Shown: one piece after another, positions 1 to 64,000 of the stretch | Numbering within the stretch: the stretch's first letter is position 1 | Layout of the letters: each line of letters starts with the position of its first letter | NCBI GenBank assembly: GCA_946965045.2 | Contig: OX337229.1 | Span: 2,418,001 to 2,482,000, forward strand | DNA: 64,000 nucleotides | Direction: 5' to 3' | DNA from: Epithemia pelagica | Taxonomy: Eukaryota > Protista > Bacillariophyta | Program-made: the position numbers and the translations under genes | Notes under the pieces: generated by a model | Database searches by the model: none | What the model was told of the DNA's origin: nothing | The model's input: only the letters and a program-made list of their open reading frames with translations

Positions 1-2
1 CA

Positions 3-1959
3 GCCGCCATACACCTCAACCTGGTCGTCCGCCACAAGGCAAACCACCAGGAAGAAGCGGCTCTCCCACGTATCACAGAAAACGCCCTGAAACAACACTT
101 CAACCAAGTCTTCCAACACCATGAACCGCGCGAGTACCCCATGTGGCTACAGGTCCACCGCGTAGAGTTCATCGAAACAAAACAACCAGCCCGACCGAAA
201 GGAAACAACGAAAAAGGACAACGCGGCCATAGTTCATCCTTCCACCTCACCCTGCGTCTGGCACCAGCAAACGACGCCTTTGATATGGAAAACTACATCG
301 AACAAGCCCTACGCTTCGCCACACAAATGTGGCACAAACACCACCGCGACGATTTTCGCAACGATGAACACGGTGCACAATGGATCCTACGCCATGGGGC
401 ACAACAGTCAAACCCGACACTCAACCCCCGCTTCAAGGAGTTAGACGTCTACATCCCTGCATGCAACAACCGAAACTCAACGACGCAAGGAATTATCGCA
501 GGAATTCCTGCACTCGCGGTCAAACACCGCCGCGGATACCTCGACATCGCCACCACCATCCATGATCACCTTTTCGGCCACCTCCCCAGCCAATTTCAAA
601 TGTTCGATGATTTCAGCCAACATTTCGGTTGCAGAGACGGCACCTTCAGCGGAGACATGCGCAACAAACAACGAGGCCAGGTGCCAGTCATCTACTTCTC
701 CGCGTCTTCGAGACACAACTTTGAATTATTCCTCCGCGCCTACAACGCCTTCCACCAGGCCGCCAAGGGAAACGAAATCACTTGGCGCGAAAACGCCCTA
801 CAAGTGCTTCCCATCCCGAAGAACCAACAAACCAGAACCACCACTCTCGAGGCTCTAAAGGACCTTGACCAACATTTCGGAGCAGCGTCAGAATTCGCCT
901 TCACCCACTGAACGATTTGGCCACAGAAGAAGAATGGGACCAACTCACCGAGATCCCACACTACCAGGCCGCATATCCCGAATTTTGCCACCACGACCCG
1001 GAGCCAGTCGCATACTACCTGCATCTGCTCCGCACACCTGACACCCACCATCTCAATGCAACAACCATAAGGAACTATCCGGGGTTTCCATCGAACATCC
1101 TTCGCCCCACCATGGCGGCAGCAGCCGCAGCACCACCAGCCCCAGGCCAAGAACACAACAACTACGAACAACACCAACAGGCCACACACACTTCGCGACT
1201 ACTCGATCTCACCCGCCGGATCACCCAACGAAACCAGAACAACGGAGACAGCGGCGGCAGCACCACAACAACAACAACACCCACACGACCAAGAGCCACC
1301 CCACCAACAACAACTCCCCCCCCCCGAGAAAAAGAGCAGCACCGTCCAACGACACACCAGAAAACAACGACCACGAAAACAACAGCGACCCTTACGAAGA
1401 CAACTCCAACTGGACGACGGTTGCTGAAACCGCCGCCCGCCTGATCAACACCAGACACAACCAAGAAGAATACGAGGTCACAGCAGACAGCCAAAACACC
1501 TGCTCCACCTTATCGTCCACAAACAGATACTCCATCTTGGGAGAACGCCCGGAGGACTCTTACAACGAAGAGACCGACCGATACCACGGGGGAAATCCTA
1601 ACGACGTAGAGATGGACGAGGAAGAACTCGACGAATGGGACAACATGTCCGACTCGAACCGTTCCCACCCTCTCCTCCAACCAGACAACGACAACCCCGC
1701 CAACAATCCATCACAGAACACTTCAGAAGAACTCCACCAGATAACTGCCTTCGTGCACCACCACAACAGCTCCCAACTCCCCGCGCTCGAGGAGTACATT
1801 GAGAAAATACAGTCCTTTTCGACGGACACCGACGCGCAAGACGTCTGGGAATTCGCGGAGCGGCTCGTGAAACAGAAACGGCCGCCCAATTCCCACGTCG
1901 CCGGCACCCGCACCGGCCATGTGGGCCCGCATGAACCACAGGGCCAAGGGGCCAAATGA
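3..1959 (+). CDS. Retrotransposon ORF1 (5'-truncated), reconstructed across two -1 frameshifts
   Basis: The frame is open from base 3 to TGA 909-911. One extra C in CCC 904-906 joins it to ORF 917-1444, and one extra C in the C10 run 1316-1325 joins that to ORF 1537-1959 (PRKRAAPSND...SILGERPEDS). No recognisable domain. Confidence 0.55.
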
Positions 1960-4900
1960 GTACCTCAACCAAACCAATCAGACGCTGTCCAGTCCCCCAC
2001 TGCGACTGGAAGCCCACTCCCAACCCCAACCAAAAAAACACTCAAAAAGACACCGTACTCCAACTAAAACAACACCTGATACACTCACACAACGACACAC
2101 CCATCACAGAACACATGGACGAAGACTTCTGCCAACGACACGGCATGCATGTGTGCTTGCAGTGCAACAAGCCAAGCACTATCTACACGTCGCAAGGACA
2201 CCTCAAGAATCACCAAGACAATAAACATACTAGGACAATCACCAACTTACAACTAGTTCTCAACACGTACAGACACGCCGATGACAACACCAAGGCCAAC
2301 TGGAAAACATCCATCGAGTTCCTCCACGGGCTCAACATCACCCCACCGCCCATCCGGAGAACAATGTGGCACAAACTTAAACAGCCTTCGAGAAAAGAAT
2401 ACTTCGTCGCCTACAACAACATCGTCAACTGGATTTTGGACGCCACCCCGCCACTCCGGGAAGACGAAAAAAGAGACACAAGACCACACCCAGGACAAAC
2501 CGACGCCACCCCTTTTTGGAAGTTGATATTGCTTCTCGAGCCACTCCTGCTCGCACCCACGTCCACCACCGGCCACAAGAGACCATCAGACGCACTGAGG
2601 GCGCGCCACCAGATGATCAAAGAAGGAAAGATCCGGGAACTTTTCGACACCATCTGGAACTCCAATCAAGACTCCACCCAAAACAGCTACCAAACAACAA
2701 CAACCAACAACAACAACAACCAAACAACGATCAGCGACAACTTCCAGACACCAACCCCGATCCCACAAGGTAGAGTGGCAGCGGCACAACGAGCAGCGGA
2801 CGTGGGCAACTATTCCACCGCTTTCAACCGCCTCACCACCAACATGCCGACAGCAACACTGACTCCACAGAGAATCGAAAAAATCCGTAAAGACCTCTTC
2901 CCCCCGAGACGAGACCCTCCACCCGCGACTAGGCACCACGGCCACCTCCACCATCCCCCACCCCCGCGCCAGTTCCTGCAAATCGACAGCGGGCAGTTCG
3001 AGCTGGCCCTCAGACAAATGAAGACGGGAACAGCCTCCGGCCCTTTCGCGTCCTGCACCGATGCAATTGTCTCCATGGCCTTACACCGAACAACACGTGC
3101 GCCCAATTCCACCAGGCCGTACTTCCACAATCTCCAACAACTCCTCCAACTCTTGGTCACGGCACAGCTCCCCCCGGCCGTCCACTCCATCCTCGGTAGC
3201 AACTATTTTCTGGCCCTTCACAAGGACCCAAACAATCTGGAACGCCTCAGACCCATCGGAATCGGGACGGCACTACGACGACTCACTGCCAAAGTTGCTC
3301 TCGTCCACGTCTCCGAAACTGTTCGCCCACTGCTAGTCGCTGGCGGACAATACGGCATACAAGTTCAAGGCGGAATTGACTTTGTCGCCCACACAACGAC
3401 GGCCGCAGTCCACAAGTACATCGTGGAACCGCAAACACCAACGCGAGCGCTCCTCCTCTTGGACCTCCACAATATGTTCAACAACACCTCTCGGACGGAG
3501 GCACGAAAGATCCTCCTCAGCCACGATGCCACCGCACCCCTCATCCCTCTCTTCGACATGTTGACACAAGCCGCAACCCCTTCGTGGTACTTCAACGAAA
3601 ACCACTCCTCCGACAAACTAATGCAAACAGAAGGCTTCCCCCAGGGCTGCCCCCTCAGCCCCCTCTTCTCCTGTCTGGTCCTGGAAGCCCTTACCACCAA
3701 AATCAACAACGAACAAAGACTCCGCGCGGCAGCAAGACTCAGGTCGGGCAACACACATGACGACGGCAAGGGAGGCCAGGCCCACACGGCCTCCATCATG
3801 GACGATACGTCCATTTGCCTCCCCCACGAAGACCTCCCCTGGTTCCTCCAACGATTCGAAGAACTCGGGCGGCCTTTGGGGGTGGACCTCAATAAACAAA
3901 AAACACTCATCCTTACCACAACAACGGGTATCTCCCCAACCAACTCCCTCCCCATTGAAAACAAACAATGCCTGAGACAAGCCCTCACCATGTTAGATCC
4001 ACAACACCCGGACCACCGAGAAATCACCGGCGGGACGCGTTTCTTAGGACAACCAATCGGGTCCCAGGACTTCGCACGCCAGTTCATCACTCTTAGACTC
4101 AAAACCATGGCGGCCAAGATGGAACTCCTTGCGCACCTTCCTGACCTCCAGACTCGCAGCCACCTCTTCCGCTACTCGGTGGTGCCCTCCATTCTGCATC
4201 TCCTTCCCGCCGACCTCGTCATCGCCCACCCGGCTCCACAAGCCACCACCACCAACTGGGACAGCCCCACGACCAAGACAACACAACTCCTCGTCACCAA
4301 ATTTCTGGCCATGCTCACGGCCCTTCCAACGACCGACATCACTGCAACTGCCATCTTAATCGCCACACTGCCAAACCGATTGGGCGGGCTGGGCTATAAC
4401 AGTGCCTCGGCCGCCGCGAGACCGTCTCTCATCACCCAGACAGCCCGAACCATCAAAATCGCTGCCTCCACGGAAACACCAGTCCCTGCCCCCCACAAAC
4501 TGTTCTGGTCCGACTGGGAACACAGCGAACTCCCCTGGATTGTCGCATACCGCCGTTCCCTGGCCCTGTTCGCCAATGAATTCGCCCCCGACGCCATCAG
4601 CAATCCAACACGATTTGACCACACCACCCATAGACACCTCCTCCACCACACCTTCGTGGAGCACACCGTCCCGGCCTTGATCGAGGCCACACCAGCTGAC
4701 ATGCGCCCGTCTCTTCCTTCGGCCCTGTCCCCTCTCACGAGCCTGGCGTTGCACCTCCCCAGAACTGCCGAAGCCTTCCGCCTCGACAACGCCACTTTCG
4801 CTACCGCTATCAAGCGCAAACTCCGCCTCCCAGTCTTGCCCGCCTCCTTCCGCCGCCGACGTTGCCATTGCCCTGCCTCGCCGATGTTGGATCCCGAAGG

Positions 4901-5816
4901 CGACCATTTCTTTTCATGCACAGCAGCCAACAAAACCGCCCTCTCCAACACCATCCGAGACGTTGTTTTTGATGTGCTGCAACATGTGGCCCCCCAAGCA
5001 GGCCTCGTCGACGACCACCGGGACGTCCACATCGAACCCCCAGGTCTCGCGCCCCAACATTCACGCAACATCAGACCCGCCGACGTTGGTTTATTGTTGC
5101 GTCAACCCCACAAGAACGAGCCGTTCCACTACGTAGCTCTAGATGTCACCATCCCCCCTCCTCCGACAAGAACGCCAATTCCCGACCCGGCCGACCATAC
5201 CGCCCTTGCCTCTGCTGCTTCGAGGCCGCATCAGGAATCCGCGCGCTCCAAGTTCTGCAGAGACGATGACACTGCCGTGCACCTCCTCCGCAACGGCATC
5301 TACCTTCTCCCGTTCACCATCGATCATTTGGGCTCCCTGGGATCATTTGCACACTCTTTCTTGTTCCACCAGGATGACCTCCCGCATCCATTCTCATCAG
5401 CGGTCCCTCCCGTCTGGAACGATGGCCACTTTGGACGCCATCCATCACGATCCAAAACACATCCTGCCTCTTTCGCTCTCTACGAAAACCTCAAAGACCT
5501 CCCACGCAATCTTGCCGCAAAAGCCACAGCCAGAACCCCGGGCTTCTCTTTCCCAGAGGCATTTATCAACTCACTCGGACATTTTGCAAAAGCTTCGCTC
5601 TCTCATGCGATCGTCTCCTCCTTGGCAACACACTTGAACAAACAAATCGCGACATTACGTGCAACAGAATATAACAGCCGAATCCAAAAAACTCAGCGTG
5701 CCCGATTGGAACGAATGGGTTTCGCCCCACAACAAAACCTATACACTCCCTTCACGTTAGCACAATTCTTCCCTTCTCACCACCAACCCCACCTGCTCTG
5801 CGGTACGGCCGCTTAG
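1956..5816 (+). CDS. Retrotransposon ORF2: two C2H2 zinc fingers, reverse transcriptase, CCHC knuckle and PD-(D/E)xK restriction-like endonuclease (1286 aa)
   Basis: Zinc fingers CPVPHC..HLIHSH and CLQC..HQDNKH. RT motifs LRPIGIGTALRRL, QYGI, LLLDLHNMFN, GFPQGCPLSP, SIMDD and FLGQPIG. Knuckle CHC..H..C. Nuclease motifs RPADV..LDVTI..SKF. Uninterrupted ORF. Confidence 0.93.
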   Translation: MSTSTKPIRRCPVPHCDWKPTPNPNQKNTQKDTVLQLKQHLIHSHNDTPITEHMDEDFCQRHGMHVCLQCNKPSTIYTSQGHLKNHQDNKHTRTITNLQLVLNTYRHADDNTKANWKTSIEFLHGLNITPPPIRRTMWHKLKQPSRKEYFVAYNNIVNWILDATPPLREDEKRDTRPHPGQTDATPFWKLILLLEPLLLAPTSTTGHKRPSDALRARHQMIKEGKIRELFDTIWNSNQDSTQNSYQTTTTNNNNNQTTISDNFQTPTPIPQGRVAAAQRAADVGNYSTAFNRLTTNMPTATLTPQRIEKIRKDLFPPRRDPPPATRHHGHLHHPPPPRQFLQIDSGQFELALRQMKTGTASGPFASCTDAIVSMALHRTTRAPNSTRPYFHNLQQLLQLLVTAQLPPAVHSILGSNYFLALHKDPNNLERLRPIGIGTALRRLTAKVALVHVSETVRPLLVAGGQYGIQVQGGIDFVAHTTTAAVHKYIVEPQTPTRALLLLDLHNMFNNTSRTEARKILLSHDATAPLIPLFDMLTQAATPSWYFNENHSSDKLMQTEGFPQGCPLSPLFSCLVLEALTTKINNEQRLRAAARLRSGNTHDDGKGGQAHTASIMDDTSICLPHEDLPWFLQRFEELGRPLGVDLNKQKTLILTTTTGISPTNSLPIENKQCLRQALTMLDPQHPDHREITGGTRFLGQPIGSQDFARQFITLRLKTMAAKMELLAHLPDLQTRSHLFRYSVVPSILHLLPADLVIAHPAPQATTTNWDSPTTKTTQLLVTKFLAMLTALPTTDITATAILIATLPNRLGGLGYNSASAAARPSLITQTARTIKIAASTETPVPAPHKLFWSDWEHSELPWIVAYRRSLALFANEFAPDAISNPTRFDHTTHRHLLHHTFVEHTVPALIEATPADMRPSLPSALSPLTSLALHLPRTAEAFRLDNATFATAIKRKLRLPVLPASFRRRRCHCPASPMLDPEGDHFFSCTAANKTALSNTIRDVVFDVLQHVAPQAGLVDDHRDVHIEPPGLAPQHSRNIRPADVGLLLRQPHKNEPFHYVALDVTIPPPPTRTPIPDPADHTALASAASRPHQESARSKFCRDDDTAVHLLRNGIYLLPFTIDHLGSLGSFAHSFLFHQDDLPHPFSSAVPPVWNDGHFGRHPSRSKTHPASFALYENLKDLPRNLAAKATARTPGFSFPEAFINSLGHFAKASLSHAIVSSLATHLNKQIATLRATEYNSRIQKTQRARLERMGFAPQQNLYTPFTLAQFFPSHHQPHLLCGTAA

Positions 5817-6298
5817 CAACACCGAAAGTATTCTAGACCACTAAAATAAAAAAAAAAAAAAAAACTGCATGATCGGACCATGCCTCGTCAAGACGACGAC
5901 CACCATAACAAGCAAAAGAACGCGAAGATGAACAGGAAAATGAAGCACTACTTCATAATTGGTTGACATTACTTCATTCTGTTCCGATGCGATATATCAT
6001 TACTAGATGTTGGACAGCAGCATTGTCAAGGAACGAAGCAATCACCATACAACCCCAAACAGTCTCAGTAAACAGAGCAGTCACTTTTCCTCACTCGTTG
6101 GTTGCGTCAGATGTAGGCAACGCTCACCGGGAGTTGGTTGCAAGAGGAGACAACTACTTTCAAATCCAACCAGACTTTGTTGCCACGGGACACGGGCCAG
6201 TGCATAGGTTGCCAAGCCTCACGAGAGAAGACTTTTGATTCTGAGAGATACTTATGCCACTGGGACGTGTGCCTAGCCCCACAGGCACTGTTTTTCTC

Positions 6299-7966
6299 TC
6301 AGGTCATGTGGCTACTTGGTTTCTTGCTTCCCAATCCATACAAGGATCGGTATCCAAAGTATCGGGGCAGGATTCGTAACAGACACAAATCACCAAACAA
6401 CTCCACGACACTCAAAAGCGAAATACCCAAAAAGAGTCCCATGGACCCACCAACAGCCGCCAGCAATTGGGCAAAGCTCATTTCTTTGGATTCCGTTAGT
6501 TTTTCGAATTGAATCTTGTCGTAATTCACTTGAATCCAAACCAAGTTATCCTTAATGTATTGCTGCGTAAAGGTTGGTTGGGGCAATTGCCGTTCCAATT
6601 GTGCCAAGAGAGCGTTGCTCAAGGTCATTTGGGAGACGGACATGTCGTAGATTGTTTCGGAACAGGGTGGCAAAGAACAATCGCCACCAATTATTGTACT
6701 CCTTCTATTCTTGTCATCACCATTCGTCTTCTTCACATCCCGATAGGGAACACCACAATGATCTAAAATGGCCGTTTCGTTCCATAATTTTTCTTGTCGA
6801 CACTTGTCCAATTCATCCTGTCGACAAAAAGGCAAGTTTCCAGCGGTGGTAGGATCTCCCCACGTTTTGCATCCACATGCGTGGCGTTGTGCGGCATGCC
6901 AACACTGCGTACGGCATTTGGCCTGGGTATACGCAGGTGCCTCGGAGAAACAACGGGCCCAGGGTGCCTGTCGTTCTCGTTCAACGAGGGTGGGATGAAT
7001 TCGAATCAAGGTATTGTGCCCCGGGGAGGCCGTCACATAGGGAACTTGATCCGATAGCAGTGTCCCTGGGCTTTGAATAAAGACCAACATACCTGCCACT
7101 TCGGAAATGGCAGTCGTAGTCTCACTATTGTTGTTGGGAACTTGGAAAAAGTCGTCTTGATACAATAAACCAATGACCTGCAATCCAGCCGCCATGCCCG
7201 GTCGTACAATGCGAAGGGAGGTATCAAAAGACCAACAACGACCAAAATCAGTCCATCGTTCGGTCCACCTAGAAGTATTGTGGTTTTGTTGTTGATCATG
7301 GTTGGTGTTGCCCACGGAAAGACCATTGAATTCTGGTCCAAAAATTAATTCAGAATAATCCCAACTGGTTTGCTGAAATTCTAAAGTGGTCGTTGGTTCG
7401 TCAATGCCCAAAATGTTGAGTTTCTGTTGCGACAGCGGATTGGTGCTGCACAAGGTCACTTGAGGAAAGGGCAGTGATCGGGGAGTAATGGTTTCAGTGT
7501 CAGTCAGGACCTTGTAGGACCGATATTGCGTAATCAAGGCCTCAAATTGCCAAATCATTAACCCAGCCGATGCACAAGTCAGAGTCAACCATGCCAAACG
7601 TTTCCAAGCCTTCCATGTTTCCCCGTCTGTAACATTGGCTACGCCGTGAATAGAAGTGCCTTGTGCCCATTCATTGACCACCAGCGGCAACCTAGCATCG
7701 TCATCATAGTCATTTTTCAGATTGATTGAATTATTCTCATTGGCAATATCGTCGTCCTTCACTAAATTGTCCCCCTTCTCGTTCAAGAACGACAGGGAAG
7801 ACGACCGTTCCTCTTGGCGTGAGGCAGCGCCATCGAGCTCTTTGTTATCTTGCCTTGATTGTTGTGCTTGTTCTTCTTCGTCTGGTGCCGGACCTTCCAA
7901 AGCAGCTGATGATGAGGAGGCTTGTTCTTGGTTGATAGCAGAAGAACGCTGCACTAGGACCGTCAT
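6299..7966 (-). CDS. DEG/ENaC/ASIC-family (amiloride-sensitive sodium channel-like) protein, intronless, about 555 aa from ATG 7966
   Basis: Pre-TM1 SIHG motif, TM1, FPQVTLCSTNP, FGRCWSF, Cys-rich thumb (C..QC..CGC..C..PPC..Y) and TM2 LLAAVGGSMGLFLGISLLSVVE. Confidence 0.92.
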   Translation of the reverse strand: MTVLVQRSSAINQEQASSSSAALEGPAPDEEEQAQQSRQDNKELDGAASRQEERSSSLSFLNEKGDNLVKDDDIANENNSINLKNDYDDDARLPLVVNEWAQGTSIHGVANVTDGETWKAWKRLAWLTLTCASAGLMIWQFEALITQYRSYKVLTDTETITPRSLPFPQVTLCSTNPLSQQKLNILGIDEPTTTLEFQQTSWDYSELIFGPEFNGLSVGNTNHDQQQNHNTSRWTERWTDFGRCWSFDTSLRIVRPGMAAGLQVIGLLYQDDFFQVPNNNSETTTAISEVAGMLVFIQSPGTLLSDQVPYVTASPGHNTLIRIHPTLVERERQAPWARCFSEAPAYTQAKCRTQCWHAAQRHACGCKTWGDPTTAGNLPFCRQDELDKCRQEKLWNETAILDHCGVPYRDVKKTNGDDKNRRSTIIGGDCSLPPCSETIYDMSVSQMTLSNALLAQLERQLPQPTFTQQYIKDNLVWIQVNYDKIQFEKLTESKEMSFAQLLAAVGGSMGLFLGISLLSVVELFGDLCLLRILPRYFGYRSLYGLGSKKPSSHMT

Positions 7967-9048
7967 GGTCGTCAATGCCCTTTTCCGTGTGTTTGCGGAG
8001 ACAGTTTGGCGATACAATAAAAAGCGGCAGCGCCAAGATCGCTCGACTGGTCCTTTGTTTCAAAGCCTACGTGGAGTTCAGTGGAGATGACAGAGCAATA
8101 GCAATGGGCTGGATGCATAGAGACTTCTCACTTCTCACAATAGATTCGCAAGCGACAGCGCCCACACCCCACACCCCACACCCACACGCACAAAGTCACT
8201 TTCTTTCGCTGTTTTGGTTATATTGTACGAGTTCTACTTGGGGGACGACGGAGAGTTCTTTCTGCACGTGTAACTACTTGTAGCCTGCCGCTTCGGTCAC
8301 ATAGGAGGGCTCATTCGAGAGGCTTAAGTAAATATAATTCGACGCGAGGAGAGCGCTCTCCTTCTTCTTGGCCTCTCACTTTCCTGGGACATGTTTTCCG
8401 TTTTCCTCCTTCCTCGATCTGTTGATGATGGTTGTCTCGTTGGCGGGAGAGTACGTGGAGAAGAAGAATACGGCTCTGCAGAATAATGGAAGAGGGATAC
8501 AAGTCAATTATTCTGGACTGGACGGAATGAAAAGATAATGATGATGATAAACGGCCTGAAGACTGCACTTGGCACCACCACGCTGGAACGAACGACGTTG
8601 GACGTTGAGACGCGGCGAAGCCGTGTCTTGGTTTCGTTTCGTTTGGTGCCGTCCAGAGAAATGCAATGACAAACATGAGGATGTGTCTGTTTGTAGAATG
8701 GTTGCTTTCCTCATTGAAGTAATTGGGTTGGAATTGAACACCATTTCGAGGATGATGGGAATTTGATATCGACCACAATTTTTCATCAATTTGCCGAACA
8801 ACAGTATCCGTAAAAGAGAAAGAAAAGTGACCCGTTTGTGTGCATACTCTAAGGTGTTGTGTGTGGCCTGCCTCTATGTACTAGATGGGGATTTTGCCGA
8901 GCACGACACCGGAGGACAGCGAGATGAATACGCTCGAACAGTTTCGCTGAAGTTTTAAGCTCAGCTGTGATTGGTTGTTGATTTCACCGCAAAATCCCTG
9001 TTTACAACCTCAAGAGGAGAGAGTTGCCACATTATTACTTGATTAGCC

Positions 9049-11355
9049 ATGGCGAAAAAGAAGAAGAAAAGTAAATCCAAAGGGTCCCACAGCAACAGGA
9101 ACAAACTCCGAGATGCGGCATCTGTGCACGAGAAGAATGATGACCCAGTTGCTGTTGTCTCATCGGCCTTTTTTGTGGATTCCATATTGCGAGAAGGAGA
9201 TCGCGTCGTGTTGCGAAATCTTCAGTCGAGGGAATTTAATGAGAAACTGGGCACTGTGAAACGACTTTGTCGGGTTGAACCTGTTCAGGAAACATCACGT
9301 TTTGGTATTCTTGTGGATGGCTCAAGTGAACCAGTAGCAATTCAGGCCAAGAACATTGCCCCAATTTTCCAAATCAACGAACGAGTGACAATCAATGGCT
9401 TGACAGACAAGTCCTTGAACGGAGACTTTGGAACAATTGTTCAAGTTCCCCCAAATGTTTCTAACAGCGATTGCCGCTACAAGGTTAAAATGGCCAACTT
9501 TGACAAGCAAAAAGACACTGTCTGGATTCCTGCCGAAAATTTGTTCCGGACCGAGCGTACATCTACAAAAGAGCAGGCGCAGAAAAGAGAAGCCATGATC
9601 AATATTTCCGAGATGCCGACGGAGGAGTGCATGGACGCATTTCAGCTCTCCATGGTTCGACAAATGATGACTTTTTTGTCACCATCGGATCAAGTCAAAA
9701 TGTTTGGAAGAACGATAAGTCCAATGCCAAACTTTTACGAAGAGGTGTTACAAGCCAACGGGTTTCCCCATGGGGTGGACCGAGATTGGGCTGCGACTCA
9801 TCTACATCAGGCATTTGAACAAGCGAGCCACCTTCCTCATATGATGGAACTCATGTATCGGAATGGGGACAAGGACGCGGTTAGTCCTCATGATATTGTC
9901 AAGCGGCTCGGGACGAATAATACCCAGAAACTGCATTGGTACTTTCATGCCTCTTGTGCTGGAGAAATTTATCCCAATGCAGGACAAGAGGGGATATACT
10001 GTCCGTATGTTCGGCATAGCTATAGCAATCAAGCTTATCGGCAAGAACGATTGCAGTGTGGCACCACCCATGTCGCGGTAGGTTTTGTTGACCTGGGAAT
10101 TCTCTTGACCATGGATCTTGTGGTAGAACCTCCTGTGATGGGAAAGGCTGGACCACTGCATTTCCTTGGCGTTGAACAGAGTTCCTATTCTGTTGCAAAG
10201 GCACTCTTGATATGGGAAATGCTCAAGTGTTTTCCACAACAAAAAACCAAGTCACTGGAGGATACCCATTTGCAGCGTTATGCTTGGTCGATTCTACAGG
10301 TCTGGTTCAGCACAACATGGGGCCCTGGAACAGAAGAAATTGTTCGACGTTGTTTGTCAAATCTCTGCGAAAGTCAACGGTACCATCCAGAAGTACGGGC
10401 TATATTGGACCATTGGAACAATGCTGCATCCCTCTCATTGTATTCTGCAAGAGATCAAACCATCAATGCAACAACCTCGAAGAGGACCTACATTGGAAAC
10501 TTTCTGCGGCGTCGGGACCGCTTGGCCATGGCCAAGTACGAACTCTCTCGAGACTTTGGCCTCAGTGGTGAAAAGCCCGTATGTGGTAATCTCATCATGT
10601 TTGATTGTCCTGATGGAACTGCTCCATTGGAGAAGGACGAAACTGTCTTTTCGGCACTCAACGTCACCGAAATTATGAAGGTAATGCAAGCTGATTCGTC
10701 TCTTTCGATTATAGATGCGGCCGAAAAGTATTCCCATTCAAAGCTTCTAGAGCTCGCATTGAAAGTCCAGTCGAATTTTATCTCAATCGAACTCATCTGT
10801 GACCGCGTGGAAAACGTGTTGGAGGATCTAGCATCCCGGAAACCATGGACCATGAGTTGGTCAAATCTCAGCGATTACTTCAAATACGACGAATTTCATG
10901 CCATGGCACGAAAATGTTCCATTCATGGTGATACCGTCCACTATGGGTATTCCATGAATTGGCCCTCCCAGGTCTTTGGTGTCCAGATTACCGATTATGC
11001 TCGTTTGCCTGTGCACAATCGAACCCGCGAATGGAAAAAGATTTTGGATCAGGGTACTCGAATGGTGGAATTGGCCTATTCCATTTATGGATGGAGCGAC
11101 TTTTTGCGGACTCCTCCGCCGACCAATCCCATAAATACTTCGGCAAACTTTGTGTTGGAGCCTCTTCACTATCGAGCTTGGATTGACCATTTCTTTGTAC
11201 AATCCATGGCTGGAGAAGGTGGACCATGTCAGGTGGGACATGTGGAACATGCTGGTGGCCGGTCTCCCTTTTCCCCAACGGGTTGCAGCACGATCTACTT
11301 CACATGGACCTATGATCCCGACATCAAGTTTCAATCGTTAGGGTTTGGCCTTTAA
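9049..11355 (+). CDS. Hypothetical protein with two N-terminal SH3/KOW-like repeats and a C-terminal DUF4470/SAM-methyltransferase-like region (768 aa)
   Basis: Long ATG-initiated ORF. Repeats GDRVVLRNL..FNEKLGTV..RFGILVD and NERVTINGL..LNGDFGTI..RYKVKM. C-terminal VGFVDLG..LHFLGVEQ..VAKALLIWEML..LQVWFS pattern. The domain names are tentative. Confidence 0.7.
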   Translation: MAKKKKKSKSKGSHSNRNKLRDAASVHEKNDDPVAVVSSAFFVDSILREGDRVVLRNLQSREFNEKLGTVKRLCRVEPVQETSRFGILVDGSSEPVAIQAKNIAPIFQINERVTINGLTDKSLNGDFGTIVQVPPNVSNSDCRYKVKMANFDKQKDTVWIPAENLFRTERTSTKEQAQKREAMINISEMPTEECMDAFQLSMVRQMMTFLSPSDQVKMFGRTISPMPNFYEEVLQANGFPHGVDRDWAATHLHQAFEQASHLPHMMELMYRNGDKDAVSPHDIVKRLGTNNTQKLHWYFHASCAGEIYPNAGQEGIYCPYVRHSYSNQAYRQERLQCGTTHVAVGFVDLGILLTMDLVVEPPVMGKAGPLHFLGVEQSSYSVAKALLIWEMLKCFPQQKTKSLEDTHLQRYAWSILQVWFSTTWGPGTEEIVRRCLSNLCESQRYHPEVRAILDHWNNAASLSLYSARDQTINATTSKRTYIGNFLRRRDRLAMAKYELSRDFGLSGEKPVCGNLIMFDCPDGTAPLEKDETVFSALNVTEIMKVMQADSSLSIIDAAEKYSHSKLLELALKVQSNFISIELICDRVENVLEDLASRKPWTMSWSNLSDYFKYDEFHAMARKCSIHGDTVHYGYSMNWPSQVFGVQITDYARLPVHNRTREWKKILDQGTRMVELAYSIYGWSDFLRTPPPTNPINTSANFVLEPLHYRAWIDHFFVQSMAGEGGPCQVGHVEHAGGRSPFSPTGCSTIYFTWTYDPDIKFQSLGFGL

Positions 11356-11994
11356 TACTACAAGTATACCCAGAGCATGTCATCTTGATCCGTCTTATCT
11401 CGTTTGATACAACAACACTGTTTCTTCGTTTTGAAGAGTATTAAATTCCTGCCACATCGGAGACTACCGTGGCAAGCTAGGTGAAAGCGTTGTGAAGGGG
11501 TATATTTCGATCTACATAGCCATCATCATCCTCTGTCCTCTGTCTCTCCCTACAGCACTCCGCTAGAGGAGTATGATCTATGTGATCTATGATGTGTGAT
11601 GCTTGATGCTTTGTGTCAATTTTTGGTTTTTGGCCAATGGCCAATGGAGAACAGATGTTGTCGGCATCGATTTAGAATGGAATTGTCTATAGAACAATCA
11701 GACTCTTGCTTTGACAGCTGTCTACGAGTAAAAGACATGAGACTGGATGACTCATCCTAGTCATTGGTGTACTCTTATATATTGAGTACATTCTGACGTA
11801 TATGATTAGCCGCCTTTTAACCGCCCTCATATTTCTAGCAATCTGAGTAGAAAGCTTGCACATTCATCGCTCTCGTCTGCTTCATTTTTCTCTCTTGTGT
11901 GGTCAATCGATAGAAAGGAGAGAGTCTTTTACCATCAGGTATCCCGGTCTTTTCTTCTCATTGAACTTGTCGTTATCTCTCTATTTTCATCATC

Positions 11995-12885
11995 ATGCGG
12001 TTTACGTTTGGTTTCATTTTCCTGGTTGTATCGCAGTCGATTTTGGCTTTGTCCAGCATTCATGGCTTTTCCATTCTTCGTTCACCGTCAGCGCCGTCTT
12101 CGTCTTCCTTGCCCTTGGCGAGAAGGACAGCGACGAGAACTCGTCTTTACGCCGATAGTGATCCTAATTGGTTAATGGCCGAATACCGAGATCCTACGTC
12201 TGGAGAAGTGCTGGATCCCTATGAAATTTTAAAAATTCCTCGCCATGCCGAACGACAAGAAATAAAACAAGCCTACCGCGCGCTGAGTCGTCGGTATCAT
12301 CCTGACGTGATGATCACTCGCGACATTTTGCCAGGATCCTGCAACAATATGGAGGATGTTCGGAATCATTGGGAACGCGTCAAATTGTCGTACGAAATTT
12401 TATCGGACCCATTGCGACGCAAACGGTACGATCGCAATGAAGCCTGGACCGATCCGGGACGGGCCGTAAAACGGGCGGCACAACAAGCTGCCATGGACGC
12501 GGTCGTATCGGCCGGCAAGGGCATGTGGGGATTCGGTACGTCGATTGGAGCATCCGTCATTAAGGAAGTGGCCAAGGCGGCCGACCAGGCGGCCAAAAAG
12601 GCCCGCATCGACGAAAAACTAAAATTGAAACACCAAAAGAAGGCCGCTATCGCGGCATCCAGTAGCATCATGAAATGGAAGCCGGATAATCGAGATGGAC
12701 AACAACAACAACTTGTTGAAATGGCGGTGCGATCCAGAATTGACCAAACCTTGGAAGTCTCCAGAGCCCACACACGCCCTGCTCTCTTTCGCAACCCTGA
12801 GAAAAAGCAGAAAAAGCACCGAGGCTTGAGATCTTTGTACGATTTAGGAATGCTACCAGAAGCATCCCAACAACAACAGCCATGA
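11995..12885 (+). CDS. DnaJ (Hsp40) J-domain protein, probably with a bipartite plastid presequence
   Basis: DPYEILKIP..IKQAYRALSRRYHPD..YEILSDPLRRKRYD. Hydrophobic N-terminus followed by an S/R-rich transit-like peptide. Confidence 0.88.
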   Translation: MRFTFGFIFLVVSQSILALSSIHGFSILRSPSAPSSSSLPLARRTATRTRLYADSDPNWLMAEYRDPTSGEVLDPYEILKIPRHAERQEIKQAYRALSRRYHPDVMITRDILPGSCNNMEDVRNHWERVKLSYEILSDPLRRKRYDRNEAWTDPGRAVKRAAQQAAMDAVVSAGKGMWGFGTSIGASVIKEVAKAADQAAKKARIDEKLKLKHQKKAAIAASSSIMKWKPDNRDGQQQQLVEMAVRSRIDQTLEVSRAHTRPALFRNPEKKQKKHRGLRSLYDLGMLPEASQQQQP

Positions 12886-13382
12886 CAAACTTGTTTGCGC
12901 CAGCAAGATTTTCTGTCTGTTGCAACGAGCGGTTAGCAGCGCTCTCTAGAGCACAGGTATAGCATATAGAATACTGCAGAGAGCGACATACGATGACAAT
13001 GTATAACTGTATTTGGAAAACAAAAAAGGTCTCACACCACGCTACTCCAGAGCCAATTCTTATGATACTACTACTTCTACCATTGATAAAAATTTTAGAC
13101 AAGGCAACCAATACCATCGTTTGCATTCATACTTGACAATGGTAGAGAAAAGTCCTTTATTCGCGAACACAAGATGCAAATCATTAATCTTTGGGATGAA
13201 TACGTACAGTTTCTAGGATCTTGATAAAATTAGAGGTGTTTATCTATGTATGTTGTATTATTGAAAGGTTCTCATGAATCATTGAGGGTATAAAGAAAAA
13301 AGCCATATAATGGCTCATGATCGCTGGGCAAAAATTATGACTGTAAAATTGTGAAGCACTCGTTTCATTGGCTCGTTGTTAC

Positions 13383-16230
13383 TCAGGGTGATGCATCCGT
13401 CGTAGGCACAACCGTTTCCTGTGGCCAACCTGTAGGTACTGCGGTAATTGGAGCAGTTGTGGGCGATTCTGTCGGACCGGTACTGGGTGTACTGGAGGGA
13501 CCTGTGGTTGGCTCCAATGAGGGTGAGGTGGATGGCAACTGAGTTACTGTTGGACTGTCACTGGGTGTACTGGAGGGACCTGTGGTTGGTTCCAATGAGG
13601 GTGAGGTGGATGGCAACTGAGTTACTGTTGGACTGTCACTGGGTGTACTGGAGGGACCTGTGGTTGGTTCCAATGAGGGTGAGGTGGATGGCAACTGAGT
13701 TACTGTTGGACTGTCACTTGGTGCACTGGAGGGTCCTGTGGTTGGTGCCAACGAGGGTGAAGTGGTGGGTAATTGCGTTGGACTGTCACTTGGTGTAGTA
13801 GTGGGAGCTGAGGATGGTTCAAGGGTCGGTGACACGGTAGTTGTTGGAGATTGTGTCGGACTGTTGCTGGGTGTGGTGCTGGGAACAGTTGTTGGTTCCG
13901 AAGACGGTGGCAATGAAGTGGTGGGCGAATGGGTGGGACTTTCAGTTGGTGCACTCGTCGCCGGTGGTTGATCCAAACTGTTATTGTTGTCATCATTAGG
14001 TTCATCTGGCGAAGTGGCCAGATCCCCACCTTGCGTGGCGTCAGAATCCTGGGTGAACGAAAAGGCGTTGATGACAGCTTCCAAGGCATTCACAAGCCCA
14101 TGGCCAGTATCAAAATCAAACCCAGGTTCAGCCATATCCAATGCTGTCGATTCCATGATTTCGTAAATGTTGGAGGGAGTCAGGTCTGGGTTGGCTTGTT
14201 TCAACAAGGCAGCAACGGCGGCGGCATTCGGAGCAGCCGCCGATGTACCGAAAAAGTAAAAGGCCGGTCCATTCGGTGCAACATCAGCAAATTGTCCAAA
14301 AAAGCTATTGGCAACACCATCGGGCGCCACAAAGCGAGGCTGTAGCCGCTCTTCAACATCGTCCAATCGGGTTCCATTCACATCAAAGAAAATCGGAGTC
14401 CCTCCCGCACTGGAAAAACTCTGAACAACAGCGGGATCTACCCCAAATGCGGGTGTTTGCAAAAAAGAGGCCGCACCAACACCGGCAACGTTGGGGGCAT
14501 TTGGATGTCCAAAAGACGTGCTCGACTTTGTATCGGGTTCCACATTTTGAAACGAGGCAGACGTTCCAAAGCCAATCCATTTCATCAAGCTTGGTTCAGG
14601 CCCAGAACAATGCAAAATTTCCATTTCCACAACCAAGCTACTTGTTGAGGGACCATTCACGGGGATGAAAATGACGGGATCGAGACCCGATTCATTTGCC
14701 GCGGCTCGCAACAACAAGTTGTCGGTACCAGGATTGAAAAAGGCCAAGTCGAGATTGGTTTCGGCGCCAGGAGATCCACTCAAAGTGAAGAAAGGATCGT
14801 CCCATTGAAACGTTAAACGATCTCCGCCTCGCAAGGTTATACGTTGCCGAGTCGTTCCTTCACGGTCAAATTGATGCCTTTGACATCCAATAATGTCAAA
14901 GGAACCGGAACCATCAAAGGCACTTTGGAACGACGATCGACCGGAATTGCCAGCCGAAGAAAAGTAGGGAACTCCCCTTTCGGCCGCAACCCTGTTAGCC
15001 GATTGCGCAATCACTCCATCTTGAAAAAACGGTTCCGTCAAGTAGCCTAGTAGAAGGAAGACACAATTTGAGTTGGTTGAAGAACAAGAATGCATCGCAA
15101 CACAACCTGGCCGACGAATACAGGAACTTACCGATATCATCAACAATGACATTGCATCCATCATCGGCCAATTGCTGGATTCCCTCGGCAAAGTTTTTGG
15201 GATCCACAAAGGCGGACCAAAAGCTAAAGGTGGCATCGGGAAGTAAATCGAACAAGAGTTGCATCATGGCTCGTCCTTCGTCAATCCCTTGCCCAAAGGG
15301 CAATTCTTGCAATACGGTAATATCGGGCGGCAATTCACCTGACGCAATGTCTTCGGCATAACCACCCAGTGTATCAAAACTGTCTGACAAGACGCCAATG
15401 CGCATGCCTTGACCGGTCAAACCAAACCTATCCCGTACCTGTTGAACAAACATGGCATCCAAGGCTTCATTGACCAAGTCACCCGTAAAGGTTTCTTGCA
15501 AATCGCGATGAGCACCTTCTTCTTGGTGCTGTTCTGGCCCTTCCTCCCCATTCTTGTTGTTGTTATTGAGTCCACCTCGAAGTCCTTTTCCTTGAACTTC
15601 GCGAACAACGGGTTGAATGCTTTTCACTTGATTCAAAGCGTCAAACTGGGGAAAGTATTTAATGTGCATGTAACCATAACACGAATACGATCTACAATCC
15701 AACTCCTCCCAAACTTGTCCGTCCCCTGCAATACTCTTGGCTTTTTCCGTCATGGTTTGCTGCAATTGTCCCTGAAGATTGTCACCCAAAACTTGGACCA
15801 ACAACATCCAGGGCTCCTCGTTGTTGGTCGTTTCTCCGTTGTTTGGATTGCGCCTGGCTCGGGCAAGCGACGACGGAGACGAATCCTGTTGAGGTTTCCA
15901 AGATAAGCCCGTTGTGTCTTCACCAAGATGAATGGTAAAGGGATTGACGATAAAGTTGTCGTTGTTGTTCGTAGGCTTGCCCGCGGCTCGGCGCAAGTAT
16001 CCTTCTTGTTCTTGTTGTTGCTGCTGCTTCATGGCGTTGTCATAAATGTGCTCGAGCCAAAAACTCTTGGAGTTGAGCTTATGATTGCTTGAGGAGGGCT
16101 GGTTCTTGTCGTCGCTGGAAAGACGGTTGTGGTGATGATTGTCCTCACTGTCATGAGGATGACGGCCTGTTACCGCCGAAAGACTAGCGACAGCCGCAAA
16201 ACAAAAGAGCGAGCGAGAAGCAAGAAGCAT
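13383..16230 (-). CDS. Secreted S8/S53-like serine peptidase A (2 exons; intron 15047-15131) with a mucin-like S/T/P tail
   Basis: Signal peptide. Motifs GVLSDS, DEGRAM, VDDIG|YLTEPFFQ across a GT-AG intron that restores frame, SAGN and FFGTSAAAP. Confidence 0.9.
13483..13745 (-). repeat. 78-bp coding tandem repeat, about 3.4 copies (PTTGPSSTPSDSPTVTQLPSTSPSLE)
   Basis: Units start at 13483, 13561, 13639 and 13717 (partial). The first three copies are nearly identical. Confidence 0.95.
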
Positions 16231-16939
16231 GATGATGTTGATTCAAGAATCTTTTTGTTGGTGTTGTAGTGTTTGCAAAATTGCAGCGTTGATTTTATGA
16301 AAAGAGTTGAATGGGAGATCCATTCACCCGCAGCGGCTGGCACACAAACTGTTGTTTCTTTTTTTCCCGTTGTCACGTTTCAACGAAAAGCAATGTTGAC
16401 GCAGAGCAGTAAGAGTAGCAACGATGAGTTTGTTTCTATCATTCTTTTTCATTACACACGGGTTGGTTGTGTGTCTTTCCCTCGTTTCTCTTTCCTTTGT
16501 GTTTGCTTCTTTTGCGATCTCGCAAGCATTTCTCACGGAGACGGAGAGCTTTCCAGTCGCGCTCGGACTCTGACGCAGCATTATTTGGGAAAGTGGGTCT
16601 ATGTTTTGTGTGGGGCTGCACTAATAGTTCAGACTAGGCAATTTAAATAATTTAAGAAGTTTACTCGTTTAACGTTTAACCGCTTACAAAAAATGCCAGT
16701 TCGTCGCGGCTTGCTCGCGGTTTGTGGTGCGCGTGCGCGGCGGGACTGGGGATATCTAAATTTCAGCGTTCACAGCAACTTCCGGTAATGGACTCAAAAC
16801 GTACGAAATCTTTCTACTTCTCAGAGTATCGTCGCGATAAAACACCCGTTTTCATATTGCGTTATCACACACCAATAGCTCTGATATGATCATATTGGAT
16901 ACAGATTCTTTCGATATGAGGCAAGCATCCCGAGTCACG

Positions 16940-17232
16940 GATGTCGGGGGACATTGTAGATGTCGTTTATGTCGTTTGATGTCGTTTGATGTCGTTTGAT
17001 GTTTTTATCGCCAAAAGAATCTCTACTCTCCAGCAGTTCGTATTATTCAACAGAAAAAACACGACTGACTGACGTTAGGCCCATGGCGAAAGACATTTCA
17101 AAAGGCCCATATGAGCACCGCTTGATTTTGACTCAAACCATGTTTCCGCGCGAGCCCGAAACGACATCAAACGACATCAAACGACATCAAACGACATCCC
17201 TCACGACATCAAACGACATCCCTCACGACATT
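16940..17232. repeat. Inverted pair of 10-bp tandem arrays, (GATGTCGTTT)n ... (AAACGACATC)n
   Basis: Left array 16959-17006. Right array 17159-17232 with CCTCACGACATC variants. The spacer of about 150 bp is unique sequence. Confidence 0.9.
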
Positions 17233-18449
17233 CCCGTTTGTTCCATACTAGAGATTGGAAAACCATCCTCTATGGCTTCATAATACGTATTTTGTATTAA
17301 TATCGATCCGTTGTCGAAGAAGTTCTTGGTCTTATCCACTGGGTATTGCTAGCGGATACGGGACTCAAGGGTACTTACCGGAAGTTGCAGGAAGTACATC
17401 GAATGATCAGCTTAACAATTTTTCGATATGGCCAGGATTTGTTGATAGCGGCTGCGTGAAGTAGTAACGAGTAACGAGGCTTCCCACCCGCAAGAACTTC
17501 AATTGGGCTTGAAGGATCCTTGCGAAAAAGTCATTTCATGTTCGGACTCGTACTCGTAGTCGTACTCTAGTAAGAGTACGAGTACACAAGAAATAAGTAC
17601 CCAACCACGAATCGGAGCTGCCACGAATCAAGAATCAGGAGGCCCAACATGAGAAGCGAAGATCCTTTTCGCGACACAATTATTTGAATCCTTGGTGCTT
17701 TGATCTTCGGTCGTGCTCCCTACGAGCTCGTATTGTAACGAACGAATGAAGTGTGCATGAATGATTCCATGGATCTGGTTCATGTCAGAGAAAGTAATTA
17801 ATATAGAACTTGTTTCCTGGGAACGCCGCGAATTTGTTGCGTAGGATCCGTCATCCCCTGTGCACTCTTACGAGCAAGGACCGTGCTAAACAGAGAATAA
17901 AGTCTTTGTATTCCTTCCACCATAGAGGGTAGCGAATCACCAACCAGAATGTGTGGAGAAGAATGTTTTGGTTGTAGTCATTGACAAGAGGATTGTTCTT
18001 TCGGCACGAGACTCAAGCAATTTCAACAACCGTGCGATGATGGGCATGATGCGGGATTTCTATGGCTGGAGATTGTGACCGTCGTGGCGATGATTGTCAC
18101 CTGGAGTTCCTTGCATGACGAGAAACGCTTTTTTGTTGCAACGTGAACGTGTGAAATTGTGGTTTGTCGTCCGTCGAGAAATGTTGTTTGGAGAAGAACC
18201 CCAACAGCCCCAACGCACAGTTCCAGTCGCGCTCGAAACGGCGAACGCGACTGGAGAGAAGCCATCGCCAGATTCTTGTCCAACACAAAGGCCGATGGCC
18301 TCAATACAACAACCACTCGAACCTCTCCAATCTCACAAATGTCTTGACAAACACTTCCATGTTAAACCCACAAGTTGGGAACGAAAGCAAGCATTGACCT
18401 ATTACTTTTCTTTACCAACGCCATCCGCAAGGCCGTATCGACGACGAAG

Positions 18450-21400
18450 ATGATCATAGAGACAACAGGGGTGTTGCGACGCATAGTCGTCTTATTGATG
18501 CTTTTCTGTCCGCAATCAAGTACTCTTGTTGGTGCGGTAGTGTCCAAAGCAGTTCCGAGCAATGCCGAAACAAGCACCAACGACATGGAGCAAGCACAAA
18601 AGAAGGAACTGGAAAGGACCGAAAGAGCAAGGAGTCCTCACGAATGGCTACATCAGATTTATCAAGATTTTATGGCTGGATTGCAAGAGCAAAAACGAGC
18701 ATCGAGAGACGAAAAGAGCCGAGGACTATCGGGTTTCGTCCCTGATGAAGACAACAACCATCTCCTCGACAGCTTCAACCAAAGATACAGTCAAGGTCCG
18801 CTGTTGTGGAAAGAGGCCACAGTGTGGACCCAACAAGCCCAAATGTCCAACAGCCACTATCAGGAGACAAACTCCTCGTCGTCATCGTCATCTCTAGCAG
18901 TCGATAGTCGCATGCTGTTGGTTCAAATAATTGGGGACAATGACCACAATCAATTGTCGTTGAGCCTTTCTGATGACTTTGTATCACCACCACAAACGGC
19001 AAACCCACTTCAATCAAAGCAACAGACCGCTAACGATTTCACCATCGGAATACACCCTGTGGAAGTGGTGGGTTGTGGTCGCTTTTCGTGTAATGCCTGG
19101 TTTCCTCTCTCCGAATTCCCTCGCTACGAACATCGTACCGATATTCGAATCGAACCAGTGGCTGTATCCACCGCTTCGTCTTTGGAACAGGAGAATCTTC
19201 GTCGAAGCCAACGCCTTTCTCCAACAATGACGCGCAAACATCTCCGAGAGTCTCGACCTCAGCGAACAGACTCCACACTAACACTATCAAATACAACGGA
19301 GGAGGCTTGGTTGGGGAGTCAATCACGCCTCAATTTCAATCTATCCAGTACAAGTGAAGACTTTCGAGAACAAGTCAATGGCATCAAAAGGGCCAACAAA
19401 CCGCAACAGCATCTCCACAGCCGCAATCACCAGGACCAGGCACACCGATCTTTGGCAGGTTCGGTACGCAGTCATGCCTTTGAAGCTATGGAAATTGACC
19501 TTGTTCAAGCCGTCTTCGCGGCTGAAAACTTGAAGGGTCAAGGTCATAAAATTGGTTTCTTGTCGGATAGTTTTGACGCCGCTCTGGCATCTCGCGATGG
19601 TGGTGGATACGCCGCCGATATCGAATCGGGGGATTTGCCCAGCCAGGTCCATGTCGTACAAGACTGGTTCAGTGGTGTAAGCACCGCACAAACTTCAGAT
19701 GAAGGACGTGCCATGATGCAACTTGTGCATGACCTGGTACCGGAGGCCACCCTTGCCTTTTCGACTGCATTTTTTGGCAATACACAATTTGCCTCCGCCA
19801 TTCAAGAATTGGCCGATGCCGACTGTCACGTCATTGTCGATGATATTTGTAAGAGCCAGAACACACCTCAAATATATGACATCTCTGGAATTCTGAGCAT
19901 TTTCGTTTTTGTGGTCGGTTCTTTCTCTCGATTAAATGTGTTCTGTTCTTTCTGATTGCTTTTTATCATAGCCTATTTTGCAGAACCGTTTTTCCAGCCC
20001 GGAATTATCGCCCAAGCTGCCAATGATGTCGCCGAACTCAAAGGCATTCCCTACTTCTCGGCGGCTGGTAATCAAGCCCGTGATTCCTGGGAAGGTGCCT
20101 TTGTGCCATCGGGACAATTCGACTCCAAAGGATGTCAGTTGCACGACTTTTCCAACCAGAGTGGAAATGCGGATGTCAAGCAATCCCTCGTGATTCGCTC
20201 TCGAGGGACCCTGGTCTTTCAATGGGACGATCCCTTCTTTTCCGTCAGTGGTCCGCCTGGAGCGGCCACAGATATGGATCTCATCATTTATGATGCCAGT
20301 GACAATGTGATTCGAGAATTTCGTGCCAATCAGACTGGGTTTGATCCAGTCTTGATGTACCAAAATATATTTTCAAATGGGGACATCACACAAGATTCAA
20401 CAATAATTCAAGTATCCATTGGTCATTGTTCAGCCCCCGCCAATGCTCATGAAATGGGTGGGATTTAATATTGATGGCGTCAGTATTGAATATGCCACGG
20501 ATTCCTCCACCTACTATGGACAGAGAAATATGCCATATGTTGCGGGCGTAGGTGCTGCGTACTTTTTCCGGACGCCTCGGTTTTGTGTATCACCTGCCGT
20601 TCGCTCTCCATACTCCAGTGCCGGTGGAACACCGCTCTTGTGGGACCGTACGGGCATGCGACTCCCGGTACGTCAGGTTCTCCAACAACCTCGGTTTGTG
20701 GCACCTGACGTATGTAAAAATACCTTCTTTGGTCTTGACATAGACCTTTTGAACTTTGGACAGGGATTTTATTTTCTGGGTATGTTCTTCTTTCGGTATT
20801 TCACGTCGTTGGTTTTTCTTTGACTCCTTGCATTGTCCTTACAATTTTCACTTTTCTTCACACCAATAGGTACGTCCGCTGCGGCGCCGAATGCTGCTGC
20901 AGTCAGTGCAATGCTTCTGCAAGCAGATCCAACCTTGACACCTCTGGAGATTTATGACATCATGGAATCCACGGCATTAGATATGTCAAACGAGCAAGGG
21001 TTTGATTTCGATACCGGATATGGTCTGATCAATGCATTGGAAGCCGTGACGGAGGCATTGGAACGGCGTGTAAACAGTGGTACCACTAATACATCAGCGC
21101 CTTCCACCACTTCGCCCACAAGCGTTCCAACAACTCCAGCGCCTACAACAGTTTCTCCCTCCGATGTCCCCACTGGCGCATCACCAACAACCAACACACC
21201 CACGACCATTGCTCCATCTCAAGTTCCTACAACGACACCCCCAACGACTGTCGCTCCATCTCAAGTTCCCACCACGACATCCCCGACAACTGTTCCTCCT
21301 TCACAAGCTCCTACAACAACAACACCCACGACTGCTGGTCCATCCACTGCAGAGCCTCAATTTGTACAATTACCGATTAGAACGAGTGTATGTGGTAATG

Positions 21401-21909
21401 GTATTCAGGAAGAGGGAGAAGCATGCGATGGAAAGACGTTTTTTGTTGTTGATTCTATACTGCCGTCGACATGCGCCGATTATGGCTTTGTCGATGGAGG
21501 GCAATTGGAATGCTCTGCCAACTGTCAGGTGGTTAGTACCACGGGATGCTTCAAGCGAGTCGCAGAATTTTCGAACTTGTCCAGCGATACAAGAGGTCCT
21601 GCCATTTTCCGACGCGTCTGGGTTGAAGCCTTTCCGGAATCGACCACTGTAAAAGTCATCTTATCATCTTCAACAGGTGGCAACCTCTCCACGGGAGATG
21701 CTGACTTGTACGTCAAGTACGGTTCTCCGGTGTCCACCACCAAATATGATTGTCGTTCTTCCACAAAAGACAACAATGAAATGTGCATATTCTACCAATC
21801 TACCTTGTCGAAGAACGGTGGATTCTTTTTCTATCTGATCAATGCCTTCAAGCCATTCACCAACGTGCATCTGAGAATAGTTGCGGATGGCACCATTCCG
21901 TATTCTTAA
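18450..21909 (+). CDS. Secreted S8/S53-like serine peptidase B with T/P linker, Cys-rich module and PPC domain (introns 19849-19971 and 20780-20869; frameshift at about 20434)
   Basis: Signal peptide. Motifs FLSDS, DEGRAM, VDDI|SYFAEPFFQ, AAGN and LG|TSAAAP. C-terminal CGNGIQEEGEACDG and GDADLYVKYGS..YDCRS. The frame breaks at the C5 run 20434-20438, so this is either a pseudogene allele or an assembly error. Confidence 0.85.
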
Positions 21910-22557
21910 ATTTCTCTTTGGGTCAAACAGAAGAAGATACTGAACATAGCTGAGCCATGTGTTTGCAACAAGCGCTGTTGGCTGTTGCAAGGCTTGTTGA
22001 CAAAGGCGACCTTCAATGAGATGCGTTCTGTTGACGACGCTCAACAATCAGGAAGAGGCGAAACAGCCACGATACCTGAATACAATAAAAGAAGACAACC
22101 ACCAGACAAAAGTCAATCGTGAGACATACTTGGCTCTACACTTTCTTGGTTTTGTTTCACCAGCTGACAGAATTTGTAGCACAAGCCCGATGGTTTGCCC
22201 CTCATATCTCATAATCAAAACAATCCATCAGCAACACATGTCTGCAATTGTCCAAAGAATGAACTGCAAACACACTTTCCCAACACACGTTGCCAAACCA
22301 AACGACAACGCTAGGGAAAATTCCTTCCATTGTCCCCGCCCCAGCAAAGAGCGGTCAACAGATAGGGCCTCTTGAGAGTAAATTAAATCACTGGGAAAAA
22401 CAAGGCTTGCATGCGATAAACAACCTTCCACCAATAACAGAAAAATAGTTTTCATCAATTGACCGACCTACCTTATCATCGAATGGATAGCTCGTCTGAA
22501 AGCCTTTTCTGATGTTGCGGTTGTTCTTCAGTCCTCCATGTCGATTTTTCTGAGTGA

Positions 22558-24856
22558 CTACGGAGGAGCCTTGTGGGTGGAACTGTTGTAGGGTGGTGGA
22601 TTGGTGCTAGTACTTGTGGTTGTTTTGAGGGGCCGTTGCCGCGGTCGAGCATTAAAGCCAAAATTTCGTTTCAAACTGTGTAACCAATCCCAGGAGTGAT
22701 CGTGTCGATTAATTGTGGGTACTGGGTACGGTGACATGCTGACTTCAATGCAATCGCCACGATGCAATGGCTGGCGATGTTTGCCATCAAAGGCGACACT
22801 GGCTTCCGCACGGGCATCGTCAGGAACGACAATGTGCAGGACGACATGATCGGGAAAGACCATACTTCGAAAGGACAAGACATGGGGACATATAGGTGTC
22901 ACCAAAATGCAGGGCACGGCAGGATGGACGACGGACCCTCCGGCCGCCATGGAATAGGCAGTGGACCCAGTTGGAGTGGCAAAGATGATACCATCCGCTT
23001 GCACTGTGGTTAAGTGATGATTGTCGCAAAAACATTCCAATGCGGCCAAGTAGGGAGAAGATCCCCGATCAATCACGACCTCATTCAAGACATTGAATTG
23101 TGCTCGGCAAACACCTTGTCGATTCAAGATACGACAACGCAAGCGCATGCGAATGGACAAGCAAATACTTCCGTCGGGTCCAAAAGCAACGCTGGGGTTG
23201 CTTGCTGTCGTTGTGACAAGAGATGTTGTTGTCGTCAACGAAGACGATGTCGAAGGACCCCATGTTGTTGTCGTCCTAGTCGATGCCTCTGCTGGTCCTG
23301 GTTCACTTTGATGATGGAATGGATCCTGCTCTGAATCATGAGAAGAAGATGACGATGATGTTACCAAACCCAAAGCGACACGAACGGCATCCACCAGTTC
23401 ATCAGGCTATATCCATTCAAAGAAATAGTTGAGTGACGTGTGAGATGTTATTGCGCAAGACAGAAACAGTGGTGAGAACTGGCATTGGCGCAAAAAGTAC
23501 ACTTGCAAAAATAAGCCATGGTAAAATCAAGACAACGCGTACCTGAAACGGCGTCAAGAATCCGAGGGACCCTCCCGCAACACTGAGAATAGGCGGACAA
23601 GGACCTTGAAACAGCATGCCGGCATGCATTAACAATCCATCGCCACCTAAGGTACAAATCAAATTGGGCAACGGAACCGAATCCTCCTCGTCGTCGTCAT
23701 TGTCATTTCTTTCCGCAACATGGTCCTTGTCTTCATTTCGATTCTTTTTGTGACGATAGTAGTTGCGTTCCAATACCTTGTCGGCTTCAAACAAGTGAAT
23801 CCGTCCCTTCATGCCTTGTACACCATAGGCATGTTCCAAGCGGGCCGCTACCGAAGGTTCCAACCAAACGTCAATGCAAATCTTGGGACCCGCATCGTTG
23901 TTCGCAGCACCACCGTCATCATTCGAATTGCAATTGCAGTCTCCAATCCATTCTTGGACCGCTTGTGCGGCGATTTGCAACAAGTGTTCTTCCCCTGCCT
24001 TGATGAGCAACAAGACGGAATGTGTCGTGATAGTCGTGGTGGACGGTACAGGTTCTTCCTGAGAAGGTGCCGTGGGTGGAGGAGGAACCCAGGAATAGGC
24101 GACTTGTCCCGTAGCCGGACCAGTCAAGACAATTTGCGATTCACCATTCTCTGTCGGTTGGACTCGTTCTCGAATGGCATAATGGCATACATCGTCGGAA
24201 TTGCACCAGGACAATTCCAATTGCAGTTGATTCCTGCTATTTTTCTTGTTGTTGTTGCCATTTTCACTGGATAAAGAAAAGGACGACGACATGGATACAA
24301 TAGCACTCGTACAAGCGGGAAGAGTGTTGTTGTTGTTACTCGAGTTGTTGTTTTGTGGGACACCGGTGGTCGACGATAAGAAAGACCCTTCCCATGTGCC
24401 GTTTTGGTTCTCCTCCCTTTCCACGGATCCTTCCGGTTCCAAATCGACCGCAGAGGTGGGAAAACGATATGAAGTACCCTCCATGGTATCGTTTCGGTTC
24501 GGGTTGTTATTCTTGTCCTGAATCGATTCATTGTCGTTCTCCTCATCCGTTTCCTCTGGTTCCACTAGGATAGGGCGACTGCTATAACATCGAGATGAAC
24601 TTGACCCATCACAACGCCTCGAATGAACCAAAACAAACGGTTGTTGTACCCAATCCTTGGTAAAACAACTCATGTGGGGTTTCGGGTGGGTTTGCATGGG
24701 CGTGACAGCAAAGGCGGCCGTTTCAAAGAAATGGCGCCATTGTCCCATACACAGAGACGGCAATGCTACAAGAAGCCATGCATGTTGCGCGGCCAAACAC
24801 CAACAACTAGACGAACCAAACAACCTCTTGTTGCTGTGGTTGTGCCGGTCGGACAT
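22558..24856 (-). CDS. NADK: ATP-NAD kinase, probably organelle-targeted (intron 23407-23542)
   Basis: LGGDG, GGSLGFL, LNEVVI and DGIIFATPTGSTAYSMAAGG motifs. The GT-AG intron joins LTPFQ|PDELVDAV in frame. Confidence 0.92.
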
Positions 24857-25230
24857 GAGCCAGGGAGAAATTTCGTCTTTTTTCCCTCTCTTCCAACCAA
24901 CCGCAGACGATAACCAAATGGTGAATCACTCTGGGGTAGAAACTTGAGGGATCGAATGAGCGTGGGTTCAGATGATGGAGACACAAAAGAACGGGGACGT
25001 GTTTTTTGGGCTCCATGGCCGCCGGGTGTCGAACTGACACTTCAATGTCATCTAAATCAGATAAATTGTCTGTTTAAGATTCTACGGATGTCGGTTGAAA
25101 TAGGGTGGAGGCGGTCTCTGTCTCTCCGTAGTCCGTAGCTGCCGCAGTTGCAGGCGAGTTCGTCACAATCTGAAGAAACATCCACACCACACCGACCGCA
25201 CCATGGTTCACCCGAAAACAATTCCTTCAA

Positions 25231-27102
25231 ATGGCAGATCCTATGACCAGATCGAAGAGAGTGTCTCCTCGGAGCGCACGTGTGGTTTATGCTTCGGCTT
25301 CGGCTGGTAGTAACAGACCGCCGTCGCCTCCAGGCAGACCACCTCTTGCTAGCCCTCAGAGTGGGTGGGCCGCAAGTGACTTGAACGAGGAAGCTTTCCA
25401 GCGTGTATTCCAAGAGAAAGGATTTGATATCGGTATTTCTAAGGAAAAAGCGAAGGATTTTTGTGGCTTTGCAAGCAAGATTCCCCATGATAATCTCCAA
25501 AATGAGGCTATGTTCCAGGATTTTTTTCTTCATGAGCTTGGCCGTCTCTCATCCATCGAGCTTGTACACGAGGAGCAAACCAAACGGAGGAGAATTTCAA
25601 CATCGTCCAGAGGATCACGCGAGGGAACGAGTAGTGGGACCGAAAACTACTCGAGAAAGGAAGCAGCTATTAAAAATATCCTCAACCAGTATAAGAGCCA
25701 CCTTGAGGCAACGAACGTCGAAGAAACTACGAAGAGTTGGTATGAATATCCTCAGGATGTTCGTGGTGGCCTTATTAAAAAGAATTCAAGACCTGATATT
25801 GCGTGTATCAATAATCAAACCGGTACATTGATCGTTGGCGAGCTGAAGAATCGCTGTAAATACCAGCGGAGTGACGCTATTCGTCAATGTGCAACCTACA
25901 TGTATCACATCCTTTGGTGGTTCCGCGTCCAACAACGTCGTGATGTGCGACAGGTGGACGGCTTTTGCGTGTGTGGTCCAAAATGCCGGGAGGCAAAAGG
26001 AATGGTCGTGGTCTCCTTCTTGCGCCTTGGGGTTCCCGAAAAGATTGGAGGACCTCTACCACTTTCGTGTCACCACCAAATACATGAGGCAAATTCGGAC
26101 GAAACGATGATTTCCTTGAGGCAATTGGGTGTTTTTCTGACACGACAACACGAGGGCGCGCAACCAAACGATGCCCTCTTAATTGATTTTGACTTCCCAG
26201 TGCCTGGATCAATGATGTTGCCACTGTCATTTTGTAAATCACAACCGAAACCTTGGTTGCGTGTGGTAAAATCTGGAACGTGTGCTCTTGTATTGCAAAT
26301 CACACGCTCCGACGAGCTAGCTAATGTTGATGTGTACAGCTTCATGAAGGAGAACTTTGGCATGACGAAAGTGGGGTTCAAAGTGTTGAACCGTTCTCTG
26401 GAAAAATTCCAGAACGACGAGTCCATCTACGTCAAAGTGGTCAATCCAGCAGCGGGATCGAAGTGGAACGACAAAGATATGTTTCGTAGTCTACTTTATT
26501 TGCATGGTGAGACTGTCGATCGTGGGCTTGCAGCCTACGAAGAGAAAGGGTACGTCGTTGATAGATACTTTATCACGATCATCATGCATGGCATGGGGTC
26601 GCCCATTGGTAGCCAGGATCTACTCGAATTTGCGCCGTTTTGCTTCGAATTCTTGGGCTTGATGAATCGAACGGAACAGATGTGGAACGATTTCAAAGCT
26701 GTTCACGGGGACATTCACCGACACAACGTGCTCTTTAAAATTGACGCCGAGGAAGGAAAACGGCTGAATCTGATTGATTGGGATGAATGTACTGGCGAAA
26801 CTCCCATGCAGCGACAAGTCACGCAACGTCATCACAAGGAGCGGTATCCAGAGTGCTTCCAAAATGATGGCTTGTCCTTCACTCGAGTACAGCTGTTGGT
26901 TTTGTTTCGAGACTTGGTGTTGCAAGAATATGGCAAGATTGTGTACATGGATGCAGATAAAACCATTACCTTTGTTGACGAGGGATCCAAAGGTGACGGC
27001 GATAAGTTGGTTGTTGGGAATCAGGCCACCCCCGAGCATGTCACATGCTGGTTTGAGGCTTTGAAAGAGGCACTGGCTCAGCAAGCTGCTGGACAGGGAT
27101 AG
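25231..27102 (+). CDS. PD-(D/E)xK restriction-endonuclease-like domain fused to a protein-kinase-like domain (623 aa), intronless
   Basis: Nuclease: RPDIAC..IVGELKN..AIRQCATYM. Kinase-like: IYVKVV, VHGDIHRHNVLF and LIDWD. Confidence 0.72.
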   Translation: MADPMTRSKRVSPRSARVVYASASAGSNRPPSPPGRPPLASPQSGWAASDLNEEAFQRVFQEKGFDIGISKEKAKDFCGFASKIPHDNLQNEAMFQDFFLHELGRLSSIELVHEEQTKRRRISTSSRGSREGTSSGTENYSRKEAAIKNILNQYKSHLEATNVEETTKSWYEYPQDVRGGLIKKNSRPDIACINNQTGTLIVGELKNRCKYQRSDAIRQCATYMYHILWWFRVQQRRDVRQVDGFCVCGPKCREAKGMVVVSFLRLGVPEKIGGPLPLSCHHQIHEANSDETMISLRQLGVFLTRQHEGAQPNDALLIDFDFPVPGSMMLPLSFCKSQPKPWLRVVKSGTCALVLQITRSDELANVDVYSFMKENFGMTKVGFKVLNRSLEKFQNDESIYVKVVNPAAGSKWNDKDMFRSLLYLHGETVDRGLAAYEEKGYVVDRYFITIIMHGMGSPIGSQDLLEFAPFCFEFLGLMNRTEQMWNDFKAVHGDIHRHNVLFKIDAEEGKRLNLIDWDECTGETPMQRQVTQRHHKERYPECFQNDGLSFTRVQLLVLFRDLVLQEYGKIVYMDADKTITFVDEGSKGDGDKLVVGNQATPEHVTCWFEALKEALAQQAAGQG

Positions 27103-27990
27103 GCAGCTTCAATGTTCTCTTTCTAATTTTTCGGAGAAGAATTGGATAATAATATGTATGCGGGATTGTAGCTACTTGCTATGCCTTATCTCTTACTTTA
27201 ACCCTCCTCAAGCTCAAGGTCCAAAACTTTGACTCATCAAAATGTGCTCCTGGAAAAAGTGAATTGCAATGGTCGGAGGGCATTGAAGGAAATTGATGTC
27301 TACAAGATTCCCTATGGGAAAACCAAGGAAGACGCTGCTGCGAATCATCGGAATGGGGCTTCTCATGATAGAAGTTCCTGGTGGACCAGATGTCGTCAGG
27401 CAAATCACGGCCAGCGATCGTGGCATTCCACCTAGCACCACTCCCGCCCCGCCCCGAACATATGATATCTCTCCTGCTGTGACCTCTTCGAAGATAGTGA
27501 GAGCTGATTGACGATATCCTTCAATCTAGTCGAGGACTACAGGCAAAACATTGTACTTTTCGAACTCGTCCTTCGATTTACCATAGCTGCACAAACCGCC
27601 AATGCTCCTCAGGCCTGATGGTAAACACCCAAGGTATACTCGTTGTCCACTCCTATTACTTCTCTATAGAGTACACATGTAAACCAATATGTTTCCTTTG
27701 CCAGATGTACAGAGAACGTGAGCTGAAAGTTGAAACTCCGTCCAGATGTCGTCAACCCACAGCTTTGTCCCAAACAAAATGGTCGATTGATCCAACCTTG
27801 GTGAGACGAATGTAATCATGTTTTCCCATGCACCAAAAGTGGGAATATTCTTTCCCACAGCTTTCACGACAAATGCTGTTGGGAAATTCTACCATGTAGG
27901 TGACCCAATGCACAGACTTCCCTTCGCTCTTTCCATCTTGTGTCAGGTGTCTCATGTGCAACAATTTCCCTTCAGTGGCTGAGCTCTGTT

Positions 27991-30244
27991 CTAATACTTT
28001 TCGGCACCGTGTTGGTCAATATACTTTCTCAATTCGTCGTCCGCGTACACATTGTCGGGGAACATTTCTTCATCCGCCAAGAAGCAATGCAAAATACAGG
28101 TGATGGTCATGTCGTAGACATTAAGGAAAAAGTCGGAAACCCAGTATGACAAGAGAAAAATTAGGACAGTTGGTCCAGCCACGGAATGTAAATCGTCCAC
28201 CAATTCTTGGGTCAAGTAATAATAACCAGCCAGTGTGGTCAAACTGGCAATGAACAATTTGCCAATGACCAACACGGCGGTGGACAAGCAAGAAATGGCC
28301 GCAATGCGATAGACGTTGCGGGTAATGAGATAATATGCCTTGCGGGACGAAATGCAAAAGGGTGTACTGAAAATGGCAGTCTGAATATAGGCATTTTTGG
28401 ATATGAACTGCAAGCACCCTTCCAAACAGGCAAAGCAGCAGGCACACCAACACAAAACACATTGTGCCAGTTTGTTGTTGCTCCGCTTGGCGGCACGTCG
28501 GGCTTTGGCAATTGCCACCCGGATCAATTGTATACTGGCAATCAACAAAGATCCATACGCACAAGTACCAATATGATACCTCACAACTTGCCAAACGGAA
28601 TGAATCACGGACCAACTTCCAATTTTCCATTTTTGACGGGTAAAGTAATACTTGGCCACGGTCAGGGCGACCATGACATCGCCGAGGGCCACAATGAAAT
28701 TGGCTGTCCAAAATAAGCAAAACAAGAAAAACCAGCCACATCGCACGACAAAGGGGGACCATTCGTATTTGCGAATGGCAATTTGCGCCCCCGTATTGGG
28801 CAAATCAATTTCCTTGACCGTCACATCCCCCATGCTTGCCAAATGAACGGCATACCAAATCCAAATCGTGACAAACAGTAACATACCCACAGCTTGCAAA
28901 ATGGGAATACCCAACAACAAAATCATGTGATTGACAGCCTTTCCAGCCGCCTTGACACAGCCAATCGCAATGGAAATTTGTCGACGCAAACAACAAACCA
29001 AAATCAGAAGCGCAAAGCCAACGACCCACAAACAAAAGGCGGCAATCCGAGTAGCCTATGCCATAAATCAATTGAAGAAAGAATCCAAATACCACAATTT
29101 GTCAGTCCAGAGAGAGGAATGCCTCATTGCCACCAATAGAATAGGTACGAACCTTGATGGTAGTGTCGTCCACACCCGTGACTTGATCCAGTTGATTGGA
29201 GGCGGTTGAGGCAGCCGTATTATTGTTCCAAGGATTCCCCGCATCTTGTTCGTCTTGCCACTGTTCGGCTGTTGTATAGGCGTAATAACCACCGACGAAA
29301 AACAAGGCAATCGTGGCGAGGACCGATGTCCACACAATGGTTTTGAGCAACATGGGAATGCGAAGCAAAATGATATAAATCAAACTGAGAACCACGCACA
29401 AGCCAATCCCAAAGGCGACAATTTCGTGTCGAGCCACATACAAATCGGCATAGACGTAGTCATTCAACAATTCGTGCGCGGTCGACACGGGATGGACACC
29501 ACCAAAAACTCCATAGGATTGTGACAGTCGCACGGCTTGATCGTAAATGGCCTCTTCCGCGGCGTTGGTATAATAACAGCGCCACAACCATTCATAGGTA
29601 TCACCAGCATAGTAGGCCATACCAAAGCCTCGGGCAATGCCAGGCGAATTCCACGAAGTTTCAAGACTGGGCCAGCACAAGTCGGACGTGCATTCCAGAG
29701 CATCATCACTAAAATTTGAATAATCTGGCATTTGGATGTAGTCGACGGGCAAGACACTGCCGTTCACTTGATAGACACCGGCATAGGTGACCAAAGTGCG
29801 AACATCAACCGGTTGTACATCAATGAGAGACTCATCGTCGACTCCTGCTTCTTCCTGTTCTTGACGAAGTAGAGACAGAGACTTGGACACGGAGGGACAA
29901 GAGGAAACACACACGCCCCCAGTATAGGAATTGATGTAGTACAAGAGGGGATAGTCGGTCATGTCCACCGGTCCCAAATCGGTGCCACAAATATTGCCGT
30001 CATAGTCGAGGGGATACAACAATCGTCGATAATCGCCCTTGTCCACCACGTAAAGACCAACCACTGTCATGGCGGACCACAAGGCAAACAACAGCAATAG
30101 CATGAACACATCAGTGCAATGCCGATTTTCCAAAGGTCCATCGAAATCGGCTGGTGCCCTCAACGCGCTCCGCTCATCGTCCAAATCATCCTCATCGTAG
30201 TCACTTTCTCGACTTGAGGTACGATCCGCGTAGATTGTCTCCAT
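27991..30244 (-). CDS. Choline transporter-like (CTL/SLC44) membrane protein (intron 29056-29151)
   Basis: NRHCTDVF, RRLLYPLDYDGNICG, GVCVSSCP, FISKNAYIQTAI..FC.SSRKAY and CFLADEEM, with multiple TM helices. The intron restores TTIK|ATRIAAF. Confidence 0.92.
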
Positions 30245-32281
30245 CGTTCCAACAAAAAGGAGTGATTTGGAGAATGATAATGTGATGATCCACAAGAGTA
30301 CTAATAGCGCGCGCCGTCTGTGGTCTTGGAACTCGCAAGTGTTGTTGTTGTGGGTCCTCTCCGAATCACCAAAGATCTCTTTGTGTATCAAGAGTGAATC
30401 TATGGATCACACGTGTGAGTGGTAGGAAACTTTAATTGTTCAGTCAAAACAAAGAGTACGAATTACGAGTATTCGTAGAGAGATGGACGACGACAAGTAC
30501 TCGATACTCGTTTGCCATTTGGGGAAAAGACAAGAACGTCTCTCACTCTTGACTCTTGATCGTCTCCCACCAACTTGCGGGGTGCAAAACATGAAAAATG
30601 TGTTCCCGAGAGAGCGGCAGGCGAGATCTGTGACCCGTGGGGCATAAGAAGAAATGGGACTGTCTCGGATGTGTACGACCGAAACCATCCCTTTTTCTAT
30701 TCGGAAGTAAGGCTGGCGCGGACATTATTTCTACAGGATGAAAATTTTGTATCCGTGCTCATTACGAGTACTCATACACTCGAAGAAGACATTAACGCCA
30801 TTCGTAATCGAGCAGTGAATAGCCCGGTCCCATAAACGGAGCCAACTATACACTGCTCCCATAACTTTGAACTCATCTCTAGCTTGAAATATAGACGTCA
30901 TTCCAAATGTGAACCTATATTATGAAAGTTTAGGAATTTTCAAGCATTTTGATATAAGATAGTGTACAGCAAAAAAACCATCATCATCGTCGTTTTGGCA
31001 CTCGAAGTTGGAGTAAAATTTCACGTTTTCGCGTCACCTCGTCTTGGACCCAACTTTGACCTCCTACAACTCCTCCTACAATCATATTTGAATGCAACCA
31101 GTCTCCATTCTGGCTCATTATATTACCAAGAACAGGTCTGTGTGTTTACATAACATTCCAAAGCACCACTGGCGAGCAATTCACAATTTCCTCTCTCAGA
31201 CCCCTGTTTCTGTGCTTTACAAGCTCCATCCCTTTTTGACGCATTGATCCACTCCTTGGTCAACTGTTGCCCTCACACTCTATCTGCCTTGACCATTTGA
31301 CTCTGTATCTTCCATTCTGACTTTGTTTGGTCTCATTGGACAACAATCCATGCCGTTTTGGTTGTCCTCCGTCATGGTCAGAAACGAGTTATTAAAAGCG
31401 ACTGAGATGACAAAAATCTTAATTCGTAGAAATATTCTAAAAGTTTGGGTTTTAATTCGTGTTAAGGCCGGAGCAGTATATGGGAGCAAACGTACTGCTC
31501 CCATAAGTTTTGAGGGAGCCAACCCGGTTGAGCTTAAAACCCGTTCTTTACGAATGGCGTTAAGATTCATTCCCACCCCGCACGTCCGTGGCCCGTCGCC
31601 TGATAGAAGTGACCGGAACGCGATCAACAGTTAAACTACACTTCGTGACCCAAGCCAACATCGTAGGAGTACTTGCCTACTGACAGCTACTTGACTTGCT
31701 CTCTATGCTGATTGAAATTATGACATTCTACGAGGAAGAAGGATCTACAACTTCTCAACAAACGGTGCAGCACACACCATGGGGGTGGAAAACAACAGAC
31801 TTCTTATGATGTCTTGAGGGTAGCCCCCGACCATTTCACGCTGATCACACGAGTATAACACGAGTGGAAAAACGAAGACAATTGACACACTTAGGACTTC
31901 AGAGAAAACCTGTAGTTCATGAGTTTCATGCTTCTGCAGAAAGCAGAGCTTTCATGTCGAAAATTCTCACGATTCCGCGGGTATCCGATTATGTGGACAA
32001 AGTCCGGTCGGTGGACTCGCAGCAAATTGGAACGGCATCGACCGGTGCGACACCATACCGGGTATACGGACAGACTCTTTGACCGTTAGCTTTGATTTGG
32101 TCATCGAATCTTTCGCCGCTGTTCTCCGCCGCCATGTTCGAGAGATTGGCAATTGGCACGACCACAACGCAGATTTGCAGAGAGAAGTGTGAATCGACAC
32201 TCTTGGGGATAGATATCGGTTCAGCTTTCCTTTTCCATTCATTGACCACGACGAAACTTCGTAAGACTATCAGCAATCACC

Positions 32282-33246
32282 ATGGCTTCGAGCGACGCAA
32301 CGGAAGGACAACAACCCGATCAATACGGACAGCTCCATCCGGTGGAGACACCCGAATTGATTTCGCGCAAACAAGTGGACTTTGAAAGGGAATTGTCCAA
32401 ATTGATGGAAAGTCTGCCGGATCAAGAATTGCATGGTTTGAAGCAGGCTCAAGAAAAATGCCCTCAATTGTTGACAGATGACTTTAAACTTTTGTTTTTA
32501 CGATGTGAAGTATTCAATGCTGATGTAAGTAGATACGGTGCTTGTTACACGACTTTCAAACACCTCGTCTCACATCTGAGGCGTGTCTTGCACATTGTAT
32601 GGTATAGCTGGCCGCCAAACGCTATGTTCATTATTGGGAGAAACGCTTGGAGATTTGTGGTCCAGAGCGTGCCTTTTTACCCCTCACATTGGACAAAGCC
32701 TTGCGGGACGATTGGACTGCCCTGACGATGGGATTTGCACAAGTGATTCCCAATGTTCAGGATCCAAAGGGTCGCTCTATATTGTTCATGAATCCTGCCA
32801 ATCAAGATAAGACCAAATACGATCGCAAAAGCATGGCTCGAGCCGTCTGGTACATGGTACATGCGGCCTTAGTGGACAATCCCGAGGCCCAAAAACATGG
32901 TCTAGTCTTTGTCGGCTATGGTCGGGATGCCAAGTTTTCGCAATTTGATCGTGAGTTGGGCAAACTCAACATGACTAGTTTGCAAGGGGCCATTCCGTTG
33001 CGATTGTCAGCCATGCACTTGTGTCGGCCACCCAGCTTTTTCAAAATCATTTTTGCCTTTATGAAACTCTTCATGAAGGAACGGGTCAAGAAACGCATGT
33101 TGGTGCATTTTGGATCGACGGAGCAAGTGCTGGAAAAACTTGCGGCCTATGGTCTGACCAAGGACGTTTTGCCTACTGAACTGGGTGGAACAGTCAAACT
33201 TGATCTTGTTCAGTGGCTAACGGAACGCAAAGCGCAAGGCAAATAA
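32282..33246 (+). CDS. CRAL-TRIO (Sec14-like) lipid-binding protein (intron 32525-32607)
   Basis: FKLLFLRCEVFNAD|LAAKRYVHYWEKR, DPKGRSILF and LQGAIPLRLSAMHL..VLPTELGG. Confidence 0.9.
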
Positions 33247-35291
33247 AGAGCAAGAAGATGCATCGACTACATGAGGCTGTTATGGGGATGCTACATAAAT
33301 CTATGTTGAACGTAAGTGTTTTGGCTCTCTGAGGCCACAGACAGAATCCTATTTGATTGATTGACAGAAGACAACCGTTTACTATTTTTACAGTGAGTCA
33401 ATGGCGAGGTTCTGTCTGCCCAGAAGATAAAGGGGCACTGAATGGTAGCGATTTGGAACAGTCAATGAGATGCCTTAAAAGGCACACAACTTGTCATGAT
33501 GGATGGGGGAAAGCCCATGAAAGCAATCCTTAGTATAATGGTGTGGCCTTCCTTCCTTCAACATTTACGCTGTCTTTATTGTTAGTCTATTGAGTAGAGA
33601 ATTGGAACGAGGTTTCTTCAACAATTTGTCGACAAGTGGTCATGTTCCCGCACATTTCCATAATGACCCTACTTGTATCATGAACACAGGCAAAGCACTC
33701 CGAGGAATATTTGTTCGTGTAGAGTGCATATCGAAATCCACATCATTCCAGGTTGTTTGGGGAGAGTCTTGTTTTGAGATGCTTTTGGGGTTTTCGGCTA
33801 CCGTCACTTTTTGGTCTTTGTAGAGGAAAAGAACGACTGCACTCTCTTGATGTTCACAAACATTTCGCCAACTTTGCCATCCCCCACACGATTCCGCAAC
33901 ATTTACCGCAAGACTGCCTTGCAAGCAACTTTCTCCGTCGAACGAAGCCGATGGAGTTTAGCGTATTCCAAACAGAGAAGTGAAACATGATAGGAGTTGT
34001 CGTTTGTCCTTAGTCAAGTCCATCCTCAATCGGCACGAGGCGGGGTCCAAGTCAACCAAGGAATCCTTGTCGTTCAACAGACCCTGATGTAGTTGACGCA
34101 AGATCAAAGGAGATCCTAACGTACCGCCCATACTATGACGTGCACGAATGTCGGGGATTTTGTTTGCAGCAGAGAGAATCGTTGTTGAACAACGGACTGG
34201 CAACGACTTTTGATGATGGTCAGTAAATGGTCCAGTTGCCGCGAACAAAACGCCAATCAACTACACGCAGAAGCACCGACTATGTCGATTGACATGACTA
34301 ACGTTGTACAATTTATCTCGAGTAACCCAAAGCTTTTACATTGAGTGTTCCCACAATGTCACATGCTGCCAAGAATAAACCTATGTTAAGCATATTTGTC
34401 ATGTTAAGTTGACGTGAGGTGATGCTGAGCTTCTTGCACGAAAGGATACGCAAGCATAGGATGAAACTTTACTAAATCCACTTATCACCAACTCAGTACC
34501 TTTAATTCGTACTACCTATTTCGTCGAGTAGTCTTTTAAGAAAGATGGGTCTGTTTCTTTGATCAACCAAAACAGAATCTCGAACAACGAAAACAACAAG
34601 GAGACAAAGGAAGAGCTTCCGTAGTTCACCACGTAATCTGTCAGATCATTATCGAACGGATTCGCCTTGTAAGGTCAACAAGTGCATCATGCGAAAGTGA
34701 TGAATTCGAGAAGAATGACGCGTTCTTACTGTTTCGTCATCGTCCCCCTTGTCTTTGTTGTCTCGCATGGTTCAGAAGTCGCTCAGATTTCAGTCGCAGA
34801 GCAAAGCGACCCAGGTACGGGATCACGACACGACAGACGCACGGCCTGTCACGCCTACACGAGCCGGGAGGAGTCATTCTTTGTCCACTATTTTGGTCAC
34901 ATACAAGAACGCTTGCATTGCCCCATCCGCACTCACAAGATAAATACAAAAATTGTTTCGGGACCAAGACCATAATTTCAAAACGAAGTGTACTGATTAA
35001 AGTAGACCTAACGGCTAGTCTTGTTGGCATCAGTCGAATGAGCAGTGGAGACGCCCTCACATTTTGGCCAATCGAGATGGCTGTGTCTTGTTCACATTTT
35101 GAGACGCTTAAAATCGACAAGATACGATTCCCTTTAGCTTGTAAGGTACTTGTCCATTATCTTCAATCGACATCATCTCGCAACTCTTGAATTTCTTATA
35201 GTTCACACGGTGCAGTTACACCGAAAACAAAAAGCTTCATCTGGTTCAAACAAAGACAAGAAAACGCTCAGCAAGTTCCGATATGTACACC

Positions 35292-36999
35292 ATGAGAAGG
35301 AACAATTATCTCGCCATTTTGCTTTATCTGTGGTGTGGTGTCTCCGTCGACGCGAATGTGGCTTCCTCAGTTGAGAGCGGCCATGACAGGCGACAGAATG
35401 TTGCTCAAGAACCAGATTTGATCAACTCAATCAGCAGCAACATTCACTTGCCACCGAAAGCGTTCGCCAGGAAACTTGCAGATGTGCCGACTCCGCCAAC
35501 CAAAGGCAAAGGCAATTCAAAGGGCAAAGGAGACGCTCCATCAAAAGGAAAAGGTAAAGGCAGAAGCAAGATGAGCAAGGATGGTGGTTCTGGCGATGAT
35601 GACTACGAGAAGGGCAAAGGCAAGAAATCAGGCAGTCTGTCACCCACACGTTCTCCCACTATCTCAAAGGGCGTGACCAAGGGTATGGATATGGGCAAGG
35701 GTAAGGGTAAGGGTAAAGGAAAGGGCGATAGCAGTGGCAAAGGCAAAGGCATGGGAAGTTCAAAGGACGACAAGGGCAAAAAGTCCACGAAGGAGTCGAA
35801 GTCATCCAAAGCCAAGCCTACATCGAAACCCGTACAAGACGTACCCACATTCGCTCCTACGGACCCTGAACCAAGTACATCACCTCCAACCTCAGCACCG
35901 ACAATAAGTAAGTTCGTCGATTCCGGATATCGTTCGCTTCATGACACAAATCTAACCGCAATGTATTTCATACGTTTTAGTCACAAGTCCACCAACAAGC
36001 TCTCCTACTGGCAGTGACTTTGAGACCTTTGAGTATGATCCCTATGAAGTGTTTTACACGGTTGATCAGAGTCGATTCATTCTTCCCAACGAATATATTG
36101 AAATGGCCAATGTGACAACGGTCTATCTCCAAGAGTATTTTACAGAAGAGTTTGAAAATGACACGGACGTGAACTTTCGAAGTGTACTCTCCTTGTTTGT
36201 TGACGATGAGTTTAGCTTTGGTGACCCTGTAGCTGTCGAGTTCAATACCACGTTAGAGTTTGGCCCAGGTCGCATACCGACTGATTCGGAGTTGAACCTC
36301 CTTATTGAAGAGGCCTACACGGGTGACAACGAAGCAGCATACAGGCAGTTTCTCTTCGACAACCTTTTTAGTACAAACGCATTCAAAGAGACAGAGGAGA
36401 CTTCATTCGCTTTCATCGAACCGTCGGAAGAAGACGTAGAAACCCAAGGCACCGAAGATACTACAACACAAACCACTACAACTGTCGAACAATCCAAAGA
36501 GTCGAATACCCTCGTTTATGTGCTGGGCGGTGCCGCTGCCGGTGTGGTGGCCTTTGTTGTCTTTGTATTTGGTATCAATGCCTACGATCGGCGGCAAGAA
36601 GAGGAAGAACGTTTGCGCTCGGGAGAGAAACAGTCAGTGAGCAGTCAAACAGATATGGACACTGCATCTGCTTCGGCTTCCCAATGGGATTCGACAACAT
36701 TGGCGTCGATAAGAGCTTCGAAGATCCGCCAACATTCTTTTGCACCAAGCAGCAACGGCAGTACGAGCGATAACATTCATGGTCATGAAGCTGGAGATGG
36801 GAACTTACATTTCCAACATCTCGCTGCCGCGGATTCATACGAAACATCTCATGGGCCTGAACTAGGGGACGACGACGCCAGCGAAGCCGAATACTTCAAC
36901 GACGAAATAGTCGAAAGTGAAAGATTTTCAGATATTCCTCTTTCCAGAGAAGCTGAGGACCAACTGTCACAGCCCGTTGACCGAGGAGTGTATTCATAA
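35292..36999 (+). CDS. Single-pass membrane protein with signal peptide, RKL motif, Lys/Gly/Ser-rich domain, P/T linker and acidic luminal domain (intron 35908-35980)
   Basis: A GT-AG intron joins ORFs 35283 and 36049 in frame (PTI|ITSPPTSS). TM segment LVYVLGGAAAGVVAFVVFVFGINAY. Confidence 0.82.
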
Positions 37000-37600
37000 C
37001 CATTTGTGATGTGAAGGCCCTTCTTAGACGAATCGGATGATGATGCTCAATGCACTCAAGCATTTGTGGATGAAAGGCTCACTGGAGGTAGAGGGAGGGA
37101 GGGAGGTCTTTCTAATATTATATGTATTGTTTTGTCGCAATGTTTTTCGACAGTCGGCATGATCCCGATTGGCACAAGGAAGAAGGAAACTTGAGAAAGG
37201 AGGACCAGCAAGAAGCTCACACGTACGCAAATCACACAAGCACACAGCACACACGAGAAAAATATGGGGTCTTCTGTTCTTTTCTTATACTTCTATATAG
37301 TTCTTATGTAAAACTAGAAAGTGGATCAATTTATTACGGATGTGCTTTTAGTCAAGACTCTGTAGTTTGACAAACATCCCAACGGTGGTGCTCTCAATAG
37401 AAGCAAGCCTATTAAGCAAAATATCAATTGGTTACTGTTTGGAGAGATATAGCAGGTCGGAACTATCTACTGCCTGAAGACCGGAAACGAATCAAGAAAC
37501 GTGCCTCTGTCCTCTTGTGTATTAACTTCTTGGTCTAAAAGTCTATTTAACACTAACATGCATCATGCTCCACAGTTCATAGAGACCGGCGGCTGGTCCA

Positions 37601-39967
37601 TCATCCATGGGCTGCCGCAATGGATGGTAGGGCGACCGTCAGGGTCAAGGAGTTTGTATTCTTGGGACTAGAAGATGGTGATGAGGTTGTTGACGACGGC
37701 GAGGAGGGAGTTTGGGACAAGGTGGACGACGACGACGACGGCAGCGGCGGTGTTTCGTGTGGTGGTTCCACACATGTGTTGCAACTGTTGTGACTCCGTG
37801 CCGCACTGCGGGATGTCAAGTCGTCGACTGTATTTGACGTTGGAGCACTTTCTGGTGGACATGTAGTAACATCTTCCAACTTTTTAATCGGAGACACCGA
37901 GTGACATGGTCCAGCAGCGCTTTCCACAGCATTGTTCACAAAGGAGGAATCGACAGGATTTTGGTTTGACAGCGATTCGTCCGAAATGGCTCCTTGGCTG
38001 CTCTCCTTGAGTTGGTCTTGCACTTTGGTCGCGATAACATCGCTGTTCCCTTCCCTCGGTCCGTTCGCGTCTCTTTCTATCGCGCTTCTACCGATGCCTT
38101 CTTCCAATGTCATGGGTGCAGATGTTGGTCCTGCTGCCGTATCGTCAACAGGGCTACTTTTTTGGTATTCCTTGTTCTCCTTTTCCAATTTTTCTCTTTT
38201 TGTTTCGACTGGACCAAAAGGTTGGACAGCGCACGGTAATGTTTCGGTGGTATTCGTGGAGTCAGTCTCTTTGTGCGGAAAAGTGGAGGGTTCATTAAGT
38301 GGTTGCGATTGTGTGTGTTCTTGTTGTCGTTGGTCGTGTAAAGCCTTTTCTTTTTCCTCATTCTGAGGATCTTGTTCCTGCTCATTAGTGTTATCGTTAA
38401 CTTCATCTGGAACCGGTTGATGTTGTTGTTCTATTTGTTCTTGATCGTATTGATCAGCCTCCGCTTTTGTCACAACTCCCAATATGGAATGATAGACCAG
38501 CCATCCCGTTGGATACTCCTCGTCCGACAAGAAAGCAGGTGGCAGGGAGGAGGCATCCGACTCATCGTCGTCATTCAAGGCAGCTTCTGTGACAATGGTT
38601 TCAGATACCAACGTCGACTCCTGATTAGAAACCACAAGTTCCAATCGGGGAAGGGGATCCCCTCCTCCCAAAATGGAGGAAGACGATGATGATGAACCAA
38701 ACAAGAAAGAATCCTTCTGGTTGTTCTTGTTGTAGAATCGCCCCATGTCCTGTCGGTCGTCATTATCCTCGTGTTCCATCCCCAATGTGGCAGTCATCCA
38801 ATCATCCTCATCATCGTGCAAATAAAAGGGCGAATTGTCTCGTAGCGTCATCCACATTCTACTGGATTTGATCGTAGTTGCTGGATGCAGTATGAGTCGT
38901 CGCATCCATTCTTGAATGGATTGCAACTGTCCATACAAGGACTGCAACAACTCCATACACCACGTCCATAAAACTTCGTACCAAGGCACTCCAGAGGACG
39001 TGACTTGCCAGGTCAAGCGACGGAAAGGATCTAATGGTTCAGGTAGAACAAAAAACAACAGAAATAACACAAATCACCGGAAAGGGTCGAGAAATCCAAA
39101 CCAGGCAACAGCCAACGCGTCCATCATTGCAGTTAACACCAACACATAATTCAGCAGTGAGTTGTGCGCGAGATGGTCCGCACAGCAACCAGGTGAACCA
39201 AAGCCGACAATGAATGAAATATTGATAAAATAAAGAACAATACCACAATCAAACAATCCCAAAAGACGCATCAAACGACGTTTTCACACAAAGAAACACA
39301 GACCGAGAACCAGAAAAAAGACAATACGAGGAGAGATCATGTCAGAGTGCTGCACACTTGTTTGCCCTCGCACGCACTTGCCAAACACGGTCGTACCTTG
39401 CAAGTGTTGAATCACTACAATTGCAATCAAGGTCCATAGAATCGCCATGGAGGGCCGTGTCCAAAATTCCATCCATTCCCAATACGAGGAGGAGGTTACA
39501 GGTGGAGTAGTCAATGTCGAAGTTGTTTTACGAAACGGTACTTTGGCTCTGGGGGACGAGGACTGTGGTGAAGCGTTCCATGAAGGCATCCCTTCTCTTC
39601 TTTCAGAACCATAGGATGGAAAGGATGAGGCCTCTGGCTCCCAGGTAGGCCAGGAATCTTCTCTTGCGGAGCTGTAGTGTCCATGATGTGAAATAGTTGG
39701 TTCGTAGGGTTGTGGTTGGAGATTGGGAATGGTATTGGGAACGGGTCGTATTGGGTAATCCTCTTGCAAGGGATACCGCAAATCATCCGTCAATTCTGGA
39801 CTTGGTAGTGTCGTAGAAGATTCCGATGCTGTTTGTGAGGATTGTGGAGTCCTTTGTAAAATGGTCTGCGCATCATCCTTGTCCGTAACTCGAGTGGAGA
39901 AAAACTCGTCCGGAGGGAGGTGAATTGCTTCCTCCTGATTGTCGTTGTCGAGAGTATGATGTTCCAT
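37601..39967 (-). CDS. Hypothetical low-complexity protein with hydrophobic segment(s); exon structure between 39050 and 39400 unresolved
   Basis: Two ORFs on the same strand (39284-39967 with ATG, and 37601-39070) with a candidate donor at 39396. They may be one or two genes. Confidence 0.5.
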
Positions 39968-40673
39968 GATGGAAACACAAAACTGAACACAAGGTGTACA
40001 AAAGGTCCCACCGCCAAATTATAAACCGCACCAAATGAGGCGAGCACAGGCAGTTGTGTTTCTTACAACACACCCGTTCTCGTCTTGTTCCTGGAAAAGA
40101 AAGACTGACCGAACTTGTTGCTCTTGTGCTTTTGCCACTCCTTTGAGAACAGATGGGTTTGCAAGTATGGAGTCGGCTTGATGGGTGCTTTTTGAAACTC
40201 CTCTCCTCTTTTCTAACGTTTTGTTTTGTCAGTTGCGATGTGGTCGTCGGTTCAACTCCTTCCACGAAACACAATGATGATGGTGATGATGCGTTGTGTA
40301 CTGCTTTGTTGTGGTTGGTTGGTTGGTGGAGTGGTGGTGCACACACACACATGCAACAGGACTGCCTCAGTACTCTTCAATGTATAGTCAAAATATACCA
40401 TGATCCGAAGATTCTTCCGCCCGTCGGCGTACTGGCACACGCGCATGAAGCATGAATCCCCGCCGAGAAGCCGAGAACCTTCGCATGCATGCGCGTGAAT
40501 GTTTTTGACTACGAAGACTAAAACTAAAAAAGAGTAGGAGTAGGAGTAACTCCCTTCGTGAACGATGGAATTCTGTATCTCTAGGAGTATATTATAATCA
40601 TCTACCATATGCAATGCCAAGCATTGACATGACAAGTAGAGCAGGTGTGGTCCGTTTTCCTCCGTGCTGCTAG

Positions 40674-41522
40674 CTAGTTGCCGTGTTCGTTAAAGGGGAT
40701 TACCATTATAGTGGAAGAGCCACCATGGTTCGTGTTTTGGTTGGGATTGGAGGTCTGCTGTTGGTTGGAAGTCGAAGAAGGAGGGGGAGCGAAAATGGGA
40801 TACGGCTTTTGCTTTTGTTGTTGTTGGTAGGTGGAAGGCGGAGGAGGAAAATTGGGAAACGGTTTTACTTGTTGTTGAAAGGTATATTCCTTCATGGCAA
40901 AGGGATCCTTGGGTTGGTCCGGTGGTCGTGGTAGCACTTCCCTCATTGGCTCGATTGGATCTTGTGGCTGTGGTTGCTGCCACGAGGACTTGGAGGGAAT
41001 GTGCAAGCGCTGTTGTGGAGAAGAGTGCGATTCGGGATGCTCTCCCTGGTACGGTACAATGGGAATTTCGTAGCTTTGGCTCACTTGCACGGACGAGGAT
41101 TCCTGTTGTTCTTGTCGTTGTTGCTGTGAGGATGAAGAAGACGACGACGAAGAAGAAGAAGAAGCAGTACCAGCAGCTCCTGCTGGTGTCTTTAGGGAAT
41201 CACTTGGGCGGTATCCGAGACTTTGCAAAGATCGACGCCGTTGTAATGCTTCTGCTGCTGATACAGGTGACGAGTCGACAGAGGTCCAAACTCGTCCTCC
41301 GCGCAAAAAGGAGGCTTGCTTGGAATGGTCTTGTAGAATTGTGTCATCTCGAGTGATCGATGACGGCAAGTCGAACGACACAGGGGAGAAGGAGGAAAAG
41401 GTCGGTGGAGCTGCTTCCAAGAGAAACAAAACAAGCATGACAACAAGGATGGTGCAACTCAGGGAGATACTCAAGCTCCCACAATGCTGACATGACAAAC
41501 CACAATCACAAAGTCGCATCAT
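40674..41522 (-). CDS. Secreted or membrane-anchored low-complexity protein, TIMVIPF family member 1 (282 aa)
   Basis: N-terminal hydrophobic helix, LRGG, RRRSL, PKDPF and C-terminal TIMVIPF, all shared with ORF 42321-43070. Confidence 0.65.
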   Translation of the reverse strand: MMRLCDCGLSCQHCGSLSISLSCTILVVMLVLFLLEAAPPTFSSFSPVSFDLPSSITRDDTILQDHSKQASFLRGGRVWTSVDSSPVSAAEALQRRRSLQSLGYRPSDSLKTPAGAAGTASSSSSSSSSSSSQQQRQEQQESSSVQVSQSYEIPIVPYQGEHPESHSSPQQRLHIPSKSSWQQPQPQDPIEPMREVLPRPPDQPKDPFAMKEYTFQQQVKPFPNFPPPPSTYQQQQKQKPYPIFAPPPSSTSNQQQTSNPNQNTNHGGSSTIMVIPFNEHGN

Positions 41523-41986
41523 GTAGTCGATGATTGTCGTGACAATGGTTCGGTGCGAGCGACAAAAGAACCAACAATCAAATTTCTTTGTGTCCCTCGT
41601 CTTTGTTGCGACGAACTATGAAGCCGAGTTTAAACGCTTTGGCAACGGCAGCATCATCATCATCATCATTGGTTCAATTGTTTTTCTCTTGCGAGAACAA
41701 GAGGCAGCTGCTGTATCCACCGATGATGGATGATGATCGGTTCTGGCACTGGCATTGTCTAAATATCTTTTGGCGCAAAAGATACCCTCCCTCTAGTTTT
41801 TCCCCCACTCGCGTTAGCCAGAGCGCTGGCCCGCGCGAGAAGCCGGCCTGAGTGCTACTCAAGCTATGTTGGAAATGAATGATTCCTCACAGTCTTAGAG
41901 GGGATCTACTCCTGTAACGAGGGTAGCATGATGGTGCAAGATACGAACAGACGAAGGACTATGAATGTAAAACTGTACTCTCTCCT

Positions 41987-42640
41987 TTGATTATAGAGCG
42001 TCTCAATCAAAGGGAATGACCATGATGGTGTTGTTATTGGTAGGAGTAGGATTGCTGCTCTCCGTTCGGTTGTGACGATTGTGGTGGTGCGTGGAGAGGA
42101 TGTGGTGAGGACGTGGTTGCTGCTGGTGCGGTTTTGACTTGAGAAAGGGATCTTTTGGTTCGAGTGGTGGGGGAGGAAGTGATTGTTGTTGAGCTTGATG
42201 CGAAGGTGTGGTTTTCGAGCCGGGAATGTGCAACGGTGGAGAAGAGACGGAAGATGAGGACGACGATTGTGGCTTGGAATAAGGTGAAGACGGTTTCGTC
42301 ATTGTTGATTATAGAGCGTCTCAATCAAAGGGAATGACCATGATGGTGTCGTTATTGGTAGGAGTAGGATTGCTGCTCTCCGTTCGATTGCTGCTCTGCG
42401 TTCGGTTGTGACGATTGTGGTGGTGCGTGGGGAGGATGTGAGGACGCGGTTGCTGCTGTTGCGGTTTTGACTTGACAAAGGGATCTTTAGGTTCAAGTGG
42501 TGGGGGAGGAAGAAATTGTTGTTGAGCTTGTTGCGAAGGTGTGGTTTTCGAGCCCGGAATGTGCAACGGTGGAGAAGAGACGGAAGATGAGGACGACGAC
42601 TGTGGCTTGGAATAAGGTGAAGACGGTTTCGTTATCGTTG
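41987..42640. repeat. Direct tandem duplication of about 320-335 bp covering the 3' half of the 42321-43070 gene
   Basis: TTGATTATAGAGCGTCTCAATCAAAGGGAATGACC occurs at 41987 and 42305. The copies align with scattered substitutions and small indels. Confidence 0.95.
42003..42302 (-). CDS. 99-aa partial duplicate ORF (TIMVIPF family) starting from an ATG at the duplication junction
   Basis: Near-identical to the C-terminal half of ORF 42321-43070. Expression unknown. Confidence 0.35.
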   Translation of the reverse strand: MTKPSSPYSKPQSSSSSSVSSPPLHIPGSKTTPSHQAQQQSLPPPPLEPKDPFLKSKPHQQQPRPHHILSTHHHNRHNRTESSNPTPTNNNTIMVIPFD

Positions 42641-43070
42641 TTGACGACGATCCAGATCCAGGTCGAAACGAAGCCGAAGATCCAGATCCAGGTCGAGATG
42701 ACGACGACGATCCAGATCGAGACGAAGATCGAGATCCTGACGATGTGCGACCGTGAGGTTTCAAGCGGCGAAGTGTTGCCGATGGATCTTCCGGTGCCAA
42801 AGAATCAATCCGGCTGCCTCCTCCTCGCAACGAGAAATTGGGCTTGAGATTGTGATTCTTGTTTTTCCATGCTAGAAGTGCTTTTGTGATTGTTGCCAAG
42901 AGGCATGATGTGCTCGTTGGTACCTCAAAAATGACAATTATAAGAAGAAGGCTCACAGTCATCAACATGAAAAGCCTTCTTCTTATCCGGTATTCATGGG
43001 TCTGACGCTCATGATGTCGTAAGGAGATATTGTCGTTTTGACAAATGGCCATGGTGAGAGAAGATCTCAT
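42321..43070 (-). CDS. Secreted or membrane-anchored low-complexity protein, TIMVIPF family member 2 (249 aa)
   Basis: Hydrophobic helix, SLRGG, LRRL, Ser-rich tract, PKDPF and C-terminal TIMVIPFD. Confidence 0.65.
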   Translation of the reverse strand: MRSSLTMAICQNDNISLRHHERQTHEYRIRRRLFMLMTVSLLLIIVIFEVPTSTSCLLATITKALLAWKNKNHNLKPNFSLRGGGSRIDSLAPEDPSATLRRLKPHGRTSSGSRSSSRSGSSSSSRPGSGSSASFRPGSGSSSTTITKPSSPYSKPQSSSSSSVSSPPLHIPGSKTTPSQQAQQQFLPPPPLEPKDPFVKSKPQQQQPRPHILPTHHHNRHNRTQSSNRTESSNPTPTNNDTIMVIPFD

Positions 43071-43262
43071 AAAATTGTGTGGTTCAAAGCGTTTTCCGGG
43101 TCACTATTTTCGCTATGGCTATGCCGATAAAAACTAGGAGTGCACAGAGATACTCGCAGACCAAAAATGTTAGGTTTGACAAGAAGTAGGAAAAAGTCCC
43201 TATAAATGAGAAGTTCAAACCAACCATCTGTCGGAGTGCGTGGAATGAAGTCACAGCGAAGT

Positions 43263-45338
43263 TTATTCTGGTCGTCCCAGCAACAAGGGTGTTGCTTCAT
43301 GTGGCACTGCCGTTGGGTCAAGTTCGTCATGATCATCATCTTCTTCTTGTCGTCTCTGCTGTTGCTGCTGCTGTCGACGTCTTCGACGGCGACGACGCCG
43401 TTTCCGACAATCCATGGTCAAGAGCCAGACGACGCATCCCCAAACAAGGGCAAAGCATGTGCCTTGAATCATCCACCAAACCGTGGCAGGATGATGCACC
43501 ATCCACACATGGATGCTACAAGCCAGACTAGTTGTGGCTGTTGCATTATCATGAGTGCGGCACACAGCAGAGATAGGTGCTTCGGTGGTTGTGGTCGTCG
43601 CAGTACTAGTGCTATCACTCGAATCTCTTTGAAGGGGTTGCAAGGAGGAATCTCCTTTCCCCGTTTGTGACCACCACCTGTTCGGTGGCCACAACCACGA
43701 TTGTCTGTACTGCAACTCCATTTCTTCGACCAGCCGTCCACCAAGGGCAATGCTGGGATTGGCCGCCAATCCACAAATCCCAGCCTTGGGGACTTTGGGA
43801 CCCCTTCGTTCAATTCGAACCAAGCCATTTTCACCCCATTCGGTGCCCCATGAATTGCGCGCAATCCAATAGTAAACGGTAGTATTACTGGTGCCAGGTT
43901 CGACCTGCACATCTTCTTGTCCATATCCGACCAGCAACAGGGCATGATTGGCCACAGTAGTGCGACAGGAATAATCTCGGTAAATGCCTCCATTATAATC
44001 CAAAAAGGACGGCGCTGCTCCATTGAGCGCCACGGCCAAGGGGCCAACGTGGCGCAACATCCATTCCAGAGCCTCTTCCGAATTGACCGGCAATCTACCC
44101 CAGGCATGCACGGTCGCGACCGCCTGGCGCGTTTGATTGTATCGACAGTTTTGAGTTAATGACGAGGACACGGACGTGGAGGATGAGGACATGAAAGATG
44201 AATGTTTGCCTGACTTGGATGTTGTGGTGGAATGCTGTGACAGTGAGGAGTAAGAAGAAGAAGAAGACAACCACGTGGGTGTCGTTGTATATGCAGGAAT
44301 TGTTTGGTTAGCTGGTGCGGTACTTGTCCCTGATCCGCCATTTTGCGGATAATAGTTCATGTGATCATCGTACTCGTAGGGATAGTCTTGCCAATGGACC
44401 AAGCCATATTTATAAATGAAGTCAAAGGCCAACAATGGATTACCACCGGTACATCCCTGATCCACGCTCGTATCGCAATCTAACAACTCTTGAATCGACA
44501 AATTGAGTGTGGTTGCAAACGTTTCTTGTTGCACCGTTTGGGCATGGGCCATGGCCGATTCATGAACTATTTCTCGTTGCTGTGGTTGTTCCGAAGCAAG
44601 TGTCTGATTCGTCTCCACCTGACGCTGATATTCTTGCAAATACGCGACTGCTGCAACATGCCGAGCCACACTGGCTTCGAGTGAACCGGTGGCAGCCAAG
44701 GCCCAACAGGAACCACAGTTGCCTTGATGAACGGCTGGATGGACAATTGCGACTCCATCGGGATTGTCCGTTGTGGCCCAATTCAAATGCTGTGCAAACG
44801 GATCGTTGTCAGATACAAAAAGCTTGTTGTGTTTGTGATGATGCTTCTTCTTTTTCTTCTTTTTGGCTCCAGGCAGTTCCACCAATTGGACAATAGTGCC
44901 CTCTGGAATGATTTGTTGTTGTGATTCCTGTGGTTGTGATTGCTGTGACAACAAGGGACCAGACGCCAACAAAGAAGGTGGGACAGCTTGAAACGGTGGT
45001 GATGCTGACACATCATCTGTAGATGTATCATTCTTGTCGTTATCGGTGGACACTGTCCACGGAAAGTACACAATGGCTTCCTTATTGTTGTTGCCTGATA
45101 CTTGTTCGTGTCGATGTTCTTGTTTGCTGTGCTTCTGGGGATCATGATGATGATGATGATGATGAGAATGTTTAGGATTCAATTTGTGCAAGGAACCATG
45201 ACCAATCAGGGCTCGATGACGACGCCGACCAGCAGAATTCTGGTTGCTGCGGCTGTTGTTGTCGGTATCATTCCAGAAATGGGAATGATCCGCATTCCTT
45301 GCGGAAAACAGAGAAGCAGGATCGTTAACATCTTCCAT
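43263..45338 (-). CDS. Papain-family (C1A) cysteine protease with a C-terminal TM helix
   Basis: QGNCGSCWA, LSIQELLDCD, GCTGG, NHALLLVGYG and YWIARNSWG..WGENG. A hydrophobic helix is followed by poly-Arg. The true N-terminus is uncertain. Confidence 0.92.
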   Translation of the reverse strand: MEDVNDPASLFSARNADHSHFWNDTDNNSRSNQNSAGRRRHRALIGHGSLHKLNPKHSHHHHHHHDPQKHSKQEHRHEQVSGNNNKEAIVYFPWTVSTDNDKNDTSTDDVSASPPFQAVPPSLLASGPLLSQQSQPQESQQQIIPEGTIVQLVELPGAKKKKKKKHHHKHNKLFVSDNDPFAQHLNWATTDNPDGVAIVHPAVHQGNCGSCWALAATGSLEASVARHVAAVAYLQEYQRQVETNQTLASEQPQQREIVHESAMAHAQTVQQETFATTLNLSIQELLDCDTSVDQGCTGGNPLLAFDFIYKYGLVHWQDYPYEYDDHMNYYPQNGGSGTSTAPANQTIPAYTTTPTWLSSSSSYSSLSQHSTTTSKSGKHSSFMSSSSTSVSSSLTQNCRYNQTRQAVATVHAWGRLPVNSEEALEWMLRHVGPLAVALNGAAPSFLDYNGGIYRDYSCRTTVANHALLLVGYGQEDVQVEPGTSNTTVYYWIARNSWGTEWGENGLVRIERRGPKVPKAGICGLAANPSIALGGRLVEEMELQYRQSWLWPPNRWWSQTGKGDSSLQPLQRDSSDSTSTATTTTTEAPISAVCRTHDNATATTSLACSIHVWMVHHPATVWWMIQGTCFALVWGCVVWLLTMDCRKRRRRRRRRRQQQQQQRRQEEDDDHDELDPTAVPHEATPLLLGRPE

Positions 45339-45782
45339 GATGCCGTTGCTCTTGTTATCACTTCTTCCGCAAAGTCGTCTCGAGACTACAATTGATACTG
45401 TGGTTCAGGATCTTTGTCTTACAACATGGACCCTACCCCTACGGATACATTGGTTTTGGTGGCTGGGTGTCTTGTTATTGCAGATGGTGCAACAATTGCA
45501 CCAAAGACGGGCAAAAAAGGAAAATCCGGGCGCGACCCTGTCGCTGTCACACTCAATCCGGGCGAAGCCGGTAGCTAGCAGGACTACCTAACTGCTATCC
45601 ATGGCTACTCCTTCCTCTCTCTAGCTACTCCTAAGTAGGAGTAGGAGTACTCCTCTAGCTAGTAGAGTCTAGCCTCAACTTGCACTCGTACCCTCTCCAA
45701 ACTCCAAAGCGAATTCTATGTCGTCACAGCTCACTAAAAGACGGCGCTCTATGTTATCGGCTATCTCTACAAAAATGTTGTT

Positions 45783-48464
45783 TCAACGCGGTGCTTCGGT
45801 ATTTGATTCATTTTTATTGCCTTTGGCAAAGGCCTCGGCGTTGGCGTCGAACGCAGACCCACTTTGTTGTCCATGTTGAGTCGGCGGTGGCTGGGTTGAA
45901 GGTTGCGTCATGAGTACTCGTGGTGTTTGTGACACAGGCAGCGACTGCGACTCCGATTGTTGTTGTTGTTGCTGCTGCTGCTGCATCAAGGCCACCAACT
46001 CCTTGGTCATGGGAACTCCGCTCCCTGCCGTTGCGGCTGCCATTATGGCCGCGGATGCGGCAGCTGCAGAGTCCTGGATGGCATTCGCCGATGTAGCAGT
46101 TGTACTCCCCGTAGTAGTAGACGGTGTGCCCCCCGTGGCACTCGCAGTACTCGCCGCAGCGGCATTCCACAACAAGAGGTGCTGCAAAACTTGAGCCTGT
46201 TGCGCTTGCTGTTGTTGTTGTTGTTGTTGTTGTTGTTGTGCGGCTTGTGTAACGGTTGAAGGAAACCCTGCCAGTGAAGAGGATGGTGACGGAGCTGTTG
46301 TGGCTGCGACTGGTGGCGTTGAGGCCGCCATTTGTGAAAGAAGCGCGGTTGCTGTTGGATTCCACTGTGGCATTCCACCTAAAGGTTGCTGTTGTGGATT
46401 TTGTTTGGCCAATTCCAACAACAGTGACATGGCTGCAGCGTCCGAGGTTGAGGCTGGCGCTGAGGTGGCTGGTTGTGCGGACGCTCCAACAACTTGTGGA
46501 ACTGCAGGTGGTTGTGTTGATCTTTGCTGTTGCTGTTGCTGCTGTGTGGCTAAAAATAAGGCGGCCAACACGTTGTTCGTTGCCGCGGCTAAGTCACTAC
46601 TAGTGGTGTCGACGGGTGTTGTACCACCTGTGGAACGAGCTGTTGTCGTGGTGGCGGGGGCTATTGCCGAAGTTTGTTGTGGGAGAGCTATGGGAGCCGC
46701 TGCAGTCGTAGTGGAAGTTGTTGCGTGAGAGGACGGAGTGCCCGATGCCGCCGACAACCATGGAAAGGCAGATGCCGCCACAGCGGCGGCGGGTGCGGAA
46801 GATGACGATGACCCTATGCTATTACTCCTTTGTCTCCTCCTCTTTGGTGGTCGTGGAGGTTGGACTTGGGACATGTCCGTTCGTGCAAACGTAGCGGGAC
46901 CTGACGACAAGAAGGATCCGGCTGCTGGACTTGAAAGTAGTGCGGCCATGGAAGAAGATGGAGGCCCTGGAGCAGCTGCAATCCCAAGAGGTGTGCTACT
47001 TGCGGCGGCCGATGATGCCTGCGGTAATCCAGACGCTGCAACAGCCGCCAAAGCAGCTTGATGATTTGCCAACAAAGTTGTCAAGGCATCAGGGCGTGTA
47101 CCGCTGGTACTGTTCGTTAATTGTGGTTGTTGTGGTACAGGCGCTGTTGTCATCGGCAAAGACGTGCTAGACCCACCATCAGCATTGACAGCAGATGTGG
47201 TCGTGGTAGGAGGTGCCAGACTTGTGTTGCTAACTGTATTTGGAGTATTAGTGAAAGAAGCTCTCGAAGTATTGGTGCTGGGTGGCAAAAAGCTCGTACT
47301 AGTGGACGATGCTGCTTCGGCCGCCGCCAGGAGTTGTTCCACCAGCAACGTTGCTTGTTGTTGCTGCTGCTGTTGAGTGGAGGGTGGAAGTTGAGTAGAT
47401 GTGTTACCCATATTCGCTTCTGTCCGAGCACTCGTCGTCGCACCTGCCAGTGGGGGCGTTGAGGATGGTTTTGGCAACGCAGTTGAGACATTCACACCAC
47501 TACCACCAGAAGACACCAAGCTTGCGTCTCCACCAGTGCTCCCTGGCTGTGCTGAAGTAGATGATGGCGTGATCGTTGCTGTTGGTGGTTGTGGAAAAGT
47601 TGGCAAAGCCGCTGGTGGTGGTGCCTGCGATTGTTGTTGTTGCTGCTGCTTTTGATGAAGCACAAGTGCTTGATTTTGTGCTTGCAATTCCGCCACTTGT
47701 TGTTGCAGTTCTTGAATTTGTCGAGCTTGTTGGGCATTATGTTGAGTCAAATCTGATACTGTCTTTTTCAAATCATCAATTATTAATTTCCGTCGTTGTC
47801 TTGATTGAAAGGCTGACAATCGATTGGCGGCACGGCGATCGGCCAAGATATCCTCTTGCAAAGAGGATGTCGGTGATGAGGAGGAGGTTGAAACGGTTGC
47901 TGCAGTCCCTCCTGTTCCCGTGGTGAAGCTGGTATCCTCTCCTCGAGCTGCACCCGCTGCGGCGGCCGCTTTTCGCTTTTTTCGTTGCAAGGCGGCTCGA
48001 ACACGATCCCGTTCCTGTACCAACTGTGTCTCTGTCAATGAATTCTTCTCCACATATTTGCGCCCATCTTTGCGACGATTTTGGCTATGTGGCTGTGACT
48101 CTGCAACTTGCGCGGTAATCTCGGTAGAGGTGGCCATGCTGTTTGTTTGGTGTTGTGGGGATGAATTATCCTGGTGGCGAATGACGCCATCGGGTTGTTG
48201 CTCTTGTTGCGACCCTGATGCCACAACAGTTCCTGATGTATCAGTGGTTTCTTGTCCAAAATTTGGTCGGGGTGGACGCATTGCCATGCTTTCAGGTGCC
48301 ATTTGTGTACTGTTAGTGGACGAAGCGGATGCAGTGTTAACCAAAGCCTCTTGGACATTTGACTCCTCAGTATCGCGGCTGATGTTGGTTATATTGTGAT
48401 TGGGGTTAGAGTCTTTGTTGCTATTCTTGTCGTTGATGTCGGTTTGGTTGAATCTCTCGGCCAT
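45783..48464 (-). CDS. bZIP transcription factor with long Q/A/S/T-rich regions (893 aa)
   Basis: DRRAANRLSAFQSRQRRKLIIDDLKKTVSDL followed by a leucine zipper. RKKRK NLS-like motif and poly-Q tracts. Confidence 0.85.
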   Translation of the reverse strand: MAERFNQTDINDKNSNKDSNPNHNITNISRDTEESNVQEALVNTASASSTNSTQMAPESMAMRPPRPNFGQETTDTSGTVVASGSQQEQQPDGVIRHQDNSSPQHQTNSMATSTEITAQVAESQPHSQNRRKDGRKYVEKNSLTETQLVQERDRVRAALQRKKRKAAAAAGAARGEDTSFTTGTGGTAATVSTSSSSPTSSLQEDILADRRAANRLSAFQSRQRRKLIIDDLKKTVSDLTQHNAQQARQIQELQQQVAELQAQNQALVLHQKQQQQQQSQAPPPAALPTFPQPPTATITPSSTSAQPGSTGGDASLVSSGGSGVNVSTALPKPSSTPPLAGATTSARTEANMGNTSTQLPPSTQQQQQQQATLLVEQLLAAAEAASSTSTSFLPPSTNTSRASFTNTPNTVSNTSLAPPTTTTSAVNADGGSSTSLPMTTAPVPQQPQLTNSTSGTRPDALTTLLANHQAALAAVAASGLPQASSAAASSTPLGIAAAPGPPSSSMAALLSSPAAGSFLSSGPATFARTDMSQVQPPRPPKRRRQRSNSIGSSSSSAPAAAVAASAFPWLSAASGTPSSHATTSTTTAAAPIALPQQTSAIAPATTTTARSTGGTTPVDTTSSDLAAATNNVLAALFLATQQQQQQQRSTQPPAVPQVVGASAQPATSAPASTSDAAAMSLLLELAKQNPQQQPLGGMPQWNPTATALLSQMAASTPPVAATTAPSPSSSLAGFPSTVTQAAQQQQQQQQQQQAQQAQVLQHLLLWNAAAASTASATGGTPSTTTGSTTATSANAIQDSAAAASAAIMAAATAGSGVPMTKELVALMQQQQQQQQQSESQSLPVSQTPRVLMTQPSTQPPPTQHGQQSGSAFDANAEAFAKGNKNESNTEAPR

Positions 48465-49152
48465 TTCTTTGTCTTGTGAACGGCTGTTAGCGGAAGGGAT
48501 CCGTAAACGGGTGTTGTCTGAATCACTCTCTTTCTCTTTTTCTTCTGTCCTTCTCTTTTAAATCCCCTTCGCACATCTACCATTCGGCTTGTTTTCTTGT
48601 TTGCGTTTGTCGAAAGCACGCCGCCGATACGTGGATGATTTCGGGTCCAGAGTTCTGTACGCTGTTTGCGTCATGGAGAACATGTGTCAGATGATGTTTG
48701 TTCTCCGAGTCTTCCATGTTTGCACAGACGCACCCATGAGTCATGTCTCATGACATTATTTTATGTCTGATCATTTAATTGCTAAAAACCGTATGCATCA
48801 TGCGTCAGAATACTCTTTCTGAAGGCCGAAGGGAACGTCATAGCCCGAGGACTAATTTCAACCAATCAATACGACTGGTAATGCGTGAATGGGACAAAAC
48901 ATCCACTCATTTCCGAAACGTGACAAGTGACCACTGACCACAGCTTTAAATGAGCCGCATCCGCGACAGAAAAGTTGAGAGGCGACCCATGTTGCGATGA
49001 GCGACTGCATTTATGATCTCCATCCATCACATCAACCCGTCACCACTCATGCTTATTCCCTTTATGCCGACCTTTCCAAGCTGTGTATAGTTGCAAGGGT
49101 ATCATTGACTGAGGTTTCACTGCAACATCACGGTTGTGTGGTGGGAACTGCA

Positions 49153-50238
49153 ATGATGAGTTTGCTTCTGTTTGTCTTGGCTGCTGAGGCAAGCATCCTA
49201 ACAACAGATGCATTCCACCAAACTTTCGCTCCAACCTTGGACCGATGGAGTCGGCCTCGTGCGTCTGCAATGACAGCCAAGAAGGATGGGGGTCTGAGGT
49301 TTTGCCAGCAGCGAAAGACAGGGCAACCACGCCCTTTGAGTTCGACCAAGACACCATCCCACGATAGTCTCCCAGTAACGAGCGATGCTGAAGATTCTTC
49401 ATGGGCGTTGCAACAAGCGCTTCGACAGAGCCAAGAACGAACGTTGGATCGCTTCATTGAAACGGAAGCCCCTTTGTGGCTGAGAGAACTGCAACAACAC
49501 GATCAACAAAACCAACTTGGTCCATCAGAAATGAGCGAAACAAATAATAGTGTCCCCTCTTCAACGACCACGACGACGACACCCTCTGCCCTCCCCTTCT
49601 CTTGTACGGGGTGCGGAAAATGCTGTCGTACTCAAGGTGATGTTTACATGGCTCCAGAAGATATCATTGCAGCAGCGTGTCTCTTGGACATTACACCACG
49701 TATGTTTGTTCACCAATATGCCGCTTCCTACATTCTCTCAAGGCCATCCATGTTGGAAGGGATTCAGAACTCGGACGATTTTGATCGGATTCTCGAGGAC
49801 AAACAAGTTTGGGTGCGGTTGAGGGAGGCAAAGCGGAGTGGCGACAGCTCGACCGGTGAAGCATGCATATTCTTGGATGAAACAACAAATCAGTGTCAGA
49901 TCTACGAAGCCCGTCCTGCCCAATGCCGAACCTATCCATTCTGGCCATCCATTTTGTTATCCCCCGAGAAATGGAATGAAGAATGTAGAAGACCAGATGA
50001 CTCTAGCGCACGCGACAATTTGCCCTTGTGGACGGCAGAAGATGGTGGGTGTGAAGGGATGAAGCATGTTGTGATGGACGACCAAACTGGGAGGGTTGGT
50101 TATCAAGATGATGGGCAAACAGGCGACGATGAAGAAGCTGTGTCAGTTCGGGAGGCGTGTCGACAGCTCTTCGAATACAGTGCAGCCGAGAGACGGTTCC
50201 CAAAAGACGCCATCAAAACAAACCTTGGCACCAGATAG
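49153..50238 (+). CDS. YkgJ/UPF0153-type CxxCxxCC cysteine-cluster protein, probably plastid-targeted
   Basis: FSCTGCGKCC and CIFLD..CQIYEARPAQCRTYPFW. Presequence MMSLLLFVLAAEASILTTDA-F from ATG 49153. Confidence 0.85.
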   Translation: MMSLLLFVLAAEASILTTDAFHQTFAPTLDRWSRPRASAMTAKKDGGLRFCQQRKTGQPRPLSSTKTPSHDSLPVTSDAEDSSWALQQALRQSQERTLDRFIETEAPLWLRELQQHDQQNQLGPSEMSETNNSVPSSTTTTTTPSALPFSCTGCGKCCRTQGDVYMAPEDIIAAACLLDITPRMFVHQYAASYILSRPSMLEGIQNSDDFDRILEDKQVWVRLREAKRSGDSSTGEACIFLDETTNQCQIYEARPAQCRTYPFWPSILLSPEKWNEECRRPDDSSARDNLPLWTAEDGGCEGMKHVVMDDQTGRVGYQDDGQTGDDEEAVSVREACRQLFEYSAAERRFPKDAIKTNLGTR

Positions 50239-50332
50239 CACGATTCACACATTGTTTCATATTTTCCACAAAGCATGTAAACAAACTATAGACATGGACA
50301 AAATGGACAACAGATACTATACTCCCATGGTT

Positions 50333-53300
50333 CTAGTTGTTACCCTTTTTCTCTCGAATTCTACGCATGCGTTCTTGGTGTCGCTCCATGGCCATTTCAT
50401 TGCGCTTCTGCACGGAAACAGGAGCAGCAGCCGATGCCGAGGCTCCTTCGTATCGTTGTGTCATCTTCTCAAGGAGAAGCGACTCCTTGCCCTTGAATTT
50501 CTCCATGATAATGTCGATGCGATCAACTTTTCCACTATCATACTTCTCCAAGAGTTCAAGAACCTTCGTTCGAACCTCGTCCGCCCCTGCTTGACTTTCT
50601 TCCGGTGGAGCAGCAACATCTTTGTTGGGTCTCGCAATTGGTTTCGAGCGGGGAAGAGACGATGAGGAGGAGTTCGTCGCTGCTCCACTTCTTGCCCCAA
50701 GAACTTGGTCTCGACGAGAGCGGACTGCGGCAGCCGCGGATGCATTTTGGTTTTGCCGCATCTGTTTCTTAACATTCTCGAGTTCGTTCTCTTTGTCCTC
50801 CATTTGCTTTTCAAGGCTCTGGAGTTTCCCTGCTGACTTTGCTAGCTGCTGTTGGACTATACGGAGCTCTTTCCTAGACTTGTCCAATTCCTCCATGGCG
50901 TCCTCCCGTGCCGATTTCTCTTTTTCCCATCGTTTGGCCATATCAGCATTGTTCTTTCGGAGGACTTCCAATGTTTTCGTGTCCGACTTGTTTTGTTGCC
51001 GGGTCTTGGACAAATTTGCGAGTTTGTCTTGGACACGAGTATTATCTCTCTTGAGTGACATCAGTTGGCCCTCGGTCCTCTCCTTGGCGCGTGTGAGCGA
51101 GCGCATTTCTTCGGTTAATGCCTTGACAGTCTCTTCCAAGTTCTTCGACGTAACATTTCTCTGCGCGGCTCCAATCTGAATTCGCCGTACGCGGGTTGCG
51201 AATTGGAGGGCGTGGACGGATTCGTCGTGAGATAGATCCACGGGAGAAATCGCTGCGACCATCATAGTTCTCGAGTTTCCACCCAGAGAATCTTGTAGCA
51301 AGTACGTAAGCTTTGAGTCACGATATGGGACGTGGGAGGACTTTCGGTCGAGAGCTTCCATGACATTTCCAAGAGCTGACAGACTCTTATTGATGAAACC
51401 AGCCTCTTTCAGTTGATCACCTTCCACCTTACTTTTCCTGACTCGCTCAGATCCGGCAAGATCGACCAAATACAGGGTTCCCTTATTCTGCTGGGCATCA
51501 CCAATACCAGAGTATACGTCGACAATCAGTACCATGTGTGAACGACTACTGTGTTCATTCATGTCGGTAGACGCAGTGGCTCTGTTACTGTTACCACGTT
51601 TCAACAGGTCCATGACTTCTTGAATACTTGTCACCTTCTCTTTCGTGAGGTTTGGAACCTCGATCCTTCCGTTCTTCTCGCGACGCACATCCAATGACGC
51701 CTTGCCGCCAGCCTTCATTGCGCCCTCCTTTTTATCTGCCATTGTCGCTCCACCATCAGACGTGAGCAAGTCATAAACTTCATCGTTGTAGATTTCCAGC
51801 ATTCCAAGTTCAAGTGAAAAAGTGAACGACACTTGTTCGGCAGGCTGCTCGGGATTGTCGCTCACAAACATCTCCGCAGCACGTTGTTGTTGGGCACGAA
51901 GACTGAGAAGGTGGAAAATCTTTTGGATCGTTCGGTAGCTGATACCGTATTGATTGTTCTCTGAAAGTCCTTCCATGGTAAAAGTTTTACCACTTCCTGT
52001 TTGACCATAGGCAAAAATACAGGCGTTGTAGCCATCCACAACAGAGAGCGCCAAAGGTTCAACGTCCTGGAACACACGTTGTTGCGACTGATCTGGACCC
52101 CAAACACGATCGAATGCAAAACTCTTCCACTTATTCGTGCGTTCATCAAAACAACCGACTTCAGTTTCACTGAGAGCCTCAACGACAGTTTTGCTTCCGG
52201 CTTGCATTTCTCCGACAGTTAGCGGACGGATACGACAGTACACTTGAATATTCCCTTGCAAATGAAGCATTTTACTCAGGAGTTGAGCATTGTATTCTCG
52301 CTGATCCTTCACTTTCTTGTCCAAATTCTTGATCTCTTTCGCCATCAATTCGGTATCGTTGGATTTGATGACGGAATCAATTTTGGAAGCTTCCGTGTCA
52401 TCAATTTCCATTGCTTCGGATCCCTTTTCTTTGCTGGCGAGCGAACTTAGACGCGACATTTGAGTGACCACAGCGGTTTCACCCCCATTCGAGAACAATT
52501 CTTTTTGCAGAATCTTTAGATCGGACTCCAGTCGCTTACTTCTCACTTCCGCCATGCGTTTTTGATCCATTAGAGCATCGTAGTCTTTCTGCAACTTGTT
52601 CAACTTTTTGGTCTCCTCGTCCAGACGCTGTTTCAACCGCATGACCGAGGTGGGTGAGTTGGAGCGTGCCCTCGGTCGATCAATCGATCGAACTTGTCGA
52701 GGTGTGGGTGCCTCGTCCATATTCAAAAGCTCTTCCCTATCAATGCTTTCGGTGGAAATAGTCTTTGCCATGGGAGTTTTGGCAGTTTTCTCAGGGAACG
52801 ACATGGCTTTGGCCGCACTCTCTTTCTCACGTCGAAGCACAATAACATTTGCTTCTGCTTCCGCCAACTGTCCCTTGGTGATGTGCAGGTCATTCTCAAG
52901 CTTGAGCACCCGATCCTCGGTCGTCTTTATTCGTTCTTCAAAAGTGGCGGTCAGGGACGCCAGTTCCGTGTCCTTGTCCGACAATTCGGTCTTTAGTCGG
53001 GCCAGTTGCGACTGCAACTGCTTCACGAGCTCACTTTCGGCATCCGCCACACCTTGTGTCTGACGATCTTTGGCGGCCGCTAGTTCCACCTCGGTTTCGT
53101 CCACCTTTTGTTGCAGTGTTTGGTTTTCTTCCGACAGCTTGTCCAACTGCTCTTTCATTTGTTTGATTTCATGTTCCGAGTCGGAACGCATTTCGTTTTT
53201 CATTTGATTGGCCATTTCGTCCATGCCCTGTCGTTTCGCTTCTTTCTTGGCTTCATCGAATCTCGAGTTGACGGCATCGAGTTCGTCAATGACACTTTGA

Positions 53301-54559
53301 TAATCCTCGCGTGAATTCTGCAGGGCTTGCTCCAGGGCCAACAGTTCATCGCGAAGTTTGCCATTTTCCTCATTGGCCGCCTTGACCGTCGAGGCCACCA
53401 TTGCCGCTTCCCCGAGTCGGGCGTTGGAAGACGCCTCGGCTTCTTTCACCTTGATTTGAAGTGCATTGACATCTTCCCGATGCTTGGCCCGAGCTTCTTC
53501 GAGGGCCATAATGACAGCCTTGGAATCTTGTTCCACGGCCTGAAGCTCCTCCTGTTGCAATTGGCATTCCTCACGGGCCAAGGTCAATTCTTCCTTGGTC
53601 AAATCCAAATCATCCCGGACGCGTTGACTTTCCGCGAGCAAGTCGGCATTTTCCGCTTGCAGATTGCGAATCAAGTCCTCGTCCTCCTCGCTCCGCTTGT
53701 GTTGTTCCAGTTCGGCCAAGGAGGCTTGGTATTGCTTGATTTTGGTTTCCCCATCGCCCAGTCGTTTTTCCGTCTCAATGAGTTGTTCCGTCACTAATTC
53801 TAATTCTTCCTCCAACTTTTTGACATATTCGTCATTCACCGGAGGCTCGGCCGCTTCCGCGGCGACGGGAGCTGCTGCTCCATTTTGGTCGGGGGTTTTG
53901 CCAGTTTCTTCCGCCTTGGCTTGTGCCAACAAAACTTCTTGTTGGGATGCCTCGAGTTCGGTTCGAACTCCCGCCAGCTCATCTTGCAGTTGCTGTTTTT
54001 CAACCTCCAGTTCCAGCTTGGACTCTTCCAATTCATTTTCCTTAAAGGCGAGTTCCTCGTGGACAAAGTCACACTCTTCCCGCAAATGATGGAGGGACTG
54101 CTCCATTTCACGGACCCGTTGATCGGCTTCATCTTGCGCCTGTTCGGCGGTCCGGCGAAGTTTTTGTTCTTCCTTGAGCTTTTGTCGAGACTCGGTCAAG
54201 GATGCCTCGAGCGATGTCAATTGAGGCGAAATGGTCTCCAACTGCGACGACAAGGCGGCGTTGGCGGCCGTGGATTCCGCCAATTTTTCCTCTGCAAAAC
54301 ATAATAATCAATATATGAAAGGCATTCGGGGGTGACACCACAAGAATCCAGGACAAAACATGAGACGACCATTCTTCTTGTTTGTGGGTCGGGTGACACA
54401 GTTACGACGACGACAACAAAACTTACGCATTTTGGCCAATTCGGCATCGAGCTCTTCCTCCAACTCACGAGAGGATGCAATGTATTCATCAAAGGCACTT
54501 TGCAGAGCTACCAGCTCGGCCTCCCGCTCGGCAATGGTTGCAGGAAAGGCGGACGGCAT
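50333..54559 (-). CDS. Kinesin-14 with NudE-like N-terminal coiled coil and internal/C-proximal motor (intron 54292-54426)
   Basis: Neck LQGNIQVYCRIRP, P-loop AYGQTGSGKT, NEHSSRSH and LVDLAGSER. The GT-AG intron joins LAKM-Q-EKLAES in frame. Confidence 0.93.
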
Positions 54560-55028
54560 GGTGCAATCGTCGTCTTTTGTGCTGCTGCCAACTAACTACC
54601 TGCGTCACAAACGACTGTTGGTTGTGTGTGTCTGTTGTGCCAGTCGTTTTCCAAACTTTCGATACAGCAGTTGGGTTTCCCCACAAGGGTCGTTCGTTGG
54701 TGTCCCAAACCGCAGGCTACAGGCGGGTTGTCGTTCTCACTGCACCGCCGTGTGTGGTGGTCTGGAAGAACAGAGAGGGACCCGTTGTCGTTGTGCGGTT
54801 GAGTTTTGGAAAATTGTTGTTGTGGCGCATCAACAGGTTCATTGGTTGGGTGTCTGTTGGGCGCGGGTTTTCGGCATTTTTTCGATCTGCCCGTGTGTAC
54901 ACTTCGTGCCTATACGAATACATTTTAACAAATAGTAAATTCGACTATATTACTTTATGTACTACAGTCATAAGACTGGATGACAAGTTTTCGCAGCGAA
55001 TGACGACTGACCATCTTCAGGCGATAGG

Positions 55029-55664
55029 ATGGTACCTCCACCGTGGGAACCCTTTACCGTGTGGACGCTCCAGCGAGACTATGAGGATGCCATTTTATCT
55101 CTCAACAAGCACCACCACCACGCATCCTCCTCCTCTGGCAATGATATAATCAACCGTGCGACACGGCAAACGGTGCACCACGAGTTGGAGCAATTGCTCG
55201 TGTGTTGCCAGTTGCTCCTCCAGATCCACCATCATCACGAGGAAGGCACCGAGTGTCGTCTCACCGAGCATCAAGCCGTGACCATTCACACCACGCGTTC
55301 ACGGTGTGAGTGCTTGCTTCAACTCTTGGAATCGATGCATCCAGATGCGGGGATGGATGCTAGTAGAGTTAGCGATCTCACCCAACTCCAGGTAAAACAC
55401 ATGGGACGAGGTCGCTTTACCTGGCATAAGGTGGAGACCGACATTGACTTGTCCGGAGCCAAGTTGGACGAAGAAGAGCGAGATCTTTGGGCCATGGCCA
55501 CGACGCCCATTCCCTCGGAAGGAAACGAGTGTCTAGATCCTTCCCCAAAAGAACCACCACCACAACCACAAGGAGTCTTGTATGAGACGGTGAAAACGCT
55601 GTGGGATGCCCCCGAATACGACCGTGTAGAAGCTTCCAAACGAAACCTCTCCACAAATGGATAA
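55029..55664 (+). CDS. Hypothetical protein (211 aa)
   Basis: ATG-initiated ORF between two recognised genes, with protein-like composition. No motif recognised. Confidence 0.5.
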   Translation: MVPPPWEPFTVWTLQRDYEDAILSLNKHHHHASSSSGNDIINRATRQTVHHELEQLLVCCQLLLQIHHHHEEGTECRLTEHQAVTIHTTRSRCECLLQLLESMHPDAGMDASRVSDLTQLQVKHMGRGRFTWHKVETDIDLSGAKLDEEERDLWAMATTPIPSEGNECLDPSPKEPPPQPQGVLYETVKTLWDAPEYDRVEASKRNLSTNG

Positions 55665-55676
55665 CGTGCATTTGGG

Positions 55677-56549
55677 TCACGGATTTTCTTTGTTTTCTTC
55701 TTCTTCGTCGTCTTGTTGTTGTGTGTCATACAGTTCGGGCCGCAATAATTTGTGTAGAAGGGGCCGTAGAATGTAGGCCGTGAGACCCCAAATGTCTCCT
55801 TGTGCGGTGGGAAAGACGGGTCCATGACGGAGCCGAAATCGATTGGGCGGCAACACCCGACTCGTTTCCACCTCCAAGAGCGTTTGAATCGATACAGCAA
55901 AGACGTGTTCCACTTCGTCGGGCGATCCGGGAAAAATATCGTCCAGTGTGGCATGGGAGAGCTGGGGATGCCATAAGACGCCCACCACGGGCGTAATGGG
56001 AGGTCCTTTGAGAAAAGACAATTGACTGGTGGGACCGAGAATTTCAATGGGATGGTCGTCCCAAAATCCGGGCCGGGGCAAGAGTTCTTCGGCCGTTTCC
56101 CTTAAGGCTGTATGGACGACGGACGCATCCGTGGCATCCACATGGCCGCCCGGAAAGGAAATTTCGGCCGCATGGCGTCGGAGGCGGGACGACCGACGCG
56201 TAAACAAGACGGACGATTCGCCATCCACCGTACACAGCAACACGAGGACGGCCGCCTGTTTTTGGTTCTGGTTGTTCTTGGTGTGGTGGTGATGGTGGTG
56301 ATGGTGGTCCTTGTGGTGGTGGGGGGTTCGGGAAACCGAGGACTTAAAGAGTGGAAATTCGCCGTGTTCATTCAAACAAGCTTGAAACCGATGCACCACG
56401 GCAGGCCATTGTTCGCGCAACTGACATGGTGGATTCGTTGTTGTCGTGGTGGGTGCCTTGTTGTGGGCCGACACGGAAAAGAGCCTCTGCGCCAGTCGAT
56501 GCGCCATCATGGTCCATATGATGGGAAAAAGTATACACCGCGTCGTCAT
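55677..56549 (-). CDS. Nudix hydrolase, CoA-pyrophosphatase (NUDT7/8, PCD1) type
   Basis: AAVLVLL..LFTRRS..LRRHAAEISFPGG..ALRETAEE (UPF0035 plus Nudix box) and IWGLTAYIL. The start codon is uncertain. Confidence 0.88.
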   Translation of the reverse strand: MTTRCILFPIIWTMMAHRLAQRLFSVSAHNKAPTTTTTNPPCQLREQWPAVVHRFQACLNEHGEFPLFKSSVSRTPHHHKDHHHHHHHHTKNNQNQKQAAVLVLLCTVDGESSVLFTRRSSRLRRHAAEISFPGGHVDATDASVVHTALRETAEELLPRPGFWDDHPIEILGPTSQLSFLKGPPITPVVGVLWHPQLSHATLDDIFPGSPDEVEHVFAVSIQTLLEVETSRVLPPNRFRLRHGPVFPTAQGDIWGLTAYILRPLLHKLLRPELYDTQQQDDEEEENKENP

Positions 56550-57029
56550 CGGCGCCAGGATAGGAAAGCATCTAAGTCGCATTTCGATCGCTTTCAGAAA
56601 TTGCGTCGCACCTCAGTCACCACGCGCCCAGACCCACATGCCAATCTCGCGCAACGCCACCACCTCATCCTCCCGGAACTCCATCGATGGGCATGATGGC
56701 GGTATAAAAGAACGCTCTTCAGCAGCATGTTTCTCAGACTTGTACGGTGAAGCAGCTCTCCACAAACGGCAGGAGCAGAGACGTGATGGCCTCACTGAGG
56801 AAAACAGAGCGAACCACAATCGATAGTCCATCATTGCCTTGCTGCCGATAGTTTGGAACAGTCCAGAACGTCCTGGGACGACGATACGGCAATCCATCCA
56901 GTCACGGCCATTACCAGCGTGCACCTTGACGACCAAACACCACCTCGATACAAAACGCCACGCGCATTTGGCAGTCACTCACGGACAATGCCACACAGTC
57001 CATTGTCCTTTGGTTGGCGTGATGGCGGC

Positions 57030-58328
57030 ATGGATACGGTCCTGCGGTCCTTGGTATTCCTGGTCCTTGCATCTTGGACGACGGACCAAACCAGGGTGGT
57101 GTCCTCCTTTGCCTGGTTGGGGCCTCGGTCGTTCTCCCATGCCCACCACCCACGCTCGTCGTCACGGATCCTACGACGATTATGGTGTTCCACGACGACC
57201 ACAAGATCGGTTGCGTCGACCGCAGGCCACCACAATGACACGTTGCTGGCACATGCGACACAACAAGAACAAGAACCACAAGCCACCAACACCTTCACGA
57301 CTTCTACCACTACTACTACTACGTCGTCGTCGTCGTCGTCCCAATGGATGAATGGTGGAGACTCGGCCTCTCGCGACCACCACCATCGACCGATTCGAGA
57401 CATGATTCATCAACGACCGGAACATTTGGGTATGCGACGACAAATGCTCCCTGCTTTGGAATTATTGGAATGCGTACGGCGACAAGGTCCAGCCGTGGAT
57501 GGAACCAAGACCCATGTCGATACTAATACATCCTCCATCGAAGAACCACAGGGAACTGCCACCTTGGGAGATATCATGAACCATGGATTGGTCACACACC
57601 ACACTCTGAAAACAGCAGCATCACCATTGACCAGCACTACCGGACCCTCCCACTCCCCACTGTCGTCGTCGTCGTCATCGTCGTCATTACGGTCGTCCCC
57701 ACAACCACAATCCTTGGCGCAACACTATGGATTTGACAATCCCTTGGATCGCATGGTATTGACTGCCAATGGCAATTTGCAACGACTCATTTCCAGTTAT
57801 TACGATTCGACCGTTTCCGTCCATGTCCATCATTGTACCCCACGACGACAAGCACCAGCACACGTCGCATCCCCCACGCATCCTCCTACACCATCCTCGT
57901 CCATGCACAGTCCAGTCGTCACGTGGGATCGTGTCGTTCATTTACAGGTATGGGATCAAACCTTTTGTACCGCCACATCAGTCATTACCGTACGAGATCC
58001 CTTGTGTGTGACCTTGGTCGAATCGGGACAAGTCGGATTGGGACAACTCTTTCGATACTTGGATTTGCTCCCCGAATTTGAACTGGTCCATGCCGGACAC
58101 TACTACGACACGGAACCAGACAACACGAACAAGAACAACAACCACAACACACGTACTGGTGCCGGCAATAACAATAACAACAACCACAAGGCTCCTCCTC
58201 CAACACCACACGGTGGCGGCGGTGGATTTTGGAGAGAGTACAGATTGGAATGTCCAGAACTCTCCTGTCGAATTCGCGAAGACTTTGTTCCAGGATTATG
58301 GACCTTGCAAAAACCATCCAAGTCCTAG
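57030..58328 (+). CDS. Chorismate-lyase/UTRA-fold-like (DUF98-like) protein with bipartite plastid presequence
   Basis: RMVLTANGNLQRLISSYY, WDRVVHL..CTATSVI, GLGQLFR and FWREYRL..IREDF. Presequence ..VVSS-FAW from ATG 57030. The fold call is tentative. Confidence 0.62.
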   Translation: MDTVLRSLVFLVLASWTTDQTRVVSSFAWLGPRSFSHAHHPRSSSRILRRLWCSTTTTRSVASTAGHHNDTLLAHATQQEQEPQATNTFTTSTTTTTTSSSSSSQWMNGGDSASRDHHHRPIRDMIHQRPEHLGMRRQMLPALELLECVRRQGPAVDGTKTHVDTNTSSIEEPQGTATLGDIMNHGLVTHHTLKTAASPLTSTTGPSHSPLSSSSSSSSLRSSPQPQSLAQHYGFDNPLDRMVLTANGNLQRLISSYYDSTVSVHVHHCTPRRQAPAHVASPTHPPTPSSSMHSPVVTWDRVVHLQVWDQTFCTATSVITVRDPLCVTLVESGQVGLGQLFRYLDLLPEFELVHAGHYYDTEPDNTNKNNNHNTRTGAGNNNNNNHKAPPPTPHGGGGGFWREYRLECPELSCRIREDFVPGLWTLQKPSKS

Positions 58329-58422
58329 TAGCCTAGTGCGCTTCCAATGGTGGCCAACGAAGCAATGTACAAAGAATTGTAACCTTAATTGCTATACCGC
58401 GTACGGTCGGTCGTCCCCCGGT

Positions 58423-61400
58423 TTAATTCTTTCTTCTTCCCCCTCGACTGGCGAGCTGTAGTTGGTTTTTCCTTCTCCGGTTCACACCTCCACCATTGTT
58501 GTTGGTGGTAGAATGGCTTCGTTGCTTTTGGTCAATTGCCTCCCTGGCCCATTGGGCCTTTTCTTGAACCATGGTCTTTTCGGAACGCGCGGCCTCGTCA
58601 ATTAATTTGTCGGCAAATTCCGACTCCAACTCCTTTCGTACGTCCCGGACGTCACCCAACTCTCGGGCAATATCCCCCAACAAGGCAACCGCTTTGTGGA
58701 GCACTGCATCATCCTTGGTGCGGTCCGTGGCCAAGGAACTGAGAAACACGAGAACGTGCGGTGCGTGCGGAACAAAGGCCTGCACGGACTGACCTTCGGC
58801 CAGTCCCACAAGAATACCCGAGTAGGCTTCCAAGACGGAGCCTCGCAGCTTGTTCCAAAACTCAAAGACGGAACACCAAAGCTTATTTGTAAACGCAATC
58901 ATATCTTCATTGTTGAGATGGGGTTGCTGCTGAGAAGCTTGCATAAGCGCCATCATGGTTGGCTCCATGTACGGCTGGAACGCAGCACCAATCGAGAGGG
59001 CCATGTCTCCGAAACAGGAGATTGCTGCAGCCTTTACATCGCGGTCTTTTGCTGACCCTTCCCGAATCATGTGGAACAGAGCTTGCATCAGGTCATCTGC
59101 ATATGGTTGGATCAAGGGCCCAAGGCTTCCGCACAAATCGACAACCACGCCGGTGCAGATTGTGCTCAAACTGCCCTCGAAACTGCGCAATCCTGTCAAA
59201 AGCAATGGCATAAAATCATCCAAGTAGGTCTATGAACACAGAGAGTGAACAGGTGAGTATTTTCGAAAGGGAAAGAAGTATATTTTCCAAAGCCATTTGA
59301 TAGGAACGTACCGCAAACTCATCTTCGAGGCGATACACAATACTCCCAATGGCCATAAAGACCTCTTCTTCAGCATTGCGTACACGTAGTCCCTGCAGGA
59401 GCACCTTCATGATATGCTCTGTATGTCTCAGGACAGTGTTCTTTTCCATGCGATTGTACAAAACTTGGGTCAGAGCACCGAGCTGTCCAACCATTTGAGC
59501 TCGGAAGGTGCTCTCCACAGTTTGGAGCTTCAGAGTACCGTCCAGAGCAGTTGTCACGGTTCGGACCAGCATTTCATCCCGCTTCAAAGAACCCTCGTTT
59601 AGCTCAGCAACAGATTCATTGCTTGCCGAACTGAGGTCATTACATGTGGTCAAGAGTAAGCTTCTACTATTCTCGCTCTCTGTCAAAGCCGCGCTCAAAG
59701 AAACGCATGATGCTTGAATTTCTTCAACTTCGGTGTTCAAGGCTTTCTCACGGTTATTGTTGGACGAGAGGATTGCTTTTGCATCACCAAGCTCCTCTCT
59801 CAAAGTTTTGCGTTCCTTTTCTAGGGCACTCATACTGTCACGCAGAACCAGTCGTTCGTAATCTGAAACGTTGAATTCATTCTTCAAGACTTCCCTCTTC
59901 TCGTTGATCAGAACTTCGATCATGCTGTCATCTAAAGGCTCACCGTGATCCTGTGATGCGGTCAGCTTCGATCGAAGACATTCAACTTTCACATTTGGCG
60001 CGTTCCCATCGTCCTTCTCGGTTTGTTGAAACGACTCATTCTTTTCTTTAAAATCTCTTTCCAGGTCATCAATAACATGGGTCAATAGATCACGCTCTTT
60101 CGTCATTCGTCTCAGTTTATCGAGAGCATCTTCTTTCGCTTTTTCTTCGAGTTCATTCATCACGGTCATCTTCACCAATTCCTCTTTGAGCGATTCATTT
60201 GATGTTTCTGCCTTCTCCAAAGATGCAACCATATCCTCGAGCATTGTGTTGACACTATCGCATGCGACGAGAGCTTCATCTTTCTCCTCCTTCACCACTT
60301 CCAATTGATTTTGCATGGCCTCCAGGCGTGCTTTCATATCCTCGTTTTCCGACATGGCTTCTTTCCTCTCTTCGTTCGCTTGAACAAGTTCATGATCATG
60401 TTTCACACTCATTTTGCCTTGCTCACGAACTGCAGTGTCTAGTGTCTCCTGAAGTATCTCGATTTCTTCCGTTTTCTCTTCAATAGCCTTCAAATGAAGA
60501 ATTTTCATGTGCTCAATTTCCTCGCATTGTTGCTGTTGCTCACACCGACACTCTTCCAGCTTTTCTTTCTGCTCGTTCATTTCATCTTCCATGCGCTGCG
60601 TGGTCAATTTCATAGAATCCACTATCTCGAGTATCTGATCCTTTTCATTGCGAACAGAACTGAGATCCGATTCAAGACGTTCGATTTCTTTGTCTTTGAT
60701 TAGCAAGAGATCAGCCGACTTTTTGAAACGGTCTTCAGATTCTTGTTCAAGTTGATTGCTGGCAGTCGTCTTAGTTGTGAGGTCATCCTTTAGTTTTTGA
60801 ATCTCTTCGTCTTTTTGTTTTGCTATTTCTGATACTTCACTCTTGGCATTCTCAAGTTCCTCTTGCAGCCGCCGAATCTCTTCATCCCTACACTTTTCGA
60901 TTTCCGATATGTGATCCTTCGCCCTTTCGAGCTCCTGTTTCAACTCGCTGATCTCTTCATCCTTCAGCTTTGTCGCTTCAAATGTGGTTGTCTTGTTCTG
61001 TTCAAGCTCATCCTGAAGCTGTTGAGGCTGGTGTTCTTTATCTTCCACTGTCTCCGAAGACACACTCTGGACTGGAAGGATTTCATCTTCCGCATCTTGC
61101 GGCGCTTTGCTGTCGAGCTTCTGTTCTGATAGTAATTGAGATAGTCGTTCGTTCTCGTTCTTCACTGTTTCGAGTTCTTTTTGAAGTATCTCCAATCTGA
61201 GGTCATTTTCCTGTCGCTTTTCGTTCCTCTGTGGTGTTTGTGCACGGCGTGTCGGTGTTGTTACGGTTTTGTGTTTGGATTTCTCGAACTGCTCTTTGAC
61301 GGATGCAAGTTGCCCTTGCAGTTTCTTGAACTCTTCATCTCTCTTTCTTCCTGTTACGGGTGACGGCCTAGATGTCTGGTTGAGCCTGTCTTTCATTCGC

Positions 61401-64000
61401 TTGTTCTCACCAGATATCGTTTGAAGCTTTTGTTTGGTTGACTCGAGTTCCTTTCGCATATGGTCCCGTGCCCCTTCTGCAGCTTTCAGATCTCTTTTCT
61501 TCCGTTGCAGGTCCTCTTCATTTTTGCGAATGGTGTCCTTTTGAGTTTTGTTTGCCTCTTGAAGAGTTTTGAGTTTAGATCTTACTTTCCCCATATCTGC
61601 ATCTTTCTCCCGAAGTCGTCGTATCTCAATGTCCTGTTGTTTTATTACCTCACCTTGAGACTTACGGGTTTCTTCCAGAGTTTTAAGTTCTCCTCGAAAC
61701 TTCGATATTTTAGCTTCTTTGTCTGCTAGCTTTATTATTTCGTCGTCCCTCTCCAATATGGTTTCTTCGAGTGATTTGTTCTCTCTCTGGAGACCCTTAA
61801 GTTCTTGACAAACCGCGTCGTGTTGGCTATGAAGAGAATTTATTTTGCTTGTTTTGTATGAGAGAGCATCTCGAAGAAGTGGGAAATCGAGAACAGGAAC
61901 AAACAAATTATCTGTCTTGGCTCTCTTCCGACCCGGTGTGAGTGTTTCGGGTGTCTGCTTCGGAAGATTGTCGAGCTCGGATGTATTAATGGGTTTGAGT
62001 TTTGAACTTTCGGAGAACCTTCGTTTGGCTCGTCTCTTTTTATGAGTTTCTCTTTTGAAAGACAGAATTCCACTGTTGATCAGAAAAGCATGAACCCTGT
62101 GAAGTTTCCCGAGTTTCCCTTCCGTCGCTCGCGCCAAAGAATCTGCCCAGGCTGCTCGTCGTTCTAGTACCTCTCGATGACCGGCTTTACGGCGAGCTTC
62201 AACAAGTTCCTTTTGAAGCCGACGAATCATTGACCTATCATCCAGAACTTCGTTGACAATTGGATTTGTGGTGACAAGCTTTGCCCGTGCAGCAAATGCC
62301 AACGTCGACCTTGTCTCCTCTAGGTACAGTTCCGACGGTGTTGCGCAACAGATAACTGCCATTCTAGCGTTTCCTGACAAGGATGGCTGAAGTATCCTGG
62401 TAAGCTTGGAATCCCGAAAATTGATATGGGTCCGAGTTGAGGATCCTAGGGCAACAATAACTCGAGATAGAGTCAAGAGACTAGAATTTGATGAGAGACG
62501 AGCCCATTCGCTATCATCTACCGGACAATCATAGCTTACCTTTGGTTTATCATACCTCCTTCTTTCTGACGGTCCCCACTCGCTCCAGTGTGTCGAACAC
62601 TCTCTGATCCAGCCAAGTCAACCAGATCCAAAGTTGACACAAGAATAGGACCGGAATTTTTCCCTTGGGCACTCCGCGGAGAGGCGACACTGTCATTGCC
62701 ATTTTTGACTGGTTCCTTTGCCCTACTTTCAACGGTGATGCGGAAAACGGTGTGACTTCGAGACGAACGTTCATTCATTGAAGTTGCAGCAATCGAGCGT
62801 TTCTTGTTCCCATGGTGAAGAACCCGTTGTAGTGCATTGGAGTCAACAACGATTTCCTCACGAGAAGGAACGAAGAACCCACGTTGCGGATCCTCACGAA
62901 CAGCTAGTTTTTCTTCTTTCCCTCTTGCAAGTAGATCTCGAATTTCTTCGTTATAAATTTCAAGAAAGCTCACTCGGACCAAAAAATCTCTGTTCCTTGA
63001 TTTCTCAATGCTCCGAAATATGTCGGATGCGGCCATTTGGAGTATCCCTTCATCCTTTCCACCCATTCCCGACCCCTGCATCGTGTACGTCTTCCCACTA
63101 GATGTTTGACCATAAGTAAATACGACTCCATTCAGTCCTCCTATTACGGAATGGACGATCCCCTTGGCCATTGACGCATAAACATCTTTGGTACCGTTTG
63201 ATTCTGCAAAGGTTCTGTCAAACGTGAAGAACGTTCTTCCTATGATCTTCTCCTTTATGGGCTTGCCCTCTGGTGTTGTTTGAGTCACAGACGAGTACTG
63301 CGGGAACACCTCCCAGACCCGTTTATGTTGTCCCTCGTTGTCATTGAGTGGGCGCATCCGAATAGCAACTAGAACAAAGAATACCAATTTGAGCATTTTG
63401 ATGCAGGATTTTGTCAGTATCAACAAATCTGGCTTACCGCGAATTCCCTCTTCTGTGGACGGTACCGTTGCAGAATCACTCTCCGGTGATTCTACCTGCA
63501 CAACTTCTTTCTTCTTTGTCGTTGGGGTAGCCAGGGTCTCATTTTCTGCAAATCGAATGCAAGATCCTGCTACAGACCGTCCTTTCTTGCCACTTTTGGA
63601 AGCTTGTATGCTAGTGTCAGATGATACTGTGAGATGTTTGCTTGGTGTGGTCTTTGGTGATAATAACGGGATAGCTGAGACTCGATGAGAAGACGAGCAG
63701 GTTTCTTGTAGATTTTCTGAATTGAAGGATGGTACTATGAGAACCAAACTGCAACGATCACCGCGGTATCATAGTTCTACACTTACCTTGGCCTTTCATA
63801 TTCTTCGATTCATCTTCCACTGGCTGGGACACGGTGTCTAGCACCTCGTTCTTTGTACTTTGAATTGTCATTCCTTTATCAGTATCAGGAATTTTCTCCT
63901 TGTTTGGGGATGGCACTGGTTGTTTGTCCGCATTTGCGTTTGCTATCTCAGAACCTGGCTTCGATTGGTTGTTGTGGTCTTGATGATTGCCACATGCGTC
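58423..64000 (-). CDS. Kinesin-7 (CENP-E-like) motor + coiled coil fused to the importin-beta C-terminal HEAT repeats; 5' end outside the window; introns 63717-63786, 63369-63437, 62481-62539 and 59230-59311
   Basis: Spliced motor: GIR|VAIRMRP, TYGQTSSGKT, NERSSRSH, LVDLAGSE and INQ|SLLTL. All four introns are GT-AG and frame-preserving. The tail matches importin-beta-type motifs (see findings). Confidence 0.88.

What the first reader, a model, noticed from the sequence alone, without database searches (positions are those of the whole stretch)
6299..7966. Complete DEG/ENaC-family ion channel in a diatom-like alga
Seen: all hallmark elements are present, namely the HG gating motif, two TMs, FPxVTLC, GxCxxF, the Cys-rich thumb and GGxMGLFLGxS. 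The gene is intronless and lies about 430 bp from a retroelement tail. Established: the family is chiefly metazoan (ASIC, ENaC, FaNaC), with only sparse reports from unicellular eukaryotes. Inference: it could be a proton-, peptide- or mechano-gated Na+ channel relevant to diatom excitability or signalling, with an origin by ancient retention or horizontal transfer.
Basis: partly seen in the sequence, partly recalled or inferred. Interest (0 to 1): 0.72.

Follow-up and report, generated by a model that had tools for sequence, protein, structure and literature searches.

The report
Diatom ASIC-like (DEG/ENaC) channel gene
This is a real, intact and apparently transcribed gene for a DEG/ENaC (ASIC-like) sodium-channel subunit in a diatom genome; it is one of about 13 copies there and belongs to a diatom-specific branch that databases hold but that nobody seems to have tested.

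Summary
Window 6299-7966 (minus strand) is one uninterrupted 555-codon ORF. It matches Pfam ASC/PF00858 at E 1.1e-62, matches solved ASIC, ENaC and FaNaC chains by sequence, and folds like ASIC1a.

The host genome is a diatom: it carries at least 12 full-length silicon-transporter genes. It holds about 13 DEG/ENaC loci on six contigs, so contamination is excluded.

A run of the same organism gives one gap-free contig over the gene and nothing over the upstream spacer or the neighbouring retroelement. This reads as an intronless transcript, although the run's kind is not on record.

An exhaustive profile search plus trees place the gene in a strongly supported clade (100/99). Every named member is a pennate diatom: Seminavis (already annotated "Acid-sensing ion channel"), Epithemia, Entomoneis and Synedropsis. 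The clade is set apart by a G-I-S filter, a short conserved C-terminal tail and a shortened finger.

Pore residues are conserved, but ASIC proton-sensor residues are not. I read it as a subunit of a trimeric, Na+-preferring channel whose gating cue is unknown and probably not ASIC-type.

The scan found this family before on other DNA of this genome (s1-238883, s1-239077). It is a new member of a known kind, of moderate interest.

The parts
6299..7966 (-). Coding sequence of the DEG/ENaC subunit: 555 codons plus the stop at 6299-6301, single exon
   Evidence: ORF list. Pfam ASC E 1.1e-62. Both Pfam pieces lie in one open frame. A gap-free contig of run X1 covers 5874-7827.
7967..8027 (-). Probable 5' untranslated region (inferred)
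   Evidence: X1 contigs reach 8027 and then stop. X1 has no cover over 8171-8472, whereas run X4 covers all of it. An in-frame stop lies just upstream of the TTG at 8017.
5874..6298 (-). Probable 3' untranslated region (inferred). It runs up to the poly(A) tail of the neighbouring retroelement.
   Evidence: The same X1 contig continues from the stop codon down to 5874. The tool masks the repeat at 5835-5873. Sequence read.
7643..7648 (-). HG motif (H107-G108) in the pre-TM1 segment
   Evidence: G108 is invariant and H107 nearly invariant in the 50-sequence alignment A2. Aligned with the HG of ASICs.
7520..7609 (-). TM1 (residues 120-149)
   Evidence: Helix 120-149 in the AlphaFold model, pLDDT about 90-98. 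Aligned to ASIC TM1. It did not pass the 1.5 threshold of the 19-residue hydropathy scan.
6476..7519 (-). Extracellular domain (residues 150-497), including the post-TM1 FPxVTxC motif, the GxCxxF motif and a shortened finger
   Evidence: Alignments A1 and A2. The profile alignment to chicken ASIC1 skips chain residues about 113-155. The fold matches ASIC1a.
6662..6952 (-). Cys-rich thumb (C339 to C435, ten cysteines), with a copy-specific insertion of about 25 residues at about 405-429
   Evidence: All ten cysteines align with the ten thumb cysteines of ASIC1. The insertion is seen only in this copy and has low pLDDT of 56-70.
6359..6475 (-). TM2 (residues 498-536)
   Evidence: Hydropathy peak, model helices 498-513 and 517-536, and alignment to ASIC TM2.
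6419..6427 (-). G514-I515-S516, the G/S-x-S selectivity-filter position
   Evidence: G and S are invariant in all 50 sequences. Ile is present in 35 of 37 diatom-type rows, against Ala in ASICs.
6329..6379 (-). Clade-specific cytoplasmic tail motif, residues 530-546 (pattern LR-x-x-PR-x-F/W-G-x-R-x-L-x-G-x-G)
   Evidence: Invariant or nearly invariant in A1. Present in the diatom-type proteins and absent from the metazoan hits.

Best explanation
The locus is an intact, single-exon nuclear gene of a diatom, probably a pennate. It encodes one subunit of a DEG/ENaC-superfamily channel.

By homology, three such subunits form a pore. Each has an intracellular N-terminus with the HG re-entrant segment, TM1, a large disulfide-braced ectodomain, TM2 and a short tail. 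The pore is lined by TM2 and the HG segment and passes Na+ preferentially.

The pore determinants are conserved: G-x-S, the Gly at the amiloride site, and the lower-TM2 Glu and Asp/Glu. The ectodomain differs from ASICs in three ways: the H73 equivalent is Val, the acidic-pocket carboxylates are not kept, and the finger is shortened.

I therefore expect opening by an extracellular cue other than ASIC-style protonation, such as a ligand, an ion or osmotic change, or mechanical load. Constitutive activity is also possible.

Shown here: gene integrity, family membership, fold, residue conservation, diatom origin, a multigene family, and a diatom-specific clade. Inferred: transcription (the run's kind is not on record), trimeric assembly, Na+ preference, plasma-membrane location and the gating cue.
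For: Family and fold:
- Pfam ASC at 213 bits.
- phmmer and profile hits to solved ASIC1/2/5, ENaC, FaNaC and PPK chains, down to E 4e-49.
- AlphaFold model with mean pLDDT 80.7, high over residues 90-550. The best Foldseek matches are ASIC1a chains at E 1e-29, TM-score 0.71-0.75 over about 460 columns.

Residue conservation:
- 12 invariant cysteines align with 6 of the 7 ASIC1 disulfides.
- In 37 diatom-type sequences, G and S of G-x-S, the Gly four residues before it, and the lower-TM2 Glu are all 37/37. The next acidic position is D or E in 37/37.

Diatom host and family size:
- At least 12 Silic_transp loci with E down to 2e-226.
- 26 PF00858 matches at about 13 loci on contigs C2, C3, C8, C10, C17 and C18.

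Transcription:
- The X1 contig runs gap-free over 5874-7827 and on to 8027. X1 has zero depth over the retroelement and over 8171-8472, while X4 covers everything.
- Depth differs from the neighbouring gene (79 against 11.5).
- Small pieces, 100% and 97% identical, occur in two marine metatranscriptomes.

Clade:
- The diatom-type clade of 38 rows has support 100/99 and a stem of 1.16.
- Named members are Seminavis robusta, Epithemia clementina, Entomoneis paludosa and Synedropsis sp..
Against: - No current has been measured for any member of this clade, and no paper on it was found.
- Run X1 is of unrecorded kind, and contigs cannot show strand or level, so transcription is inferred from the pattern of cover only.
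- Ile in the filter, a one-residue shift of the lower acidic residue relative to ASIC, and the unusual tail could change selectivity or gating.
- The two-copy complex prediction gave no verdict.
- This copy carries two private insertions (about 215-233 and about 405-429) in the ectodomain, with low model confidence.
Confidence: 0.8

Rival explanations
1. It works as a true acid-sensing channel: extracellular protons open it, as in animal ASICs. This is also what the Seminavis annotation 'Acid-sensing ion channel' implies.
For: The diatom profile scores highest against ASIC1/ASIC2 chains (170 bits), ahead of ENaC-alpha (132) and FaNaC (83). The K211 equivalent is basic in 22 of 37 diatom-type rows, and is Arg here. 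Placozoan TadNaC2 shows that proton gating can arise without ASIC residues (PMC10507113).
Against: The H73/H74 equivalent aligns with Val. The acidic-pocket equivalents of D237/E238 and D345/D349 are gapped or non-acidic here and unconserved in the clade. The diatom clade lies outside the sampled ASIC groups with 100/99 support. Database names of this kind are transferred automatically.
Confidence: 0.15
2. On origin only: the family reached diatoms by horizontal transfer from an animal or another eukaryote, rather than by vertical retention from an early eukaryotic ancestor.
For: The distribution is patchy. Every named member is a pennate diatom. Published surveys found DEG/ENaC outside animals only in a few protists and discuss lateral transfer (PMC10507113). 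Most copies here are intronless.
Against: The clade has a long stem and is not nested in any sampled metazoan group. It has its own signatures. It had already diversified into at least three subclades shared between this genome and other diatoms. Any transfer would therefore be old. The tree is unrooted and lacks Cafeteria, Tunicaraptor and clade-B animals, so direction cannot be read.
Confidence: 0.35
3. It is a decaying or silent gene copy with no function.
For: It lies next to a LINE-like element. Three of the roughly 13 family loci in this genome show stops or frame breaks. Ten of the 16 listed allelic differences are non-synonymous.
Against: The 555-codon frame is open and every family-invariant residue is kept. 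The non-synonymous differences fall in the disordered N-terminus and the variable 194-222 stretch, not in the core. The pattern of cover looks like a transcript.
Confidence: 0.04
4. It is animal contamination or a misjoin in the assembly.
For: The family is best known from animals.
Against: The window lies 2.42 Mb into contig C2. Twelve further loci lie on five other contigs of a genome full of silicon-transporter genes. G+C content is even across the window outside the retroelement. Four runs of the same organism hold the gene, with two alleles. The nearest relatives are diatom proteins, not animal ones.
Confidence: 0.01

Closest known systems
Acid-sensing ion channels ASIC1/ASIC2 (solved structures such as 6ave, 4nyk, 9e4a, 6l6p)
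   Same: Best sequence and fold matches. Same topology, HG motif, post-TM1 FPxVTxC motif, GxCxxF motif, ten-cysteine thumb, pre-TM2/TM2 block and lower-TM2 acidic residues.
   Different: Only 20-25% identity. Ile replaces Ala in the G-A-S belt. The H73 equivalent is Val. Acidic-pocket carboxylates are not conserved. The finger is about 40 residues shorter and lacks the C173-C180 disulfide. The diatom tail motif replaces the ASIC C-terminus. The protein sits in a separate clade.
Diatom DEG/ENaC homologues already in databases (Seminavis robusta CAB9519788.1 'Acid-sensing ion channel'; Epithemia clementina KAL7556919.1 and relatives; Entomoneis paludosa A0A7S2YC09; Synedropsis sp. CCMP1620 transcript)
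   Same: Same clade, with the same G-I-S filter and C-terminal tail motif and similar lengths of 450-550 aa. Identity to the window protein is 35-43%.
   Different: They are paralogues or orthologues from other species. The nearest relative of the window copy is a paralogue on contig C17 of the same genome (48-52% identity). None has been characterised.
Non-animal DEG/ENaC homologues reported by Elkhatib et al. 2023 (Cafeteria roenbergensis, Tunicaraptor unikontum, Symbiodinium)
   Same: They show that the family exists outside Metazoa, including in a heterokont (PMC10507113).
   Different: Diatoms are not mentioned in the passages I read.
ENaC, degenerins, FaNaC and PPK (clade-B DEG/ENaC)
   Same: Same superfamily and fold. 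The G/S-x-S filter and the amiloride-site small residue are conserved.
   Different: Profile scores are lower (132 to 67 bits). There is no PPxY motif in the tail (read from the sequence). There is no large finger or GRIP-type insertion.

Membership tests
DEG/ENaC superfamily (Pfam ASC, PF00858) | Profile match above the curated threshold over most of the domain | tested here: met
   213 bits against a cut-off of 23.6. Profile positions 3-106 and 166-453 of 455 are matched.
DEG/ENaC superfamily (Pfam ASC, PF00858) | Two transmembrane helices flanking a large ectodomain, with a fold like ASIC | tested here: met
   Model helices 120-149 and 498-536. The hydropathy scan flags only the second. Foldseek finds ASIC1a at E 1e-29, TM 0.71-0.75.
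DEG/ENaC superfamily (Pfam ASC, PF00858) | HG motif before TM1 | tested here: met
   H107-G108. G is invariant and H is at least 90% conserved in A2.
DEG/ENaC superfamily (Pfam ASC, PF00858) | G/S-x-S selectivity filter in TM2, with a small residue at the amiloride site four positions before it | tested here: met
   G514-I515-S516 and G510. G, S and G510 are conserved in 37/37 diatom-type rows and in all 50 rows of A2.
DEG/ENaC superfamily (Pfam ASC, PF00858) | Conserved ectodomain cysteines (seven disulfides in ASIC1) | tested here: met
   Twelve invariant cysteines correspond to six of the seven pairs. The finger pair C173-C180 is absent from the whole diatom clade.
DEG/ENaC superfamily (Pfam ASC, PF00858) | Assembly as a trimer | tested here: inconclusive
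   A two-copy prediction of residues 92-540 scored 0.05, 'no answer'. Three copies exceed the tool's size limit.
DEG/ENaC superfamily (Pfam ASC, PF00858) | Amiloride-sensitive, Na+-preferring, voltage-independent current | not testable with these tools
   Needs electrophysiology.
ASIC subfamily (proton-gated) | His73 and Lys211 (rat ASIC1a numbering, from established literature) needed for proton sensitivity | tested here: not met
   The H73/H74 equivalent aligns with Val. The K211 equivalent is Arg here and varies in the clade: R18, Q4, K4, L3 and others.
ASIC subfamily (proton-gated) | Acidic-pocket carboxylate pairs between thumb, finger and beta-ball | tested here: not met
   The equivalents of D237, E238, D345 and D349 are gap, A, Q and W in the window protein, and are unconserved in 37 diatom-type rows.
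ASIC subfamily (proton-gated) | Phylogenetic placement inside the ASIC clade | tested here: not met
   The diatom-type clade is separated from fish ASIC1b, Saccoglossus ASIC3-like and the other top-scoring non-diatom sequences with support 100/99.
ENaC subfamily | C-terminal PPxY (PY) motif | tested here: not met
   The 25-residue tail after TM2 holds no PPxY. It carries the diatom-specific motif instead.
Diatom-type DEG/ENaC clade (defined here) | G-I-S filter plus the conserved tail motif after TM2, and placement in the clade | tested here: met
   Both signatures are present. The protein sits within the 38-row clade, sister to the contig C17 paralogue with support 100/96.

The most novel reading that the evidence does not exclude
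Diatom-type DEG/ENaC channels form an old, independently diversified branch of the family. They would act as surface sensors of pennate diatoms, opened by a cue that no animal member uses: for example a pheromone or other small ligand, an ionic or osmotic change, or load on the cell surface during gliding. They would feed Na+-based depolarisation into diatom excitability. If the branch proves vertically inherited within stramenopiles, DEG/ENaC channels are not an animal invention.
Probability: 0.25. Interest if true: 0.8.

Novelty: new member of a known kind. Interest (0 to 1): 0.5.

Why it matters
DEG/ENaC channels are textbook 'animal' channels for salt balance, touch, pain and neuropeptide signalling. 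This genome shows a family of about 13 genes with conserved pore residues and its own signatures. Together with relatives in at least four other pennate diatom genera, that is a concrete and clonable set of non-animal members.

Testing them would address two open questions. The first is where the family came from. The second is which channels carry the fast Na+-dependent electrical signals and surface sensing of diatoms. The single-exon genes are easy to express.

The gene as such is not a discovery. Relatives are already in public proteomes under automatic names, and the scan has already reported the family from two other places in this genome.

Tried and rejected
- **Word-index protein searches.** The searches with the single protein and with alignment A1 each returned only four proteins. 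They say nothing about how rare the family is, and the exhaustive profile search replaced them.
- **Complex prediction.** Two copies of residues 92-540 scored 0.05, 'no answer'. This is neither for nor against trimer formation, and a three-copy job exceeds the size limit.
- **Protein-atlas look-up.** It returned only arthropod PF00858 clusters, which does not help with distribution.
- **Paper searches.** Searches combining ENaC, ASIC, degenerin, amiloride-sensitive sodium channel and PF00858 with diatom terms found no description of diatom DEG/ENaC channels. The one hit was a 2026 preprint listing PF00858 among domains of marine algal proteins.
- **Readings rejected.** Animal contamination, pseudogene and ASIC orthology were considered and rejected; see the rival explanations.
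- **Not done.** The third word-index search was left unused on cost grounds. The organism's name is coded in the run table and could not be recovered. Centric diatoms, other ochrophytes and model diatoms could not be searched with these tools, so 'pennate-only' is an impression from named hits, not a result.

Full report
**1. Observation**

The ORF list shows a minus-strand frame open from 8017 to 6299.

- Pfam-A gives one family, ASC/PF00858, at 213 bits and E 1.1e-62, against a gathering score of 23.6.
- phmmer against solved structures finds ASIC2, ASIC1, ASIC5, FaNaC, ENaC alpha/beta/gamma/delta and PPK chains.
- The upstream neighbour is a 1,286-aa reverse-transcriptase ORF (RVT_1). Its element ends in a poly(A) run at about 5846-5865, roughly 434 bp from the channel gene's stop.

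**2. Host genome and contamination**

The window is C2:2418001-2482000 of a 60.5-Mb assembly in 23 contigs.

- A six-frame scan with the silicon-transporter profile PF03842 finds 17 matches at about 12 or more loci, with E down to 2e-226. This marks a diatom genome.
- The same scan with PF00858 gives 26 matches at about 13 loci. These are this one on C2, one on C17, four or five in a cluster on C3 (3.49-3.53 Mb), four on C8 (0.65-0.69 Mb), two in tandem on C10 and one on C18.
- Seven loci are uninterrupted single-exon ORFs. Three have the N- and C-terminal parts in different frames, as expected for one intron. Three show stops or frame breaks.

With G+C even across the window outside the retroelement, an animal contaminant or a misjoin is excluded.

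**3. Transcription and gene model**

Four runs of one coded organism hold 76-98% of the sampled words of the gene.

Laid on 5000-9500, run X1 behaves as follows. It has 39 million letters of contigs, less than the genome, and its kind is not on record.
- A 2,032-letter contig lies gap-free on 5874-7827, and short contigs reach 8027.
- There is nothing over 5000-5755 (the retroelement) or 8171-8472.
- A separate contig of much lower depth (11.5 against 79) runs from 8530 into the next gene.

Run X4 covers every bin. The simplest reading is that X1 is a transcriptome. On that reading the gene is transcribed as one unspliced exon, with about 60 nt of 5' UTR and about 425 nt of 3' UTR. This is an inference from where contigs lie, not a shown fact.

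Two marine metatranscriptomes hold small pieces, 100% and 97% identical.

Two alleles are visible. Of 16 listed differences inside the CDS, six are synonymous. The ten non-synonymous ones lie in the disordered N-terminus or the variable stretch 194-222.

**4. Relatives**

The word-index search found only three other proteins, among them one from Epithemia clementina. Repeating it with an alignment of own paralogues did no better.

An exhaustive HMMER search with that alignment (A1) gave 9,385 representatives at E <= 1e-3 and 297 at E <= 1e-30. Scores drop clearly after about 60 entries.

Those top entries share two signatures absent from the rest:
- Ile in the filter (G-I-S).
- A conserved cytoplasmic tail directly after TM2, with the pattern LR-x-x-PR-x-F/W-G-x-R-x-L-x-G-x-G.

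Cluster look-ups name the members as follows:
- Epithemia clementina.
- Entomoneis paludosa (MMETSP transcripts).
- Seminavis robusta (CAB9519788.1, annotated 'Acid-sensing ion channel').
- Synedropsis sp. CCMP1620.
- The remainder are unnamed metagenome, MMETSP or Logan proteins.

The lower-scoring group contains fish ASIC1b and Saccoglossus ASIC3-like.

In a maximum-likelihood tree (LG+C20 PMSF, 66 rows) the 38 diatom-type rows form one side of a branch, with support 100/99 and length 1.16 (earlier trees).
- The window protein is sister to the C17 paralogue (100/96, 48-52% identity).
- The C3 and C8 paralogues group with proteins of other diatoms. The family had therefore diversified before these species split.
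- Two unnamed metagenomic proteins of odd composition are weakly sister to the clade.
- The tree is unrooted and lacks clade-B animal channels and the published protist sequences, so the origin cannot be decided.

**5. Structure and residues**

AlphaFold2 with a 50-row alignment gives mean pLDDT 80.7. The first 88 residues are disordered and residues 90-550 are mostly above 85. Foldseek's best matches are ASIC1a, ASIC2a and ASIC5 chains (E 1e-29 to 1e-24, TM 0.65-0.75 by target, about 460 columns), followed by FaNaC.

The profile alignment to chicken ASIC1 shows three things:
- About 40 residues of the finger (chain residues 113-155) have no counterpart.
- The C173-C180 pair is missing, while the other six disulfides are kept.
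- The proton-sensor His aligns with Val.

Column counts over 37 diatom-type sequences:

| Position (ASIC equivalent) | Window residue | State in the 37 rows |
|---|---|---|
| G of G-x-S | G514 | 37/37 |
| S of G-x-S | S516 | 37/37 |
| Gly four residues before the filter (amiloride site in ENaC/ASIC, from established knowledge) | G510 | 37/37 |
| Lower-TM2 Glu | E522 | 37/37 |
| Following acidic residue | D526 | D or E, 37/37 |
| K211 | R | R18, Q4, K4, L3, others |
| E219 | Q | not conserved |
| D237 | gap | gap in 31 |
| E238 | A | not conserved |
| D345 | Q | not conserved |
| D349 | W | not conserved |

**6. Mechanism**

Shown: an intact member of the DEG/ENaC superfamily with a conserved pore and a clade-specific ectodomain and tail.

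Inferred from the family:
- A trimer with a TM2/HG-lined, Na+-preferring, voltage-independent pore.
- Gating driven from the ectodomain.

Because the ASIC proton-sensing residues fail the test, I rate ASIC-type acid gating at about 0.15. I favour another extracellular cue or constitutive activity.

The two-copy complex prediction gave no verdict.

The conserved tail is a candidate trafficking or gating element. That is speculation.

**7. Literature and novelty**

Elkhatib et al. 2023 (PMC10507113) document DEG/ENaC homologues outside animals in Cafeteria, Tunicaraptor and Symbiodinium, and discuss gene loss versus lateral transfer. Diatoms do not appear in the passages I read.

- No paper combines 'degenerin' with 'diatoms'.
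- Searches with related terms found nothing on diatom channels of this family.
- The one exception is a 2026 preprint listing PF00858 among domains of marine algal proteins.

The scan itself has already reported the family from this genome: the C3 cluster (s1-238883, with a follow-up reaching the same conclusion) and a tandem pair (s1-239077).

The gene is therefore a new member of a known kind. It belongs to a branch that databases hold and that papers, as far as searched, do not describe.

**8. Verdict**

- Function and origin remain open.
- Interest is moderate at 0.5. The whole diatom branch, rather than this copy, is the interesting object.

Noticed in passing
window 1-5865 (+): A LINE-like non-LTR retroelement. 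It has a 1,286-aa ORF at 1956-5816 with RVT_1 (E 3.4e-10) and a 3' poly(A) run at about 5846-5865. G+C is 0.55 with strong negative GC skew (-0.30 to -0.34), unlike the rest of the window. It sits tail-to-tail with the channel gene, and run X1 shows no contigs over 5000-5755.
   Followed up: partly
window 9049-11355 (+): A 768-aa ORF with no Pfam family, divergent from the channel gene. An X1 contig of lower depth (11.5) runs from 8530 into it. This suggests a transcribed gene with a long 5' leader or an upstream exon.
   Followed up: no
window 6680-6754 and about 7268-7324 (residues about 405-429 and about 215-233): Two insertions private to this copy: a basic stretch of about 25 residues inside the thumb, and an N/Q-rich stretch in the finger region. 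Both have low model confidence.
   Followed up: partly
G000:C3:3522255-3525925, G000:C8:693697-694731: Three family loci with internal stops or split frames. They may be pseudogenes or intron-bearing copies. The C10 and C18 copies seem to share one intron between profile positions about 97 and about 202.
   Followed up: no
P0123, P0149 (metagenome proteins): Two unnamed DEG/ENaC proteins of unusual composition sit as weak sister (81/84) to the diatom clade. They lack the tail motif and may come from another protist lineage.
   Followed up: no
P0080 (2,330 aa, 9 matched stretches), P0070, P0076, P0077, P0079 (about 950-1,150 aa): Very long proteins with several ASC-profile stretches appear among the representative hits. 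They may be tandem-fused DEG/ENaC subunits or merged gene models.
   Followed up: no
control line: The PF00858 six-frame scan 'rings' above the cut-off in the control genome Thermotoga maritima. This is an unexpected bacterial hit to an animal-type channel profile and may be spurious.
   Followed up: no
L013 (ENA contig ctg3005l, 8001-9572): The 42%-identical homologue P0003 in another assembly is also single-exon. It also sits among transposable-element genes (RVT_2, retrotransposon gag, DDE_Tnp_1_7).
   Followed up: no

Follow-up and report, generated by a model that had tools for sequence, protein, structure and literature searches.

In the window, by which is meant the whole stretch of 64,000 nucleotides of Epithemia pelagica DNA that was analysed, a two-exon gene encodes a kinesin-14-type protein of 1363 amino acids whose N-terminal ~150 residues form a coiled-coil module most similar, among chains of solved structure, to the dynein regulator NDEL1 when searched with a pennate or a diatom-wide profile. 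Across pennate and centric diatoms this N-terminal module is as conserved as the motor itself, and its common ancestry with NudE is probable rather than proven on the strength of the alignments described below. The N-terminal end of a kinesin-14 is normally a cargo tail or a second microtubule-binding tail, and a search of the literature on NudE with kinesin-14 or on diatom kinesins returned no description of such a fusion. Cytoplasmic dynein has NudE/NDEL1 and LIS1 among its central regulators, and work on these proteins concerns almost only animals and fungi.

The positions of the gene and its features are collected in Table 1. Exon 1 translates as MPSAFPATIAEREAELVALQSAFDEYIASSRELEEELDAELAKM plus one base, and in-frame stops lie immediately upstream of its ATG. 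In exon 2 the reading frame goes on with QEKLAESTAANAALSSQLETISPQL...KLRRTAEQAQDEADQRVR, or (Q)EKLAESTAANAALSSQLE...KLRRTAEQAQDEADQRVR, and no stop interrupts its 1318 codons before the TAG at 50335-50333. The intron and the spliced N-terminus that had been claimed in the original prediction are upheld by the gene model, by a contig junction, and by orthologues, all of which agree. In the public run X3, a 535-base contig runs from position 54291 straight into 54427, so that precisely 135 bases, bounded by CT..AC on the plus strand, are missing from it, and no X3 depth is seen over the intron; the library type of this run is not on record, so the contig represents a cDNA-like form and not a proven RNA read. 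A second public run, X2, covers the stretch evenly, intron included. Natural orthologues, among them MMETSP transcripts marked as complete, share the joined exon 1-exon 2 N-terminus, and the objection that exon 1 might not be spliced to the kinesin is itself refuted by these orthologous transcripts together with the X3 junction. Searches were run with the two window exons one at a time; the joined N-terminus was represented in them by natural orthologues such as P0002 from Epithemia clementina and P0005.

Table 1. Features of the kinesin gene, in positions of the window; residue numbers are those of the spliced protein unless exon-2 numbering is indicated.
Feature	Position	Strand	Description
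Exon 1	54427..54559	-	Residues 1-44 plus one base; includes the AFDEYIASSRELEEELDAEL block; orthologues begin alike
Intron	54292..54426	-	135 bases, GTAAGT...CAG (GT..AG), phase 1; skipped exactly in the X3 contig
Exon 2	50333..54291	-	Remainder of the 1363-aa protein and TAG stop
NudE-like coiled-coil module	53975..54559	-	Residues 1-150, interrupted by the intron; NDEL1 (2V71) is the top PDB match
Acidic/aromatic patch	54446..54496	-	Residues 22-38; A22, E25, Y26, E32, E34, and D38 aligned to NDEL1 E36, E39, F40, E46, E48, and E52
Stretch matched to NDEL1 residues 100-153 (LIS1-binding region)	54041..54202	-	E94 at 54143-54145, R105 at 54110-54112
AFKENELEE block	54023..54049	-	Aligned to AFLESELDE of NDEL1
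Motif 2, DEYVKKLEEELELVTEQLIETEKRL	53759..53833	-	Residues 198-222; behind a variable acidic linker; accompanies the coiled coil in every architecture found
Kinesin-14-type neck-motor junction, LHLQGNIQVYCRIRP	52223..52267	-	Exon-2 residues 675-689; spanned by the PF16796 match
Kinesin motor domain	51179..52234	-	P-loop GQTGSGKT, switch II DLAGSE
C-terminal tail after the motor	50336..51178	-	281 residues; coiled coil and conserved end motif; no Pfam family
Conserved C-terminal motif, VRTKVLELLEKYDSGKVDRIDIIMEKFKGKESLLLEKMTQRYE	50447-50575	-	Ends the post-motor tail; kept across diatom orthologues; no Pfam family

Pfam searches with exon 2 identified a kinesin motor (PF00225, E 3.6e-104) over exon-2 residues 686-1037 and a Microtub_bd domain (PF16796, E 8.8e-28), and the best PDB matches of the motor were the kinesin-14s KIFC3 (6.7e-72) and KCBP. 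The junction LHLQGNIQVYCRIRP directly precedes the motor, the Pfam match of which starts at exon-2 residue 686, and contains a neck-motor GN motif that we take to be typical of kinesin-14. By its sequence the protein is a kinesin-14-type motor, for which movement towards minus ends is predicted. It shares with kinesin-14s such as KIFC3, KCBP, Ncd, Kar3, and HSET a motor domain that is closest to KIFC3 and KCBP, the pattern GN-I-x-V-x-CR-I-RP immediately before the motor, and a long coiled-coil stalk on the N-terminal side of the motor. It differs from them in having a NudE-like coiled coil where they have a basic microtubule-binding N-terminal tail, and in that the motor, although C-proximal, is followed by a tail with a conserved end motif of its own (Table 1).

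The extent of the N-terminal module is delimited by its conservation. In an alignment of 22 full-length pennate and centric orthologues, conservation was 0.67-0.88 over residues 1-150, 0.52-0.96 over the motor, and 0.27-0.65 over the remaining stalk, with a sharp fall to 0.27 past residue ~150, which is about where the coiled coil of NDEL1 ends. An AF2 model of an orthologue, computed from a 30-sequence alignment, consists of one unbroken helix from residue 9 to residue 164 (mean pLDDT 95), in keeping with the long N-terminal helix of NudE-type proteins (~160-190 residues). A Foldseek comparison of this single helix with the PDB returned no match, a result that is expected because the query is one single helix, to which Foldseek is blind.

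Since Pfam holds no model of the NudE coiled coil, comparison with NudE was made against a library of 177,635 PDB sequences, using the N-terminal 160 residues as queries. A single orthologue (residues 1-160) placed NDEL1 (2V71) at rank 1 with an E value of 0.0096. A profile of 16 pennate sequences again placed 2V71 first (E 5.2e-5, 26.4 bits); 2V66 ranked next, NDE1 (7E1T) was among the further matches, and all chains other than NudE scored at most 15.3 bits, 11 bits under NDEL1. After addition of centric and motor-less members, the resulting profile of 30 sequences ranked 2V71 first once more (E 6e-7, 32.6 bits), followed by lamin (26.2 bits, E 5.5e-5). The alignments to NDEL1 are collinear over ~150 residues and contain one 11-residue gap in each case; HMMER's own alignment is identical to that set out in the original prediction with respect to the register of SRELE, the offset of the Asn, and the 11-residue gap before the second block. 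Exon 2 on its own, and hence without the SRELE block, listed 2V71 at E 0.08, and exon 1 on its own had no match in the PDB library.

A profile built solely from the seven Thalassiosirales members did not recover NDEL1 from the PDB library at E <= 10; its top matches were FtsB and lamin at about 1e-3. The NDEL1 signal is for this reason real but thin. The concern that accompanied the original prediction, namely that the profile score might be no better than that of unrelated coiled coils, is answered in part: NDEL1 is the top match of both the pennate and the 30-sequence profiles and is matched from end to end, but the Thalassiosirales profile misses it. Pfam searches with both exons and with 30 module sequences returned no NudE family and only sub-threshold models of generic coiled coils, and no match to the NUDE_C domain (PF04880) was found in the window protein, in its orthologues, or in the stand-alone forms described below.

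The residues on which NDEL1 depends for binding have been mapped by others, and the chain numbering of the HMMER alignment was checked against the published residue numbers. Glu36, Glu39, Phe40, Glu46, Glu48, and Glu52 of NDEL1 are needed for binding of the dynein intermediate chain (PMC3013018), and mutation of Glu48, Glu119, or Arg130 abolishes binding of the dynein intermediate chain or of LIS1 (PMC3013018, PMC3101096, PMC10511499). In the dynein patch, five of the six aligned diatom sites (E25, Y26, E32, E34, and D38) are identical or conservative, the exception being Glu36, which is replaced by Ala, Asn, or Ser. Among 30 sequences, E34, Y/F26, and D/E38 are each kept in all 30 and E/D25 in 29, and the EQAxDD stretch varies among diatom subgroups. 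The Glu119/Arg130 pair of NDEL1 that binds LIS1 is aligned to E94 (30/30) and R105 (25/30), with an E-to-R spacing of 11 in the diatom module as in NDEL1. Only three columns are invariant across the 30 diverse homologues, and E34 and E94 are two of them. The columns aligned to NDEL1 Glu48, Glu119, and Arg130 are the most conserved ones in the module.

The diatom module resembles the coiled coil of NudE, NDE1, NDEL1, and Ndl1 (2V71, 2V66) in its long N-terminal helix (~150-190 residues), in the order and register of a SRELE-x-EL acidic block, an E...R pair 11 residues apart, and an AF-E-EL-E block, and in the variable Ser/Pro/acid-rich linker that lies behind the coiled coil. Its want of a recognisable NUDE_C domain is shared with yeast Ndl1, which has been described as a coiled coil with an unstructured end (PMC10511499). 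In contrast to NudE/NDEL1, the module does not end in a NUDE_C region but is fused to a stalk of ~530 residues that leads to a kinesin-14 motor. The stretch that separates its two putative binding regions has 11 residues fewer, and an invariant Pro is found at that point in the 16 pennate sequences. It also differs in the loss of Glu36.

Among other diatoms, the fusion was found in both pennate and centric lineages. The closest named relative is Epithemia clementina, with 78% identity in the kinesin and 91% in LIS1; further orthologues of the kinesin were found in Nitzschia, Pseudo-nitzschia, Cylindrotheca, Odontella, Rhizosolenia, Coscinodiscus, and Thalassiosira. An exhaustive profile search returned 247 clusters at E <= 1e-3, and all of the named ones are from diatoms. 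These affinities place the window in a raphid pennate diatom and make the fusion of a NudE-like module with a kinesin-14 pan-diatom.

The coiled coil together with motif 2 was also found in two settings that lack a kinesin motor. Stand-alone proteins of Thalassiosirales (P0136, P0439, P0149, and P0147; 318-510 aa), some of them from complete MMETSP transcripts, consist of the NudE-like coiled coil, a Pro/Ser-rich linker, motif 2, and a Cys-rich or CaaX-like tail (..CCIIS, ..CCTIS, ..FSCCVKRRNNGR) that could serve as a lipid anchor. Long motor-less proteins of 1384-2108 aa carry the cassette in Nitzschia inconspicua (P0157) and Cylindrotheca closterium (P0161) as well as in P0224, and no Pfam domain was recognised in them. 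P0157 goes by the name copper amine oxidase at its source, yet a match to any Pfam domain was lacking at E <= 1e-4. No motor-less copy of the cassette was found in the window's own genome, in which P0224 matches only the stalk of the kinesin described here. That the cassette occurs on a motor, with a probable lipid anchor, and on a long scaffold points to a unit that recruits a partner, since a mere stalk would be expected to behave otherwise.

The window's own assembly (60.5 Mb) was searched in six frames for the partners of a NudE-type module. It yielded a single dynein heavy chain gene (G000:C1:3904472-3905510, minus strand), which belongs to cytoplasmic dynein-1: against chains of that class its AAA1 region reached 328 and 307 bits, compared with ~230 bits at most against dynein-2 and axonemal ones. 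That no axonemal dynein turned up in the assembly is consistent with a raphid pennate diatom lacking flagella. The LIS1 gene (G000:C10:2315288-2316868; 1489-3069 of locus L014, plus strand) consists of two exons, the split falling within the first WD40 blade, and encodes a typical N-terminus (MVLTDRQR...LEKKWT) followed by a coiled coil, a Gly/Ser-rich insert, and a propeller that is closest to PAFAH1B1 among natural proteins; its orthologues are named Lissencephaly-1 homolog by their sources. Other matches to LisH were rejected as LIS1, namely L008 and L009, which represent a TBL1XR1 orthologue, L012, which is TAF5-like, and L011 and L013. The L009 locus (G000:C1:3046404-3049175; L009 2405-5176, minus strand) encodes a LisH-WD40 protein of more than 900 aa whose propeller is a close orthologue of TBL1XR1 (E 7e-129) and is set apart from the LisH motif by ~500 additional residues. 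Pfam six-frame searches did not find the intermediate chain motif (PF11540), the light intermediate chain, or dynactin p150, a result that does not show their absence.

A free NudE protein was also looked for in this assembly, and none was found: a six-frame search with NUDE_C gave nothing over the cut-off (the best weak match, L001, is a bZIP protein), and neither a narrow nor a broad profile of the module gave a second match. No other NudE-like sequence was thus found in a genome that has both dynein-1 and LIS1. The presence of these two genes means that the partners exist and that the module is not replacing a lost dynein. A prediction of the complex of two copies of P0002 residues 5-170 with the LIS1 propeller of P0272 (residues 118-483) returned a score of 0.00, which is evidence neither way.

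The best explanation of these observations, and one that we hold with evenly divided confidence, is a dimeric kinesin-14-type motor that carries at its N-terminus a NudE/NDEL1-type parallel coiled coil of ~150 residues that would bind LIS1 and dynein. This module would be the diatoms' version of NudE. Because it is the only NudE-like module in a genome with dynein-1 and LIS1, the kinesin that bears it may link two motor systems. In such a protein, dimerisation would take place through the stalk, and the distal N-terminal coiled coil would act like NudE, with the LIS1 beta-propeller putatively bound at residues ~75-130 and the dynein intermediate chain, by its N-terminal helix, at residues ~20-40. 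The motor end would bind microtubules and, if it behaves like other kinesin-14s, would move or accumulate towards minus ends. By keeping LIS1 and dynein-1 on microtubules, the kinesin would carry or concentrate both towards minus ends, where LIS1 could be handed to the dynein motor as animal and fungal free NudE does. Dynein-1 at spindle poles would in this way receive its LIS1 from a platform borne on microtubules, and the likely setting would be the organisation of the spindle and its poles. Kinesin-14 and dynein cooperate in spindle and spindle-pole organisation in other eukaryotes, and the diatom spindle is unusual and acentrosomal. A comparable arrangement exists in animals and fungi, where the NDEL1-LIS1-dynein complex is transported by way of kinesin-1, so that a kinesin and a NudE-LIS1 scaffold together place dynein regulators along microtubules. 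The link in that system is non-covalent and the kinesin is plus-end-bound, whereas in diatoms a scaffold-like module and a motor of the minus-end type are one polypeptide.

Two other readings compete with a NudE-type module that binds LIS1 and dynein. The N-terminus could be a conserved coiled coil specific to this family that binds another partner or a microtubule-associated factor, in which case its likeness to NDEL1 would come from Glu/Leu-rich heptads through chance or convergence and not through ancestry. We consider this somewhat doubtful. In its favour, NDEL1 is not recovered with the Thalassiosirales profile, E values of generic coiled coils come to 1e-3 to 5e-5 in the PDB profile searches, and single members of the module match Pfam coiled-coil families at 1e-5 to 1e-6. 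The NUDE_C domain is absent, and the bias (composition) correction that HMMER applies to the NDEL1 match is large, at 29-31 bits for the pennate and 30-sequence profiles. Furthermore, the feature neighbours of the module in the ESM Atlas, whether all clusters or only named clusters are considered, are generic coiled-coil families from which NudE and NUDE_C are missing. Several observations speak against this reading. With the pennate profile NDEL1 stands 11 bits over any other solved chain, at full length and with one gap, and the E-to-R spacing of 11 is that of NDEL1. Two invariant acidic columns fall on two experimentally critical glutamates; by our own rough estimate, the chance that two of three invariant columns would lie on the 8 functional sites among ~150 aligned positions is ~0.007. 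The genome, moreover, has LIS1 and dynein-1 and no other candidate for NudE. Overall, the interpretation of the module as NudE-like is supported in part.

Alternatively, the module could descend from NudE and now serve mainly as a dimerisation element or stalk end, or as a binder of one partner, in an ordinary spindle kinesin-14 that is not physically coupled to dynein. This reading is unlikely in our estimation. It would accord with the loss of Glu36 and the variability of the EQAxDD stretch among subgroups, with the failure to find the intermediate chain motif PF11540 in the genome, and with the existence, in Thalassiosirales and Bacillariaceae, of motor-less cassette proteins that could fill the role of a free NudE. 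Against this, the module is conserved as highly as the motor in pennates and centrics alike, beyond what dimerisation would call for; the invariant positions comprise glutamates at the surface and an arginine in addition to core leucines; and no motor-less copy was found in the window's own genome.

If the kinesin does bind LIS1 and dynein through a NudE-type module, a wider and more tentative proposal follows for diatoms as a group. They may have no free canonical NudE, the function of which would instead be built permanently into a kinesin-14, with motor-less proteins that are lipid-anchored or very long sharing it in some lineages, such that the hand-off of LIS1 to dynein-1 would take place on a second, minus-end-directed motor. 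Were this so, an obligate co-complex of kinesin-14 and dynein-1 would be expected, and the NudE coiled coil would predate the split of stramenopiles from animals and fungi.

If the module is of NudE type, the fusion would be a natural 'Rosetta stone' that directly links the function of the two minus-end motor systems by which spindle poles are organised. The range of NudE would then take in stramenopiles, and E34, E94, and R105 would offer a mutable handle for diatom cell biology. Even if kinship with NudE should fail, a module of 150 residues that is conserved at the level of the motor and occurs in three architectures marks a partner-binding site that is worth mapping.

Two further coding regions lie near the kinesin in the window, both on the minus strand. 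A neighbouring gene at 59216-62476 and 58423-59223 encodes another kinesin, whose coiled coil is very long, and an open reading frame of 301 aa at 55677-56582 contains a His-rich run and a Nudix-like GGHVD...ETAEE motif, as read from its translation alone.

What the first reader, a model, noticed from the sequence alone, without database searches (positions are those of the whole stretch)
58423..64000. Kinesin-7 motor fused in frame to the C-terminal half of importin-beta
Seen in sequence: one reading frame runs from a CENP-E-type motor (GQTSSGKT P-loop) through about 900 aa of coiled coil, with no stop or intergenic gap. At about 59585 it enters QMVGQLGALTQVLY..HIMKVLLQG..EEEVFMAIGSIVYRLEDEFA. 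A canonical intron (GTACGT at 59311 to CATAG at 59230) then joins in phase to TYLDDFMPLLLTGLRS..VVVDLCGSL..VKAAAISCFGDMALSIGAAF..LRGSVLEAYSGILVGL. Established knowledge (recalled): these segments parallel importin-beta1 HEAT repeats from about 13 to 19 (EDALMAV..GEFLKYMEAF, LVGDLCRAL, FGDIALAIG, LRESCLEAYTGI). The N-terminal RanGTP-binding arch is absent. Inference: a chimeric motor with a karyopherin-derived cargo tail could bind importin-alpha IBB, NLS cargo or FG nucleoporins without Ran release, and so link transport factors to plus-end spindle or kinetochore motility. I know of no described kinesin with this architecture.
Basis: partly seen in the sequence, partly recalled or inferred. 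Interest (0 to 1): 0.9.

Follow-up and report, generated by a model that had tools for sequence, protein, structure and literature searches.

The report
Kinesin with an importin-beta-derived tail
A diatom motor protein (a CENP-E-like kinesin) really does end in the last seven repeats of the nuclear-import receptor importin-beta. The same chimera is kept under selection in at least four divergent diatom genomes, so it is a working, undescribed motor-plus-transport-factor architecture.

Summary
On the minus strand a five-exon gene, whose 5' end lies beyond the window, encodes three parts in one frame.
- A kinesin motor (Pfam PF00225).
- About 780 aa of coiled coil.
- From 59569, importin-beta1 HEAT repeats 13-19 (PF25574 positions 92-384, E 1.7e-45), crossing the 82-nt GT-AG intron at 59311-59230.

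It is not a misassembly. DNA contigs span the junction. The same architecture, intron position and convergent downstream neighbour occur in Epithemia clementina (NCBI KAL7569989.1, "hypothetical protein"), and the architecture and intron also in two unnamed assemblies.

The tail is conserved: 60-70% aa identity against 18-46% for the stalk, dN/dS at most about 0.13. It groups with a canonical diatom importin-beta. It keeps that gene's intron, so it arose by partial DNA-level duplication. The kinesin half is a lineage-specific paralog.

The Ran-binding N-terminal arch is absent. The IBB-contacting tryptophan (human W864), the acidic character and the fold are kept.

Caveats:
- The one RNA-derived assembly splices the three upstream introns but not the last one.
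- Kinesin-7 membership is unresolved.
- Ligand binding is inferred only.

No paper describing this architecture was found.

The parts
63787..64000 (-). Coding exon, partial. The gene's 5' part lies beyond the window end.
   Evidence: The frame is open to the window edge. RNA-derived contig X1 record 2 continues 2259 nt past 64000. In the Epithemia ortholog the motor starts at residue 829.
63717..63786 (-). Intron 1 (70 nt)
   Evidence: Skipped in X1 record 2. The acceptor is 18 nt downstream of the one I first guessed. Both keep the frame.
63438..63716 (-). Exon 2, part of the N-terminal extension before the motor
63369..63437 (-). Intron 2 (69 nt)
   Evidence: Skipped in X1 record 2
62540..63368 (-). 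Exon 3: the larger, N-terminal part of the kinesin motor. P-loop 63111-63088, switch I 62766-62752, switch II 62619-62602.
   Evidence: Pfam PF00225 E 8.4e-71, profile positions 1-257. Motif coordinates.
62481..62539 (-). Intron 3 (59 nt), inside the motor domain
   Evidence: Skipped in X1 record 2. The Pfam Kinesin profile continues from 257 to 259 across it.
62237..62480 (-). Start of exon 4: end of the motor and the neck (NPIVNEVLDD at 62266-62237)
   Evidence: Pfam Kinesin profile 259-326. Near-identical to the Epithemia ortholog.
61913..62044 (-). Two basic NLS-like motifs after the neck (HKKRRAKRR, PGRKRAKT)
   Evidence: The core K-R-R-x-S is invariant also in unfused diatom paralogs.
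59570..61912 (-). Coiled-coil stalk (~780 aa), fast-evolving
   Evidence: Sub-threshold Pfam hits to coiled-coil families. 18-46% aa identity between the four genomes.
59312..59569 (-). End of exon 4: start of the importin-beta-derived tail (HEAT 13-14)
   Evidence: BLASTP against canonical importin-beta P0005 residues 552-640: 49% identity, E 2e-22. PF25574 profile 92-185.
59230..59311 (-). Intron 4 (82 nt, GTACGT..CATAG). It is inherited from the importin-beta parent gene.
   Evidence: Same site and phase in L001, L002 and L003 and in a canonical importin-beta gene, L005. It is retained in RNA-derived contig X1 record 1. If retained it shifts the frame and gives a stop at 59216.
58423..59229 (-). 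Exon 5: HEAT 15-19, a C-terminal extension and the stop codon (58425-58423)
   Evidence: PF25574 profile 187-384, E 1.7e-45. Aligns to human importin-beta 646-869. 53% identical to P0005.
58822..58887 (-). 33-nt tandem duplication (NKLWCSVFEFW / NKLRGSVLEAY) that adds 11 aa in HEAT 17
   Evidence: Present in all four fusion tails and absent from canonical importin-beta. This segment has low pLDDT in the model.
58549..58551 (-). Trp codon equivalent to human importin-beta W864, an IBB contact
   Evidence: Alignment. Conserved in all fusion tails and in 90% of canonical sequences. Its role is described in PMC12749841.
58426..58521 (-). C-terminal extension beyond the canonical importin-beta end, with the basic motif NRRRKNQ (58482-58462)
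   Evidence: The N-x-R-R-K-x-Q motif is shared with Epithemia and L001.

Best explanation
This is a genuine, selectively maintained chimeric gene.

Architecture (shown). A lineage-specific paralog of the diatom CENP-E-like kinesins encodes an internal motor with its neck on the C-terminal side. A neck on that side implies plus-end-directed movement, which is an inference. The motor is followed by a ~780-aa dimerising coiled coil. The tail consists of HEAT repeats 13-19 of the host's own importin-beta1.

Origin (shown). The tail was captured by a partial, DNA-level duplication of the importin-beta gene, because it still carries that gene's intron. It later gained an 11-aa insertion in HEAT 17 and a short basic C-terminal extension.

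Function (inferred). The tail serves as the motor's docking module.
- It keeps the acidic character and the Trp (human W864) with which importin-beta's C-terminal repeats hold the basic helix of IBB domains.
- It spans the repeats (16-17) that form the one C-terminal FG-nucleoporin pocket.
- It lacks repeats 1-12, where RanGTP binds.

The most likely working model is therefore a dimeric motor that carries or anchors an IBB-type partner (importin-alpha with its NLS cargo, or another basic-helix protein), and/or FG nucleoporins, along microtubules. RanGTP could not release that partner directly.
For: Architecture in the window:
- Pfam Kinesin plus PF25574, with profile continuity across the introns.
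- One frame through all five exons.
- Homology to a canonical diatom importin-beta from residue 552 to the end.

Not an assembly artefact:
- DNA contigs from runs X2 and X3 cover 58050-59211 and 59266-64000. Two allelic 114-nt unitigs bridge the gap between them.
- The same gene order, including the convergent downstream neighbour (49% identity, E 5e-71), occurs in Epithemia clementina.

Conservation:
- E. clementina KAL7569989.1 has Kinesin at 829-1171 and PF25574 at 2018-2326. It aligns colinearly with the window protein across the junction.
- L001 and L002 have the same junction and the same intron.

Selection:
- Tail dN is 0.19-0.26 and dN/dS 0.05-0.13 with dS saturated. Stalk dN is 0.45-0.95.
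- All three within-species SNPs in the tail are synonymous.

Origin:
- The five fusion tails form one clade (SH-aLRT 100). It is sister to the full-length importin-beta P0005 (99), inside a clade of full-length (canonical-length) importin-betas (97) within a wider set that includes the ochrophyte Tribonema minus.
- A canonical importin-beta gene (L005) has an intron at the identical codon boundary.
- The fusion kinesins form one clade (100). Its sister group contains an unfused Epithemia paralog.

Fold and function hints:
- The AlphaFold model of the orthologous tail has pLDDT 87.5. The 18 best PDB matches are all importin-beta/Kap95, with TM 0.67-0.75. The best is the IBB-bound form 1QGR.
- The tails keep 67-76% of family-wide conserved positions, against a canonical mean of 82%. 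The W864 equivalent is among those kept.
- Net charge is -7 to -13, as in canonical tails.
- Literature: IBB domains make most of their hydrogen bonds with HEAT 14-19, FG pocket 5 lies between HEAT 16 and 17, and Ran binds mainly HEAT 1-13 (PMC12749841). HEAT 14-16 bind nucleoporins (PMC2172684).
Against: - In the only RNA-derived assembly of this organism, the contig covering 57711-62112 runs through the last intron unspliced. Translation of the tail is therefore not shown by RNA here.
- No binding experiment or complex model exists.
- The smallest importin-beta fragment shown to bind importin-alpha in the paper read is 304-876, HEAT 8-19. The tail has only HEAT 13-19. It lacks W342, W430 and the HEAT 7-13 contacts.
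- The shared 11-aa insertion lies in HEAT 17, next to FG pocket 5, and could alter that pocket.
- The stem leading to the fusion clade is long (0.34 in the tail tree and 0.59 in the motor tree). That fits some change of function.
- The E. clementina model is an automated BRAKER2 prediction.
Confidence: 0.75

Rival explanations
1. The tail has taken on a new function. It is a stable HEAT solenoid reused as a lineage-specific cargo-binding or regulatory domain, and its partner has nothing to do with importin-alpha, NLS cargo or nucleoporins.
For: - Long stem branches lead to the fusion clade.
- All fusion tails share an 11-aa insertion in HEAT 17 and a new basic C-terminal extension.
- HEAT 7-12, which supply part of the IBB site, are lost.
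- The gene is confined to a small diatom clade.
Against: - The tail retains 67-76% of positions conserved across canonical importin-betas, including the W864 equivalent.
- Its acidity matches canonical tails.
- The predicted fold superposes best on IBB-bound importin-beta.
Confidence: 0.2
2. The main product in this organism is a truncated kinesin. The last intron is normally retained, translation stops at 59216, and the last exon is untranslated, or is translated only in a minor or conditional isoform.
For: X1 record 1 (4402 nt) covers 57711-62112 without skipping 59311-59230. X1 record 2 does skip all three upstream introns. Retention shifts the frame and gives a stop after 31 codons.
Against: - The last exon is the best-conserved part of the gene after the motor, with dN/dS at most 0.13 in four genomes.
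- In three of the four genomes the intron blocks the frame, so the exon can only be under protein-level selection if it is spliced.
- The GT-AG ends and the position are conserved.
- Contigs drop minority variants and carry no strand. The contig also fuses with the convergent neighbour gene, so it may be partly antisense read-through.
Confidence: 0.1
3. Assembly chimera, or two adjacent genes wrongly read as one.
For: None found. This was the default caution for an unusual architecture seen in a single window.
Against: - Independent DNA contigs from several runs are continuous over the junction at 59569.
- The identical junction is open in frame in four divergent genomes with saturated dS.
- Synteny with the downstream neighbour is conserved.
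Confidence: 0.02

Closest known systems
Importin-beta1 / Kap95 (karyopherin-beta1), C-terminal HEAT repeats 13-19
   Same: - The tail is homologous along its whole length to residues ~552-868 of a canonical diatom importin-beta (49-53% identity).
- It matches PF25574 and has the same predicted fold (TM 0.73-0.75, rmsd 2.5-3.0 A).
- It has the same intron position as a canonical importin-beta gene.
- It keeps the W864 equivalent and the acidic charge.
   Different: - It lacks HEAT 1-12. That means no IBN_N/Ran-binding arch, no main FG sites, no acidic loop, and no W342 or W430.
- It is not a free receptor but the C-terminus of a motor.
- It has an 11-aa insertion in HEAT 17 and a basic C-terminal extension.
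CENP-E-like (kinesin-7-type) kinesins of diatoms and other stramenopiles
   Same: - Motor with its neck on the C-terminal side, followed by a very long coiled coil.
- Nearest named relatives are annotated 'centromeric protein E'.
- The CENP-E motor is a near-best PDB hit.
- The post-neck basic motifs are shared with unfused diatom paralogs.
   Different: - The fusion kinesins form a separate clade on a long stem.
- The motor is preceded by a long N-terminal extension.
- The tail is importin-beta-derived. Among the 120 best related long kinesins, only the Epithemia ortholog has PF25574.
Plant armadillo-repeat kinesins (ARK1-3), recalled from general knowledge and not tested here
   Same: A kinesin motor and coiled coil joined to a C-terminal alpha-solenoid repeat domain that acts as the partner-binding tail.
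   Different: ARM repeats of a different origin, a different kinesin family, and no relation to a nuclear transport receptor.
Importin-alpha/beta regulation of mitotic motors such as Kid and XCTK2 (recalled; general role reviewed in PMC9686011, listed but not read)
   Same: The karyopherin system and mitotic kinesins are functionally linked.
   Different: In those cases importins bind the motors in trans through an NLS and are released by RanGTP. Here part of importin-beta is covalently built into the motor, and the Ran-binding part is missing.

Membership tests
Kinesin superfamily | Motor domain with P-loop, switch I and switch II | tested here: met
   PF00225 E 8.4e-71 plus 8.4e-20 over the two exons. 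GQTSSGKT, SSRSH and DLAGSE are present.
Kinesin-7 (CENP-E/CMET/Kip2) | Motor groups phylogenetically with CENP-E rather than with other kinesin families | tested here: inconclusive
   In the PDB sequence search KIF3B (229.5 bits) and CENP-E (227.2 bits) tie. Relatives carry automatic 'centromeric protein E' names. No tree with reference kinesin families could be built.
Kinesin-7 (CENP-E/CMET/Kip2) | Motor at the extreme N-terminus followed by a long coiled coil | tested here: not met
   The coiled coil is present. The motor is internal, though: it starts at residue 829 in the Epithemia ortholog. In the window at least 166 coding residues precede it, and the transcript continues a further 2.26 kb upstream.
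Kinesin-7 (CENP-E/CMET/Kip2) | C-terminal kinetochore-binding and second microtubule-binding regions | not testable with these tools
   There is no profile for these regions. The C-terminus here is importin-beta-derived.
Importin-beta1 (functional nuclear import receptor) | N-terminal importin-beta domain (IBN_N) and HEAT 1-8 that bind RanGTP | tested here: not met
   No IBN_N or N-terminal HEAT hit in the window pieces or in the full-length ortholog P0002. Canonical P0005 and P0007 do show PF03810.
Importin-beta1 (functional nuclear import receptor) | Complete 19-repeat solenoid, including the main FG sites in HEAT 4-8 | tested here: not met
   Homology begins at canonical residue ~552 and at PF25574 position 81-92 of 388.
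Importin-beta1-derived domain (homology only) | Significant sequence and fold match to the importin-beta1 C-terminal repeats, nested within importin-beta1 in a tree | tested here: met
   PF25574 E 1.7e-45. PDB importin-beta E 6e-26. Foldseek top 18 hits are all importin-beta/Kap95. The fusion clade is sister to canonical P0005 with SH-aLRT 99.
Importin-beta1-derived domain (homology only) | Retention of residues used for IBB binding in HEAT 14-19 (W864; acidic inner surface) | tested here: inconclusive
   The W864 equivalent is conserved in all fusion tails and net charge is -7 to -13. Individual acidic contact residues were not mapped, and binding was not tested.

The most novel reading that the evidence does not exclude
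The chimera directly couples a microtubule motor to the karyopherin system. A dimeric kinesin constitutively holds importin-alpha/NLS cargo, or grips FG nucleoporins of the nuclear envelope, through a Ran-insensitive importin-beta fragment. It would deliver spindle-assembly factors, or move the nucleus or pore-bearing membranes, along microtubules.

The gene has so far been found only in Epithemia and close relatives. Epithemia hosts nitrogen-fixing endosymbionts. A role tied to the unusual cell biology of that lineage cannot be excluded.
Probability: 0.3. Interest if true: 0.8.

Novelty: new variant of a known kind. Interest (0 to 1): 0.65.

Why it matters
Importins are known to regulate mitotic motors and spindle factors in trans, with RanGTP as the release switch. 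Here evolution has built the cargo-holding end of importin-beta into a kinesin and discarded the Ran switch, and has kept the product under purifying selection.

If the tail still binds IBB-type helices or FG repeats, three things follow:
- It is a natural experiment on what HEAT 13-19 can do alone.
- It is a new way of loading cargo onto a motor.
- It is a handle on diatom mitosis or nuclear positioning.

It is also a clean, datable example of a new gene. Two paralog duplications and an in-frame exon capture produced it, and the parent gene's intron survives as a footprint.

Tried and rejected
- **Misassembly.** Rejected. DNA contigs span the junction and synteny is conserved.
- **Other annotated fusions.** A search for long proteins (1313-4179 aa) carrying this tail found only the Epithemia protein. 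A search with the window's junction region found only the window's own ORF.
- **Metagenome scan.** A scan of JGI metagenome contigs with a junction alignment found none.
- **Intramolecular clasp.** I considered the importin-like tail binding the motor's own basic NLS-like motifs. There is no support from co-occurrence, because the K-R-R-x-S motif is invariant in unfused paralogs too. No IBB domain was found in the ortholog's N-terminal 828 aa.
- **PDB search with the exon-4 tail piece alone.** It gave nothing. Homology of that piece needed the Pfam profile and a diatom importin-beta.
- **Kinesin family assignment by PDB search.** It was a tie.
- **Second attempt to list RNA runs for the intron region.** None was listed. 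The single read-laying run had already been used.
- **FG pocket 5 residues.** The equivalents of human L700, E703 and Q741 are I, G and Q here. By my reading they are the same in the canonical diatom protein. They therefore say nothing about loss or retention.
- **L612 equivalent.** It could not be verified, because no printed alignment to the human chain covered that region.

Full report
**1. What is in the window**

The gene lies on the minus strand and has at least five exons. In window coordinates, 5' to 3' on the minus strand, they are:
- beyond 64000 to 63787
- 63716 to 63438
- 63368 to 62540
- 62480 to 59312
- 59229 to 58426, with the stop at 58425-58423

Joined, they give one frame of 1765 codons with no stop.

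Pfam finds a kinesin motor split by the third intron. Profile positions 1-257 score E 8.4e-71, and positions 259-326 score E 8.4e-20. The P-loop, switch I and switch II are all present.

After the neck come two basic NLS-like motifs and about 780 residues of coiled-coil-type sequence. From 59569 the same exon becomes importin-beta. BLASTP of this piece against a full-length diatom-type importin-beta (P0005, 868 aa) aligns residues 552-640 at 49% identity, E 2e-22.

The last exon aligns to P0005 642-868 at 53% identity and to human importin-beta 646-869 of 876. It matches PF25574 at E 1.7e-45. The profile runs to position 185 before the intron and resumes at 187 after it.

The tail corresponds to HEAT repeats 13-19, about the last 37% of importin-beta.

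**2. Is it an artefact?**

No. I laid contigs of four public runs on 58050-64000.
- Two long-contig DNA runs (X2, X3) cover 59266-64000 and 58050-59211. Two allelic 114-nt unitigs bridge 59182-59295.
- There is no break at the junction near 59569.
- One small run (X1) is RNA-derived. Its record 2 skips exactly the three upstream introns: 63786-63717, 63437-63369 and 62539-62481. It then continues 2.26 kb beyond the window. The motor exons are therefore transcribed and spliced as modelled.

**3. The same chimera elsewhere**

An exhaustive profile-free search with the last exon found 1022 relatives. The best hit was a 2388-aa protein whose match lies at its very C-terminus. This is Epithemia clementina KAL7569989.1, annotated "hypothetical protein". 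A second copy is KAL7579801.1. It has Pfam Kinesin at 829-1171 and PF25574 at 2018-2326.

It aligns colinearly with the window's large exon from the motor, through the stalk, across the junction. At the junction the window reads VESTFRAQMVGQLGALTQVLY and Epithemia reads VENTFKAQMVGQLAALIQVLY.

Two further unnamed assemblies carry the same thing:
- L001, a Logan contig, has one ORF that spans stalk and tail.
- L002, a 4-Mb ENA contig, has a kinesin ORF, a 986-aa ORF and the 254-aa last exon in a row.

The convergent downstream neighbour gene is also conserved between the window and Epithemia (49% identity, E 5e-71).

**4. The intron as a footprint of origin**

In all four genomes a GT-AG intron of 82, 87, 73 or 84 nt sits at the same codon boundary, after ...(D/E)xF(A/V) and before (T/K/V)Y.... 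A canonical two-exon importin-beta gene on a metagenome contig (L005, 861 aa when spliced) has a 130-nt intron at exactly the same boundary.

The tail was therefore copied from the importin-beta gene as DNA, not as a retrocopy.

In a tree of 65 C-terminal regions:
- The five fusion tails form one clade (SH-aLRT 100).
- That clade is sister to the full-length P0005 (99).
- Both sit inside a clade of canonical-length importin-betas (97). The wider tree includes the ochrophyte Tribonema minus.

In a tree of motor plus neck:
- The fusion kinesins form one clade (100) on a long stem.
- Their sister group contains an unfused Epithemia paralog. Nitzschia, Seminavis, Fistulifera, Mayamaea and the centric diatoms fall in other groups.
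- Among the 120 best related long kinesins, only the Epithemia protein carries PF25574.

Both halves are thus lineage-specific duplicates that were joined once. All fusion tails share an 11-aa insertion that looks like a 33-nt tandem duplication (NKLWxSVFxFx / NKLRxSV). They also share a C-terminal extension with an N-x-R-R-K-x-Q motif. Canonical proteins have neither.

**5. Selection**

Synonymous divergence between the four genomes is saturated (dS above 1.4), so they are deeply diverged.

| Region | aa identity | dN |
|---|---|---|
| Tail | 60-70% | 0.19-0.26 |
| Stalk | 18-46% | 0.45-0.95 |
| End of motor and neck | 76-85% | 0.10-0.15 |

Tail dN/dS is 0.05-0.13, and saturation of dS means the true values are probably lower.

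The three SNPs seen between runs in the tail are all synonymous. The stalk and the N-terminal part carry several replacements.

In three of the four genomes the intron would shift or stop the frame if retained. Protein-level selection on the last exon therefore implies that it is spliced in.

**6. The caveat**

In this organism's only RNA-derived assembly, the contig covering the 3' part (X1 record 1, 57711-62112, mean depth 78.6 against 8.2 for the 5' contig) runs through the last intron. It continues into the 3' end of the convergent neighbour.

Contigs have no strand, drop minority paths and can merge overlapping convergent transcripts. Three readings are possible:
- real intron retention
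- antisense read-through from the neighbour
- an assembly effect

I could not resolve this. The E. clementina model that splices this intron is an automated BRAKER2 prediction made with RNA-seq hints.

**7. What the tail could do**

An AlphaFold model of the orthologous tail (P0002 2005-2388, 47-row alignment) is confident: pLDDT 87.5, pTM 0.86. It is all-helical, and the low-confidence stretches are mainly the insertion, the first residues and the C-terminal extension. The 18 best PDB matches are all importin-beta or Kap95 (TM 0.67-0.75, rmsd 2.5-4.7 A over about 337 columns). The best is IBB-bound importin-beta 1QGR.

The tails keep 67-76% of the 67 positions that are at least 70% conserved among 40 canonical sequences. 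The canonical mean is 82%, with a range of 60-99%. The Trp equivalent to human W864 is among the positions kept. The tails are as acidic as canonical tails.

From the literature:
- W342, W430 and W864 make cation-pi contacts with IBB domains (PMC12749841).
- IBB domains make over ten hydrogen bonds with HEAT 14-19 and only two salt bridges with HEAT 7-13 (PMC12749841).
- FG pocket 5 lies between HEAT 16 and 17, and RanGTP binds mainly HEAT 1-13 (PMC12749841).
- A weak second nucleoporin site lies in HEAT 14-16, and fragment 304-876 binds importin-alpha at 2.5 nM (PMC2172684).

The tail therefore contains the larger share of the IBB-helix site and one FG pocket, but none of the Ran switch. Ran-independent docking of an IBB-type partner and/or FG repeats is the best-supported model. 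It remains inference. The smallest importin-alpha-binding fragment reported in the paper read is larger than this tail, and the HEAT-17 insertion sits next to pocket 5.

**8. Comparison and novelty**

The protein is a kinesin. It is not a functional importin-beta receptor, because the defining N-terminal Ran-binding part is absent. Its tail is an importin-beta1-derived domain.

Kinesin-7 membership is unresolved. KIF3B and CENP-E tie in the PDB search, and the motor is internal rather than N-terminal.

Full-text searches found no description of a kinesin with an importin-beta domain. The Epithemia genome paper mentions neither kinesin nor the fusion. A metagenome scan with the junction found nothing.

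The genome's size and piece count and the run years would fit the 60-Mb Epithemia pelagica assembly mentioned in PMC12377750. This is only an inference. If it is right, the known distribution is Epithemia plus two unnamed relatives.

**Verdict**

This is a real, conserved, undescribed domain architecture, best classed as a new variant of a known kind. The structure and origin are well supported. Last-intron splicing in this organism and the biochemical function remain open.

Noticed in passing
window 57711-62112 (run X1 record 1) versus 62093-64000 (record 2): The RNA-derived contigs show a tenfold step in mean depth near 62100 (78.6 against 8.2). The 3' contig merges with the 3' end of the convergent neighbour gene and retains the last intron. 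Possible causes are 3' bias, overlapping convergent transcripts or antisense read-through.
   Followed up: partly
window 56853-58328 (+): Convergent downstream gene. It has low-complexity Ser/Thr/Asn runs and a conserved C-terminal half (LTANGNLQRLI..., FCTATSVITVRDP, GLGQLFRYL). It is syntenic and 49% identical with the gene downstream of the Epithemia clementina ortholog. Its function was not examined.
   Followed up: partly
window 58822-58887 (-): An ancient 33-nt tandem duplication adds 11 residues in HEAT 17. It is shared by all four fusion tails and absent from canonical importin-beta, so it marks the fusion clade. It lies next to the HEAT 16-17 FG pocket.
   Followed up: partly
window 58426-58521 (-): C-terminal extension beyond the normal importin-beta end, with the conserved basic motif N-x-R-R-K-x-Q. 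It could be an NLS or a microtubule-binding patch.
   Followed up: no
window 61913-62044 (-): Basic NLS-like motifs just after the kinesin neck (HKKRRAKRR, PGRKRAKT). The K-R-R-x-S core is invariant also in unfused CENP-E-like paralogs of Epithemia, Nitzschia and Fistulifera.
   Followed up: partly
window 59182-59295: Heterozygous bubble with two alleles at similar depth in the DNA runs. It has three SNPs: 59212 (synonymous) and 59239 and 59265 (intronic). The splice sites are untouched.
   Followed up: yes
window 60394 and 62225 (run X4 loose ends): Contig ends in run X4 carry foreign sequence that ends in GATC. This looks like Hi-C ligation junctions rather than structural variation.
   Followed up: no
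L005 (JGI metagenome contig) 2233-4948: A canonical two-exon importin-beta gene whose single intron is at the same codon boundary as the last intron of the fusion gene. An Arf-family GTPase gene lies upstream.
   Followed up: partly
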